Shown here: piece by piece, positions 1 to 64,000 of the stretch
Position numbering within the stretch: position 1 is the stretch's first letter
Layout of the letters: each line of letters begins with the position of its first letter
DNA from: Vitrella brassicaformis CCMP3155
Taxonomy: Eukaryota > Protista > Chromerida
Length of the DNA stretch: 64,000 nucleotides
Reading direction: 5' to 3'
Assembly (NCBI GenBank): GCA_001179505.1
Contig: CDMY01001045.1
Span: forward strand, 124,001 to 188,000
Made by a program: the position numbers and the translations under genes
Notes under the pieces: generated by a model
The model's input: only the letters and a program-made list of their open reading frames with translations
Told to the model about the DNA's origin: nothing
The model's database searches: none

Positions 1-1797
1 CGTAAGCGCACACAGTGTAGATGGTGTCTGAGTCTATTGTGGCCGCGGGTACCTTGGAGACACTTGAGTGAGGCCAAGGCCGACTGCAGCCCTCCGACTG
101 GAGCAGCGAGAGACAGCGCTGTGCTCATGGTTGAACTTTGACGTCTTAGCAGATGACTGTTCTTTCTCTTGCTGTGCTGGGTCTTCGTAGCGTCGTTGTC
201 CTTGCCCATGGCTGATCCACTGACCGCCTCCGCTTTGGTCGCCGTCACCGCGATGTCGGTCAAGCTATAAGCTGTGGGTGCCTGTCTCTTACACCGGGCC
301 TTGACAAGCCTCTTGGCCGACAGATGAAGTAGGATCGCTGATAGATGGAAGGAGACAAGCATAATTGACCAAGAATTCACTGATGTGTCCATGGCAGAGG
401 CGCGTACAGTAGGGGGAGGAAATGTCCATGATCAGGTCAAACATTGAGATGAGGACAGAGTAGAAGAGTTTGCTGTTCAGCGTCACGGCCTCGGCTTGGA
501 GCATGCCTGATCAGGAACATCACACCCCCTATTGTACGTCTGTCAGCCATGAAGAGGTGACTGACGTGGGAAGAGCACATAGACTATCGCAGGCAGTGCT
601 ATAAGCAGCGAATTGCATGTGGGAGGTCCCTTCTGGATATACAAAACACCATGAGAAACAAAGTCCGCTGTCTCTTAATTGGCTCTGCTAGTCAGTTCGT
701 ACTTTGAGCGACCGCACGAGTTTATTGACAAGTGCGATAGCGGGCATGAAGACTGCGAGATATATGACAGCCATCCAGAATCGGTCCCTGTCAGTGGATG
801 ATGCAGCAGCAAATCGTGGCGAGAGGGCAGCGAGCCATATTACTGCCATAGTGAATGCCATCGTGACAGCTGCCGTGACCTTCACAACATACTCTCGTCT
901 GGCCCTAATATTCAACGAGCCCGCAGCGCGCCAGAAGTACACAAATATAGCCGCATAGCATGAGCTCCAGTAAATCGGAATGATGATGTTTCTTCTTTCT
1001 TGGGTGTCGAAATGGAGCTCATGACCAATAGGGATCAACAGACCGAGCGCCACTGCCGGAAGAAAAACGAGCCACTCTTTCTTCAGCCGCACTATCATTT
1101 TTTGCAGGTCCGTCCCGTCTGTGACGAGCACGACCATGAGCAGCAGCATGAGAGTTTCAATAATGCGGCGGAGGATGCCAAACACTGGCCCAAACGTACT
1201 TGACAGACACCAATAGATGACCATTAGAGTGCAACCGACTAGAACGATGCCAATGGCGAGAGCAATTGCTGACTGCTGAAGTAGAGCCACAGAAATTCGC
1301 CTCAAGGTCATCACGAACGGCTCGGGCTCAAAAGTTGCACCAACAAACACCTCTGTTGTGCTGCCGTCGGGGTGATGCATCGTTTTATACTCAAGCGTGG
1401 TCGGCCACTCTTCAAAACTAGCCTCGTAGCCTGCCGCCTCCCTCAACTCACCAACCAAATCCACTATAATACGCTCCTCACGACGCAGTTCAGGGCCAGA
1501 GGCGGATTCTCTCGTGTCGCCTGTCCCAGTTGTGGTTGTGCCGATGGTTGACGTAATCGAATTCCGTCTTTCGTGGCGTCTTTCGCCGTCGCCGTGTGTT
1601 GTGGTTGTGATGTCGCTTGGTCCAGGTGCTGTGTTGTTTGTCTCTTCAACGTCGTGCTGTTGTGGGCACGGCAGGCTGACTGAGGACGAGAGATTGGACG
1701 AGAAGGTCGAGAGAGCGGCTGGCTGATGTACACATTCATCCCCAGGTGATTGAGGCGGTCTCACAGCCTCGCCTTTCGCCGTCAGCGCGTTGGACAT
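1..1797 (-). CDS. Multi-pass membrane protein of unknown function, copy 1 (3' part runs off the window start)
   Basis: Long first exon 688-1797 with a Thr/Ser-rich N-terminus then several hydrophobic helices. Further exons near 289-504 and 60-330. Closely paralogous to the gene at 15243-17575. Confidence 0.75.
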
Positions 1798-1800
1798 TGT
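1..1800. repeat. Inverted segmental duplicate of ~15245-17046
   Basis: Reverse complement of 1-20 matches ~17027-17046 with one mismatch. Similarity runs through exons and introns and stops just upstream of the ATG (~1800 / ~15245). Copies differ by substitutions and in-frame indels. Confidence 0.9.
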
Positions 1801-1897
1801 CGACCGTTTCAGCGTTTCAGGAGATGCGAGCTACGCCCGCAAGCAGATCTCGAAGAAGGATGGGATGGCATGAAAGGAAATCCACGTCAAAGGATGC

Positions 1898-2741
1898 ATG
1901 GCATCTCGGTGCAGACCTTACTGTCCATCTACTTGTTTGCCTTCCTCCGCTCTGGCACGGGATAAAGATCATCACCATCTGTGTCCCAGATCATACGGCC
2001 CTGCATATCGCCAGCAGGCTGTCGCCTCAGCAGATCACATGCTCTCAAGTCCGACAAAAGTAGCAGCAGCAGCGCCAGCAGCGACAAGAAGAAACAGAAG
2101 AGGTGCGTGGTGAATGCATGCTGATAGACGGATGCTACACATCGTCACTCGAGGTGCTGTTTGTGGTAACGTGTCTGCAGGAGAAACAGGCGGCCATGAT
2201 GGAGATGATGGACCAGTCAGTCCAGAAGGCCATCATAGAGGCGCGCACACGGCGCACTGCCGGCGGTGTGGAGGACCGCACCACACAGGTTCGTCGGGGC
2301 AGAAAGAGGCGCAAGGGCGAGGAGATGCGTGTGGCACTCACACTCGACCGCATTGGACGGGACCGGTAGGACAGCACGAGGATAATGGACGGACAGGGGT
2401 AGAGAAACAGGCTGCCGACACCATTGCCGTGGCAATGGAGGCAGCGCAGGAGACCATCTCGTTCGGCCAGTATGCACTCGGTCAGCCACAGATCACACGC
2501 AGACGCATGTAACCAATCATTGTGTGTCTGGTCTGTGTGTGCCTGCGTGCCCATGCAGCGATACCGACGGACGACGCCGACGAGACGGATGACCTCAGAG
2601 GATGGACACTCGGACAGGTCAGACAGACCGAGGGATGGAGGGGGAGTACATGGATGTGTGTGTGTCTTGTGCAGGCTCCTGCGTGCCTTCGACACCGTGT
2701 TCGACCGCTCCAAGCTCATGATCGGACTCGTGCGAGCCTAA
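1898..2741 (+). CDS. Hypothetical multi-exon protein
   Basis: GT-AG-bounded exons read EKQAAMMEMMDQSVQKAIIEARTRR..., EKQAADTIAVAMEAAQETISFG, IPTDDADETDDLRGWTLGQ and LLRAFDTVFDRSKLMIGLVRA* (stop 2741). Start uncertain. Confidence 0.5.
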
Positions 2742-3027
2742 TGAGAGCCATGGGTGGATAAGAGTGGATGGAAGGGGGAGATGCAGATGCATGAGTGAGA
2801 GGCTGCATGACCGTCTCGACTCGATGCCGGGTCACCGTTTAGGCTAGCTCGTGAAGGAACAGACGACTGTATTTGATGGACCATTGATGATTGCATTCAC
2901 TGCGCGGATGCGTGGCTGGATCGCGTTCACTCGATTGTCCACTGGGTGTCCCGATACATACGTACGCGTCCGCTTCTGCTATCATTTCGATGTGGTCCGC
3001 GGAACTTGAGGGAAAAAAAGTCGCAGG

Positions 3028-3050
3028 CCGCCTAGGGTGCTGCCTGAAAC
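3028..3050 (+). promoter_or_regulatory. Shared upstream motif CCGCCTAGGGTGCT-xxx-TGAAAC, copy 1
   Basis: ccgcctagggtgctgcctgaaac here versus ccgcctagggtgctccatgaaac at 15178-15200. Both lie just upstream of gene starts. Confidence 0.35.
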
Positions 3051-3246
3051 CGCTGCGACGAAATGACGAGCGAAGGAGCTAAGAGGCATGGCGGTGACGA
3101 GGTGAGGCGTGCAAAGCCTGTTGAAGCCCCGAAACGGCATTTTGATTCATAGCTTTGGTGGCCTGGCTGCACGATGGCTGCCAGCGCAGGTGAAAGAAGA
3201 GGTGTTGTTTGCCATGTGACGTCTGCAGCAGACGTCAACGTTGACG

Positions 3247-4991
3247 ATGCGGCAGCAGCTGCTGGCACAGATTCAGGCCTATCAGACCAATCAGGCGAGG
3301 GTAAGTAACCAAAACACTCACTCACTCATTCAGTGCATCCACCACTCATCGGTTGCTTTGTGTTGTTTGTGTGTGCTGTGGTGTGCAGGTCAACAATGGC
3401 ATCGGCCGACTCACTCAGATGGACACCGCTGCGATCACACCACTGGTGCGGCCAGACTGCCAAACACAACACAAAGGCCTCTGTTTCATGGTATCTCGTG
3501 TGCCTCGCTTGTTCGTCAGATGGTGGCCAAGGTCACTCGTCAGCTCGCCAACGAATCGGCCCGTCTGGCCCAGCTGGCGGACAACATCGACTCGACCATC
3601 GCACTCACAACACACACACAGGTGAGAGAGATCACACACGCACAGCTCCATGTGTGTCTTTCTGTGTGTCATCAGGCTCGGCGGCTGCGCGTGACTGACA
3701 TTCCCGCCGGGCCGATGAGCATCGTCCTGGCACTCTCTGACCTCACCACCGTTGCCCGACTCAAGGCGACAGCCCGCCACTTCAGAAACGCCCTGCGGCT
3801 CATCGTCCGCAATATTCGGCTGCGGAAGGCCATCGAGTGTGCGGGGGTTGGCGGTGTGGTGCGGTTCGGGGCTGAGCTGAGCCACGGCGATGTGATGAAG
3901 GCCATGTGGTTGATGGAGGAGGGGGGCGAGGGCGGCTGGGGGAAGGTGGCGGACACGCTCGATTCGGTGAGCATCTCGGCTATTGCCAGCTGCCGGTCAC
4001 TGTGGGTGCCGGAGATCTGCAGACACACGCCACCAAGGCGGTAGGCACGACACACAGAAGAGGCAATGGGGCAATGAGTGAATGGCTCTTTCTCTGTGTC
4101 TGTGTGTGGACTGAAGGACTACTCATCACTGCCCCGTTTCTGTGCGCAGTCGATGATCGTCGGCCGCCATGTGGCCCTCCGTCGCCCCAATGGCCAGCAT
4201 GACGGCACACTCCAGCTGTTCCGCCACAATAACGAGCTCCGCGTCATTCGCAACGAGCCCGACTTCGCCATCGTCATCAACCCGCCCCTCCTCCCCACCC
4301 GCTGCGTCCATCCCTTCCATCCCTTATGGCAGCACCCATTCCAGCAGCACGCCAGGCCGCACGACCCGCCCGTCGGCAGCCGCATTTGGTGGCTGGATGG
4401 TGTGGGCTGGACGGCGGGTGTGAACGCCGGGGGCGTTTCCGCATCAGCGAGCTCCCTGCTGAAGAGGCTGCTGATACTATATCACCGGAGGATGGCTGTG
4501 GGTGGCATGTACCAGTCGCCACCAGTGGCGGTAGACCGGTAAGTGGATGGACGGCAGGTCGCTCGTGGTCTGTTTCAAACATGCATATGTTCGCCAGGAG
4601 TGTGCGTGGAGGTTATCTGGATCGTATTCTGGCTCGATCGCCTCACACGCCCCTCGACGCGTGTTCACACGTGACGGCATATGAGGCGGTCAGTGGGGCC
4701 TGTCTGCAGGCTCATGTGCTGACATCATCGGCCGACCCCTTCATCGCATACATTGCCTTTTCCATTCCCTCCATTCAACGCAGCAACGGTACGCATACAC
4801 GTAAAGAAAGAGCACCTCGACAATGCCCCCATGGCTGCGTGCAGTGCGCATCATCATCGTTACCACCGAGGCGCCAGCAGCAGGTGTGGCCAATGGCGCC
4901 CTTCGCACAGCGATTCCCCCTGACCGCCGCCAAAGTGCGTCTCGTCCTCGGCCCCATCGCCCCCATCGTCCTCGACGGCCAGGCACCGTAG
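3247..4991 (+). CDS. Coiled-coil + F-box-like protein of a lineage-expanded family; probable frameshift near the C-terminus
   Basis: Spliced frame MRQQLLAQIQ.../VNNGIGRL.../MVAKVTRQLANESARLAQ.../ARRLRVTDIPAGPMSIVLALSDLTTVARLKATARHFRNAL (F-box-like spacing). The terminal FAQRFPLTAAKVRLVLGPIAPIVLDGQAP* is offset by one base at ~4898-4901. Confidence 0.6.
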
Positions 4992-5612
4992 ACACACAGG
5001 TGTGGGCCACACACATGATGCAGAGGACCTGATCTATGTGTCCATTGTGTGTGTTTGTTGATGTGTGTTCTGCAGGGCGGCTGGATGGCGTCAAGGAAGG
5101 CACACAAGTAGCTGACTGTCTGGCGGGCGGGCGGGCGGGTGGCATGGCTCACACCCGATGGTACAATGGGCTCTTATGGGAGAAGGATGTCGCCACTCGG
5201 ATACACCCTTCGAATTCTCAAGTGTATGCAACGGATGCTGATCGCGTATATGTACATGTGTGACTGTTAATCGTACGCATTCAAGGTGTGATTCATTGAA
5301 TCAGCTGTTCTGTTTGAGCATCTGCCTCACCATTCTTCTCACTCCCTTCCTGCCTCCCTGATGACCGAACATCTTGTTATCGAAAGATGCCGAACATCTT
5401 AGTCCCAGTGTTATCATACTATTATTTCCCGCTATTGATTTCCGCCGCGCTGGAACGACAATACAGGTGCTGGTTTGTCGGACGACAACACCCACGCAGC
5501 GATGCAATACAATACCATGGGCTGTCATGTGTGTCTGCTGTCGCGTGTTTCTGCCTGTCTGTCTGCAGATCTGATTTGTAGCCGAAGTGCCGTTCACCCA
5601 ATCCATACCAGG

Positions 5613-6304
5613 ATGCCTCACGTGCACGTAATGGCCTCCGCCGGCCCGCAGCCCGACATGGTCATCGACGCCACACTGAAGGACGTCGAATCAGGTAGGT
5701 GAGTGACGGATGCGGAAGATTCTGTGAAGCTGCAACTTTGCAATCAATCCTCCGTGCAGCGGTGTGTGAGGTGCTGGGGAAGCCGCTGAGCTACGTCCAG
5801 TCGGCCTACACGCAGGCCACCAAGATGCGCTTCGGTAAGAGTGGCAGGGCGGGCTGGAGAGCGTCACCGATACAGCTGCCTGCCTGGCTGCCTGCCTGTG
5901 TGCTTCGTTTGGCGTGCAGGTGGTCAGGACGGCAACACGGTGTGGGTGCAAGTCAACAGCATCGGCAAAATTGGCCCGGCTACGAACCCCGCACTCGCAC
6001 AGGCCATCACGTGAGCACGCTGGCAATGCAGTGTCAGGCAGGGAGGGGCTCGAGTCATCTCTTTCTCTGTCTGCGACTCCCCTGGCTTTCTTTGTTTGCT
6101 GCAGCAAGGCTGTCTGCGACCATTTGCCAGTCCCTGCAAATCGAGTGTGAGCGAATTTGCAGCCAGAGCACTGCCGCACCAGAGCTCATCCATCCATGTG
6201 TGTGATTGTCTGTCTGTCTGTCTGTCCGCACCATGCACAAGTTTGTCACCATGTGCGACGTGCCGGCGGCAAACTGGGCCCACGGAGGCACCACCTTTGG
6301 CTGA
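5613..6304 (+). CDS. MIF: Macrophage migration inhibitory factor (tautomerase/MIF family)
   Basis: Five exons give MPHVHVMASAGPQPDMVIDATLKDVES-AVCEVLGKPLSYVQSAYTQATKMRFG-GQDGNTVWVQVNSIGKIGPATNPALAQAIT-KAVCDHLPVPANR(V)-FVTMCDVPAANWAHGGTTFG*. Has the N-terminal Pro, GKP, SIGKIG and C-terminal NW-x-x-x-x-TF hallmarks of MIF. Confidence 0.93.
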
Positions 6305-7267
6305 ATGCCTGAAGAGTCATGCATGATTTAGTGTGTGGGCGTGGCGTGAGTGCATCGGAATGATGCTGAGCGTCCAGTGAGTGCTGATGAATTGAATGAT
6401 CCCCAGGACAGACTTTTCCACGGACAGCTCTTTCTTTGGCATCGTGTTATCCCAGCCATGTGTTGTGGTTTGGGTGAAATGCTTATCTCATGGACGGACA
6501 GTCTGACGGCAATTAAGGCGTCTTGAGTGAGCGCAGTCAGTCATCACATGGACGTGTTGCCATGCCAGTCAGCATCTAACAGAGCAGCAACATACCGTGC
6601 AGCACAGCACCAGCACCCACCAGGCAGGCGCCCAACCCTCCCTCCCATACACAGCCACACCCATCCATCCATCCAGCCATCAAACCATCAAACCACGCAT
6701 GGCATGCTACTAGCAGCATTATCACATACATACAGGCAACCAGAACCAACCAGCAAAACCATCGCCCCTAGCTGGACACACAACACACACGCCCCCATTG
6801 GTGTCTGTCACCATCAATCATCACCCACCACAGGCGCCAACACATACATACGCGCCTGGATTGTCTGTCTGTCTGTCTGTCTTACCCACCCACCCGCCAC
6901 CCATGCATGCCGTGATCGCAGAAATGGATCCATCCATCCATCAGTTCGTCAACCCATGCATCCCCCATCTTTGTACCTACCCATCAGCCGCAAGCAAAGC
7001 CAGCTGATTGGTTGACACAAACGTCCAACCCACACGAACAGCTTATATACACCTGTCTATGCACTGCACACACACTCACACGCCAGCCAGGTCAGTCAGC
7101 GAGGGTGTCAGTTAGTTACCAACCAAAGCCTCCCTCCCTCCCCCCCCCCAGCCCTGTCTGTCTGTCTGTCTGTCTGTCTGTCAGTCAAAACCGCACGCAA
7201 AAGCAAGTAGGCAACGAAAAAGGGCTAGCTACAACGAGCGAGCGAGACACCCACCACACTCACTCGC

Positions 7268-8131
7268 TCAAAGGCTCGTTCGGTGTCTCGGTGAGGCGGG
7301 CTCCGACATGATGTGCAGCCCATCGTCATTGTCTGGCTGTGTCTGTCTGAGTGCCAGCAGGACCCGCTCGATGCGCGCCAGTTGCTGCACCTGGTCAGAG
7401 AAGATCCACGTCAGCACTGACCGGGGCGTGAGGGGCGGGGGCTTCAGGTCCAGCTGGGCGATGTACGTCAGGTGCAGACGGCCGTCCGGCTCCCGCCTCG
7501 CATGCACGCCACCCATCTGCATGGCATGGCAACACAATCCCCACGGCACACAGACAGACACAGATGACGGGTGGTGAGAGGGGAGACAGACGGTCGCTTC
7601 CTTCCAGGATTGCGTTGCGTGTGGTGGTACCAGGATGGAGGCTCGCGTGGCCCTTTTCTTGGGCGTCATAAGCAGGCTGTCGGGGACGAGCGGACCCAGA
7701 TCGACGGCAAGGAAGAGCATGCTGTCCTTCTCCTGCACACACACACGCACACACACGCGCACGCACAGAGATTATAATACACACAAATGGATTGGTGCTT
7801 ACTGACCTCGACGACGTGTGTGATGTGGGCGAGGACTCGGTTGAGGTCTGCGGGGATGGCACTCTTGTACACCTGCACACACACACAAAACACACGAATG
7901 AAGGCCGATTGATTCGTGACTGCACTGGGTCGATCGACAGACAGGTGACCATACATACCTGGTATGTCAGCCATGTGTTGGCATCAACCTCCGCCACATG
8001 AGTCCCTGCAGTGAGTGCAGTGACCGACACACAACACACACGCGTGCAGTGCAGTGCACCCCTCGGTCATGTCATTGCGTGTCGCGTGTGAAGGAGGTAC
8101 GCCTGACCTCCCTCAAACAGCCAAGTCTACA

Positions 8132-8165
<34 letters not shown>

Positions 8166-11100
8166 TATGGACAATTAGTGTGATCGAGTCCTGTTCGCAG
8201 CCAGACAGAGGGGGATACCTCGAACTCGTGTCTGTAGAGGCAGTTCTTGTCGACGTATACGGTCCGCAGGTCGCTCATGCAGACATCGGGCGACTTCATG
8301 ACGTACTCGCCCCTGATGAACGGCAAGGGGGACGGGCCACTGGGGTCGCTGAACGTCCACATCTGGCCGTCAGGCGGGCAGCCCAGGCAGGCAACACACC
8401 GCACACGGGAAGGAAGGAGTACACACCAGGGCCGGGCCGGGCGGGTGTCTGTCTGTCTGTCTTTATGACTCACCGCGACTCCGTTCTTGGTGGACTGTTT
8501 CTTCCATGGCGTCGACTGGCTCTTGAGCAGCTGGAGATACCGATCCTGACCAGACTTGATCTGACGGCCGGCCCACACAAAAGCATGTCACCATCCATCC
8601 ATCGGCTCATTCTGCCTCCTCCCCGGTTGTTTCTCTCCCGAACTCACCAGTGCGCGGATGTCCTCCACCTTGACTTTGGCGGTGGGCGCGCCCTGGCTTT
8701 TCCTGTCGTGGGCCACGTGTGGTTCTTTCGTACTTTCCCCTCCGGGCCTTCTGAACGCGCCCCCCTCCACCTGGCCCCTCAGCGGCCAACACGCGGGCCA
8801 GCATACCTCAGACCTGTCGACGACTGGTGGCTTTGGCGAAGGGGCCTTGCTCGGCGACCGCCGGCCACTCACTGGCGTGGTGATGGGGCCGAAGAGTGAG
8901 TCGGCCTCCCACTGCTCGCCCAAGTCGTGTTTGTGCTGCCTGGTCTTGGCCCGCGCTCGGCGTGAGTGGATGATGGACGCCACGGACGCCTCGAGGGAGA
9001 AGGAGCCCATATTGGGTGTGGAGGGGGCGCGGTGCAGGGAGGAGTGGGGCGATGGACCCAGAGGAACGGAGCCTGAAGGACGACAAGAGATGACTGACGG
9101 CATGGTGCGTGGCAAGGCAACCTAGTATGTGGAGTGAGTGCATATATCGTACCCGCTGCTCCCCCTGTGGGGCTCGATGGCTTCCCGCCGGACGAACTAG
9201 AGTCATCCGAATGGGAGGCCGCCTCCCACTCCTCATGGTGGTGCGACCCGGCAACCACACATGAAGAACAGGCAGCGGTGGACAGCGAGGTGGAGATGCT
9301 TCGGGACGACAAGACGCTCTGCTGAGAGGGCTTGCTCCTCATGTGGGCAGCAGCCGTCTCGGCGGCACAGCCGTCCACTCCCTTCTGGCGTTCCTCTTGA
9401 TCCGCGGGCAGCGAGTGATGCGATGGCGATGAGGGCAGGGTGGGTGCCCCGTCCGACAATGTGTGGTCGTCAGCCTCATCGTCGGTGCTCTCAGCCGCTG
9501 TCGCCTTGTCGTGGCCCCGTCGCCAGAAGGAGAAGACGCCTCGAGACTTCTTGGGACGGGGCGGAGGCCTGCGCCGCCCAGACCTACCCCTCACCCCCTC
9601 TCGGTCTCTTGTCGCCTCCGCTCGCCCATCTGCCGGCTTGGTCTGTTCGCGCGTCGGAGGGACGGGGAGTGGCACGGGTTGCGGAGACGAATCAAGGTCT
9701 CGTCGCCTCCCCTTGCTGCGGGTGGTGGGATGGGATGCCTCCCGCCCCTCCATTCTGGCGTCACTGCTGCGGTGCCGTCTCCTCTGCGTGCGTCTCTCCT
9801 CGATGCGCATGTACGTGTCCACCAGCCCGTCGAGCAGCGATGTCAGCCCGCCCTCCGTGCTGCCCTGACCCCCGCACACTCTGCCGCCCTCTAGCAGCGG
9901 CGAGCGATCCCCAAGCAGGTCCACCACAGGCGCCGTGTCGCGGGAGGGGGCAGGGGCGGGGGCGGGGCGGGGGGTCATGGGAGACAGCCGACCACCTTCC
10001 CTGGGAGACGGATTAAAGCTTCTCTTCCTCGCGGACGTCCGTTTCACATTGTCGGCCGCTTCGCCACGTCCCTTTGGCATGGCCGATTGCTGTTGCATTG
10101 GCGCCTCCAGAACGTCGCTGGCGGTAGACACAGAGAAGACGGACGGTGGCGAGCGGCGTCGGGCAGCGTTGAGAGCACCTAAGGGGTAGGAGGGGAGGGT
10201 GGTGGTCTCCTCGTGGCAGCTACTTGCACCGGATGCGGCCTGCTCGCGGGGCTGAGCGTCAGTCGCGCCCATGCTGATGCTCACGACCTCCAGATCTGGC
10301 GTTTCCACAGGCAAGGGCATCTGGAAGTCGCATTCGTCCTCTGCGAGCTCGACCGCCCACCCGTCTCCACCGTCTCCTCCCTCTGTGTGTCCCACCACGG
10401 AGTCCAAATGAGCCTCAAGTCTCCCCTTGTCGCATGCAACTGCTGCCGGGGACACCTTCTTGCTGGCCTTCCGGTGCCTCCGCTGCATGCAGATCTTGAG
10501 GATGGCGCAGATGGCCAGCCCCAGGCAAAGCTGCTGGCCGGCGGCCATGATGAGGCCGGCCACGAGGAGCCACACGGCAAAGGGCTTCAGAGGGAATCGG
10601 GCGATCAGTTGGTGCTCCAAGGTCGGCACACAGGCGGGAAGGGGGCTGGAGGCGTCGGTGATGGATTTGCCGATGTACAGGGGAGGAGAGGCCTCGCATA
10701 CTCCGGCACAACTGACAAATGGATGGATCCAAGTACGAGCAGATTGAAAGACACATGGCCCCAATCAGTCTTTGTCTTACCCCAATTCCGTCTCAGCGAT
10801 CTTGGCGAGCTTCAAGAAGTGCAGAATGCGCTCTGTGGTCACGCTGTAGCCCACCAGTGACATCCGGTACTGCTGCAAAAAGGCGTTGTTCGGAACCCTC
10901 CAATCACCCTTGCCCATCTCCATGGAGTGAACCGCCCTCCTCAACCCGCCGGCATTCCCGTCACGCACAGCCTCCTCCCCGGCGCAGTCGAGCAGGTTGA
11001 ACACCCCTTGTGGCGCACAGACCCCCATGAGGTCGTCATGCGCCTGGTGGTACCAGGCCGTGTATAGCCAGAGTGGCCGGTCGGTAGACGTAGAGGCGAG

Positions 11101-11676
11101 GGCTGTGTCGTGGGGAGGGGAGCCGCATAGCACTGACGGGGGAGAGGGGGAACTGGTGGGCAGGTGACGGTGTTCGGAAACCTGCCAGGACAAACCAAGA
11201 TGCAGAATACCACGTCACTCGAATGTCTGTAACCAGGCACAATGGCTGTGACTGACCAGTACGAGCACCGCTAGGGCAGCGGTGCAGGTCGCAAGAGCCG
11301 CAGGGATCCTTAACAGCGTGGTTGTCAAAAAAACGGCCCCGCAGCTCCATCCACTAAATCGCCCTCGGGCGGTCCTCCGCCCCTCCTTGTCGGTCACATT
11401 GGCTTCTCCCGGCTGGGTCAGGCTCACAGCTGTCGATGATGCGGGTCGCCTGTCTAGATGTCCGGTGAGCAGGAGGCTGGCAATGTTGATAGCAGTGACG
11501 GCGAGAGAGATCCCGAGCCCCGCCACAACCGCAGCATAAGGGATGGAGTTGAGGGCCAGCACCAGCTTCAACCACAGGGGAATCAACAGTCCAGCGATAA
11601 AGAAGGTAAGCAAGACCACGACTTCGGCAATGTAGCCGAGGCAGCAGCATATCGACAGAATCGTCACCCGCCGCAT
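7268..11676 (-). CDS. Large membrane-anchored protein with C-terminal START lipid-transfer domain
   Basis: Hydrophobic N-terminal exon (11215-11676), a further TM (~10500-10600) and a long low-complexity middle. C-terminal START-like exons: WKKQSTKNGVAVSHK, PFIRGEYVMKSPD, HVAEVDANTWLTYQ, VYKSAIPADLNRVL, GRLHLTYIAQLDLKPPPLTPRSVLTWI; stop at 7268. Joining the exons into one gene is inferred from splice signals. Confidence 0.7.
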
Positions 11677-12078
11677 AGGTCCGGCAGCCGAAGCCACACG
11701 AAGTAAGTGTCACTGCTTGGGAAGGGGAGGGCCTTGTGGCCGCCTTGTGTGCGTCGTGGGCTCGTGCCCTGACCCTCGCCTCAGTCGTCGTAAACCGCCA
11801 ACGGCTGCATGTTACCCTAGACCCTACAAACCCTACAGGGTTGCGGACAATATTTTGAAGCTTCCCCTTTTTCCTTGGGCTGCGTGACGTGGCTTCCGCC
11901 AGTAATGCAGATTCACTCAGCCGCAGACTCGAATAAATAAACACGTGGTTACATGCTTTCTCATATATCCCGTCTCTCGCAGTCCTGTGAAAGACGCACA
12001 ATATACATAGATAAATGGCGAAAAGGATTTGTACAAATATACTAACGTGTCACACGGACACACCCACACCCACACTCA

Positions 12079-12082
<4 letters not shown>

Positions 12083-12116
<34 letters not shown>
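12083..12116. repeat. (GA)n microsatellite, representative of many (GA)n, (GT)n, (GTCT)n and (CATC)n tracts
   Basis: Perfect GA dinucleotide run. Similar tracts at 8128-8165, 14396-14421 and 25622-25669. Confidence 0.95.
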
Positions 12117-12117
<1 letters not shown>

Positions 12118-12672
12118 GATACGCATACGAAACTGCCTGCCCCTACGACCTAATTAATCACTGGCATGTGCTTCCTTCCTCATTGGGATGGCGGCCTCGC
12201 TTTATGTATGTCATCATCATACACGGTCGGCCTGAAAGTCTTAATTCATCGGGAGACACCTGAGCCCGCATGAGCTGGCCAGAGCAGGCTACACCCATTT
12301 TTTCTCATTCCGACATCCTCACAGTGACAAAACCAAAAATGGCATGATGAGCACGAAGTCCAAACTTCCCCCTGGCTCTGTGAGCACATGAGGCACATCC
12401 CACGGCAGCCACCCACCCCCCCAAAATAGAGATCTGCACTTTTCACTGCCTAGCTACCATCTGCCTGTCTGTGTGTCCGTCGGCCGTCTGCTCTCTATGC
12501 ATTGTGGGTGTGTATCTTGGATCTTGTGATGCTGAGAACGGCCTCGTAGACGCGCTCGATGATAGGAAGCAGCACGGGCGCAGCAGCCCTGAATGCATCA
12601 CACGTGCAGGGCAAAGAAAGAAAGCAGTCCGTCTGGTTTGTGTGGCTGCCCTTGTCTGCTTGGCTGACTGAC

Positions 12673-15133
12673 TTACGTTGCCAGATTCATCTTCATGGTG
12701 GCAACAAACGGATCTTGCAGAAGGTCAGGAGTGAGTTTGTTGGGCCTGCGGAGTCGGCGCATGCACGCAGGCATAGTGACGACTTTGTGTGTGGCTGCCT
12801 TTGTTGCGGGGTCGATAGTGTGAGAGGCTACGTACATGTACCTCTTTTCGTATCTCATGATGCCGGCTTTCATTGCGACATCTGCATAAGGATGCTGCAT
12901 GCCCTCTTGGACCTTGACCAACACTGAGAATTGGATCAACAAACAAATACGCGAGGAAGTGCGTGTCAAAGTGTGGGTTTGTCTGGAGATCGACGCACCT
13001 GATATGAGCTCTGCAAGTCGGCACATGAGGGCCCCCGCACCGTACCGCGGCTGCTGCGTGCCAAAGATGACGTAGTTCTTCTTGCCCGGCATGAACGCGC
13101 CCTAAACACAAGTGCCGGATGAAGGCGTGTGTATGCATTGGCTGCACTCTACCTACCTCAATCAGTTTCGGTACGCCGGCATCCCAGTAGGTGAGTGTTG
13201 GCTCACATAACGGGTAGGTCAGGTGGTAGCCTGCAGTGGACACACGTACACCAGATGAGCACTCACAACATGTCAACGAACAAGCGTCGGTTGCCCACGG
13301 CAGTGTGTGCGCTGTTCACTTGCTTACCAGTGGCACAGACGATCATGTCAACGGTGATGGTTTTGCCATCCACAAACGTCACCTCCTTGCCTGCAGAAGG
13401 ACACACAAACGTCCACATGAATATGCATCTCCACACGTGGATCCCTCACGTACCGTCAACGGATTTGACGCCGGGGTGAGGGATGATGCGGCCAAGCTTC
13501 AGATAGTGCAGGAATGTGTCGTGGATCGTGGGATGCAGCTCGTACAGATCATGGTCGGGCTTCTGCAGACCGTATGACCGATAATCCTGCACATAACATA
13601 TGTACAACACACACACAGCAAGAGCTAAAGCCCGTTGGTACACCCACACAGTCTGTGCGCTGTTTTTCGACTCACTCACCCCGACAGCGATTCGCAGCAG
13701 CCATTTGGTGTACCTCCTGACGAACCACGTCGGCCACCAGGGCGTGATCAGCCTGCCAAGTGGCAGGCCAAACCCCGTCCGTGGGAGGATCCAGTGACCC
13801 CTGATGCGATGCGCACCGCACAGCCGCATGACAAGCACACGCACGTCGGCGTGGCGTGGCATGCATCAAACCATCCGCATGGATGTAGGCACATACGTAC
13901 CGCCTCAGTGATGCATGTGCCTCCGCGGCCACTTGTGCAGCGTCGGCGTTGACGTCCATGGCTGAGTTGCCGCCACCCAGAGTGAGGACCCGCTTGCCTC
14001 GCAGCTGCTCCCGCGTCTTGTAGTCCTTCGAGTGAATCATCTCGCCACTGAACGTGCCTGTACACGCAGTGGTCGTCTAGCATTCCCCTCGCTGCCTCCC
14101 TCCTTTGCTACCTTCGAGCTTTGGCCATCGTCTGTTCCTGTGGTGTCCCGTGCACACGATGACCCCCTTGTAGACGTGCTTCTGCGGCGAAACGGCCTCC
14201 CCTTGGTGGCCGGCCGTCTTGGTCTTGATGGTGACGGTATAGGAATTCCCGCACCCATCGTTTGGCGCGATGTGCTCAACCTCGGTCTCGAGCCTCACCA
14301 TCGGCAGGACGCCCCAGTGGGCCGCATAGCTCTTCAGATACGCAAGCATCTGCACAGGCAGACAAACGAACATCACGAATCTACTGGGAGGCCCATGTGT
14401 GTGTGTGTGTGTGTGTGTGTGTCTTGGGTGCCATGGACGTGCCTGCGCTTTAGATGGGAACTCCGGGTAGTTTTTTGGCATGGGGTAGTCTTTGTACTCC
14501 GTTTCAAGACGACTACTAATGATGTGGACGTCGTTGTACACCTGCAGACATACATACACACATACAAACGGAGAGGGGCAGACATCCATATGTGGACAGA
14601 CAGGTGAGGTCGGTGCTGCCTTGTCTCACTCCGTTGAACCAGTTGCCGCCGATCTCCTCATTGGCATCCACAATGTCGATGGGGATCCCGTGACGCTTAA
14701 ACGACGCACCTACTGCCAACCCACTGAACCCTGTACAGGCCACACACAGACACACAAACTAGCAATGAGTAGATGGCGCTTGCAATCAGTCCCATGTTCC
14801 CTCCGTGCTTCTGTCTGCGCCTTAATTACCTGCGCCCACAACCAGAATCTTCTCCTCCGTTTTGTCGACCTTCGCGGCCCTGGCTATCCTCTCCTCGTCA
14901 TACACCACCTGAACAATCGCACACACGTAACGCATGTTTAAAATACGCAGACTCCGATTGAAGAAGAGCTGTCTGCTTACGTTTATCAGCTTGCTGGGAT
15001 CGGCCGTCCTGGACCAGAAGAGCCACCAGCCGACACAGAAGAGCGTCGTCAAACCAACAACAGCCAAGATGACAAGGCGCACCACATCAAGCGACGGGCT
15101 GGCGGGGTCAAACAAAGCTGTCACGTCCATCAT
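12673..15133 (-). CDS. Flavin-containing monooxygenase (class B FMO) with N-terminal membrane anchor
   Basis: FAD motif ILVVGAGFSG, EIGGNW, FMO fingerprint FSGEMIHSKDY (FxGxxxHxxxY), NADPH motif VLTLGGGNSAMD, and VDMIVCATGY. Hydrophobic N-terminal helix VVRLVILAVVGLTTLFCVGWWLFW. Confidence 0.93.
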
Positions 15134-15177
15134 CGCCGCATGGGAGATGCGCACGTCAAGCTCGCAGGAAAGCGGAA

Positions 15178-15200
15178 CCGCCTAGGGTGCTCCATGAAAC
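15178..15200 (+). promoter_or_regulatory. Shared upstream motif copy 2, inside a ~110 bp bidirectional promoter
   Basis: Lies between the divergent FMO start (15133) and membrane-protein start (15243/15249). Near-identical to 3028-3050. Confidence 0.35.
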
Positions 15201-15242
15201 TGCTGCTGCTGCAACGGACCGGTCCCCCCAAAAACGACGGTC

Positions 15243-17575
15243 GTGGAAATGTCCAACGCGCTGACGGTGAAAGGCGAGGCTGTGAGACCGCCTCAATCAC
15301 CTGGGGATGAATGTGTACATCAACCAGCCGCTCTCTCGACCTTCTCGTCCAATCTCTCGTCCTCAGTCAGCCTCCCGGGCCCACAACAGCACGACGTTGA
15401 ACAGACAAACAACACAGCACCTGGACCAAGCGACCACATCACAACCACAACACACGGCGACAGCGAAAGACACCACGAAAGACGGAACACGATTACGTCA
15501 ACCATCGGCACAACCACAACTGGCACAGGCGACACGAGAGATTCGGCCTCTGGCCGTGGGCTGCGTCGTGAGGAGCGTATTCTAGCGGATTTGGTCCATG
15601 ACTTCAGGGAGGCGGCAGGCTACGAGGCTAGTTTTGAAGAGTGGCCGACCACACTTGAGTATAAAACGATGCATCACCCCGACGGCAGCACAACAGAGGT
15701 GTTTGTCGGTGCAACTTTTGAGCCCGAGCCGTGCATGATGACCTTGAGGCGAATTTCTGTGGCTCTACTTCAGCAGTCAGCAATTGCTCTCGCCATTGCG
15801 ATCGTCCTCGTCTGTTGCACTCTAATGTTCACCCATTGGTGTATGTCGGTATTTGGCATCCTTCGCCTCATTATAGATACTCTCGCGCTGCTGCTCCTGC
15901 TCGTGCTCGTCACAGATGGGACCGACCGGCGAAGAATGATAGTGCGGCTGAAGAAAGAGTGGCTCGTCTTTCTTCCGTTATTGGCGCTCGACGTGGCGCT
16001 CGGTCTGTTGATCTCTATTGGTCGTGGGCTCCATTTCGACACCCAAGAAAGAAGAAACATCATCATTCCGATTTACTGGAGCTCATCTTATGCGGCTATA
16101 TTTGTGTACGTCTGGCGCGTTGCGGGTTCGTTGAATATTAGGGCCAGACGAGAGTATGTTATGAAGGTCACGGCAGCTGTCACGATGGCGCTGACTATGA
16201 TAATAATATGGAGCGTTGCTCTCTCGCCACGATTTGCTGCTGCATCATCCACTGACAGGGACCGATTCTGGATGGCTGTCATATATCTCGCAGTCTTCAT
16301 GCCCGCTATCGGACTTGTCAATAAACTCGTGCGGTCGCTCAAAGTACGAACTGACTAACAGAGCCAATTAAGAGACAGCGGACTTCGTTTCTCATGATGC
16401 TATGTGTATCCAGGAGGGAGTTCCCACATGCAATTCGCTGCTTATAGCACTGCCTGCGATAGTCTATGTGCTCTTCCCACGTCAGTCACCTCTTCATGGC
16501 TGACACACGTACAATAGGGTGTGTGATGTTCCTGATCAGGCATGCTCCAAGCCGAGGCCGTGACGCTGAACAGCAAACTCTTCTATTCTGTTCTCATCTC
16601 AATCTTTGACCTGATCATGGACATTTCCTCCCCCTACTGTACGCGCCTCTGCCATGGACACATCAGTGAATTCTTGGTCAATTATGCTTGTCTCCTTCCA
16701 TGTATCAGCGATTCTACTTTATCTCTCGGCCCAGAAGTTTGTCAAGGCCCGGTGCAAGAGACGGACACTCACAGCTTATAGCTTCACTCACATCGCGGTG
16801 ACGGCGACCAAAGCGGAGGCGGTCAGTGGATCAGCCATGGGCAAGGACAACGACGCTACGAAGACCCAGCACAGAAAGAGAAAGAACAGTCATCTGCTAA
16901 GGCGTCAAAGCTCAATCATGACCACAGCGCTGTCTCTCGCTGCTCCAGTCGGAGGGCTGCAGTCGGCCTTGGTCTCACTCGAAGTGTCTCCAAGGTACCC
17001 GCGGCCACAATAGACTCAGACACCATCTACACAGTGTGCGCTTACGTGTGTACTCATTGCAGGTATCTACGTGCACTATCCGACCAGGTGAACATCTGGT
17101 CCACCTGTGAGTTGGTGGCCCTTTTGTTTACCAACCTGGCTGTACTCACGGCCCAAGCTTACGCAGGCGCGTCATGGGAGCAGCTTGTGGAGGGAGCCAT
17201 GGGTTTGGTGGTACTGGTGGCTATCGAGCAGCTATTCGAGCTGTGCGTGCTGTGTGTTTTGATGAGGTGGAACAACCTTCCCATGCTTTCGTCCAGGTCT
17301 GAGAAAGGCGTTCTTCGCCGTACAATACTGACATTGTTCCTGGTCGCCGGCTCCTGGTACGGCGCATTTATCGATCGGTTGCTCACTGCATTTGTATGTT
17401 TCTGTCTCTCTCTCTCTGTCCGTGTGTGTGTAGCATTTCCACGTGGCTGCCGTTCTTTTTGATGTCTCTGCTGCGCACCGTCAGCCGCACAGTTGCACAG
17501 CCCAGGGGTATCACACCTGAGCTAGAGTCGTCCGACCTGGCTGCTTACTGCCCACATTTCCTTCCTGTCACCTAA
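15243..17575 (+). CDS. Multi-pass membrane protein of unknown function, copy 2
   Basis: Exon 1 15243-~16343, then GT-AG-bounded exons (MLQAEAVTLNSKLFYSVLISIFDL; AILLYLSAQKFVKARCK; YLRALSDQVNIWSTCELVALLF...). Probable stop at 17575. Confidence 0.75.
15245..17046. repeat. Inverted segmental duplicate of 1-1800
   Basis: Direct base comparison with the reverse complement of 1-1800. Confidence 0.9.
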
Positions 17576-18874
17576 GAAGGAGCCGGGCTGCCAGCGTTGT
17601 GCTGATCATGAGTGGAGAGCTGTCTCGGAGAAGTCAGACACACAGAGCCGAGCAGAGTGAAGTGTGACATGCAAGGCGACCCGGCGCAATTGTTGGATTG
17701 GAATGAACATAGGGCTCGATCGGCTCCAGAAGCGTAGGCCATGGCCATGTGCAGGAATCCATAGATGGGCACATAGGAGAGAAGAAGCTGGGGATGTGGG
17801 GCATCTATGGGGCTTTACTTAAGTGAGACATGCTGAGTTTTTTTGAAAAGACTGCTCGTTGTCTCACTGTCTCTGTTCCGGGAGGTTTTTCGTTGGCTGC
17901 AGCGCGTAGGGCCATGCTCTTGTCCTCGTCATGTACCCTCTGCGAGATGACATTCACGCCAGCACATCATGCACGCCATCGCACGCACACCACAAGCAGA
18001 CAGACGGTCGCTCGACATTCACATATATGTATTTGACGACTGCGGCGTGCTGTCCTGCATGGCGTGAGTAGCACACGGGCTGCGGGCGAGAGGACAGCCG
18101 TCGACTGAGCACTTCGGAAAAAAAGAATCAATGGGTCAGAGGATTCTGAATCAATGGCGCACGGCAGGGAAATGGAGAGAAGAGCTTGACGGCTGCTGCT
18201 GAGAGATCTTTGTAGCACAGCGTCCAAATGTGCATTGCGATGGCTTGTTTTGGCGCTGCTGAGCTGGAGAGGGCGGCTGGGGCGGACTGGAAGAGGGCGA
18301 CGCAACATCCATTCATCGACGGCATCGGGGACGGCACGCTGCTGTTTTGGGAAAAGTTCAAGCAGCAGCGCCAAAACAAGCCAAGTGCACGTTTGGACGC
18401 TGTGCTACAAAGATCTGTCAGCAGCAGCCGTCAAGCTCTTCTCTGCACCATTGTCTGCTTCTCCATCCACTTAGGCTCGCAGCGAGGGGGTCCTGGGGGT
18501 TTCCCGTCTCGTGACGGAGACTTGCAGATAAATCGAGATTGCGTACGTGGTGTAAGAACCATGTTCGTCGGCAACGAGGCGCCCAGCCGGGCCAACAAGC
18601 GTTCAAAGAGGACAAACAAAGCCGCCAAAGGGGACGTGGCGTCTGGCCGGTTCTCTTGCGTGGCTGCGCTGGGCATGATACTGTGGATCTGCCTGTTCAT
18701 CTGCTGTGTGCTGGGTGAGCTCTCACTGAAGCAAACTGAATGAGCTCTCACTACGTGCAGCTCTTCATTGAATTGGTACGGCTGCCTGATTGTGAGTGCA
18801 TGCAGCTCTTGTGCTGAACAACTACGAGGAGGGCGAGGAGCTGGGGCTGAACATGAAGGGCGAAGAGACCTCAT
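17572..18874 (-). pseudogene. Possible degraded gene interrupted by a fold-back element
   Basis: Exon-like pieces (PLAALFVLFERLLARLGASL; RVHDEDKSMALRAAANEK; LLLSYVPIYGFLHMAMAY) that I could not join into a clean frame. Confidence 0.25.
18176..18444. repeat. Fold-back inverted repeat (~85 bp arms, ~100 bp loop) enclosing a TenA-like coding fragment
   Basis: 18176-18234 is the reverse complement of 18386-18444 (2 mismatches in 59). 18241-18261 is a perfect reverse complement of 18363-18383. The loop reads ELERAAGADWKRATQHPFIDGIGDGTLLFWEKFKQ on +. Confidence 0.85.
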
Positions 18875-18927
18875 ACATACAAGGCCCGGCCCGTGAAAAG
18901 TTCAAATATAGGCGTACGTGTCGCACT

Positions 18928-21900
18928 ATGAGGAGTGAGTCCTCATGTTAGGGTGTCGACGAATCATTTTTGTTGCGTTCGTGTGCAGTGCCCCAGAATG
19001 CTTTGCTTTTCAGCCTTGCCGCCGGCTGTTTCGCCGTCTTCACTGCAGCATATTTCGTTTCATTCATTCTCATACAGGGCAGAGGCCCGCCGCCGACCAT
19101 CACCCAGTCCCAGTATATTTATCGAGGCCTTAAGACCCATGCCTGGTCCTCCCTCCCGCCGCAGATAGCGGTGGGGTGCGTCTTGGCGGTGTTGGTGGGA
19201 TTCTCGTCGGAAGAAATAAAAAAGGGGACGGGGTTCGCATCTGGCGGTGCCTTTTGTGCCGGGGCTCTTCTCCTGCTTTTGAGCCAATTGTTGGGTCTCT
19301 GGACCGTTGCCAATGCCAATCTACGTGTCGCGAACGCTCTGGCGGGAGACAAGGGCCTGTCGGTCGGATTGCGCATTGCAACACGAGCCGGTGGGGTCTG
19401 TGGGCTTGTCTCACAAGCGTTTGCTCTGATGGGATGCGCTGTGCTGTACCTTTTCATTACGGATCTGGTGGTCCTCGTCGCGTGAGGAAGAGAAAGGAAG
19501 GAAATACAGCTGATTTCACCGCCATTCTACATTTCGATCGTATCCCCTGTTTGTGTTCAGCTTCGCGGCTGGAGGGTCTTACCTTGCATTCCTCATACGT
19601 GAGCAGAAGACTTATTGAGAGACACAAACCCGATCGCTTTTTCCTTCGCCTTTATGCAGGCGTTGGCGGAACAATCTTCTCGAGCGGCGCCAGGATTGGC
19701 GACGATCTTATTGGTGCCTCTGATGAGGTCAGCGCCCAACCAATGGTGGATTGTGATGTATCCACTGGCTGTTTCTCCTGGTTATGTTGTGTCTCCCTCC
19801 CTCCCTCCCTTGCTTGCTGGCCTTCAGTCTCGCAAGATGGAGGAGGACCGTATCTTTCAGCAGGTATGCACCCGATGACCCTCACGTATTTTGTCGTGTC
19901 ACCATTGCCCTGTCTCCATGTATGCCACAGCAAGTCATGCTCAAAAAGGCAGAAGAGGTCGGCCGCATCCCAGCCACTGACGCCCAAAATGTGTCTTTCG
20001 GTCGATACATTTCTCGCACTGTTATTCCTCCTTCAGGCTCGCCGCGAACGGCCCAAGCAGGGAGACGTGGAGGCACCAGTAAGTTTCGGGAAGTCGACTG
20101 CACGGCTTCTTTTTTGTCCTTTTTGCTTTGCTCAGGCTGACGACGACGACGACGACGAGGTTCAGGCAGGGTTTGACGGCAAACATCACCCCATAGAAAT
20201 GCTCCCATCGGTCGGCGGGAGCATTTCAGAGGCCTCGGGATCAGCTACGGATGCCTTTGAGAGCCTAAGCCTAGCGCTGGCCATCACTGCAATGGTCGGT
20301 GTCAAACACTTGGTCAATGATCCGGAAATGGGGGCAGCTCTTCCTTTCTGGGTAAGTTACCCGGAGAATAAAGAAGATGTGGCGCGCGCAATTTCGTGCC
20401 ATTCTACAGAGTCCGTTTTCGATCATCAGATTGCTGGCGGAGGTGTTGCGTCTTCTGCCCTTCTTTCCTTCGGTCTCATCGTGTTTGAATCTTCATCGGC
20501 TCGCATGCTTCGGCTGGCTCTTCGAGCGTCAAATATGCTGTGTGGAGCAGCGGTCGTCGGGGTGCCCCTCGCCGTGCTCCTTATCAAGCAGCATACTGAC
20601 AAAACAGTAAAAACAGGAAGTGGAAGAGCAGACAAACAAGAGACATGCCCCTGTCCTCTCTGCTGATGTTGCATGTAGAACATCGGCTTCACCCAAATTC
20701 TTCAGTTCGCTTTCTGCATTGGAGCTGGCGTGTTGGCGCCCGAGCTTAACTCCGTCATTTGTGAGGTCCTCACAGATATCCAGTCAGTGCCGTCGCGCAT
20801 AGCATCCATCGCTGAGCATGGAGGCCCAGTGCAAGTGCTGCTCTCCGGGACATCTTGTGGCTTCCTGGGGACAATTCTGCCGTCTTTGGTCGCCATGCTT
20901 GCTGTGACTGGTGAGACCTGACGACCAAACATACATAGGTCACAGCAAGCGGGTGCGTGCTTGCTTGCGTTATTCGCCATCCAGGTGCGTTTCACCTTGA
21001 AGGTTTCTATGGTGAGCGCCTGCATTCACGAGAGAATACGGGGGCTGTATCTGTTTGTTGTGCCCTCAGGCGTTGCCCTTCTGACAGTGGCCTCGCTGGG
21101 GGCCAGCCCCTTCTACGTGCGTACCAGCACACAACGCTGACTGACTCGACAGGCGACACATGCAAATGCTTCCATCGCATGTGTCAGGCCTCAATGGCGG
21201 CGTTTAGCGCCGTGTCCTCCAATGCGTATTTCTTGGTGCCCACAGTGGCGAGCACAGCAGGGGTGGGGGGCGGGAGGTCGTCAGGCAGGGCGAGACGGAG
21301 AGCCATCAAGATGATCGAACTCAGTGCTGCGACATCGCAGTCCGGTGAGTGCGCTGTTCCAGGGAGGACAGGCCTGCTGCTGGTTGGTGGCTGAGCAAGC
21401 CCGTCTTTCTCTGTTTTCTATAGGCAAGGTGGCCAGCGTCACTTCTGTTCTCTTCTTGGCTTTTTGTGTGAGCATCATCGTGCTGGCGGAGGCCCTTACA
21501 CGTGACAACCAGCAGCTGGCAACCTTTGTGGGAAGGCCGATTAGCGAGTTCAGCTTCATTGGTCTTTTTTCCGGGGTGTTTCTGCCTTTTGGGTTTGTGG
21601 GTGTGACGATGGCTGCTGTGTCGGGCATCGGGCATGAGTACGTGACGCATTGCAAGACGCAGCTGAAGGAGGACTCGCCCGACCGGATCGTGGCTCTTGT
21701 GCAGCGGCTGGTAGCGTTTGGTCAACATCGATCCTATGAGAAGGTAAGCCATTGCCGATGGAATCCGCGACAAGATTCCCATTCCTTAATCCAGGTTGCT
21801 CTCCCTCTGGTGGTGTCAATCGGAGCGCCACTCATGGCCGGGATGTTTCTCGGTGCACCTGGGCTCAGCATCTTTCTACAAGTGAGAAAGAGAGAAATAG

Positions 21901-23008
21901 TTGACAATTTCTCTCAAACGTCCTCCTCCTTCTCTCCGTCCTCCGACAGACGTGTGCCATCACAGCGTTTTGCCTGTCGACCTTTCTGACTGTCACGGCT
22001 TCCCTGTTTGAGTCTGCGAGAAACGTGAGCTATCCATACGCGACACACACAGGGAGGGAGGCAGAGAGTCAGGGAGAAGAAAGAAGCATCAGTGACAGAC
22101 ATCTGTGCGTTGTGTATGTGTGTATGTGTGTGTGTGTGTGTGTATGTATTAATGCAGTACATACTGTACGGCAATCTGGTCAAGGACGCGGATGCGTCAG
22201 GGAGAGTGGCCAGGGTGCAGCCCGGCGACCCGCCCTACAATGCACTCACTCTCGCAAGAGTGAGACTTACTTAGCAAGAGCTGCCAGAACATTGAGAGAG
22301 CACGGCATGGCGAGTCTGTGTACTGTGTGCGACAGTCGATTGGTGCTCCGATGGGTGACGCAAGTGGTCCGGCGCTGGCGCAACACGTCAAGCTGATACT
22401 CGGTAACCGCCTTACCAATCGGGCACGAAGGCGACACACGTTCTGCATCCACCCTGTGCTTCTCCTTCCCGTGGGCTGCAGTGTTTGGTGTGCTGTCTCT
22501 GGGACTGTTCAAGATAGACCCCGGGAAGACTTGGGAGTATGGGTTTGTGGCGGCAGCCGGGGTCGTGTTGTGTGCTTCGCTCATTGCAATCGTCTCGAGG
22601 TGGCTGGCACTAAAGAGAACACCCATCAAGTATGCTTCAATGCGCAGAAAACAACAACAACAACAACAACAAAAACATTTCTGGCCCATCCTTGTCTCTC
22701 TGTGTGTCTGTCAGCACCATGCTATCGAAGACAGAGTTGGATTACCATGACAGCCGCATAGAAGCCACCAAGACCGGTAAGAAAAAACATCAAGAGAGAC
22801 TTCTTTGCCATCGGCTGGCCCACGTGTGCGTGTGTGTGTGTGTCCCCGCTGGCTGGCCGCAGAAGCGATGTTGACGGAGCAGGGCGACGCCTCGCCGATG
22901 TCACTTGCTCGCGAGGGCGGCGCCTCGCCCCTGTACCGAGAAGCGACCCAGGCGACGGATGCAGCTGCTCGGTCGTTCCAACTTCACAAGAGCTCAGAAG
23001 AGATGTAA
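18928..23008 (+). CDS. Divergent membrane-integral H+/Na+-pyrophosphatase homologue, probably catalytically dead
   Basis: Helices align in order with V-PPase: LGLWTVANANLRVANA...GLRIATRAGGVCG, VGGTIFSSGARIGDDLIG, ICEVLT...SGTSCGFLGTILP, IGKVASVTS, GVFLPFGFVGVTMAAVSG, GAPLMAGMFLG, YGNLVKDA. The acidic catalytic motifs are substituted. Confidence 0.8.
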
Positions 23009-23132
23009 CACGGCCATGCAAATGTCTCTTGCTCGGCCTGATTGAAGTGTTGTAAGGCGCGACTCTCTGTGTGTGTCTCTGTGTGGTCCTGGGGACAGAA
23101 ATGCCAATCATTATGGTGTGTGATTGATTGCA

Positions 23133-25629
23133 TGTCAGTCTGTGTTTGTCTGTTTGTCCACACAAACAGATAAGCAAATGAGCTAGCTTTTCCATCCCTC
23201 TCTGTCTGTCCGCCCTGCACGCTGATCAGTCAGCTCTTCATTCGGTTGACATCTCATCAGACACCGCCCGACTGCATCATGTCGGACAGATCCACTCCAC
23301 ACGACACACGGCCGTCCACTCGTGAGTCACCACACACGATCCACGCCCTTCGCCTGTCTCACCGCATGGCCGTCGTCCGTCGGCCTGTTGATGACTTGCG
23401 GGACGTCATAAAACGACCTGCACGCACCAAGGACAATTTAGGCACTCACTCTGTGTGCGTCAGTCACATCGGCCGACATCATGACGACACTGACCGGCGC
23501 TGCTTCTTGTAGTTGTTGCGCCGCTCGTTCGTGCGCATTGTCGGGGGCCTGCTGTGTGTCTCGGCTTCGCTCTGCAGCAAGCACAATGACAGAAAGAAAG
23601 ACAGACAGACAGACAGACAAAGAGGTCAGATGCTGCCAAAGCAGCCAGCCTCTTCTCTCTCACTTTGTTTTCATTTGTCATTTTGGCGGTCTTGTGGTCG
23701 TGTCTGAGCATGACGTCATGCTCCTGAGCCACACACACAGAGAGCATCGCCTGTCTGTGTGTCTGTGTCTGCCTCTTTGTTTGTTTGGTGACTTGCTGTG
23801 CGGCGGCCAGACGTTTTTGCAGCGATTGCCACGTCGCCTCGTACTCGTGCTGCTCCTGCACACACATAGATGGACAGCACAAGCAGCGAGGATGGATGGA
23901 TGGATGGATGTGTGGGTCATGAAGTCAGACCTGTTGTGTCTTGTGGAGGTCGCAGGTCAGTTGAGAACTGTGGACATAGACCTGACAGCGAGAGAGACAC
24001 CGAATAAATGAATGAATGAATGAATGAGGCACACACAGAGACACACACACGCACTTGTCGCGTCTCCCGTCTGATCGATGCGATCCTCTCCTCAGCCTCA
24101 GCACACGCTGACACTCACACACACACACACGCACACACACCGATCGGTGAATGGGGAACTGAAGACGCAGAACAGCAGAGCAGTCGACCGACCAATGGAT
24201 GGATGTCTCGCCTGACCTTTCTTCATGTCTTCGACGTCCTTCCTGGCCGCTTCCTTTGCCCTCTCCAGCTGACCGCACTTGTCCACCGCGTCGACGTACT
24301 CGGCCCTGGCGTGCAGCTCGGCCACCGACAGATATCGGGCCGGCAGCGCCTTCAGCAAAAAGGACAGCTCAGCAAGCTGACGGGCCGTGTCGGCTGCCGT
24401 CATTGGCGAGATGTCATCGAGTGGGGCTGGCTGGTCATGCGGAGAGACACTCATTTGTGTGTGTGTGTGTGTGTGTGTAGTGGGCGGGCGACAGGCAGAG
24501 CGAGAGAGTTGTGTCTCGGCAGCACATCGATCGCATACATGTGTCTGTGTATTTATTGTACACCCGGCGAAAGAGGGAGGAAAGAGACTATGTATGCAGC
24601 AGAGCCGTACAGGCCAGTCATGGGTGTATTCATGGTTTGCAGAGTGAAATGTGCACGTGAGCAATATGCAGAAGGCAAAGCAGCAACGCGACAAGGTCAT
24701 TCCCAGCAAGGCGAATAATGCGAACAATCCCCAGCGCACACCACACGTGCAGTGCCTCCCACACACACTCGAAGCAAAAGAACGCAACAGGACGTCGAAA
24801 AGGTCGACAAAACACATGCAAGGCACGTATGCATGAAGGCGTGCAGCACAGCAAGGCCTACGAGTAAAGAGTGAGTGTGCAGCGACACTAGCTACATGAT
24901 GCCAGGCAGTGGCTGGGTGGGATGGGCTGCACGGCGTCGAAGATCTTGATCTCGTCCGCCCAGTGGAGGGCTGTGTGGGGGACAATTGTTTACTGGATGC
25001 ATCCTGAAGCCTTTAGTACAAGAGGTCTCTCTCACTCATTCATTCACACAGACACGTTGCGATAGCACCACTGTCCGTCTGTCCGTCCATGGATGATACT
25101 CATGTGTCTGTCTCGCTGTCTCGCGTGTCTGTGTTACTGTATGTGGTTGTGTGTGTCCCACCGCCGGCTGTGTAGATCTAGATGCCCTTCTCCAAATCCG
25201 TCAAACTGCACACACACGACACGACCCAACCAACCCGTCTCACAACTCGGCGTGTGTGTGGTTGAGTTGCTGTTTGGTGTGGGTGAGCTGCGCCGCGAGT
25301 GTGGACTCGACCTCACGCACACGCATCAGCTCGTCAGACAACTCACTCACCTACACGCACACAAACACATACAGCGAGAGAGAGAGAGGTGTCAATGGCT
25401 GTGTGTGCTGTCTGTGTGTCTGTTTGTGACCTTCTTGTTGTGTTGCTGCTGGAGTGGTTTGATTTGTGCGTGATGTTGTTTGTTGAGGCTGGCCATCTGT
25501 CGGTCCCTCTGGGTGCGCGGATCGTGGAGGGCCGCGGATGCATTCTCGATGAAGCTCTTCTCGTGCGCCTCCACGGCATCCGCCCGACAAGCCAACGAAC
25601 ACAACACACCCAACTCTGACATCCACACA

Positions 25630-25669
<40 letters not shown>

Positions 25670-26158
25670 AAGGGAGAGAGAAGTGTGAATAAGCAGCCAG
25701 TGTTGCTTTTTTTAATCGAGCAGCTCTTTGTGCCGCTCCTCTCCCTCCCGGATCTGCCGGCGGGCGGCGATGAAATATAGAATATCATGTTAGAGACACA
25801 GATAGCATAGCCATCGATCGATTAGCATGAGGGATTCAGATTAGGCAATAGTGACAGGTTTTTGCATCAGACTTGACACATATGAGAAGTGCAAAAACCT
25901 GTCTGATGACCGACACGCAAAAAAAATTGTCTTATAAGTACGACAGAAAAGAAAGGTCAGACGCAGCAGCGTCCTCCACCCTTCCACGCGACCCGCTCTC
26001 ATCTCCTGATGGCTTTTCCTCCTGCAGGCCCTGGACAAAGTCGCTTCCCAAGACTCGCCGCTCGGTTTTGGTCTCAAGGTACCTCCTTTTGCGGCTGTCT
26101 CGAGTGTCAGATATGGATCGCTTCCGGTGATCCATCCCCTCTTCCTTCTCTGTCGGCT
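23133..26158. repeat. Inverted copy of 52736-55523 (kinase-type tail + gene Y 5' exons + last ~230 coding bp and 3' flank of the RTX-like gene)
   Basis: 25437-26158 matches the reverse complement of 52736-53457 with a constant coordinate sum (78894) and no difference I could see. 23133-24853 matches 53758-55523 with scattered SNPs. Confidence 0.9.
23327..25620 (-). CDS. Coiled-coil protein segment (tail shared by the STE20 kinase and gene Y); may be an alternative junction or misplaced contig
   Basis: Exons ADAVEAHEKSFIENAS..., VSELSDELMRVREVES..., MTAADTARQLAELSFLLKALPARY..., EQHEYEATWQSLQKRL..., EHDVMLRHDHK..., SFYDVPQVINRP...VW* (stop 23327). Confidence 0.5.
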
Positions 26159-26458
26159 NNNNNNNNNNNNNNNNNNNNNNNNNNNNNNNNNNNNNNNNNN
26201 NNNNNNNNNNNNNNNNNNNNNNNNNNNNNNNNNNNNNNNNNNNNNNNNNNNNNNNNNNNNNNNNNNNNNNNNNNNNNNNNNNNNNNNNNNNNNNNNNNNN
26301 NNNNNNNNNNNNNNNNNNNNNNNNNNNNNNNNNNNNNNNNNNNNNNNNNNNNNNNNNNNNNNNNNNNNNNNNNNNNNNNNNNNNNNNNNNNNNNNNNNNN
26401 NNNNNNNNNNNNNNNNNNNNNNNNNNNNNNNNNNNNNNNNNNNNNNNNNNNNNNNNNN
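26159..26458. other. Scaffold gap (300 N)
   Basis: Run of N. Confidence 1.
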
Positions 26459-27002
26459 CCGCACTTGTCCACCGCGTCGACGTACTCGGCCCTGGCGTGC
26501 AGCTCGGCCACCGACAGATATCGGGCCGGCAGCGCCTTCAGCAAAAAGGACAGCTCAGCAAGCTGACGGGCCGTGTCGGCTGCCGTCATTGGCGAGATGT
26601 CATCGAGTGGGGCTGGCTGGTCATGCGGAGAGACACTCATTTGTGTGTGTGTGTGTGTGTGTGTAGTGGGCGGGCGACAGGCAGAGCGAGAGAGTTGTGT
26701 CTCGGCAGCACATCGATCGCATACATGTGTCTGTGTATTTATTGTACACCCGGCGAAAGAGGGAGGAAAGAGACTATGTATGCAGCAGAGCCGTACAGGC
26801 CAGTCATGGGTGTATTCATGGTTTGCAGAGTGAAATGTGCACGTGAGCAATATGCAGAAGGCAAAGCAGCAACGCGACAAGGTCATTCCCAGCAAGGCGA
26901 ACAATGCGAACAATCCCCAGCGCACACCACACGTGCAGTGCCTCCCACACACACTCGAAGCAAAAGAACGCAACAGGACGTCGAAAAGGTCGACAAAACA
27001 CA
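26459..27002. repeat. Direct duplicate of 24273-24816 (third copy of the tail repeat, cut by the gap)
   Basis: Near-identical from ccgcacttgtccaccgcg to gacaaaacaca, after which the copies diverge (cagacg vs tgcaag). Confidence 0.9.
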
Positions 27003-30000
27003 CAGACGTACGCACAGGCATGTTTCAGACTCACACAAGTGCTGATGTTGCTTTGCTTCCGCTGTCCAGGCAGGCGGGCTGCATGCACTGCATCATTGTG
27101 TGCGGATTGAAAAGTACTGGTCAGCGTGCAGAGGACAGACAGACAAAGCTGCTCACGGTGAGGCCTTTCGCATCTGGTCGATGTGTAGCTCTATCTCACA
27201 CACAAACTGCGCACACCCACACCCAGACACACAGATGGATGAGGCCGGCTGGTGGACTGGCATTGGTCCGTGCGTACATTGTCAATGTCCTCGGCGTGCT
27301 TGACGCGTCTTTCACGGAAGAACTCGGACAGCTCCCTCACAAACTCTTTGTCGTGCGGCTCAACACGCTTCGAAGACGGCTTCCGCATGTGCTCGAACAC
27401 GGGCTCCAACACACGCTCGTACGCTGCACCCCACCCATACACACACGTCAATTCACAAATGCCTGTGCTTGTGTGTTTGAATGGGGCGAGTGGGACAGCT
27501 GTATTGCCGACCGTTTGTGATGGGTAGTTTTGGCTTGCCGCGCATGGTTCTGGACCACATGGCGGGCGACGACCCGGTGGCCCTGCTGCTCGATGAGCCG
27601 GCTGCTTCCACACGAACCTGCGGCACACCCGGCTCGCCCATCCCCATCGCTGTGCAGTCGAGGTAGGCAAGAGACGCATGTGTTAGCGCCGGTGCATGTG
27701 GATCGCTATAAGGCTTCCTACCCAGGTTCATTTCCTTTGCAAACTCCCCCGCCACTTCTTGGCTCGTGTCGGGGTTCCACAAATAAGACGACTCCTCTGT
27801 CTGCGGCAGCACACCTAGACACATGCATACACGCCAGGTCAGACACGTGTCTCCAATGTACGTGTGTATGTGTGTATATCGACCAGGCTCGCTGGGCCGA
27901 GCCCCGCTGGCCGAGATGGCCCTGTGGTAGATGCTGTCAGGCTTGGGGCTCTCCTGCACGCTCGACTCGAGCACGGATGCCAGCTCCTGAGATTCTCCCC
28001 GGGTCATCCGCTTTCCGGGAGCCTCTAACGCGGCACCCTCGCCGCTCTCGCCCTCTATGATAGAATGGTCCGGCTCATGATGGTTGCCGGGGTGGCCCGC
28101 GACAACCATGGCGCCAGGCATGCCGCTGGGCTCCTTGAGCGTGCCTGTCCGCGATGGCGTCGGGGTGATGCCCGTGAAGTCCCACTCGCTGATGTTTGAT
28201 ATGCTGTGGAAGGCCCGCTCGCTGCTCGGCTGGGACGACTGGGCCGGCGGCGGGAGCGGCGCACGTGAGCCCGAAGCGGGCGAGTGCGAAAGGGAATCAA
28301 GCGCCCGCAGGGGCACCCGCGCTGAGGCGTCGTACAGGCCGTCCAAAGAGCTCCCTGGGGGCAGATACGCGAGACAAGGGGGGATCAGTTCAAGGGGTGG
28401 TGCCCGTCGATGAGTGTAGCCTGCCTACTTTGGATGGAGGAGCCGCCCCCTTCGTCCCCTGAGCTCGGGGCGATCTTCGAGCTGTCTTGCGGAGCCTTGA
28501 CGATCGTACCCACTGAAGGTCCGTCCACCCACACAGATATAGATGTTGTGCGTGTCCACGTGTCTCTCTCTCTCTCTCTGTGTGTGCTGACTTCCGTCGT
28601 TGCAGTGGTCTGCAAATGCCTCGGCGTCGACACGTCTCTGCTGCTGCTGTTCTTGCTGTCTCTCCTGCTGCTGGCGGCGGTCCTTGAGTTGCCATGCGAA
28701 GAATCTGTTGTTGCCAGACATGCTCTGGCCGTCGATATGCATCCGACCCACATCTGCACTCATGGAGAGATAGATTACGATGCATACCAACCGGGTAAGT
28801 GACGAGCGAAGAAGCGCGGACCCACCTTCCCCCTTTCTGTAGTTGGGGATGATCTTGTAGTCTTCGGGGCGAAGCTTCTTCTCCTGCAAGGAAGGACAGA
28901 CATCTGTCAATCTGCAATGTGTCCTCCGGCAAACGTGTTTGTCCCTCCGTACGCTTGCATCGTCGCTCGATGAGGACGGGGCAGAGGGCGTACCTACCGA
29001 ACGAACGAACGAAAGGATAAACGAAAACTTCGTCGGCGTGTGCGTCCTTGCGTACGAGTCTTGTTCTTTGCGCTGCACACACCACACACACACAAGACAC
29101 ATGGCATCATCAAGCGATTGCACAACGCTGCGTGAAGCTCTTGTCGACGACTCACTCGATGTCTTTGATCATGTCCTCGGTGCTCGTGTATTTCTTGACG
29201 TCTGGACGAAAAACACAACGACGCAGCAGCGACACTCTGGTGAGGTCGCTTGGTGGCCGACTTGGTGGCATTCTGCTCACTTCGCAGGAAGGCGTGTTTG
29301 AGCAGCTTAGCTGCCGTCGTGCTGACAAAAGATGTGCATCCATGCATCCACCAATTCGTCCATGTGCGTGTGAGCAATCAATGGGACCGTACCGTTTGTT
29401 GGGTTCGCGCTTAAGACACTCGTGAACGAAGTCACGGAGCACCCTGCATTCATACATGTCGGACGGAGGCAATCAATGCATGTAGTCGTCGCTCAGTCTC
29501 TCTTGCTCACTCAGTAACTCACTTGCTGGCCGAGTCGGGCAGTTTGCAGTCCTTCTCAACAAAGTCTTTCGACCGCGCAATGTACACCAACACCTGCGGT
29601 GGGTTGTAGGCCAACCGGCCAATGACGGGTGGCTGGTTTGCTGGGAGAGGTGTGTCTGCGGGTTACCTTGACAGGGTTCTCGTCGGCGAGCGGCGGGTCC
29701 CCCGTGGCCATCTCGAACATGGTGATGCCGAACGACCATATGTCGGCCTTCGAGTCATACGTCTGACCGCACAACACCTGACCATCCATCCATCCATCAA
29801 CAGGCATACATACATATAAGGATTAAATGATTAAGTGAGTGCAGGCAATGAACGACCCATGGCGTCGCGTACCTACCTCTGGTGCCATCCAATAGGGTGT
29901 CCCGACAAAGGTGCGGGCCTTCTCTAGATTGGCTGCCAGAGAAGGGGGGCAGGGCAGGTGTGTCTTTCTCTCTGCGTCTACACGTCGTCAGTCATGTGGC

Positions 30001-30905
30001 CATACTTTGCAGCTCGTGCGAGACGCCAAAGTCAGCCAGCTTGACCCGAGCCTGCGTGTCGAGCAGGATGTTGGCCGCCTTGATGTCGCGATGAATCTTT
30101 GACTGAGCCGGGCTGGACAAACGCACACAAGAAACAAGGGACAACTTCATTGCTTGCCTGCCCTGCGTACTGGCGTGTGTGCGTGGCGACCTGTGTAGGT
30201 AGACGAGCGCCTCCAGCGTGTCTTTGGCTATGGCAGCCAACACCGGCTCCGGCAGCGGACCGTGCTTCCGAATCTGCAGCAGCAGCAGCAGCAGCAGGCA
30301 GACGACAACGTGTTAGTCTGAGCTGACTGTGCGTGCCATGCGATAGCGTGTTTGTGCTGACGATGTCTCTGAGGGATCCGCCGCCGAGGAACTCCATGAT
30401 AATGATCAAGTGAGCATGGTAAGTGAAGGACTCAATGTACCTTTGTGGGACAGATGGCCAGCGAGGAAGACACACACAGACAGATAGACATAGAGGAGAA
30501 AACAAACAGCGAAAACAGCCAGTCGTGTCTCTCGTCTGACACTTCTGGTTCCCTGTCTGACTTGATGATGTTTTGGTGGTTGCACTTGGAGAGCACCGAG
30601 ATCTCGTTCCTCACTTGCTCCAACGAGTCGGTGTCCTTCATGACGTTGTCGCTCATGTCCTCCAAGTCCACCACCTTCAACGCCACCGTCGGCAGGCTCG
30701 CCTCACCTGACCCCTCAGCCGACGCCACCTTGGCCTCGTACACGCACCCGAACGCACCCTCACCCACAATCCGCTGCACTATGTAGGTGTTCCTGAAGCC
30801 CTTGAGCTCGTCTCCCGGCTGGTAGCTGTTGGCCCGTACACGAGCCACCTGCGGCACCTGCCGACCGCGGCTCAACGGACGGGAGCTCGACTGAGTCTCT
30901 GACAT
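26459..30905 (-). CDS. STE20/GCK-family Ser/Thr protein kinase with long coiled-coil C-terminal tail (3' end interrupted by the gap)
   Basis: VGEGAFGCVY, VALKVVDLE, NEISVLSKCNHQNI, IIMEFLGGGSL, IHRDIKAANILL, KLADFGVS, FVGTPYWMAPE (STE20 signature), YDSKADIWSFGIT and FVHECLKREPNKR. Confidence 0.93.
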
Positions 30906-31010
30906 TGATCAGATGTTAACACGCTGCTGGCTGGGCTGCTGAAAGGGGAGGAGGGACAGGGAAGGGAGGGTCGCTGTCTTAAGAAGACACAACACGGAAA
31001 TGCATTTCTT

Positions 31011-33572
31011 ATGCGCGCGTCATCTTCTCCTCTCACCGGACGATGTTCGGGGAATCTCCTCCGGGTCGCCTGGGGGCGAGACGGGGGCCCACCAAACCCG
31101 GAAAGCCGAACCCTGGCGACTCCATCGCAACAACGTTCGCAACACAGAGGTACATGTCGTTCATGGTTCATGGATGGATGTGCACATCTGGATGCCTGAT
31201 CTATCGCTGGTGCTGTGTGTGTCGTTCATCAGGTCACTGGCCACCATTCCAGATGCAACGGCTCGATAGAGGAAGCCTACGCAACCGTCTCGACGCGCAG
31301 CGGCTGTTCGGCATCTCGGAGGGCCTGGCGGCCATCCAGGGCTCGTCGGTGGCTAAGGGATGCCTGTCGGGGTATGCCTGCTTCCGCAGCCACGAGTTGG
31401 GCGCCCAGAGGATAGCCGCCAAGGTGGACAGGGGCGAAGTGACGGCCGAGGAAGATCGGGCCATGGGAGCCGTCATGGGATTAATCGTCGGCGACGCACT
31501 CGGAGCACCTCTAGGTGGGTCGGTGGCGGGGTGGGTGAGGGTCAGATACCGACCGACACGGACACGGTCTGACCAGAGATCTCACCCACGCTGCCTTTTT
31601 TGTGTGGTCATGGTGTGCGCATTCCCCCAGAGTTTTGTGATGTGTGTCATGCCGGCGACGCGCGCACCGACTCCATCCCCGACGTGAGCGGCTTCAGCGA
31701 CACTGCCGTGTGGGAGCACCCCAGATGCAACAAGTTTGAACTCAAACCAGGGTGAGAGACAAGGCGAGGCGAGGCAAGGGCGCGTTAATGTCATGTTGAT
31801 GAATGGCTTGGTTGGTTGGTTGGCTGGTTGGTGCATGCAGGCAGTGGACAGACGACGGCTCCATGGCGCTGTGTCTGGCCGACAGCCTGCTGCTCCACGG
31901 CGACTGGAACCCCCGGGACGTCCGCCACCGGTTCATCCTATGGTGGACATGCGGGTACAACAACGCTTTCGGATTCGACGCGCCCACCGACCACTCTGGC
32001 GTCCTCGCCCCCGCCCCCGCCACCAGCCAGGCGGCCGAGGGCAACACGGACAGCGACTCTTCCCCCTCGCTGCGCCACCAGCAGCTGCCGCGGAAGCGTC
32101 GCCACATCAACAGAGAGGGGCGCGGCAGCGTGGGTCTGGGTGGCAACATATCGTTGTCGCTGCGGGAGTTCATGCGTGAGGGTGGGCGTGAGGGCTACAC
32201 GAAGGAGGGGGACGAGCGGACGTCGGGCAACGGGTCGCTCATGCGCCTCGCTCCAGTGCCCGTCTGCTTCCACCGGGACCTCTCGAGGGCCATGGAGGTC
32301 GCACGCCTCTCCAGCCTCACCACACACCAGGTATGTGTTGTGCACTCAGACAGTCATCTATCTGCAACCATTCATCCATCCGTTCTGACTCATGCATGCA
32401 CGAGTGTTCGTTCGTGTGTCGGTCAGGGCATCGAGGCGTCTGACGGCTGCCGTTTGCTGACTTACCTGATAGTCCGGGCCATCCACGAGCAGCCCACCGA
32501 CGCACAGGTCTTCCTGCGCCCAGACCACATCACCACCCCCCTCACAGACCCCTCCACCGGCAATGAGACGCTCCCCGGCTTCGACGCTACGGCTGTGTGC
32601 TACAGCGTGCAGTGTTTGGCTCTTGCGCGTGCCGAGGAGCGACACGCCGACAATGGGGATCTACCACTGGAGGAGAGGAACTGGGAGTGGACCCATGCCA
32701 GATACCGGTACGTACGTCACTTGCGAAAAAAGAGAGGAAGGAAGGAGGCGGGAGAGAGACGACTCATACACGCATCCAATGGATGGATGTGTGGGTGTCA
32801 TTCTTTCTTTGTGTGTGTGGTGTGGTGCAGGTATGCGGCTCGGCGCGCTGCGGATCAGCCTGGGTATGTGGGCAGCTACGCCATGGACGCCCTCTCCATG
32901 GCCCTCCACTGCGTCTACACAACACGGTGAGGGAGGAAGCGATGAGAACGGAAGGACACACCATGCAAATGGCCTCCCACTGTCTCTCTGTCTCTCTGTC
33001 TGTCTGTCTGTCTGTCTGTCCTTTCGTCATCAGTAGTTTTGCGGGTGCGGTGCTGAAGGCGGCGAATCTGCGCGGCGACTCGGACACGGTAGCGGCCATC
33101 ACAGGGCAGATCGCAGGCGCCATCTATGGCATCACCAACGTTCCCAAAGACTGGATCGCGGCTGTAGAAAAGTAGGTAGGCCGACCCAAGGACGACAGAC
33201 AGACAGACTGGCACATGATAGCTGCATGTCACCCACTGATGCGTCCGTCATCCATCCATGTATGTATTGATCCATCCATCCATCAGGTGGTCTGGTGGCA
33301 CCGGCTTCCTGCTGGCTCGTGCCTATCATCTGCACCACCGACTGGCCGCCACCCCACCAGCCGACCCGCCCCTGGTGCTGCCCACCCCCTCCACACACGA
33401 GGCCCCACCGAACCGAGAGCACAACGCCGCTGTCCATCCCTCCGTCCACCACACGGCCCACCACCACGTGGGAGTGACGGCACCCATTCTGCCCTGCACG
33501 GCCGGGCCGGAGCCTCAGGGCGACAGACGAGGCGCACTGAGGAGTAGAGAGGATAGATTTGAGGGGCTGTGA
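31011..33572 (+). CDS. ADP-ribosylglycohydrolase (DraG/ARH family)
   Basis: DRAMGAVMGLIVGDALGAP, QWTDDGSMALCLADSL, SGNGSLMRLAPV, SSLTTH, AVLKAANLRGDSDTVAAITGQIAGAIYG. The Mg-binding TDD and DSDT motifs are intact. Confidence 0.93.
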
Positions 33573-34008
33573 GCGCAGGCACAGTAGCAGGCTAGCTTGG
33601 GTTGGCAGGGGGCTGGATTGAGTGGGTGGGGGGTTGGTTGGCTGGGTGGGTGGAGGGGTGTGGTGTACAGCCGTGTGCAGATAGATCGATGGATAGCTGG
33701 ACAACGGGATGGATCGATGGTGGAAGGAAGGAGGGTGTAGATGCGCGGCAGAAGACGTTATTGGTTTGGGTGCCCTGAGAGTAAACGACTCGATTCTTCT
33801 ATTCCGTCATACAACGCTCCGCACACGCACGAGACCCACAGTGGTGTTGCTTCTAACTTTCTTTGCCGCAGACAAACCACAGGCAAAGGACAACTTCGCT
33901 CCACACTTCAAGCGGTACTGGTCGCGCGATCTACGGCCCCCATGCGCGCCAGCGGGCCCCCTTTTTAGCACCGTCCGTCTCACCTTTCGTCTTTTCCTTG
34001 GGCACAGC

Positions 34009-37000
34009 ATGTGTGTGCTCTTCCTGTATCTCCTCGTAGTGTTATTCATTCATGTCACCCGAACTGCGACCTTCTCACGATCCCTCATCTCCGTTTCCCC
34101 CCAAGTGCTCGAGAATGCCAAGACACCCCTCATGTTTAGCCACCACGTCTTCGACGTCCTCCTCCCGCCAGCCGGGCTCACCCCTGCAGAGAAGCTGGCC
34201 GTCATCCGCCATGCGCTGGCAGACAAGATGCGCGGCCCTGGAGCCCCGCATGCCACTAAGGGAGGCGCTGACGGCTTCGTCGAGCTCGGAGAGGGGCATG
34301 GCGGCCAACGAACGACCTCCTCGCTCTGGCGGCCCGTCACAGCCACTGCAGATGGCTTCGTTACGGTGCCCTTTGCTGTCAACCACACCGGTGCGTCTGG
34401 TCGGGGAGAGAGCAGCATGTTGGGCCTGAAGGAGGTCAACCGGCGGCTGGGGCTGGTCCTCTATGATGCCGACAGTCGCTCTGCAGCCACTTTCAGACAA
34501 GACAAAGAGGCCGCACAGAGGCGACGGCAGGAGACGAGCAGCCGTGATCACGTGATTGGCCCCGGTGAGGTGCCGTCTGTCGGTGGGGGGTGCTGAGGGA
34601 GGCGCCAACAGTGGGTGGGCATGGACGCGGTTCAGAGTGCTGGACAAGGGCACCTTCAATGTCCACTGTGCCGGCACCCCCACATTCTTCATTGTAAGCC
34701 TCATACCCACACGGGACATGGACACACACAGAGAGAGAGCAAAGACAACTGCATGACATGGCCCGCTGGATGTATCAATCTGTCTGTCGATCAGGACGGA
34801 ACCTCCTATCGTGGTGAGTCTTCCTTCCCCCACGCTGCGGGGCCTGCCTCCATCTCCCAGTTGGATACGCCCTCGTCGTCTTTTGCTTCCCTGTCTGCCT
34901 TCCGGAGCCTCATATGGCCCATCGTGTTGGACCCCGGCATGCACACACTACTCGTCAGGCTGGCCCCACCACCCACCATGGCATCGGATGGCGGCCCACC
35001 GGCTCGCTTCCACTGCAGCTTCCTCCCGCCCGCCGCCCCGCTGCCCTTCTCCTCTATCCAGGTGGACTCGGGGGCAGCAGAAATGGCCAGCGGCGAGCGG
35101 ATGGCGGCGGGGGGTGAGGAGGGGCTTCGTGTGCCGACGCCGGGTGACAGTGATCCCAACTGGAAGGCAGACCACTCATGGAGACCGGTAAGCCAGCCAG
35201 CCAGCCAGCCAGCCAAGGAGACGTGAGACATTCATTGGACGGGGGTACCAAATAAGGTGGTCTCTCGGTGTTGCTTGCGCGGCTCGTCTGTACGGTACGG
35301 TACGGTACGTGTGTTTTGTAGGGTGAAGTGCACCACATGCCTGACATAGTGGATGGCGTTCTGCCAACTCCCCTGGCGTCGATACCCATAGTCAATCCGA
35401 GTATGTATGTATGTATGTACATTCATACAGTCTTGCACACCACACCACACCCAACACTTTTTCCTTGCTGACAGCTTTCTTCGTGTGCCGTCTGCCTTGC
35501 GCATAATGCAGCATCGTCTCCCGTCACAGACTTCAAAGTTGAGTTCCACACCCCCCGGGCCGTCTTGAGGCGGCACCACAGCGTGCCCGACACGGAGCAC
35601 CCCGGCAAGACCAAGGACGAGTCGTCACTGGAGGCTAAGCCCATCCATGATCAGACGCCCATTCTACAGGACCCCTCCCGCCCTCTGCTGTCGGCCACAT
35701 GGCTGCCGGCCCTCAAAAGCGACAAAGACCGCTGGACCGCTCCCGTGCTGCCGGGCCAGTCCTTCCCTCTCTACATGCAGCTGACATGGAACGGGGTCAA
35801 GCCCCGACGGCTGGAGGCCGCTGACATGGCGGCGGGGGACGGGTCTGCCACGGACAAGGGCATATGCTCGGGGGCCCTGTATGGGGAGAAGGATGACCCA
35901 GAAGTGATTGAGATAGACGCCAGGATCACCGGCAACTTCCGGGACAGTGTGAGCCGGCCCGCAGCTGAGCACACGGTTGTCTTGCGGTGCAGGAGTTTCG
36001 CTCGTCGGGATCCCTACATATTCACTTATCGCGACGTCGACGGGGCTGTCGAGTACGCCGCTGTCAGACCCCCGAAGAGGAGATGCAGGAAGGGGTTGCA
36101 ACACCAGGCAGCTTTATCTGACACCCTGCTGTCTCCTACTGGCCCTCTCCTCAAGGGCCAGTTTGGCTTCGACTGGGAGGGCGCAGGACTCGCCAACGCC
36201 GTCACGGCCATACACGCCTTCCAGCATCTAATGCCAGGCAGGCAAATATACATGTATGTATGTATGTATGCATGTACATGAACCCAACAGCACGGCCTGG
36301 TGTGGTGGGGTGTGGGGTGGTGTGGTGTCGCGAAGAATCAAGGACGGACGTGTATGGTATGGTATGGTTCCTTCAGGTGTGCCTGACCCCTTGCGTGAAG
36401 AGTATGTGCCCGACACGTCGCGGTTGGTCATCACGGGCCACTCGATGGGGGGACACGGCTGCCTCGTATTCTCGTAAGCGACAATCAATGGAGCCACTCC
36501 GAGCCAGGCGTATTAGCTGTCCGATGTATCTTCTATCTATCTATTGTTCGTGCCCTGGATGCGATGCAGGACCCACTTTGCTGACCACGTGGTGGGGTCA
36601 ATGTGTGGAGCTGCATGGATCAAGGTGCACTACAACACCCACTCACAGACAGACAGAGAGGCGTGCAGACAGACAGACAGACAGACACAGAAAGACAGGA
36701 CCCCTTGCCTGTGATTCATCAAATCATCGGTGTGGCAGATGAGCACTTACAGTGGGGGATATTCCCCTGCTGGCCAGCAGGATGGCCAGGCGGACAAGAG
36801 GACCCGCCTGATGTCTTCGGGCGACAGCGAGTACGCCACGGACTTCGCCGCCGTCCACCTTGTGGGCATGCCTTTCATGGGCAGATGCGGAGAGAAAGAC
36901 GACAATGGTGTGTGAGGAGCGGACAGCCGAGGAAGGAGACACACAGGACAGGCACACAGGGACGCATATGTATGTGTGTGTACGTGTGTGTGTACGTGTG

Positions 37001-39203
37001 TGTGTATGCGTGTGTGTGTATGTGTGTGCGTCAGTTCCCCCGGAGCATTTGCGTCGGTTCACTCATGTGCTGAGCAACAGCAACTTCGCCGAGCTGGAGC
37101 CGACGGCGGTGCTCTCGATGATGCTGGACAACTCGACGATGATGCAGTCGTTCCTCGAAATCAGCCGGCAGCCCTCCCTGCTGCAGTACTACACCGACCT
37201 CAAGGGCAACCTCGACAGACAAATACCACTCATCTACAGCCTGGTCACCCACCCAATGAGCACAATCGATCGATGCATCCCCCCTTGTCTCTATCCGTCT
37301 GTCTGTGTGTCTACAGAAAGCAGGGGAGAGCCACTGGTTCGGTGACTGGTTCGATGACCGCAAGACGGACAAGGTGGTGACGCCATTCATAGCAAGGGCC
37401 AGGGAATCCCCGGCCGGAGGGGCCTGCCAGGCAGGTGGCGTGTGTGGAGTGGTGGCCACCCATGGGGCACTGGCAGGGGCGGCATCATACTCATGCAGCC
37501 ACATACATGGGGCCATGACGCCCTGGTCGATGCCGTCTTCCACAAGGGGCAGGGCGGCACCATGAGCTACGCAGTCGGCCAGAAGTTCGCCGACTGGCAG
37601 CAGCGAGACAGCAGCGACACCGGGGCATCGTCGGATCACCGCATGTCGGACGACGGCAGGCCGCCCCCGCCATTCTTCCCGAAAGTGGATGTCTGCATCT
37701 GTGGCGACTGCACACGACACAGTAACAATGACAATGGTGATGGCTGGGCGAACGTGACAGTGGCGGGCGAGAGCGATGGCGACCAGGACGCCCAAGAGAA
37801 TGCGGAGTGGCACATCTGCCTCCGGACACACAATGTGCGACGGCTGGGGCTCAAACAATACTTCCCAGCACTGGTCCGTCCGTCTATAGAGGAGGGAGAC
37901 ACAGCCGGCCACACACACACACACACCGCTTTGCTTTGGTTTGGTCTCTTCCCTGCAGGTACTCAACGGCATTCTGACGCAGATGGGCGCACATCCGCTG
38001 ACAAGACGAATGGGACACTTGTGCTCTACAAGGATGAGCGGGGAGGCAAGCCGACCTTGCCAGCACAGACACAGCAGCGACAAGGCAAGTCTGGCGGGGA
38101 TCTTCTGTCATCATTCCGGGTGCACCTGCTCATTGACGGCCAGAGCGTTGCTCACGGTGTGCCCACTGACCAGTTGGGCCGCTTCACCCTTCCCTCACAC
38201 CACCTCTGCTGCACACGGAAGCCGCAGGGCGGGTCGCAGTGCTTGTGGCGGCTGTGCGGGGGAATGGAGTAAAGGGACGCCGAGAGAAGCGACCGGGACA
38301 GCATGCTGCTCAAGCAGCTCATTGCTAGAGGACCGCTGGCTATCGTGTATGGCACCGGCAAGGAGACGCCTCGCAAAGAGGCATCGGAGATCGGCGCTGG
38401 CTCCTCGTCGCAACAACAAGATGGGTCGACTTTTCATCGGACGGCCCTCACAATGGCCAACTCTTTCTATGAGAGAGGGAGGTGAGCAAATACGGCCTGC
38501 CTGCCTGCCTGCGTCTCTGCATTCATTCGGTGGGGTGTCTGTCGATGGATGGGCAGGTTAGGCGTGTTGGTGCTTGACGATCAGACGGCCCTCTCCCGCC
38601 TCCCTGATCTGCACCAGCAAGGATACAACTTCATTCTGCTAGGCCACCCACGGGTCAACGCCCTCACGCAGCGAATCCACCCCGTCTCCACGATCGCAGC
38701 CGCCCAAGTTCTCTGACGATGGCTCCATCCAAATCGGTGACAAACAGTTCAGCTCACCCGGCATGGGCATATACGCGTCAGAAAGAGTCGACCTGGACAG
38801 AGTGCTTGCCACCGGCCGCCCGTCAGCCTACATAGAAGGAGAGGGCCATTTCCACTCCTATCATCATCAGTCGGGCAGGAGACGGCGAGTGGGTGACATC
38901 ACTAGCACAAGTGGTGAGTTGAGGGTGAATGAGGGTTGGTGCGGCAGGTATTGCCGGCCGCGTGGGAGTTTGTTCATTATGGGTGCCGGCACCGACAGTG
39001 AGGGCACCCAGCGGCTGACCGGGGCTCTGCCCTACCAGCATGTGCGAGTCATGCCCGACTGGGGCATAGCTGGGGGACAGTGGGGCAGTGGCAATGCCAC
39101 ACAGGCCTACCGATACAGCAGCTACAGCCAGGGCGGCCTCACGTATTTTGGCTTCTGGGGACCCACATGGAACTACGACGAGACAGCCAGTGTGATGGAC
39201 TGA
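34009..39203 (+). CDS. Large secreted alpha/beta-hydrolase (peptidase S9/esterase-like); frame break near 38684-38700
   Basis: Signal peptide MCVLFLYLLVVLFIHVTRTA. Nucleophile elbow ITGHSMGGHG, candidate Asp in GEKDDNVPPEH and His in ESHWF. Stop at 39203. Confidence 0.75.
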
Positions 39204-39299
39204 CTGACTGACTGATTGTGGGTGGCTGGACGGGTGGTTCATATTCACTCGTGGGTACATATGTGTATATATGTGTGTATACATGTGGTGTGTTGAGTG

Positions 39300-39948
39300 A
39301 CTGACGAGTGAGAGGGACACGCTGCATGAGCGACATGACAGACAGTCGGTGATCTGATCGAGGGACTATTGATTCGATCGAATGATATCGACCATTGACA
39401 GTTAACTTACTTCCCAGCAGGAAAGGCACACCACACCGGGTCTTCCATCCATCCATCCATCCATCCCTCCCTCCATCCATCCATACGTCTCTCTGTCTGC
39501 ACACAACATACAGCCCCACCCCTCCACTCCACTCCCCTCCCTCGCTCAGACACACACGCACACAACCAGGTGCCGTCGGTCCACCATTGTAGAGTCGGAC
39601 AGCAGCCAGGCAATGACTGACTGGTCATCGGTGCCACCAGAAAGGGCGAACACAGGAACAACCAATGGTCCCTCTCTCTGTGTATTGACAGTGGCGTCGC
39701 GTGCACACCTCATCCCATCCCCCAGCCAGTAGAGAGAATGTAATGAGAGTGTGAAAAGACGCTGCTGTAGGCATGTGTGTGAGCCGCTCGGCGGGCAGAG
39801 AGGAGAAATGCGTTGGTTGTGCGTGGTTGGCAGGCAGACAGGCATGTGTGTGCGGAGAGGTAGAAGCCACATGTATGTGCCGTTGCACACATACAGCCAC
39901 ACACACACACACACACACACATTCTGTATGCTCATCCTGTCACACACA

Positions 39949-39980
<32 letters not shown>

Positions 39981-40420
39981 TGTGTAGGCGCACCGTTCAC
40001 TCACCACGCGTGTCTGTCAACAAACTTCCAGCGAACTCCCTAGTGGAGAGAAAAACGAATTGCTTCGGGCTAGCTACTTACCGCCATATACCTACCGTGG
40101 CCGCCGTGCCAACCTGCCTCTCCAATGGCACATAACACGAACACCAGAAGCTTGTCTCAACCAATACTAATACATGATTGCACCATACATGGCCTGTCTA
40201 CCTCTCTGTCCCTCTGTCTAGACCACCGATGGATGACTCACGGCAACAAGTGGGTGGACGTGAGCCACACACATGCGCACATGAGTTAGGTCAAGCCTAC
40301 CTAGGACGGCAGGCTGGCAGGCAGTCAGTCAGGCAGGCAGCAGGCACCTCATGCGCTGTCTTGTCTTCGGTGAGCAGCGGCCGAGGCGAGACGCCTGCCT
40401 TGCCCCCCCACCTTCCCACC
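39300..40420 (-). CDS. Possible small multi-exon gene, product unknown
   Basis: Several short GT-AG-bounded segments between microsatellite-rich introns (e.g. REGPLVVPVFALSGGTDDQSVIAWLLSDSTMVDRRHL). No start/stop model established. Confidence 0.25.
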
Positions 40421-41222
40421 TCTACAGTGATATACAGAGACGTGTACATAAACCTGCTGCAAATGTAATGTACCTACACGCATGCCATGCCATGCCATGC
40501 CCTGCACACAATTAGGAAACAGGCAGATAGAGACATACATACACACACCCATGCATGATACGCACCACCTCGCGTACTAAACGGGGAGAGGGAGGAGGAG
40601 GAGGAGGAGGAGGGAAAAGGAAAAGGGCGTGGACACACATATCACACAAACACATGGTGTCACGTCACACACCCCATGCACAAGAGACACCGACCGATAG
40701 ATACCTGTGCTCGTATTGGGTCGGTCAGGGAGACAGACAGGGGAGAACGGGGAAATGAACAAATGCACACAGACGAACGGGCAGGAAGGAAGATATGATG
40801 AAGACAGGCAGACAGCATACAACAGGACAGGCACGAACCACAAATGAGAGAGGCGAAAGGTATGTGTGAACGTCAGTCAGTCACCGAACAACAGCGAGTC
40901 GAGCCAGTGACCTGCGACGAGAGTACGCACCGCACCTACCTGGGTGTGGTGTGCACTCACTTACACCACACCACAGCACACCACACCTGACGGACCCACG
41001 ACACCATGCCATGCACACGCACAAACAAGCAATGTATCACACACCTATCGTGCACACGAACGAAGAGAGACAGTGAGTAAGTTAGTAGGAACGACCTCTC
41101 CGCCACATATCCATGACATACATACATACCTACATCACCATATATACCACACTGACTACCCTAGCTTGGCTACCCTCACTACACAAATGTATCAATCGCA
41201 CCATTGATTGCCCCTTCTCCCT

Positions 41223-43916
41223 TCACACGAATGTCAGGTCCAGCTGTGGCGGGGCGGGCATGTCAACAAACCACTCCTTGCTGTGGTCGCTGCCCGCCCC
41301 CGCCCCCGCCCACGATATCGTGCAGGGGAGGGATACCGGGCCCTCGGTGGTGAGCTTGGCGTGGTAGAATGACAGCATGCTGCTGCTGACTGGAGGCGCG
41401 AACACAGCCAGGGGCAGAAGGTTGATGTCACCCTCGCCGCTCACAGCCCCCCGGACACAAGAGGGCTCATCCACCACCTGTGCAGCGCATGGCATTGCGT
41501 CGACACGCACACAAATGCATCTGTCCATCCACCCATTCTTCGTGTGGGTGCTTCGTCTCTCTCCCCTTGTCCATGTGTGAGACCCACCTCACCTGTTGCT
41601 GCTGCTCCTGTTGCTGCTGTGGTTGTTGTCTTGTGTTGTACGTGTAGGGCACAGCGTGTGGCGGCACGCTGTACTGGCGATGCTGCACCACCAGCCGAGA
41701 CCTGCTGCTGCTGCCATCCACCAAACCCTCCCCAGCACCGAAGCCCTCACTGCTGGGGGAGCTGGTCGTGGTGGTGCTGCTGGCGGCCTCTGTGTCGTCA
41801 GCGTCGGTGCCGCCACACACAGGGGAGAGGGAATGGGGCACGGAGAAGGGTGGCGGGGTGGACGACCGGCTCCGAGAGAGGGGTGGAGGCTGATGGACGG
41901 CCTGATGGTTGACAGACGGACGATAGGCAGACAGACAGCAGAGCAGAGAAAGAGAGACGCACATTAATGAAGTCGTGCATGCGATGCTCGCTGGGTGTGT
42001 TGTTTGGTAAACCATCCGTGTGCGTACGTTACGTACGTTGGCTTTGTCGTGTGTGCCGTAGAGGAGCCCGTCGCCGTAGAAGAGGCGACAGAAGCACTTG
42101 AAGGGGGCCACTGCCAACAACTTGCTCATCTGACAGACAGATGGAACACACACACACACACAGACAGACAGACGGAGCGCACGCACACATGGGTGGGCAC
42201 ACGTCGGTAGACAGACGTTCGATTCATTCGCCGCACCTGAGCATAGCCGAACGCCTGATGGTCTAACACAAAGTTGTGCCTGCACACGGACACGTTCACA
42301 CACAGAGAGAATCAGGCATGCCGCTCCCTCCCCCCCTCCCTCTCCGTTCTCTCCAATCCTTGCTCACTCCTTGCGCAGTTTTTCCCTCAGCTGACACAGC
42401 AAGATGCCCTTGGGGTGCTCAGCCAGCATCTCCTCCAGCACGCTGGCCGCATGCAGCAGCTTGGGCGTCGGCACACACTCAGCCTGGCAGGATACACCGC
42501 CATTGCCACCACCACAATCGTCAGCGCCAGCAGCGGCCATGAGAGGGAACGCCGCGCGTGTGGGTCCGTGAGCAGCCGCAGTTGGCTTCAGAATGCTGTT
42601 CGTCAGTCAACACCACAGAACACACAGAAATGTTGCTTGCAGCCATCGATGCAGGCCTGTGGGAATGTATCCTCTGTTGTGTGTCACGCCGTGTGGGTCA
42701 GTCAGTTGACTTACTTGTCTTCGTAAGTGAGGATGCCCTTCTTGATGGCCTGCTGCGTCAGTCTGCAGACGTGCCCCAGCGTCATCGGCCGCCCGTACAG
42801 CACACCCATGTCGCCCAGGCAGGGCATGTGCTGCCGCACCAGCCTCTGCAGCAAGACCCACGCCTCGCCCGCACCCACCCCGGACGGCGGCTCGCACTTG
42901 CCATTGCTAGTGCCTTTGCCACTGCCCTTGCCCCTGGTGCTGTTTGCTGCAAACAGCGCCATGATCTCATAGCCAGTGCCGTAACGGCCCCCCTGACAGA
43001 CACAACCAACACACAGAGAAGGGGATAGAGGTGGATGGGATGGATGGGCGTCAGTCATATGTCTGTAGGTGTGTCGGTATGCATACGCCCACTAAGTTAC
43101 TTTGTATTCGTAAAGGTGCAGGTCGGCGACGGGGTGGCGTGTGATGGCAGCGTACGGTGTGGTCATGAGTGCGGTGAAGAAGCCGATCAGCTGCTGCCAC
43201 ACCACGGCAGGGTACTCGTAATCGGCACGTGGGTCCACAAAACCCTCAAAACCTGCAGATAACGACAGACAGGCATACACAACGCCTTCGCTCCCTGTGT
43301 GTCATGTGTGCAGGCTTGTGTCGGTGCTTGCATCACCTTGTGGTGGTTCAAGGAGGTAGACGACAGCCTGTCCATTCTTGTCGCCGCGCCTGACGCTGTA
43401 GACGCCCCTGAAGAGGGAGTAGGCCTGACACAACCAACACACAGAGCCAGAGAGGTGGATGGATGGGCGTCAGTCATATGTCTGTATGTGCACCATGATG
43501 ATCCTCCGCTCCAGGTAGGGCGGCACCTGCAGGCCCCGATGCTGGTACGCCTCCCTCACACGGCGACACACCTCGCTCTCGCCGGGCGGCGTCTCGTCCG
43601 CGTACATGCCGTTGACTGCTTCGAGAAGCAGCTGAAGCAAAGACAGACAGACAGACACCCGTACACACACACAGCTGCGTGGACACTGACCGGTGAGAAG
43701 TGGTGTTTGTTGGCTTACGCCCATGTCGAAGAGTGTGAGTTGTGCGCGCAGCAGCTCCCTCTCTATGGCCTGCCCTCGCCGCACAGGGAGCCCCGACACA
43801 TGATCTGACAAAAGACCAAAACAGACGGCTGCAGGTCTGGCAGCTTTCTGTTCTGTTGTCTTACCCAGGCAAGAGGCAGCAGGCCTCTGACGCATTGCAA
43901 GGCCCCTACTCGTCAT
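41223..43916 (-). CDS. OST-HTH/LOTUS-associated (OHA-like) RNA-binding-type protein
   Basis: LLEAVNGMYADETPPGESEVCRRVRE, GFVDPRADYEYPAVVWQQL, GGRYG...MTLGHVCRLTQQAIKKGILTYE (OHA-like), and LEEMLAEHPKGILLCQLREK...MSKLLAVAPF (LOTUS-like winged helix). Confidence 0.65.
42993..43485 (-). repeat. Two introns of one gene sharing a ~60-70 nt near-identical 3' portion (42993-43066 and 43425-43485)
   Basis: On the - strand both read acagacatatgactgacgcccatccatcc...tctgtgtgttggttgtgtc(tgtc)ag. Confidence 0.8.
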
Positions 43917-44448
43917 CTTCTCCTCTCCACCTCCCTGGCAGACAGCAGATACCCTAATGCGTTGCTTCCTTGTTGCCATCTCACATGGATTGTGTTTGGT
44001 GACACGTACGTGATTCAATCAACTGTCGATGCTCATCCCCCGCACTTTCAACATCTGTCGTGGCTCGCATCCATTCTGAGCTCGCAGACTCTGTTTACAA
44101 CCGCTGTTGTTTACAAGCGGACGGCCGTGGATTTCGGTCTGGAGGCGTCGTGAGTGTGTTCCTTGGTTTCCTCTGTGCATGTGGAGCGTGCGTGGGTGAT
44201 TCCTGTTGCGTGAAGTTCGTTTGATTGTGCGTGAAAGACACCGGACTAGGGGCCCACTTACTCTCTGTTTGTGCTTGTGTGTATGACCTGTGTGCTGTTT
44301 CTGTTGATGGCTGACTGGATGGCAGGACGAGTATTTCGGGAAAGGAGACGCCTGAAAAGTGGCGGGCGTCTGTCTCTTTGCACAAACGACAAGACAGGTG
44401 GACTGAAAATAGTGTCAATATCCGTGTCTCTGTGCTCCCTGTCTTGCA

Positions 44449-44865
44449 TTATGTCGTGGCCTCCCTGATGAGCACGTGCTGATGACCGGTGACCTGCGCC
44501 GTCTGTTTATGGCTGGCGAGTGGCGGGAGGTACATAAGGGCAGGCATAGCCTTCACGCGCGGCCGTCCTGCGGCGGGTCTTACTGGCGGTGAGGCCCCGG
44601 GGCTGTTCGGGCCGAAGGACACAGAAGGGCGGGCGGCAGCGCTGCGTACGACATAAGGCGGCATGTGGTGGGGAGGCGGGCCAGCAGAGCAGCTACTACT
44701 GGGCCGGGGACGTCCCCGGCAAGATGGATGGATGCCCACACCAGAAAGGGCCGGGACGACCAAATTTGCAGGACTCATAAAGGTCTGCGCTTTTGGTGCT
44801 GGGTCTGTCGAGACAATTGGTTGGTGTGCTAATGTGTGCGTGATTGATTGGCCGATGGATGGCAT
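44449..44865 (-). CDS. Possible Pro/Ser-rich hypothetical protein
   Basis: Single ORF from ATG 44865 with no recognisable domain. Could be non-coding. Confidence 0.2.
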   Translation of the reverse strand: MPSIGQSITHTLAHQPIVSTDPAPKAQTFMSPANLVVPALSGVGIHPSCRGRPRPSSSCSAGPPPHHMPPYVVRSAAARPSVSFGPNSPGASPPVRPAAGRPRVKAMPALMYLPPLASHKQTAQVTGHQHVLIREATT

Positions 44866-45232
44866 GAGCGTGTGTTGCTCGATATATACTTGCTGGACGA
44901 ACGGACCGGTGGCAGTGTGCACCAACCATCATTGATTACGCAGTGACTTGGTCAATGACAATCCATCGATGGGTCATTGCATTGACTGCCCACGCACGCC
45001 AGCAGGATAGGGAGGGAGGCTCGTGGCACGCTGCATGTAGTTCTGTGGGTGAATACGTCTGTGTGTCACACAGTGTGTATCTGCGTCCACTCAGGAACAT
45101 CCATTCGGACACGCACTCCCGTCATGCATTCATGCAGCCGTGTTACCTACAAAAAACAACTAAAAGGTTGTGCATTTCACTTACGTTGTATGGGGCGCGG
45201 TCACAAAGTCACCTGCTCTCACAGACACATTT

Positions 45233-45263
<31 letters not shown>

Positions 45264-45312
45264 TAGCATAAGCGCAGAAATCAATGGAGACACATCAATG
45301 CTACTTACATAC

Positions 45313-46356
45313 TTATCGTGCTCGGCAGCAGAGGTAGACGCCAAAGGCAATGGCCCCGGCCGACAGCATTACGCCACCACCGATCAGCAGCCACGTGTAC
45401 TTGTGCCAGAAAGACGTCTCGGCGTTCTTGTCTGCCTGTTTCTTGGCCTGGGCGTTCAAGATGTGTTCCAGTGGGAGCTTCCGACAGCACTTGCAGCTCT
45501 TCGCCAGAGCATCTCGCGTGTAGGCTGCAGGGCGGGTTTCCCCCGTGGCGTCGTCTCCGATCCTGTACCTTCCATAGCGGGTGAGCGTGCTGTCAATTTC
45601 GTCGAGAATCGGTTTTCTGCACTCCTGCAAATGGGCTTCGTTGAGACTGGATGGAGGCAGGCATGAAAGTGACAAGAAGACACACACGTACAACAAATCC
45701 TATCATGTACCACAGGCACGGCTGGCTCACTGGCGAGGGATGCCAGCCTCCGAGTCCCTTCATGACGTCAGTGGTGATCGTGCATTCTTTGCCTCCCTTG
45801 CAGGCCTCATTCGGATCGCAGTGATTTGCTGTCGCACCAGCACAAACACACACACACACACACACACAACACACACATCAGATGTTGGCAGGACTCAGGA
45901 GACACTCAACAGCATTCGTAATGTGTCGGGTCGAAGGCTTCGGTGGCTTCGGCCTCAAGCAGGGCGGCGGGTTCGAGCTTGCTAGAGTGGCGAGGCAAAC
46001 GATGACGGCCCGCTCCAACTGTGTTTACTCCATGTACACACACACATAGCCGGCAATATATACTGATAGCGCTGTCTCCCGCTACGTCGTTTCGTTCCTT
46101 ACCGATGGCCTCGAGGGCCCCTGAGCGGGTCATCGGGTGCTGTTGTCGGCTGTCACGGGTGCTGCTGTCGGCAAAGGCCGTCTGCTGTGCTGCAGCATCC
46201 ATGATAGCAGCAGCAGCAGCAGCAGCAGCAGAGCGTCAGACAGCAGACGGCAGACGGCATGCGGATGGAGCGCAGCGCCTGCGTACCCCGCCAGTTGCCG
46301 GTGTGCGCGGCGGCACAGAAGCTTATGAGTAGGACCGAGGCGATTACTGGCATCAT
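45313..46356 (-). CDS. Small Cys-rich type I membrane/surface protein
   Basis: Signal peptide MMPVIASVLLISFCAAAHTG. Spliced ectodomain ...THYECSNHCDPNEACKGGKEC...QPCLCLNEAHLQEC...KSCKCC, then a C-terminal TM WLLIGGGVMLSAGAIAFGVYLCC and stop. Confidence 0.65.
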
Positions 46357-47230
46357 ATTGAACTCGGTCGGCTGATTCACTCTGCCCCACCTGGCAGTTT
46401 ACGGTGGCTTCGTCTACTTCGTGCTGTTGACGTGGGCGTGTGAACCTGGGCCGGATAAATGAGACACGGATAAACTCTTCGATTTTGAACTCTCCCTGGG
46501 GGCTGGTGGGGCCCCCCGCGTCTCCCCAGCGTGCGGTGCTAGAAACTCCTAGGCCTGCTCTTGTGATCGGTGGATGGGATGAGGGCCCCTGCCTTTGCTT
46601 GCAGCGAAATGATATGTTCTGTTGGTGAGTTAATCTGTGCAGGGAAGCGGCGCCGAAGGATGGTTCTCCGGCTTTTTGCAGCTTTCTCCCTTTCCGTCGT
46701 GGTCCAATGTGAAGCGGCGGTGGACCAATGGACGGATGACGGCGCGAACAACTGCAAAGGGACAGGGTGGCTGCCGCTTTAGTGATGTCTCCCTCCGTTT
46801 GTACCGACCACATCTTGTCATCTCGTCTGTTCTTTGAAAATGTGCGAAGATTGAAAACGTGCAGCGGGAGACAGCGAAGCATTTGAGAAAACGCCACACA
46901 CGCCGCCACGGATATGTTCGTCTTATGCATTCATGGGATTGATGAAAGTCATCCATCAGCAGAGAGCACACTAAGCTGCTCATAGAAGGCGACCATTCAG
47001 GCACACACGACTCGAGACTACACGCTCCGTCTTCCCTGTGAATAAACACTCACACAGGGCGTCCCAGCCAGATACTATCTGGCAAGCAGACCGTCACCTT
47101 GAGGGACAGGCAGGCAAGACAAGGCCAAGCTACTTCGTCCAGTACACCAGCCTGCCTGGCTCCTGCCGTACACACACAGACCAGCATCCCGCCAGCACCA
47201 GTCCAACAGACAGATAGGCGCGCACGTCCC

Positions 47231-48484
47231 CTATCCGCCCGCCCCTAGGTCGTCAACAACTGCTGCGTGCTTGTCTCCTCGTCCTCTGATTAGCATTTCA
47301 GGCTCTCTGAGCTGGCTATCGTCCGATACTCTCAACAAGAGGCTCATACGGCAGGAAGGTCCGGCTCGCGATTGGAGTGGAACGTCCAGGGCAAACTTTT
47401 GCATTTTCCAAGCATCGGAAAATGGAGCGTATATCTCACCACTCATGTGAAGGGAAGGATCTACCTCCAACTGAACGCAGGAGCGCAGCAGGGATGGCAT
47501 GATACCAACACCTGTTCGCCAACGTACCTCTGTGATTGATGCATATGTGACGCCCCATCGCGGGAACTGCACTCCAGGGGCGAGGCAACGTGTTAGGTTA
47601 CACACATTGCAGTTGTGGGCCACGAGCAGCACTGTGTCATCCGGGTGGGCAGCCAGGATGGCCCTCATCACCTACAGGCAAAGAATGTATACAACCGGAG
47701 ACCACACAGATATACGTTTGCTCGCTCTCTCGTGCATGCCCACCTTCTGGCACCTCATGTAGAAGGCTTCATCCTGAACATACATACGACGTTATGCGCA
47801 AATACGAATGATTGCACATCATCACTACCTGTGGCTGTACTGCTGACCCACCTCACCGTTTCTGGGAATGCGGGCACGTCCGTCTTGGTTTTGTGCTGAG
47901 GATCGATAAGCGGCAGGGTCTTGATGAGCTGCGATGGGGCCAACATCTTGGGCATGGGGTCACCGCCACCCTCAGCAGCTGACCTGAAGACGTTTGATGC
48001 AATTGATGCAAACAGACGGGTCGGAACACAGGCCATGATTGACGTGTCGTTCCCACCGTTGTGTTCTCTACGTACCTTTGTGCGAGTCCCGGTTCGATGC
48101 AGACGCGCACTGTGCCGCCCAGAGCTGTTGCCGCGCTGTGCGCAGTGCACACGCAACGGATGTAGGGAGAGCTGTAGATCACAGAGATACCTGCAGCAAT
48201 ATATGAGAAAAGCAAGAATGCCTGCTTCATGCCTGAATATACATACACACATGTCTTCCTTACCCTTGCCCCGCAGCGCCATTCCCATTTCGTAGGCCTA
48301 CACCAAGCACACACACAGACAGGAAGAGCGACGTTGCCCTGAGAGCCATCCGCCTCTTGTTCATTTTACGCAGTACCTGTCGGTGGCCACGTGCAGTGAG
48401 CAAGATATCTTCGGGCACAGCAGACGTGGTCGGCTCGACGTGGTCGATGCGCTCGCCGTGACGGCAGAGGAAAAGGCGAGGCAT
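47231..48484 (-). CDS. Histidine phosphatase superfamily (phosphoglycerate mutase-like) protein
   Basis: LFLCRHGERID, LTARGHRQA, IYSSPYIRCVCTA, IEPGLA, TVLLVAH. Confidence 0.9.
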
Positions 48485-48907
48485 GGTCCAACCCAATGCC
48501 AGGTCCACAAACGAGCGCTAACGGCCACGATTCGGAAGCCATCCGGCCTGCCTCCGTTTCTTCCGTATGCGATGATGTCTTGCGCCAGCTGCTTGATCTC
48601 GCCGTCAGCCCGGGGCGTGGCCATCTTGATGGACTCGTGCAGCACATCCGTGAGGCCGGCCGCCGTCAGCACCAAATCTCAGGTCATGCAGGTGCGATAG
48701 CGAAAACGACCCATCGACGGCCTCACCATCTTCTCCCTTTCGTTTCTTGGGCCGCCTGGTGCTCCTGCTCACAAAGGCGTAATCATACTGCGTGTGTGTG
48801 CTTGTCTGGCTGTCCGTGTGGGTGTCGGCGAAAATGCGAGCTTGTAGTGGATCGCGTTCATCCGGCAGACTCTGCCTGGCGTTGCGCTATACTTGAGCCC
48901 AGACAAA

Positions 48908-51900
48908 ATGATGATAACGGCTGTCCTTCTGCTGGTTCTGCTCGGAAAGAGAGCCACCGTGGTGACTGCCCAATGTGAGTAGGGGCCAAAACATGTCGTG
49001 ACGATTCTGTCCACGTGCACTAGTCTGTGCTCGTGTGCCGTCCTGTGTTTCATTTGTCAGCCCCCCCTGCGACGAATGAGGCGGGCTTCAGAGCGCTGTT
49101 CGGTACTTCTGACTTCGTCGCGCCGACATGTGCCTCAACGAAGACGGTCACAAATGCAGCTGATTCTGGGGTTGGCACACTACGAGAGGCACTTGGGATG
49201 CTTGAAGCGCAACAGCCCGACACAGAAGCGACCATCCGCTGCATTCGCATCGACTCCAGTGTGACCCAGATCGTCCTGCAAAGCAGTCTCATCTTCAAGG
49301 GGCGCAATGTCTACTTATTCGCTGAAGACATCAGCAATCCGGACTCTTTCCCTGTTGTGAAGGCCCCAGATAGAGCTGAGCTGCTCATTGCAGAGGGAGC
49401 CAATGACTTCACCATTGCTGGCATTCGCATCACCAACAAAGGCGCAGATCGGAACTATGACGCGCCGCGTCAGGTGATTCTTCTCAAACCGAACCGACAG
49501 TCGAATATCAAGGCAAGTGTGGCCTTCTATCGAGTATCCATGGAGGAGTGCAGCAACCCGGATGAAGGATGGTTTTCAGCAGTGCGCATTGAGAAAAACT
49601 ACGCATCTCAGACGGATAGCATTGATGTCTCGTTCTGGGAATCGGCTTTCCACGGAAACGAAGGGAGCGTACTTGAGTGTACTTCGTCAGGATCATATTC
49701 TCCCATCAGGAGGGTCACTCTGAAGAAAACCTTGGTTTATGGAAATCGGATATATGATGGCCCCGATACTACAATTTATTACGCTATGGTGAATCTCCTT
49801 CAATGCGGTGCAGCCATTAATGATACAACATTCGACAGCAACGAGGCTTCGGAAGCCGATTGCGGCACTGCGCCGATCTTGAGACTTGGAGGCCTCGAGC
49901 AGTCCGAAAGAGTGGTCGTCTACGAATCGACTTTCCAAAACAACCACATAAAAGCACAATGCGGGAGCGAAGAGCACGTGATCGTAGTTTCTTACAACGT
50001 CAAGAGCGTGACAATCGAGAAGAGCATCTTTGTTGGCAATACTCGAGAATCTATTGGCCATGGCCGAGTGACATCTTATGACGGGAGTGCGCTCAAAATT
50101 ACCAACATCCACGGTCATACTAAGAGAGTAATACACGGTACTGCTCTTTGATGTTCGAATGTATGTTCTTTAGCTGATGTCGTCGTTACCGATTGCATCT
50201 TCCAAGATAACAGGCCGGGAGCTATCTACATTTACCGGCAATACGGAAATCAATATCATGGACAACGCGGCGCGGTTATTATCAGGGGATCAACATTTAT
50301 GGACAACGCGGCGCTGAGCAGCGATGATGTTGACGACGCGAATAGCCGCTGTGCGCTGTATATACATTGGTATCGTCATGTTGAGGTCGTGGACAACTGT
50401 TTCGTGGAAAACGAGCTCACAACAATGATACACGCGATCGACCGGAATGAAGGCCGCCTCGATACTGAGACATTCACCCTCAGCGGCAATGGGCTCGTAC
50501 CAAGGGCAGTGGGTGGCGAATCAGACGTCTTGTATAAGTTTGAGAACCCGAACCAGTACTACGAAGGCATAATCATCGGTACAAATGAACAGAAGTGCGC
50601 CAACGTATGTGGCAATGGACTAGTGATGCCCGGCATTGAGGAGTGTGATGATGTCGGAACACCTGACAGCCTTGCAACACCAGAAAACGGCGATGGCTGT
50701 AGTGCGTCGTGTACGATCGAAGAGGGGTGGGAGTGTAACAATCTGGAAACATTCGATGATGACGGAGAACGACCTTTACTGCACACGTGGGTGAAGGCAT
50801 ACAGAAAAGGAGAAAAATGAGACACGATGCTTGTGATATAAGTTGGATTGTTCTCTCGTTGGGCTCTCTTGCAGCTCGGCCAATGATCCCCACCCTCAGT
50901 ACCGACACTTTTAGCACTCGAATCTTGCCTTTCACAGTGGGAATTATCCTTTCCGAGCCAGCCAAATCTGGCACTTTTGAGGCCGGTGATATTGCACTTT
51001 CTGGTGCTGCTGAGGCGTCTGTTACTTCTCTGCAAACTGTCTCCAATCAGCACTTCACAGCCAATCTGGAGCCAACTAGCGGCGGCAGTTTAAGTATTGA
51101 GCTGACAGCCGGCAAAGTGGAGCTGCACAATGTGCCTGGCCATTTCAACGAAGATTCCAACGTCTTGACCGTCACAATCGGTGGGTGCACATGTAGAGAG
51201 ACGAGAGGTAGGGCATGAGTGTGGACGCGTTGTGGTTTTCTAGATTCAACCAGACCGACTCCCGTCTTAGCAGCACCAGCGGCCTCTCCTGATCTTATTG
51301 TGGAAAGTGACCCTTTCATTGTGACAGTGATCTTCGACGAGGCTATCAAGACTTCTACACTTACACTCAGTGATTTTAGCGTCACGAACGCTTCCGTGGT
51401 CAGCGTGACTGAGACGGGGGCCTCCAGCGACACCTTTAGCATTGGTGTAGCACCGGATACAGAGGGAGGGGTACAAGTGCAGCTCCCAGAAGGCAAAATT
51501 GAGGACCTGGTCGGCAACCTAAACGCGGCCTCAAACGTCTTGGTAGTTACCTACGGTGGGCATAAAAGCAGACACGTACGTACATACTTTGTGTCTCGCT
51601 TCTTCATGTATTACATGCGCTTCTAGAAATGCCGCCAACAACCATTCCGCCGCCAAAAGCTGAACCTCCCACCACTACGGAAGATGCAGCCCTCCCGCCA
51701 GGTCTTCTTTCTCGCATCCTGGCAAAGAAAAAGCCAAATGCCTACCTGCTTTGTACGTGCCATGCTCAGGTGGAGGCGATGGGCCGCCAGACGGCGAGAA
51801 TGGTGTGCCGCCAGAAGGAGAGAATGGCGAGGCGATAGGTCAGATCCATCAATCGGCCCACCTGTTGGCAATGCACCCGGTGTCTTTTTGCAGGTCCGCC

Positions 51901-52962
51901 CGATCCGTCAGATGGAGAGACGCTGCCGCCTCTTCCGCCAAACATACCCTTTGATCAGGTGGAGATTTCGTCAGGGAGCTCAGATGGCGATCCAGCGGAA
52001 GGTTGCCAAATGTCCTACTCAGCAGCAGGAGGTGATCACATGCATCCATGCATACGTCAAATGCTCTTTTGATTGTCGCATTATTTACTCATTTGTTGCC
52101 AGATGTGCGTTTGGCCTGTGCCGACTCAGAAAGCAGGAAGTTCATTTCTCTGGCCGAGAGCAGCGTGATCGTGCACGTCGAAGGCTCGAGACATGATGAC
52201 ACTTTGAGGGGCAACAGCCAAGACAACACTTTGGTTGGAGGCGATGGAGCGGACACACTCGATGGGCGCGGAGGCGTCGACCAGCTCGCTGGCGGCAGAG
52301 GTGCTGACACCTTTGTCGTCTCGGATGTGCCGTGTGATGTGACAATTCTCGACTTCGACACCGGCAGCACTCACGATCGGGTGAACCTTGTCAGCTTCGC
52401 CTCACTCACGAAGATGAGCGATCTACAGGAGAGAATGACCAGCGGCAGCGTGATCCTCGACCTCGATCCGAGCCACAGAGTGCGGATCCTCCACCGGACA
52501 CTTCAGGAGATTTTCGACCCCAGATACTTCCTGTTGACTAGTGAGCTCGAGACAGAGGGCGTGGCGAAAGACGAGGAATGCGGCTGGTTCACCTACAGCC
52601 GACCTGAATGTGTCGATACAATCCTTTCCATCGTATTGGGCATCGTCGGTGTGGCCGGCCTGGGTATTGGGACATGGCAAGTCGTCCATAACTTTTTGAG
52701 GCGGGGCCAGAATCCGACACCAGAGGCGGGAGAGAAGCCGACAGAGAAGGAAGAGGGGATGGATCACCGGAAGCGATCCATATCTGACACTCGAGACAGC
52801 CGCAAAAGGAGGTACCTTGAGACCAAAACCGAGCGGCGAGTCTTGGGAAGCGACTTTGTCCAGGGCCTGCAGGAGGAAAAGCCATCAGGAGATGAGAGCG
52901 GGTCGCGTGGAAGGGTGGAGGACGCTGCTGCGTCTGACCTTTCTTTTCTGTCGTACTTATAA
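48908..52962 (+). CDS. Type I surface protein with beta-helix-like region, Myxococcus-type Cys-rich repeat, two bacterial Ig-like domains, RTX Ca-binding nonapeptides and a TM anchor
   Basis: Signal exon MMITAVLLLVLLGKRATVVTAQ; TVTNAADSGVGTLREAL; repeated STF-x-x-N turns; CGNGLVMPGIEECDD...NGDGCSASCTIEEGWEC (50608-50736). Ig-like exons at 50873-51181 and 51244-51556. GSRHDDTLR-GNSQDNTLV-GGDGADTLD-GRGGVDQLA-GGRGADTFV (52183-52317), then TM ILSIVLGIVGVAGLGIGTWQVV. Confidence 0.85.
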
Positions 52963-53224
52963 GACAATTTTTTTTGCGTGTCGGTCATCAGACAGGTTTT
53001 TGCACTTCTCATATGTGTCAAGTCTGATGCAAAAACCTGTCACTATTGCCTAATCTGAATCCCTCATGCTAATCGATCGATGGCTATGCTATCTGTGTCT
53101 CTAACATGATATTCTATATTTCATCGCCGCCCGCCGGCAGATCCGGGAGGGAGAGGAGCGGCACAAAGAGCTGCTCGATTAAAAAAAGCAACACTGGCTG
53201 CTTATTCACACTTCTCTCTCCCTT

Positions 53225-53264
<40 letters not shown>

Positions 53265-53279
53265 TGTGTGGATGTCAGA

Positions 53280-55325
53280 GTTGGGTGTGTTGTGTTCGTT
53301 GGCTTGTCGGGCGGATGCCGTGGAGGCGCACGAGAAGAGCTTCATCGAGAATGCATCCGCGGCCCTCCACGATCCGCGCACCCAGAGGGACCGACAGATG
53401 GCCAGCCTCAACAAACAACATCACGCACAAATCAAACCACTCCAGCAGCAACACAACNNNNNNNNNNNNNNNNNNNNNNNNNNNNNNNNNNNNNNNNNNN
53501 NNNNNNNNNNNNNNNNNNNNNNNNNNNNNNNNNNNNNNNNNNNNNNNNNNNNNNNNNNNNNNNNNNNNNNNNNNNNNNNNNNNNNNNNNNNNNNNNNNNN
53601 NNNNNNNNNNNNNNNNNNNNNNNNNNNNNNNNNNNNNNNNNNNNNNNNNNNNNNNNNNNNNNNNNNNNNNNNNNNNNNNNNNNNNNNNNNNNNNNNNNNN
53701 NNNNNNNNNNNNNNNNNNNNNNNNNNNNNNNNNNNNNNNNNNNNNNNNNNNNNNNNNTGCTGTGCTGCACGCCTTCATGCATACGTGCCTTGCATGTGTT
53801 TTGTCGACCTTTTCGACGTCCTGTTGCGTTCTTTTGCTTCGAGTGTGTGTGGGAGGCACTGCACGTGTGGTGTGCGCTGGGGATTGTTCGCATTGTTCGC
53901 CTTGCTGGGAATGACCTTGTCGCGTTGCTGCTTTGCCTTCTGCATATTGCTCACGTGGACGTTTCACTCTGCAAACCATGAATACACCCATGACTGGCCT
54001 GTACGGCTCTGCTGCATACATAGTCTCTTTCCTCCCTCTTTCGCCGGGTGTACAATAAGTACATAGACACATGCGATCCGATCGATGCGCTGCCGAGACA
54101 CAACTCGATCTCGCGTCAACTCTCTCGCTCTGCCTGTCGCCCGCCCACTACACACACACACACACACACACATACACACACATGAGTGTCTCTCCGCATG
54201 ACCAGCCAGCCCCACTCGATGACATCTCGCCCATGACGGCAGCCGACACGGCCCGTCAGCTTGCCGAGCTGTCCTTGTTGCTGAAGGCGCTGCCGGCCCG
54301 ATATCTGTCGGTGGCCGAGCTGCACGCCAGGGCCGAGTACGTCGACGCGGTGGACAAGTGCGGCCAGCTGGAGAGGGCAAAGGAAGCGGCCAGGAAGGAC
54401 GTCGAAGACATGAAGAAAGGTCAGCTGGGAGAGACATCCATAAATCCATCGGTCGATCGGCTGCTCTGCTGTTCTGTCTGCGTCTTCACTTCCCCATTCA
54501 CCGATCGGTGTGTGTGTGTGTGAGTGTCAGCGTGTGCTGAGGCTGAGGAGAGGATCGCATCGATCAGACGGGAGACGCGACAAGTGCGTGTGTGTCTCTG
54601 TGTGTCTGCCCCACTCATTCATTCATTCATTCATTTATTCGGTGTCTCTCTCGCTGCCAGGTCTATGCCCACATTTCTCAACTGACCTGCGACCTCCACA
54701 AGACACAACAGGTCTGACTTCATGACCCACACATCCATCCATCCACAAATCCTCGCTGCTGTGTGCTGTCCATCTATGTGTGTGCAGGAGCAGCACGAGT
54801 GCGAGGCCAAGTGGCAATCGCTGCAAAAACGTCTGGCCGCCGCACAGCAAGTCACCAAACAAACAAAGATGCAGACACAGACACAGAGACAGGCGATAGA
54901 TGCTCTCGGTGTGTGTGGCTCAGGAGCATGACGTCATGCTCAGACACGAGGACAAGACCGCCAAAATGACAAATGAAAACAAAGTGAGAAGAGGCTGCTT
55001 TGGCAGCATCTCACCTGTCTGTCTGTCTGTCTGTCTCAAGGTCTGTCTGTCTGTCTGTCATTGTGCTTGCTGCAGAGCGAAGACGAGACACACAGTAGGC
55101 CCCCGACAATGCGCACAAACGAGCGGCGCAACAACTACAAGAAGCAGCGCCGGTCAGCCAGCCCGTCCTCATGGTGTCGGCCGATGTGACTGACGCACAC
55201 AAAGTGAGTGCCTAAATTGTCCTTGGTGCGTGCAGGTCGTTTTATGACGTCCCGCAAGTCATCAACAGACCGACGGACGACGGCCACGCGGTGAGACAGG
55301 CGAAGGGCGTAGATCGTGTGTGGTG
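53280..55325 (+). CDS. Gene Y: coiled-coil protein paralogous to the kinase C-terminal tail, lacking the kinase domain
   Basis: Exons ADAVEAHEKSFIENASAALHDPRTQRDRQMASLNKQ, MTAADTARQLAELSLLLKALPARY, EQHECEAKWQSLQKRL and SFYDVPQVINRP...VW* (55325). Start unresolved; contains a gap. Confidence 0.5.
53458..53757. other. Scaffold gap (300 N)
   Basis: Run of N. The inverted copy suggests the missing sequence is ~580 bp (24854-25436). Confidence 1.
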
Positions 55326-55623
55326 ACGCACGAGTTGGCGGCTGTGTGTCTTGTCTTGTGGAGTGGATCTGTCCGACATGATGCAGTCGGGCGGTGTGTG
55401 ATGAGATGTCAACCGAATGAAGAGCTCACTTGTCAGCTGCAGGGCGGACAGACAGAGATGGATGGAAAAGCTAGCTTATTTGCTTATCTGTTTGTGTGGA
55501 CAAAGAGACAAACACAGACTGACCCGTGTATATGGCGTAATCAAGAACGAGGGGAGGAAGGAAGCCTTACTTTCGATACGTGCAACCTATCCACACATAT
55601 CGACTGTCCGTCCCCAATTCCAT

Positions 55624-58600
55624 TCACCCGTCCACCCGCCCACCCGCCCACTCGTCCAGTTCTTGCAATGGGTCATTTGCGATCACTGTGTCACATGTCT
55701 CATCAGCCCTCTTCCTTCTGCCACGCTTCCTGTCGCCTTCTGTCACCTCTCCCGCTCCCATGCTCAACGCCGGCGCCTCTGGTGAAGGCGCCGATGGAGA
55801 ACTTACCATTGAGTCACTTGACCCACTCTGGTCGTTATCCGCACCTTGCTCGCCAACCCGGGGCCGTCTCCTCTTCGGTGCGCCTCCATTCGGATATCGG
55901 GGCTCGGGGGAGGCATTGAGGATGTTGTCCAAGGCATACGGGTCCGCAACACCAGCAACAGTGGTGCTGTGAGGGCCCGGGATCGAGGAGGCTGAGGTGA
56001 CGATAGACAATCAAATGGCAGTGTATCAGAGCATACCGGATGCTCTGGTTTTTTCGCACCTGGCTCCTCTCGTTGGCGTCTCGGAGGGCGAGCGGCGACT
56101 GGGCCAGGGACTGGCAAAGAGTAAATTGCTTGATGCGATGGTGGAAAGTCAGCAGCTGACTGCGACAATGCAGGTAGGCCGTTCACGGCTGCTGCGATGG
56201 CAGGCTGAGGCTCACAGACGGGGGGCTTTTTGCTGGCGTCGGGCTCGAGAGAGAGCAGATCGGCTAGCGAGGGGTCAACAGCGCCTTCCCTTGCGGCCTG
56301 GGCTATCCCTGGACACGACACGTGAATATACGACACCTGCAATTCTTTGTATCTGCCCTGTTCTCATACCTGGCCTGAATGGGACAAATCGCGGCTGGGA
56401 GGGCTGGGAGGGGGCAGGCTGCCCCACAAATGGGACCGCCTCCATTGCCGTGGGTGCGGCGTCCTCGGGCGATGGCTGCTCGCTCTCATCGTGTGTCGGG
56501 TCCCTGGTGTCTGCCATTCGCTTCTGAAACAGCCCACACATCCAGTTCGTCATTCCAGCCGGTAGGTAGCCCGACTCATCTTCCCACCTCTGCTTCTTCT
56601 GCTTCTTCTGCTTCCTGTGTGCGTCCCTCCACTTCGTCCTCAATATCTTCCTGCGGCATTTCATCCTTGTGCTTGGCCTCTCCTTCCTGCCAATGGTAAG
56701 AAATCGAGCGGGACGTGGCTTAGCTGCGTCGCTGCTGCGTTGTGCTCCATGTGCTCACGAAGGCTGGCAGTGGTTGCACTTGCGCAGGTACTTCGAGTGC
56801 GGCAGGCTCTTCGGGTGGTGGCGTCACTGGAATGGGCGGCTGCGCAATGGGCTCCTCTAGCGCTTCGTCAGCATCATCATGATGGCCGAGTGTGCTCGAG
56901 GGGGGCACGCCTGAGGGATCCAGCGTCTGCATGGGCAGCTCGTCAACCGCGGTTTGTCGACTGTTTTGGGGCAGAGGGACAGGAGGGGCACTTCGCGGAG
57001 CCTCCTGCTCGCTGACTGTAGACGCTTTCTTCTTGACGGCTTTGCCACTTGCTCGCCTTCCGGCACGACCTCCTGCTCGAGCGGGCTTGGGGCTCTCCTT
57101 TCTGCTGACAGCCTTCGCTGGCGGCTTCTTGGGCATTTCCTTCGGGCGTTTCTGAACCGAACGAGGGGGGCTTGGCGGTGGAGAGACACCAGACGGGAGA
57201 AGACTGATTTAAGTGATGGACAGACATGCAGACATGCAGAGGAACGTGCGTGGGCTCATACTGTGAGGGCAGGATGGCTTTGACGTCCATCGGCAGGCTC
57301 TCATAGGCCGCATGCACATGGGCGTCGAGCCGGCTTGCTTCGCTTGTGCGCGTCTCGATTTTCTTCTTCAGGTCGGCTAGCTGCAAGCAAGCAAGCAAGA
57401 AGCCATGTGTCTGTGAAGGGGCCTCAGTGGACTGCAGCTCATGAAGGTACCTACCTGCTCCTGCATCCGTTTGCCCGATTGCCTGAGCTCCTTCAGGTTG
57501 TGTGCGTGCTCCTGCTGCAGCCGCTCCCTCAACCCGAACTCCTACGCATTCAAGTGAGAGCAATGAGCAATTCGTCCAGCCAGCAGACAGACTTATCTAT
57601 CCGTAGGTGCGTGAGTGCATACATACATAGTCGATCTCCCTTCTCAGTCTGGCCGCACTCTTGGCCGACTCTTCCCTCTTCTTGACCTCTTTGGCAGATA
57701 GTGATCGCCCGGCCGGCACGGTATCGCCTTCGGGCACGTGAATGCCCCGCTGACGGAGAAGACCGAGACACTCCCCTATTCGCGCCTGGAGGCTGGATAT
57801 GTGCTCCTGGTGCCTGGAAAGACAGACAGACAGACAGACAGGCAGGCAGAGACATGCGTTGCAGCAGAGCAAAGAGGTGCAGCCTGTTTGGTTCCCTTCC
57901 TGCCTGCCTGCCTGCCTGCCTTTGCGAGCTCTCTGTGTCTCTGAGTATCGCCTGCTTCAGACGCAACGTTCTCTCCATCCAGTGCTGCACCTGTGGCCCA
58001 ACAGCAGAGCAGCTGAGCGACGGTTTACTTATAAGTCCCTGTCTGGTGTCTTATTACCTACCTCGGTGGTCAGGGCTTCCAAAGCTTTGGTCAGCTTGAT
58101 CTCGGCGCGGTCGTTCCTGTTCAGGACCTCCAGTTGGCGGCCCTTGCGCTTGTTCTCCGCCTGCATCTCCCGATTCACCTGCGAAAGAGCCGCAACCCTC
58201 TCGTCAAGCTGCAAGCCCATACACATGCAACTTGTACACATGGCATGTAGTGTCTCATACATATCGTCTGACTGGAATGGCTGTCGGCCGGCTGACTTAC
58301 TTACCTCTTTGATTCTGCCCTTGAGCCTGACAGCTAAAGCTGGGTCTGAAGCCTTGTTGAGGAGACGCTGGAGATGGACCAGCTGGAACGAAACCGGGGA
58401 AAGAGCATTCATTGTTTGCGTTTGCATGCGGTCTTTCCTGCCATCCGTACTGTACCTCTCTTTTGCTGTTTTCCAGCTGCTTTTGAGTGTTTTGGGTATC
58501 CTCATCTCTGACCTGTACCCGGGAGCGAGGCTGCCGACCTGCAAATAGACACAGCAGTCAGTGACATGCATGACTGCGCTATAGCTGTGTGACAGATACA

Positions 58601-59250
58601 CATTCTGCGCACCTCCCTGGCTGCCCATCTTCGTGGTATACGCCGTTTCAAGCATCGTCATTGATGCATCCATGTCTCGGAGGAAGGAACGCACCAGCTG
58701 GTTCTCACTCTGGATGGCTTGCATGTCTTCGGGACGGTTCTGCAGTGACATCACACAAAAACATGCAGTGATGGCTTGCAGCATTCGGACAAGCTTTGAG
58801 CTTCTCTCTCACCGGGTGTAACCTCAGGAATTTCCCGGCATCTCTCACGTGTCTTTTGGCCTTGAGGAGCTCCCTCGACTCGGCCAGCCCCAGCCCCAGG
58901 ATCTTCGCTGGCCTTGATGGCGCCGACAGGGAGTGCGTGTGGTCCTGCTGCCTTTTGGATGAGAAATCAGATACAGTGGAGGGGTCATCTGGGGCATCAC
59001 CCGCAGCAGCGGCTGTCGTCGTTACTGCCTGCATGATGTCGGTGTACTCCTCTGTATATTCGCTCAGTTCTGTCGTGTGTGGCTCATCCCAACCGTGACG
59101 CTTCAAGCTGTCGCTCTGTCTCAGGCTCATCCTTCGTGAGCTCGCAGAGCTCCTAGCTCGCTCTCCTATGGATGGACAAAGAGACTGTGAAGGACACCTT
59201 CGAGTTGAGGAATCCGAGATCTGGCACCCGGCATCCATTTTCATCGTCAT
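55624..59250 (-). CDS. Large coiled-coil protein with low-complexity Pro/Ser/Lys-rich C-terminus
   Basis: Heptad-rich exons (LDERVAALSQVNREMQAENKRKGRQLEVL; LADLKKKIETRTSEASRL; QSENQLVRSFLRDMD) splice into KRPKEMPKKPPAKAVSRKESPK.... No family recognised; could be two genes. Confidence 0.5.
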
Positions 59251-59285
59251 ACTTCATCGAAGCCTCTGAGCTACCGCCAACCACC

Positions 59286-60171
59286 ATGGTGAACCACGGC
59301 TTGAATCACTTTACCATCGCCACCCCAGATCTGAAGTCCAACATCGAGTTCTACAGGTAGATAAGGAAAAGAATGAACCCCTTTGTCTGAGTTGATCTTC
59401 CTGCAATCGGATGCTGTGCTGCAATTGCAATTGGGTGCTGCCTGCAGGGATGTCCTTGGTTTGGTGCATGGCCCTCCCCTGTCCAACACATCTCCTGTGA
59501 GTGAGAAGACGGGAATCACTCACTGATTGTTTATCTGAGGCTTCCTTCCTTCCCTGTGAATCCTTGTGTGTGTGCCTGTTAGGGTGCGTACATGTATTTG
59601 CCGGGTACAGACACACAGCCAGTGGTCCATATGATTGATTCCTCAAAGTGGAAGGACGACAACAACTTGGACTTCCGGCTCGACGCCAAGCCTTCGGAGC
59701 CGCTGGTGGCTGACGGCAGGGCCGGCCACAGGACGGGAGGCCTCGAGCATATCGCATTCGTGCTGGACGCCGAAGGTGCGCGCGCACACACACAGAGAGA
59801 GTCGGGCAGTCGGTAGGTGTTTCATGAAGGCGTGCGTGTGGGTGGCAGATTTCGCGCCCATGAAGCAACGGTTGGTTTCCATGTCGATAGAGCATGTGGA
59901 GGGCAATGACAATGCACCACAGGTGCGCACGCACGTGAGGACATCCATCATGCGGAGAACACCTTCATGGTGCGGTTGGTTGGCTGTGCCATTCATTCAG
60001 GTGCGGCAGTTGTGGTTTTTTGGTGAGTCTGGGAGGGAGGGAGGGAGGAAGAGATGAGCTCTCTGCATCGTGTGTGTGTGTGTGTCTGTGTGTGTGTCTG
60101 TGTCTGTGTTGTCTTGTGCAGACCCCCAGGGGATAAAGCTGGAGCTGAATTTTGTCGCCCAGGACAAGTGA
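59286..60171 (+). CDS. Vicinal oxygen chelate (glyoxalase/bleomycin resistance) family protein
   Basis: MVNHGLNHFTIATPDLKSNIEFYR-DVLGL, GGLEHIAF, VRQLWFF-DPQGIKLELNF*. Metal ligands H, H and E are in VOC positions. An alternative in-frame ATG is at 59172. Confidence 0.88.
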
Positions 60172-60736
60172 CGAATAAATTAAAGTGGTTGTAGCGTTGC
60201 GTGAGTGATTTGATGTATGTCCGGCAGTAGGGTGGGTGGGTGTACATATGTCGGTGGAGAGACCTAGGCTGTCGTGGGCAGGGCAGACACTTCGTGTACG
60301 TGTGACTGGGTGCTTCTGGTGTATTGGTTGGAGTCACAAGTGGGGTGGGAGCAGACGATATGCGACGGTGGAAGTCCATCGAGGCACAATCAATGAGTGA
60401 TTGAATGAACAGTGAGGGAGAGTCCTGGCTGACGGCCCGACCGATGCCATCAATCAGTCGACAAAGGAAAGAGTCACGCCAACACAGCACTCACGAACAC
60501 GCCTTGTCGCGTCGCGTACACACGCACATATCTGAGCTGCCTTCGTTGTCAGTCAGACACCGGCCATGCCATGCGTATGTACAGCGATGGATGGATTGGA
60601 TCCTTGGCAGCGGTCAGGGAGCACCATGTACATGCGAACGTATGATGCCTCATGCACGGCAATGCACCATCGTCGGCCCACACCCACACACATGTCAGCC
60701 ATGCTCTCGATGCAGGCAGGGCGGGCGGGAGCATGC

Positions 60737-62117
60737 TCACACAGTCATGATTTCCTTGTCTTTGATCTTGTAAGTCTCGTCAATCTCCTTGACAAACTTG
60801 TCTGTCAGCTTCTGAGCCTCGCCCTGCACATCCATCATAGGTAGGAAATGACAGACCACACCAGCGAGTGCGGGCCGGTAGGTACCTGAAAGTCTTTGCT
60901 TTGGTCTTCGCTCAGCTCTGAGTCTTTCTCCATCTTCTTGATGGAATCCACCACATCCCGACGAATGTTCCTTACAATACAACCACACACAGCCACACGC
61001 ACACACGTGCCCGCCGGTGCGAGGGATGTCTGAGTGTGTGTGTGGGCCGGGCCACCCACCTTATTGCCACCCGGCTGTCTTCGGCAATCTGCTTGGCTTG
61101 CTTGGCGATGCCCTTCCTGCGATGACATCGCAGACCAGACACACAGAGAGGCAGACAGACAGGACAATACACACAGAAATGCACAGAGCGCCACTGATTG
61201 GCTGTTTATTTGCCTCTACGACATTTGGCTGAGATAGCTGGCTGACCTCCTGTCTTCGGTCATCGCTGGAACGTTGAGCCGGATGCACCTACCCACACAC
61301 CACACAGAGCAGGCCGGCCCATTCAATTCACGTGCTGGTATGTATGGTCGATGGATGCTCTTTGCTTGTGTGTTCCCTCCCACGCCCTGCCGTGTCTGTC
61401 TGTCTGTCTGTCTGTCTGTGTGTCTGTGAGTCAGTCTGACTTTCCATCGCTGTTTGGCGTGAGTCCCAGTTCCGACTGCAGGATGGCCTTCTCGATCACC
61501 GGGATGACGCTCTTGTCGTAAGGGTCGATCCTCAGTGTTGACGCGTCAGGCGCACCGTAACCTCAACCAACACACAACATAATACAACACACAAGCAAAG
61601 GTAGACAGACGATAAATAAGGTGAATAAGGGTCGTGCGACGCCCAGCACTGACTCGCCAGCTGTTTGAGCGGCGTCGGTGTCCCGTAGTACTCAATGCTG
61701 ATGCGGTCCAACATCCCCGGACTGCACTCACAACCACCAGTATACCACCAATCATGCCATGCAGCGCAGGCAGCAACCAACGGCCACTTCTCCCATCCCT
61801 CCTCCCTCTCCCTCCCTCCCTCCCTCCCTCCCAACTCACTTGGCTCTGCCCGTCCTGAGAGTGGCGAGGTTGTTGCGCAATGCATCGAGGCTCTTCTGCA
61901 TGCGCTCCTCGCCGTCGAGGAGGTACTCGTTGGCCATCGATGGGCCATCCTCCTGCATCCACACACCCGACGCCGACCGATGGCGTGACACATGGAGGGG
62001 CAGATGGGACCGCCAGAGCCGAGAGGGGGGCAGGAAGGCAAAGCTGTGGCGGTAGCCCAGCAGGTGGTCTATCAGGCAGAGAGCCATGGATACGCGCAGG
62101 GACGCTGACGCCGCCAT
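60737..62117 (-). CDS. frr: Ribosome recycling factor, organelle (probably plastid) targeted
   Basis: [98 protein letters not shown]...KDKEIMTV*. N-terminal extension resembles signal + transit peptide. Confidence 0.95.
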
Positions 62118-62242
62118 GAATATGAATGAAACCTCAAGATCCACACTCGATTTGCGCCAGCGACCACGCAACTCGTGTTTGCTGATCAGATGACCGCTGG
62201 AAACGTCGCTGCTTCTTCAGAGCTCGCCCATCCTCTGCGAGC

Positions 62243-64000
62243 TTGGCTTGCAGAGGGAGAGCCCTCTTGGAGCATTTCTTCAAAGTGTGTGTAATGAGAA
62301 GGAAAGGCAGACGATGGAGCCTTGTGCAGATCCTCTCACCGCTGTGCCTTGGCGTGGTGACCGCGGCGTGTGCGGCTTTGCTGAAGCGGTACGCACGACG
62401 TGGGGACGTAGATCAACCCATCCCCATCGCTGCTTGTGCGCCGTCAGGTTACGTGACGCCTCGCCCGTCCCGCCGACTGCTTTCTCGCCCCTGCCTTCGC
62501 TTCTGCAGAGGCATAGAACACTGACTGACCTGACGGACACGAAAGGGGGAGAGATCTGACGTGTTGGTCCTTTCTTCCTTCTCTCTGTATGTTTGCAGGC
62601 GTGCGGGTCCGCCCTCTCCCTTGTCCAGGCTGGGTGTGTTGGCGCCCGAGGGGTCCAAGTATCCGACGCCTCATGAGACCATATGGGGCGGACCCGATGG
62701 AAAGGGCCTCATACCGGTCGGACGCACTTTGCAATCGATACACACACACACACACACATTATGGCGGGTATCGGAGTGTGTATGTTAATGGCGGTTTGGT
62801 TGGTGGTTTGGTTGTGTCAGAGTGACGACACGAATCCCTGGTATGTGTTCAAGCACTGCCCCTGGGCGGCGCTGGACATGCGGGCCAACCTGCTTCAGCC
62901 AATGGGTGCGTGCGGACACATGCTTGCTTGTACTGATCAGTGAATGGAAGCATCTTACACACGCACACACACGTGGTGGGAGGGGCTCTATGTCTGTCTG
63001 TGTGTCTGTCTGTCTGTCCATCTGTGTGCAGGGGTGATCGGCAGCGGGCCGGAGAACTATGACGGCATGGGCCTCGACGAGGAGATCTTCGAGGGCAACA
63101 GAGACAGGTGTGCGGGTGGGGTGGGCTGCATTGCCGACACATTCACGTGACAAGAGAGAGACCTTCTTGTCTGTCGTCCCTCCTGTGTGTCTTTGTCTCC
63201 TCCCTCCCAGGCAGCGCAATCCCGCGTGGCCTCGCCACCTCGACCATGGTGTACAGTGGAGGCACGCATACCAGTGAGTGAGCACACACACACATAGACC
63301 GACCAGGAGACCAAGATGCCTAAGCACTTCACGTCGCCTGGCGGTGTGCTGTCCAGGCATGGCAACGGTTACGATCCCCACCCAGAGCCCGACGGCTGCC
63401 AGGACTACACCATCGGTCGGTCCGTACGGAACGCCGATCACACAAGACGTAGACCATATGTGTGCCTGCGTATGTTGTGTGTATGCGGGTGTGCAGGCGA
63501 GACTGACGAGGACCTGGAGCGTCGGCAGTGGGGCTGCTTCAACAACGACAGGGGCAAGTACCTCGACCCCATCACAGGTGGGTACAGACGTCTAAAGGAC
63601 GTGATGCCATCTGGTCTGTCTGGTGTGTGCATGTCGGTATGTCGCTGCAGCGTACAAGGATTTCCGCGAGGACCCGACGACGATGACGCCGCACGTGCCC
63701 TTCCAGAAGTTCGATCAGCCGGTGGTGCAGGACTACCCCGAGTGGGGCAGATACGGCCCGTGCTTCCCATCACACCACGTACTCGCCGACTGGAGGTGAG
63801 TGAGGACAGGAGAGGAGAAGAGAGGGCCTTGGGTGAATGGGATGGGCGAAGGGGTGGAGAGGGGGTGCACAGACAGACAGACAGATTGATGGAGGTGAAT
63901 GGGGACACATCACTCATTTCTTCGCGCCTCCCTTTTGTTTCCGTTCAGGATGAATCTGGCTGCCCTTGACAAACTTGAGAACGGCCCTGTCATCGAAATG
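62243..64000 (+). CDS. Probable ABCA-type transporter N-terminus / membrane protein (runs off the window end)
   Basis: ALLEHFFKVCVMRRKGRRWSLVQILSPLCLGVV resembles the ABCA start (LLxKxxxxxxR...xxxxILxP + TM1), followed by a long multi-exon ectodomain. No nucleotide-binding domain lies inside the window. Confidence 0.45.

Follow-up and report, generated by a model that had tools for sequence, protein, structure and literature searches.

Membrane pyrophosphatases (mPPases), known for an active site that hardly varies, all depend on residues that hold Mg2-PPi and couple its hydrolysis to pumping. A gene of Vitrella brassicaformis, located on the forward strand of the window analyzed here (the whole 64,000-nucleotide stretch of DNA), raises the question of whether a protein of this family can be maintained once much of that machinery is gone. 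An earlier note on the locus had read it as an mPPase scaffold with an eroded catalytic centre, that is, a selected, non-catalytic derivative of the pump, for which it suggested roles such as heterodimer partner, channel or sensor, or scaffold.

The mPPase-derived gene consists of 22 exons separated by 21 GT..AG introns and ends with a stop codon at 23006-23008. Its coding region, counted from the likely start methionine, extends over 18561..23008 (+), as defined by spliced RNA contigs, the open frame and identity to P0001, a V. brassicaformis protein of 1053 aa (CEM39679.1 / A0A0G4H7N3) that carries the automatic name "H(+)-exporting diphosphatase." The RNA-supported splice model yields a single frame of 964 codons, uninterrupted over at least 942 of them, which corresponds letter for letter to residues 90-1053 of P0001, its C-terminal 964 residues. 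The annotated start methionine of CEM39679.1 lies farther upstream, at 18228, and residues 1-129 of P0001 have pLDDT values below 50 in the AF2 model. The earlier note had the feature start at 18928, a position inside intron 2; the exons that it translated are indeed open, but it missed exon 4 as well as the small exons 6-8 and 12-13. Fully spliced contigs of the gene, with all 21 introns correctly removed, are present in two RNA runs, X1 and X6, and one of them, of 3344 nt, covers the entire mRNA; the DNA runs X2 and X4 contain only the unspliced form. No internal stops or frameshifts were found across the 22 exons. The gene is intact, spliced and transcribed, which rules out a plain pseudogene.

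Affiliation with the mPPases is evident from both sequence and predicted structure. P0001 matches the Pfam family H_PPase (PF03030) with 161.6 bits (E 4.3e-47; gathering threshold, 29.7 bits), exon 3 by itself with 42.2 bits (E 5.7e-11) and the exon-15 ORF with E 2.7e-5, so that chance similarity is ruled out by single exons and the whole product alike. The AF2 model of P0001 (pLDDT 82.9, pTM 0.83, core pLDDT >90) is predicted to contain 16 transmembrane helices arranged in two concentric rings, plus one extra helix at each end, with the interface helices 10, 13 and 15 modeled with high confidence. A Foldseek comparison of this model with TmPPase, VrPPase and PaPPase gave E values of 1e-26 to 1e-20 and TM scores of 0.80-0.87 by target, and the fold glycines and prolines are kept; the scaffold and the order of its helices thus stand as originally described. 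The best match is TmPPase, the K+-dependent Na+ pump of Thermotoga maritima (PDB 4AV3, 5LZQ, 8B21; E 1.6e-26, TM 0.83-0.87 by target), which has the same concentric 16-helix fold and to which the Vitrella protein is 18-19% identical; family and fold are likewise shared with VrPPase, the vacuolar H+-pyrophosphatase of the plant Vigna radiata (PDB 4A01). ESM Atlas feature searches returned only generic H_PPase clusters, and the exon-15 ORF, when compared with PDB sequences, showed only chance similarity to pertussis toxin S3 (E 0.5), which we regard as noise. The NCBIfam equivalog models for sodium-translocating or V-type H+ pyrophosphatases, by comparison, are missed by a wide margin, with a best score for P0001 of 149.9 bits against cut-offs of 546-1321 bits, whereas the canonical control P0100 reaches 1077 bits.

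To describe the residue changes along the gene (all features on the forward strand), positions were mapped via VrPPase numbering, and losses were scored in an alignment of 111 sequences, with the residue lists of PMC6882861 as reference. Exon 1 (18495..18714, to the reach of the RNA contig), defined like exons 10-13 by contig pieces and joints, contains the likely initiation codon and begins the additional N-terminal helix, TM0 (18657-18822; residues 144-168 in the AF2 model), which is divided by intron 1 and has a counterpart in dinoflagellate homologues. Exon 2 (18806..18913; X1 contig piece 18805-18913, GT..AG borders) encodes the TM0-TM1 loop, and exon 3 (18989..19481) the core helices 1-4, aligned with TmPPase residues 68-156. 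Exon 4 (19561..19598) is a micro-exon of 38 nt, set by the joints 19481>19561 and 19598>19660 in both X1 and X6, that supplies S5.43 and the first base of the R5.50 codon. Exon 5 (19660..19727) holds the helix-5 motif, in which K5.58, D5.61 and K5.69 have become S384, R387 and A395, and D5.65 is retained (D391). The micro-exons 6-8 (19828-19863, 19931-19957 and 20037-20078; joints 19957>20037 and 20078>20136), together with the start of exon 9, encode a charged insert in loop 5-6 (19828..20189), their lengths matching the RNA contig. Helix 6 follows in exon 9 (20190..20351), with D6.35, D6.39 and D6.43 replaced by P457, G461 and E465 and the gate residues D6.50 (D472), E6.53 (E475) and S6.54 (S476) in place.

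Helices 7-10 are contributed by exons 10-13 (20430-20606, 20679-20910, 20985-21011 and 21070-21116), and helix 11 with the start of helix 12 by exon 14 (21188..21344), where D11.50, D11.57 and the helix-12 Asn of the PPi site correspond to A670, S677 and A713. Helices 12-15 (21424..22024) are encoded by exons 15-17 (21424-21743, 21795-21881 and 21950-22024); K12.50 is retained (K720), and D15.61 and K15.64 are E875 and R878. Exons 18 and 19 (22158-22259 and 22336-22402; joints 22259>22336 and 22401>22481) comprise the loop that follows helix 15, as well as helix 16 itself (22158..22402), in which D16.31, D16.35, K16.38 and N16.46 have given way to R913, A917, G920 and A928, and D16.39 (D921) and K16.50 (K932) are retained. 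Exons 20-22 (22482-22629, 22715-22776 and 22863 onward to 23008) supply the additional helix at the C-terminus (TM17; 22532-22715), the tail and the stop codon. Two of the six motif alignments from which erosion had originally been argued proved to be out of register. GNLVKD (22173-22190), equated with GDPLKD, belongs to the loop that follows helix 15, whereas GDPLKD actually corresponds to G-A-P-M-G-D at 22342-22359; the pairing of DAYGPISDNAGG with NAYFLVPTVAST is off by 8 residues, since the matching segment starts at A670 (21197), although both aspartates are lost either way.

The hydrolytic centre of mPPases comprises D5.61, D5.65, E5.76, D5.77, D6.35, D6.39, D6.43, D11.57, D15.61, D16.31, D16.35, D16.39, K5.58, K15.64, K16.38 and the helix-12 Asn (PMC6882861). 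Only 2 of these 16 residues, D5.65 and D16.39, are identical in the Vitrella protein; 4 are conservative swaps (D5.77E, D6.43E, D15.61E and K15.64R), and the remaining 10 are lost, including two of the three PPi-contacting lysines and most Mg ligands. In terms of VrPPase, the PPi and Mg ligands K250, D253, D283, D507, N534, D691, D727 and K730 are all changed, and K694 is an arginine. The coupling funnel (R5.50, K5.58, D6.39, D6.50, D11.50, K12.50, K16.38 and D16.39; PMC6882861) is half preserved, with R376, D472, K720 and D921 kept and the substitutions K5.58S, D6.39G, D11.50A and K16.38G; across mPPases, D5.77, D6.50, D11.50 and K12.50 show 98-99.9% identity (PMC6882861). The ion gate (S5.43, D6.50, E6.53 or E6.57, S6.54, D/N16.46 and K16.50; PMC6882861) retains five of its six residues (S369, D472, E475, S476 and K932), position 16.46 being Ala. 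Its layout is that of TmPPase, with Glu 6.53 adjoining D6.50, S6.54 and K16.50, except for the change of D16.46 to Ala; VrPPase, in contrast, has the gate Glu at 6.57, where the Vitrella protein has Leu. The 10 centre residues are replaced non-conservatively relative to TmPPase too, from which the protein further differs by roughly 50 residues inserted into the lid loop 5-6 and by the extra helix at each end. Erosion of the catalytic centre is therefore real but incomplete: D5.65, D16.39, R5.50 and K12.50 persist, as do D6.50, E6.53, S6.54 and K16.50. Because 10 of the 16 hydrolytic-centre residues are lost and all NCBIfam equivalog cut-offs are failed, the Vitrella protein most likely does not hydrolyze PPi, judging from its sequence. 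The water-activating pair is present in a conservative form (E6.43 and D16.39), and D5.65, E6.43, D16.39, R15.64 and K12.50 may support residual or altered chemistry.

The Vitrella protein belongs to a clade of eroded mPPase relatives that also includes proteins of dinoflagellates. In phmmer searches it scores 300-360 bits with dinoflagellate proteins versus 40-110 bits with canonical pumps, and in a quick LG+G4 tree search the clade is subtended by a branch of 2.29 with SH-aLRT support of 100, Vitrella being sister to both dinoflagellate paralog groups on a long terminal branch (1.96 substitutions per site, the longest in the tree). The dinoflagellate members, reached only via P0009 and assigned to taxa from the named members, are likewise labeled "H(+)-exporting diphosphatase" and come from Durusdinium trenchii, Effrenium voratum, Polarella glacialis, Togula jolla and Gymnodinium smaydae (P0009, P0019-P0093, P0086-P0088), the second paralog group (B) consisting of Effrenium and Durusdinium sequences. 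All members of the clade fall below the NCBIfam equivalog cut-offs by at least 300 bits. Neither HMMER with exon 3 nor a word search with P0001 found a close orthologue of the protein from Vitrella among 5.8 billion clusters. A search for the dinoflagellate spliced leader in nine transcript contigs, the 5' ends of which are probably missing, gave no hit. Clade proteins are abundant in marine metatranscriptomes.

The dinoflagellate homologues match the Vitrella protein at about 30% identity and share with it the helices at both ends, including an N-terminal helix motif, the gate, and the losses at 11.50, 11.57, 16.35, 16.38, 5.69 and the helix-12 Asn. The lid insert in loop 5-6 measures 53 residues in Vitrella and 57 in dinoflagellates compared with 9 in canonical pumps, and the C-terminal tail after K16.50 measures 121 and 86 residues, respectively, compared with a median of 14. 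At canonically invariant sites, the clade has D11.50A and K15.64R in common, together with the loss of D11.57, D16.35 and K16.38. Two replacements, A at 11.50 and G at 16.35, are fixed in all 54 group-A sequences, and 16.35 is G in group B as well and A in Vitrella. Dinoflagellates differ from Vitrella in retaining K5.58, D5.61 (or E), D6.35, E6.39, D6.43 and N16.46; group A, for its part, lacks K12.50 and D15.61, where Vitrella has K and E. The dinoflagellate consensus of the hydrolytic centre is accordingly less depleted, with 7 of 16 residues identical, among them K5.58, D6.35, D6.43 and D16.39, and 4 conservative; K16.38 is reversed to Glu. Our literature search found no published description of such an mPPase clade or pseudo-enzyme, in agreement with the earlier note, which had nevertheless missed that the protein is part of a wider dinoflagellate-chromerid group.

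The dinoflagellate members are under strong purifying selection. Their dN/dS ratios, which are rough because dS is saturated (1.2-3.7), amount to about 0.05-0.15 for these genes, with 0.05-0.075 for the closest pairs and no pair exceeding 0.24, unlike what neutral evolution would produce. The best-conserved helices include 5, 6, 11, 12 and 16 of the inner ring, led by TM11, TM5 and TM6, and the outer helices 1 and 4 show conservation comparable to that of helices 12 and 16. All 54 dinoflagellate sequences have the complete ion gate. In Vitrella, 67% of the clade-invariant sites are preserved versus 16% of the variable ones; together with the residue losses, the NCBIfam failure and the dinoflagellate ratios, this pattern supports the proposal of a selected derivative that is probably non-catalytic. 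The Vitrella protein resembles the dinoflagellate ones least in helices 11, 12 and 15, the very helices that are best conserved among dinoflagellates; given this divergence and the loss of N16.46, Vitrella may have lost even the derived function of the clade.

We consider it fairly probable that the gene encodes a functional, expressed mPPase descendant that does not hydrolyze PPi and preserves the fold and the cation gate. The ancestor of the clade would already have lacked D11.50, D11.57, D16.35, K16.38, the helix-12 Asn and K5.69 and would have gained one helix per end and the charged lid insert of about 50 residues. The Vitrella copy has gone furthest, K5.58, D5.61, D6.35 and D6.39 being lost as well, with selection presumably preserving the two concentric rings of the fold and the cation gate in mid-membrane (S5.43, D6.50, E6.53, S6.54 and K16.50). 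From these patterns we infer loss of PPase activity and a function based on the gate: the protein might still bind a cation (Na+ or H+) or let it pass by way of the former funnel and gate, with passage controlled otherwise than by PPi hydrolysis, possibly via the lid insert, so that a pump would have turned into a channel, carrier or sensor. The full scenario, in which this conversion to PPi-independence took place in the dinoflagellate-chromerid ancestor, with the centre dismantled, the funnel and a Na+-type gate kept, the insert assuming control, strong selection across dinoflagellates and Vitrella as the most stripped-down member, is put forward tentatively. The gate residues could also owe their retention to structural ion pairs instead of ion passage.

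Other readings assign the conservation a different meaning. mPPases are obligate dimers that display negative cooperativity between subunits (PMC6882861), and this cross-talk, along with the confidently predicted interface helices 10, 13 and 15, would suit a protein with an inert core that pairs with a canonical subunit and tunes or localizes its active partner. The interface residues named in that review are only semi-conserved. We regard such a regulatory role as unlikely: conservation in dinoflagellates is strongest on the inner ring and the buried gate rather than on interface helices 10 and 13, an invariant gate would be needless in a mere partner, and the extra end helices could alter packing. 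Alternatively, the proteins, especially those of dinoflagellates, might still be enzymes or primary pumps with a rebuilt site that accommodates PPi in another binding mode or a different phospho-ligand or metal. The 7 identical and 4 conservative centre residues of the dinoflagellate consensus, the invariance of the replacement residues, which suggests a defined new site, and the conservation of the inner-ring helices are consistent with this possibility. It nonetheless appears improbable in view of the 2 identical residues in Vitrella, the absent lysines and Mg ligands, the reversal of K16.38 to Glu in dinoflagellates and the deficit of at least 300 bits throughout the clade. Published mutagenesis of canonical mPPases likewise counts against a working enzyme: at several of these sites, exchanging one residue is enough to abolish activity.

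A further alternative concerns Vitrella alone, whose copy might be a transcribed relic drifting toward a pseudogene within a clade that is functional in dinoflagellates. Its terminal branch, its singleton status among the 5.8 billion clusters, the loss of K5.58, D6.35 and N16.46, which dinoflagellates kept, and the low identity in helices 11, 12 and 15 would all fit such a relic. However, a frame open over 22 exons, the correct splicing of all 21 introns, the concentration of conservation on constrained sites (67% vs 16%), the preserved fold glycines and prolines and a model core with pLDDT >90 make decay very unlikely. The reading that we prefer remains that of a functional, non-hydrolyzing descendant with its fold and gate preserved.

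Pseudoenzymes, such as pseudokinases, retain their fold under purifying selection after the catalytic residues have been lost, and the same pattern is seen here; we know of no earlier case among primary ion pumps of the mPPase type. Research on mPPases treats them as drug targets in parasitic protists and as model systems for the coupling of chemistry to ion pumping. If our interpretation is correct, the dinoflagellate-plus-Vitrella clade would represent the first pseudo-enzyme branch of mPPases, with at least half of the hydrolytic centre gone and the gate strongly selected, and would constitute a natural experiment separating the ion gate from the catalytic site. The automatic name "H(+)-exporting diphosphatase" then probably mislabels dozens of proteins in dinoflagellates and chromerids, an error of consequence for metabolic modeling of coral symbionts and bloom-forming algae.

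Two open reading frames on the forward strand match the Pfam H_PPase family, at 18970-19482 (E 5.7e-11) and 21324-21986 (E 2.7e-5), and the former aligns with helices 2-4 of the Thermotoga maritima Na+-pyrophosphatase. The similarity to membrane pyrophosphatases (mPPases) reported by the earlier note at ~18.9-23.0 kb (+) is therefore real rather than fortuitous. Among the public sequencing runs compared with window positions 18300-23400, X2 and X4 carry the unspliced genomic form and X1 and X6 spliced contigs, with the whole mRNA covered by one 3344-nt spliced contig, from 18495 to beyond 23400. The gene comprises 22 exons separated by 21 introns, each 51-133 nt long and of the GT..AG type (15 joints listed directly, 6 from contig pieces and exon lengths matching the contig coordinates). 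The joined exons form 964 open codons terminating at the stop at 23006-23008, a frame identical to the C-terminal 964 residues of the protein retrieved by exon search, P0001 (CEM39679.1; UniProt A0A0G4H7N3; 1053 aa; V. brassicaformis CCMP3155), automatically named 'H(+)-exporting diphosphatase'. Translation more likely begins with Met 18561 than with the annotated Met at 18228, because annotated residues 1-111 (18228-18560) have pLDDT <50, lack a counterpart among the dinoflagellate homologues and are encoded partly upstream of the 5' end of the RNA contig (18495); position 18928, previously proposed as the start, falls within intron 2.

Six micro-exons of 27-47 nt are present on the + strand, at 19561-19598 (exon 4), 19828-19863 (exon 6), 19931-19957 (exon 7), 20037-20078 (exon 8), 20985-21011 and 21070-21116, with exons 6-8 supplying most of a clade-specific charged insert in loop 5-6. 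Intron 17 holds a (GT)n microsatellite (22108-22157) and intron 20 a (CAA)n run (22641-22682) that could be mistaken for a poly-Gln tail on an ORF reading. The X2 and X4 DNA contigs include a GT..AC 'joint', 20159/22824, which skips 2664 bases, has sides of only 20 nt at (GAC)n and (GT)n repeats, and looks like a repeat-driven assembly artefact. Elsewhere in the window, an ORF at 31803-32927 (+) matches Pfam ADP-ribosylglycohydrolase (E 1.9e-23), and six other long ORFs have no Pfam match.

The AlphaFold2 model of P0001, built from an 85-sequence alignment (mean pLDDT 82.9, pTM 0.83, core >90), contains the 16 core helices, flanked on either side by a single additional helix, and its significant Foldseek matches are exclusively membrane pyrophosphatases, including TmPPase, VrPPase and PaPPase (E 1e-26 to 1e-20; TM 0.80-0.87 by target; identity 18-19%). 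Against the NCBIfam equivalog models, P0001 scores 150 bits versus cut-offs of 546-1321 bits, with a canonical control reaching 1077 bits.

Functional positions were compared in an alignment of P0001, 54 dinoflagellate-type homologues, three second-group members (see below) and 53 canonical mPPases, all prokaryotic, at columns at least 90% conserved within the canonical set. Residues were named by the Ballesteros-Weinstein scheme (PMC6882861, Table 3), with VrPPase numbering transferred through a HMMER alignment; the hydrolytic-centre, coupling-funnel and ion-gate lists follow PMC6882861, and the roles of these residues are given in PMC5150537. In the Vitrella hydrolytic centre, D5.65 (D391) and D16.39 (D921) are identical, D5.77E, D6.43E (E465), D15.61E (E875) and K15.64R (R878) are conservative, and the remaining residues are lost, in helices 5-6 (K5.58S, D5.61R, E5.76M, D6.35P, D6.39G) and beyond (D11.57S, D16.31R, D16.35A, K16.38G, and Ala for the helix-12 Asn, printed as N12.53 in PMC6882861 although counting from Table 3 gives 12.43). 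The coupling funnel keeps R5.50, D6.50, K12.50 and D16.39 and has lost K5.58, D6.39, D11.50 (Ala) and K16.38. The ion gate retains S5.43, D6.50 (D472), E6.53 (E475), S6.54 (S476) and K16.50 (K932), with Ala at 16.46; its Glu lies at 6.53, as in Na+-pumping enzymes, whereas plant H+ pumps have it at 6.57. The residue loss holds under either alignment, even though two of the six motif pairings in the earlier note were out of register: the helix-11 motif was displaced by eight residues, and GNLVKD, paired with GDPLKD, belongs to the post-helix-15 loop, the true counterpart being G-A-P-M-G-D (22342-22359).

Exon 3, used as query in an exhaustive HMMER search, yielded no close orthologue (best non-self match, E 8e-6), and a word search with P0001 recovered only itself and distant canonical pumps. 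One weak match, P0009 (900 aa), carries the same odd features and, used as query, leads to a large family of ~900-residue proteins with 60-75% mutual identity from Durusdinium trenchii, Effrenium voratum, Polarella glacialis, Breviolum, Togula jolla, Gymnodinium smaydae and many marine metatranscriptomes. A second group (P0086-P0088 and P0150-P0163, loci L007-L009; ~970-1000 aa), with ~40% identity to the first, also comes from Effrenium and Durusdinium, and dinoflagellates therefore carry two paralogs; the second group keeps K12.50 and D15.61 and has losses at 11.50, 11.57, 16.35 and 16.38 in common with the clade. Several dinoflagellate gene models (P0081, P0089, P0093, P0154-P0155; 1046-1531 aa) link the eroded pump with further domains, among them kinase and aminotransferase; each probably combines adjacent genes in one model and is not a real fusion. 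P0001 scores 300-360 bits with the first group, 250-270 with the second and 40-110 with canonical pumps. In the maximum-likelihood tree, a branch of 2.29 (SH-aLRT 100) divides 31 clade members from 27 canonical sequences, and Vitrella branches as the sister of the two dinoflagellate groups together (97), matching the species-tree expectation; given the length of the Vitrella tip (1.96) and the quick tree search, long-branch effects are possible. The grouping is independently supported by an insert in loop 5-6, which measures 53 residues in Vitrella and 57 in dinoflagellates where canonical pumps have 9, by an extra N-terminal helix, by a long C-terminal tail that includes an additional helix (121 residues in Vitrella and 86 in dinoflagellates, against 14 in canonical pumps) and by shared derived residues at canonical-invariant columns.

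Every clade member is without D11.50 (Ala throughout), D11.57, K5.69 and the helix-12 Asn, and has Gly or Ala for D16.35, Glu or Gly for K16.38, and K15.64R; these losses, present in all members, therefore predate the chromerid/dinoflagellate split. The dinoflagellate consensus keeps K5.58, D5.61 or E, D5.65, D6.35, E6.39, D6.43 and D16.39, and the entire ion gate is kept in all 54 dinoflagellate sequences. Pairwise Nei-Gojobori dN/dS among six dinoflagellate transcript contigs lies at 0.05-0.075 in the three closest pairs and exceeds 0.24 in none, with dN far below dS, although these estimates are rough because dS is saturated (1.2-3.7). Within dinoflagellates, the least variable helices are inner-ring 5, 6 and 11, followed by inner-ring 12 and 16 and outer 1 and 4, a pattern pointing to constraint that is still strong around the central cavity, the funnel and the gate.

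The mPPase resemblance is not a product of chance, and with its spliced transcript and uninterrupted 964-codon frame the gene is not a dead pseudogene. Decay confined to Vitrella is unlikely: its likeness to the dinoflagellate proteins is lowest in helices 11, 12 and 15, but its agreement with the clade consensus is graded, from 67% at invariant sites through 48% at those at least 90% conserved and 23% at moderately conserved ones to 16% at variable sites, which reads as a signature of site-specific constraint. Full-text literature searches returned no description of a pseudo-enzyme or inactive membrane pyrophosphatase, whether in general or from dinoflagellates, chromerids or alveolates. Pyrophosphatases go unmentioned in the chromerid genome paper, and the clade's sequences are already public under automatic names only.

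The gene represents Vitrella in an old mPPase-derived clade that is under selection and has had its hydrolytic centre rebuilt or dismantled, in line with the selected, non-catalytic derivative envisaged earlier. The residue pattern suggests that PPi hydrolysis has been lost; in canonical enzymes, changing one residue is enough to abolish activity at several of the positions affected here. An enzyme with a rebuilt centre is a live alternative, as is a heterodimeric regulator of a canonical subunit. Because the gate is invariant and the inner-ring helices are conserved, we favour a function through the central pathway over that of a passive partner: these proteins may bind or pass cations through it without hydrolysis, perhaps under the control of the new charged lid insert.

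Follow-up and report, generated by a model that had tools for sequence, protein, structure and literature searches.

The window, a 64,000-nucleotide stretch of Vitrella brassicaformis CCMP3155 DNA (contig CDMY01001045.1, positions 124,001 to 188,000 of the forward strand), contains a nine-exon gene on its plus strand. The gene runs from an ATG at 48908 to a TAA stop at 52960-52962, which are the limits given in the original prediction, and it has eight GT-AG introns at positions common to its paralogs. V. brassicaformis is a coral-associated alga and a free-living relative of the Apicomplexa. Exons 2 and 4 to 8 are multiples of three in length, and the introns are phase-1 by phase count. All searches were performed exon by exon rather than with a joined spliced model.

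Exon 1 (48908..48974) provides the start codon and a hydrophobic N-terminus, MMITAVLLLVLLG, and ends in phase 1. Its hydropathy is signal-peptide-like, in agreement with the predicted ER signal peptide; the annotated protein P0001 starts with the same N-terminus, and the paralog N-termini P0002 and P0088 conserve it. Exon 2 (1077 nt, 49061..50137) encodes the N-terminal part of a right-handed beta-helix with four FxxN motifs. The ADSGxGTLREA cap motif, originally noted as VTNAADSGxGTLREA, reads VTNAADSGVGTLREA and lies at 49147-49191. The AF2 model of exon 2 is a right-handed beta-helix with regular three-strand coils (pLDDT 71.7, pTM 0.79). All top Foldseek matches are beta-helix proteins (probability ~1.0); the best are PL6 alginate lyases and pectin-lyase-like helices (probability 1.0, TMq ~0.5). 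Atlas neighbours are NosD, Beta_helix and Chlam_PMP clusters. The beta-helix is thus supported as a predicted fold, with Pfam Beta_helix scores on the exon 2 region (14.6 and 15.2 bits) below the cut-off of 25.9. An NCBIfam search of exon 2 returns neither a CSLREA-type match nor any other. FxxN motifs are enriched relative to shuffled sequences (seven observed, ~1.3 expected), but the Pmp-type repeat model PF02415 has no match in the Pfam search.

Exon 3 (613 nt, 50174..50786) encodes the C-terminal coils of the beta-helix and a Cys-rich repeat (~50605-50736). The repeat is of the Myxococcus type, as had been claimed: TIGR02232 (myxo_disulf_rpt) matches at E 2.8e-10, with 39.8 bits against a cut-off of 20.8. 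The Pfam DUF4215 match is weak (17.8 bits vs 27). Two Ig-like domains follow, each on an exon of its own. The second, on exon 5 (312 nt, 51244..51555), is Big_12/Big_5-like; its Big_12 match is marginally above the cut-off (E 3.2e-6; 27.7 bits vs 27.0) and its Big_5 match is below it (E 6.7e-4; 20.8 bits vs 23.6), and a PDB sequence search with this exon gives nothing meaningful. The first, on exon 4 (306 nt, 50875..51180), itself has no Pfam match; it is homologous to exon 5 (34% identity, BLASTP E 7e-12). Exons 6, 7 and 8 (51627-51701, 51770-51838 and 51894-52031), each phase 1-1, encode a Pro/Gly/acidic linker.

Exon 9 (52103..52962) begins with a pre-RTX leader and ends with the stop codon. 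It carries five RTX nonapeptides (52183-52317), two degenerate and three canonical, which match PF00353 at E 1.3e-12 (47.9 bits vs a cut-off of 23). These are followed by a bacterial-type cap ending in YFLL (52318-52536), an acidic spacer, a Cys pair (CGWF..PEC, 52579-52611), a TM helix at the hydropathy peak (~52615-52686; KD19 2.18), and a basic tail with a conserved RKRSxSDTRDSR motif. The cap, first recognised by its DVTILDFDTG...DRVNL pattern, aligns with bacterial RTX proteins. Every module of the original prediction is real, from the signal peptide through the linker to the charged tail; in per-domain HMM searches the RTX, Big_12 and myxo-repeat models matched, and Beta_helix stayed below its cut-off. 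The last 227 nt of the coding sequence and the 3' flank (52736-53457) have an inverted, 100% identical copy on the minus strand at 25437..26158. Both of these 722-bp copies adjoin 300-N gaps.

Structurally, the exon 9 ectodomain (AF2 pLDDT 78.5) is closest to the Ca2+-binding C-terminal domain of serralysin and alkaline protease (Peptidase_M10_C; 1kap, 1sat, PrtC 1k7i), with Foldseek probability 1.0 and TMq 0.60-0.66. PDB sequence matches are the CyaA RTX (3e-16) and PrtC (phmmer E 4e-10, over residues 15-126), and the UniRef title of one paralog transcript is 'Peptidase M10 serralysin C-terminal domain-containing protein'. On this structural prediction, the RTX part would be a parallel beta-roll with a C-terminal capping structure. 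Unlike the serralysins, the Vitrella protein has no metalloprotease domain and is membrane-anchored, and identity is ~21-24%. AlgE mannuronan C-5 epimerases show the same pairing of a beta-helix (A-module) with RTX (R-modules). Fold matches of exon 2 include the AlgE A-module and PL6 lyases, and fold matches of exon 9 include AlgE R-modules. This likeness is at the fold level only (10-15% identity, TMq ~0.5); the Vitrella protein differs also in the Ig domains and linker that separate its modules and in the TM helix that follows them.

Bacterial RTX adhesins and other type I secretion system (T1SS) substrates include proteins of the LapA, MpIBP and FrhA type. The adhesins likewise have tandem Ig-like domains, then GGxGxDxUx nonapeptides and a C-terminal cap, and the Vitrella module can be aligned to bacterial RTX proteins as far as the terminal DFLL-type motif which forms the bacterial C-terminus. 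In contrast to the adhesins, the Vitrella protein is encoded by an intron-containing gene of a eukaryotic nucleus, outside any T1SS context; it starts with a signal peptide, and its repeats and Ig-like domains number only five and two, respectively. The polypeptide runs on past YFLL; the Cys pair and TM helix precede a 91-aa, putatively cytoplasmic tail, and there is no free C-terminal secretion signal for an ABC/MFP/OMP type I system. It had been proposed that the TM anchor replaces the T1SS signal. Instead, the bacterial C-terminal module is retained in full, to YFLL, and is extended by the Cys pair, TM helix and tail.

The continuous open reading frame originally drawn does not hold. Exon 3 is 2 nt shorter than in four paralogs (613 vs 615 nt) and, with the splice sites that all paralogs share, finishes in phase 2 and not in phase 1. 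In all four, the end of the exon reads ...GPSxCT plus one base before the GT, which is two bases more than in the window copy. The cumulative phase of 2 closes the frame across the junctions, and the window copy therefore cannot make the full-length protein. Intron 3 (88 nt, GTGGGT..CAG, 50787..50874) has a donor and an acceptor which are conserved in the four paralogs and used in the transcript of paralog C217. After this splice exon 4 is read out of frame to a TAG at 50912-50914. An MMETSP transcript ORF, P0090, has the same reading: it is spliced at 50786|50875 and reaches an out-of-frame stop 13 codons on. Its 41 window-specific residues are followed by T-SANDPHPQYRHF-stop, and the end, ...RPLLHT-SANDPHPQYRHF, is frame 2 of 50876-50911. 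P0090 is a chimeric assembly, with its 5' part from the C499(+) copy and its 3' part from the window copy, so that junction and frame are proven only for the window-specific 3' part. Within that part a spliced transcript exists, as anticipated, although its reading frame is shifted. Sequencing error was considered as the source of the 2-nt deficit and ruled out, since the independent MMETSP transcript reads the same shifted frame. Metagenome scans with exon 3 and with a degenerate exon 9 DNA pattern gave no match, but they also missed the known MMETSP contig L031 and are therefore uninformative.

Intron 3 contains a second AG (50841-50842), which would keep the frame if it were used. The gene would then be intact as first drawn; this acceptor would offset the deficit by adding ~11 residues and yield a type I adhesin of ~1170-1180 aa. 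From 50763, frame 0 runs through intron 3 without a stop, the AG is in the compensating phase, the 56-nt alternative intron is within the family size range, and all other exons are open with low dN/dS. We regard such rescue as improbable nonetheless. The sole transcript evidence, P0090, uses the conserved acceptor out of frame; the conserved CAG is preceded by a strong pyrimidine tract, which the alternative AG lacks; and the insert would be a hydrophobic stretch which is absent from all paralogs. Intron 2 of the window copy is also doubtful. It is only 36 nt long (50138..50173, GT..AG, phase 1) and includes an in-frame TGA (50149-50151). Its counterpart in paralogs C217 and C349, equal in position and phase, is 60 nt long; paralog C499(-) lacks it, and has an ORF open for 539 aa across that point. 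Public gene models split the window gene, and the public protein P0001 (385 aa) reads into intron 2 and stops there.

The best possible product of the window copy would be a truncated, secreted beta-helix and Cys-repeat protein of ~598 aa. It is conceivable that this protein is functional, or a 385-aa form with intron 2 retained, and that the downstream exons are a decaying remnant: exons 1 to 3 are open and include the signal peptide, the public annotation is a 385-aa protein, and the transcript ORF stops soon after exon 3. However, exons 4 to 9 have no lesion of their own, and their substitutions relative to the paralogs give a dN/dS of ~0.2, as expected if the break is very recent. The stop also lies upstream of five introns; a premature stop in such a position normally triggers mRNA decay. 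A functional truncated protein is rather unlikely, and the window gene is most likely a recently disabled copy.

The family has about five full-architecture members including the window gene, and three of the others have frameshifts or stops. Exons 2 to 9 are colinear at four other loci. Splicing from exon 3 to exon 9 is confirmed for C217 by L031 (ORF P0003), which is identical to C217 in every exactly matched exon block and lacks the six introns between these exons; the linker junctions homologous to exons 6 to 8 are confirmed in the same transcript. Across the genome (72,700,666 bp, 1064 scaffolds), PF00353 is above its cut-off at 16 loci. The RTX and TM ending also occurs in genes outside the full family, such as C240 and C520. 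C240 has FG-GAP_2 (propeller) and RTX in one open exon. Both genes run on into a cap, TM helix and tail, and in both the RTX repeats are interrupted by introns; the ECGWF Cys motif is retained in C520. Paralog divergence is considerable (dS 0.3 to >2) with dN/dS of 0.15-0.35 (~0.2). This divergence, together with the presence of the RTX-TM cassette in many differently built genes, contradicts the suggestion that the gene is a younger one.

Exon 2, searched with phmmer against 1.84 billion (1.84e9) representatives, has relatives only in Vitrella. P0089, which was returned by the large search, is spurious; it is an unrelated repetitive Cys-rich protein. The best non-Vitrella match of exon 9 has an E of 1.2e-21. 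RTX matches span just 12-45% of this exon, and the bacterial ones cover the short repetitive part only. No bacterial donor is visible in the exon 2 phmmer search or among the exon 9 matches. The family thus appears to be Vitrella-specific, as judged from single-exon searches, two of them length-limited. The lack of relatives of the beta-helix outside Vitrella points to old, exon-shuffled modules of bacterial type, and favours these over a recent import. The idea of acquired modules re-wired for the eukaryotic secretory pathway stands to the extent that bacterial-type modules make up a spliced eukaryotic gene; the donor is not seen.

If the whole gene had recently been acquired from a bacterium, or stemmed from misassembly or bacterial contamination, its RTX, Big_12 and myxo-repeat modules, which are typical of bacteria, would be accounted for. 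Vitrella reads are heavily contaminated (80% of reads from the sequenced culture were bacterial [Woo et al. 2015, PMC4501334]), and the 722-bp duplicate adjoins assembly gaps. These explanations are nevertheless highly improbable. The eight GT-AG introns are at paralog-common positions, and a paralog transcript has six of them spliced out; transcripts of the window copy exist; the exon 2 phmmer search finds no bacterial protein like the beta-helix; and paralogs with dS >1 are found on five other scaffolds. The gap-free contig that holds the gene also has Pkinase exons split by introns, a eukaryotic context of the kind the original prediction called for.

Vitrella and Chromera have lineage-specific secreted or membrane proteins composed of shuffled extracellular domains (Woo et al. 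2015, PMC4501334, Appendix 5), and the present family is likewise mosaic and apparently lineage-specific. The text of that paper mentions no hemolysin, RTX, Ig-like or beta-helix proteins. In the literature on RTX/HemolysinCabind in chromerids, protists and eukaryotic HGT, no description of such proteins was found.

The window gene is best explained, with a probability of roughly 0.7, as a frame-broken member of a Vitrella-specific family of type I membrane surface proteins in which modules of bacterial kind were integrated long ago. The family architecture comprises a signal peptide, a beta-helix with FxxN coils, a myxo Cys repeat, two Ig-like domains, a Pro/Gly linker, RTX with its cap, a Cys pair, a TM helix and a basic tail. 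The location of modules on phase-1 exons fits exon shuffling inside the alga, and the RTX-cap-Cys-TM cassette is also the ending of other, differently built genes. The window copy is transcribed and spliced at conserved sites, with the shifted frame stopping 13 codons into exon 4. For the family as a whole, we infer function, topology, Ca2+ binding and surface location. Binding of ligands or glycans by an intact member would fall to the beta-helix and the Ig domains. Its RTX roll, folding in seawater or in the Ca2+-rich ER, would form a rigid stalk next to the membrane, and its tail would hold signals for sorting or phosphorylation. Such a protein may act in Ca2+-dependent adhesion or bind glycans.

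A bolder proposal, which we hold to be unlikely, is that a complete bacterial T1SS C-terminal module was domesticated as a membrane-proximal, Ca2+-folding stalk cassette and carried by exon shuffling into many genes for type I surface proteins. The genes of the beta-helix subfamily would then be a partly disabled, transcribed and recombining repertoire, as mosaic transcripts and exon-to-exon discordant similarity may indicate; the mosaic ORFs P0004, P0005 and P0090 may be either real transcripts or chimeras of assembly. If true, this repertoire would resemble the surface-antigen archives of Vitrella's parasitic relatives.

The window copy is frame-broken and therefore should not serve as the reference member of the family; public annotation, moreover, splits it. 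RTX beta-rolls count as a hallmark of bacterial type I secretion. In Vitrella, a free-living apicomplexan relative, the whole module is found inside many spliced eukaryotic genes, positioned between ectodomain and TM anchor. A fold dependent on Ca2+ outside bacterial cells would thus have been reused in the eukaryotic secretory pathway, and the family would be a concrete example of acquisition at the domain level with subsequent exon shuffling.

The locus belongs to a noteworthy eukaryotic family of RTX-anchored surface proteins, and its reading frame is broken. Frame reading and comparison with paralogs place nine exons on the forward strand: E1 (48908-48974), E2 (49061-50137), E3 (50174-50786), E4 (50875-51180), E5 (51244-51555), E6 (51627-51701), E7 (51770-51838), E8 (51894-52031) and E9 (52103-52962). 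Every intron is bounded by GT-AG and measures 36-88 nt, and all are assigned to phase 1 by homology with the paralogs; the lengths of E2 and E4-E8 are exactly divisible by three. Homology, domain and structure searches were run exon by exon rather than with the joined protein. Judged by its sequence, E1 encodes a plausible signal peptide, also found in the public annotated protein P0001 and at the N-termini of paralogs.

The modules listed in the original prediction are real. E9 matches PF00353 (E 1.3e-12) and, by sequence, the solved RTX domains of CyaA (3e-16) and PrtC (4e-10). The predicted model of its ectodomain (pLDDT 78.5, pTM 0.73) aligns structurally with the C-terminal Ca-binding domain of serralysin/alkaline protease (prob 1.0, TMq 0.60-0.66). 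Five RTX nonapeptides can be read: GSRHDDTLR, GNSQDNTLV, GGDGADTLD, GRGGVDQLA and GGRGADTFV. In the cap, DVTILDFDTG...DRVNL aligns with D-T-I-L-D-F of the bacterial matches, and a later ...YFLL aligns with their terminal DFLL/DFLV. These bacterial matches stop there, whereas the Vitrella proteins run on past the cap. An acidic spacer is followed by a CGWF..PEC Cys pair, then by a hydrophobic helix (KD19 2.18 in E9) and finally by a basic tail with a conserved RKRSxSDTRDSR motif.

Of the two Ig-like exons, E5 lies marginally above the Big_12 cut-off (27.7 bits vs 27.0) and E4, in a profile search of that exon alone, has no Pfam match; the two share 34% identity (E 7e-12). E3 contains a myxo_disulf_rpt (TIGR02232, E 2.8e-10). 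E2 and E3 score below the Pfam Beta_helix threshold. The E2 model is predicted to be a right-handed beta-helix (pLDDT 71.7, pTM 0.79), closest in structure to PL6 alginate lyases and other pectin-lyase-like helices, and FxxN motifs spaced ~30-35 residues apart occur seven times in the beta-helix vs ~1.3 expected.

The public annotation does not treat the locus as one gene: P0001 (385 aa) comprises E1 and E2 and reads on into intron 2 up to a TGA. The paralogs argue that it is one: four other loci have colinear E2-E9 (C217, C349, C499(+) and C499(-)). Of two further relatives, C218 retains the linker and RTX-TM end only, and C740 the N-terminal cap only. At the intron 2 site, an in-frame intron of 60 nt and equal phase is present in C217 and C349 and absent from C499(-), whose ORF is open for 539 aa across the site. 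The putative 36-nt intron 2 of the window copy is roughly half as long as any other intron in the family. Transcript contig L031 (JGI 3300017297) is identical to the C217 copy in seven blocks and lacks the six introns, with GT-AG borders, between E3 and E9. This establishes that beta-helix, Cys-rich repeat, Ig-like domains, linker and RTX-TM end are co-transcribed and spliced in this paralog; in the window copy the expected splicing is seen at one junction, 50786|50875.

In all four paralogs, E3 ends in ...GPS(I/V)C(T/S) and a single further base ahead of the GT; E4 starts with CT-CG(N)-CC(N)-ATG following CAG. The window-copy E3 is two bases shorter in its last codons; being 613 nt long, it ends in phase 2, and the intact reading frame first proposed is wrong. 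Splicing at the conserved sites reads T-SANDPHPQYRHF-stop, with the TAG at 50912-50914. The MMETSP ORF P0090 ends with 41 window-copy-specific residues (DSLATPENG...GERPLLHT) and then exactly SANDPHPQYRHF. This shows that the window copy is transcribed and spliced at the conserved sites, and the same shifted reading rules out an assembly error as the source of the deficit. The 5' part of P0090 derives from C499(+), so the assembly has joined two copies across identical sequence, and this chimerism limits what the ORF can prove. An AG at 50841-50842 would bring the frame back; its pyrimidine tract is poor. The transcript-derived ORFs P0004, P0005 and P0090 (MMETSP/JGI) are mosaics of different paralogs: P0004 and P0005 have C349- and C499-like fronts, and in P0090 and P0004 the front is joined to the window-copy E3 end or tail. 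Such ORFs could be chimeras that arose where the assembly crossed identical stretches, or the transcripts could be genuine recombinants.

Two inverted copies of a 722-bp stretch, 100% identical, lie at 25437-26158 (-) and 52736-53457 (+); the latter takes in the final 227 nt of the CDS together with the 3' flank. Both copies end at a 300-N gap and are flanked by 92-94% repeats, with related pairs at 53758-55523 vs 24853-23134 and 53795-54363 vs 27002-26459. The duplicate arose either as an artefact of gap filling or by segmental duplication in the very recent past. Immediately 3' of the gene is a (CT)n(GT)n microsatellite (53225-53270), which recurs almost unchanged at 8129-8165 and 39949-39985.

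Most family copies carry lesions. In C217, E2 has a TAA and, at residue 48, a frameshift, and the E4 end has a 1-nt deletion that the C217 transcript shares; C349 has a frameshift and a stop in E2, and C499(+) a frameshift in E2. Exon-by-exon reading of C499(-) revealed none from beta-helix start to stop codon; this copy has two extra phase-1 introns, one within the RTX repeats. Between pairs of copies dN/dS lies in the range 0.15-0.35, and dS runs from 0.3 up to saturation. On this sequence evidence the family is old and has spent most of its history under constraint, and the lesions look recent. The originally proposed reading of a younger gene is wrong. PF00353 scores above cut-off at 16 loci in the genome.

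Which paralog is closest changes from one exon to the next (window exons against paralog regions L025-L028), a hint of gene conversion among the paralogs: E5 and E9 are nearest C217, E4 is nearest C499(+) and C349, and E2 is near C349 in its first 160 residues only. In C499(-) (C499:23500-30000, minus), FG-GAP-like propeller repeats (..GHVRVFDL..W.QVGADIDGEA..) abut the beta-helix start PGTNEAGF, and this copy may have an extra N-terminal propeller. In the C740 region (C740:13500-20500), a 912-aa open frame at 1564-4299 begins with the family N-terminal cap (66% identity, 77 aa); the rest has no Pfam match.

Among 1.84 billion cluster representatives, a phmmer search with E2 matched Vitrella proteins only, apart from one spurious match. 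In word-based searches, E9 matched Vitrella transcripts first and bacterial RTX proteins next (best E 1.2e-21), those named being mostly Alphaproteobacteria; the bacterial matches cover just 12-45% of E9. Contamination needed weighing because Woo et al. 2015 (PMC4501334) put the bacterial share of the Vitrella reads at 80% and discarded 620 contaminant scaffolds. It is ruled out by the introns, the transcripts and two intron-split eukaryotic protein kinase exons (Pkinase E 7e-11 and 2e-7) at 29559-30243 (-) on the same gap-free contig as the gene.

The RTX-TM ending is shared by two further loci, C240 and C520, which run on into cap, TM helix and tail and have introns within the RTX repeats. 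In C240, one exon of 571 aa combines RTX with FG-GAP_2 repeats (E 2.4e-29) and a mucin-like linker; the ECGWF-type Cys motif is also present in C520. Both share the pre-RTX leader (...VSC...ITLAE..VEGT..DD). The evidence points to a bacterial RTX module that would have been acquired once, long ago, then joined to a TM helix and distributed through exon shuffling; it does not point to recent import or to a gene of young age. In intact members, we infer, the beta-helix and Ig domains would form the binding part. Ca2+ in the ER or in seawater would let the RTX roll and cap fold into a rigid stalk beside the membrane, and the conserved basic, Ser-rich tail would provide sorting or phosphorylation control.
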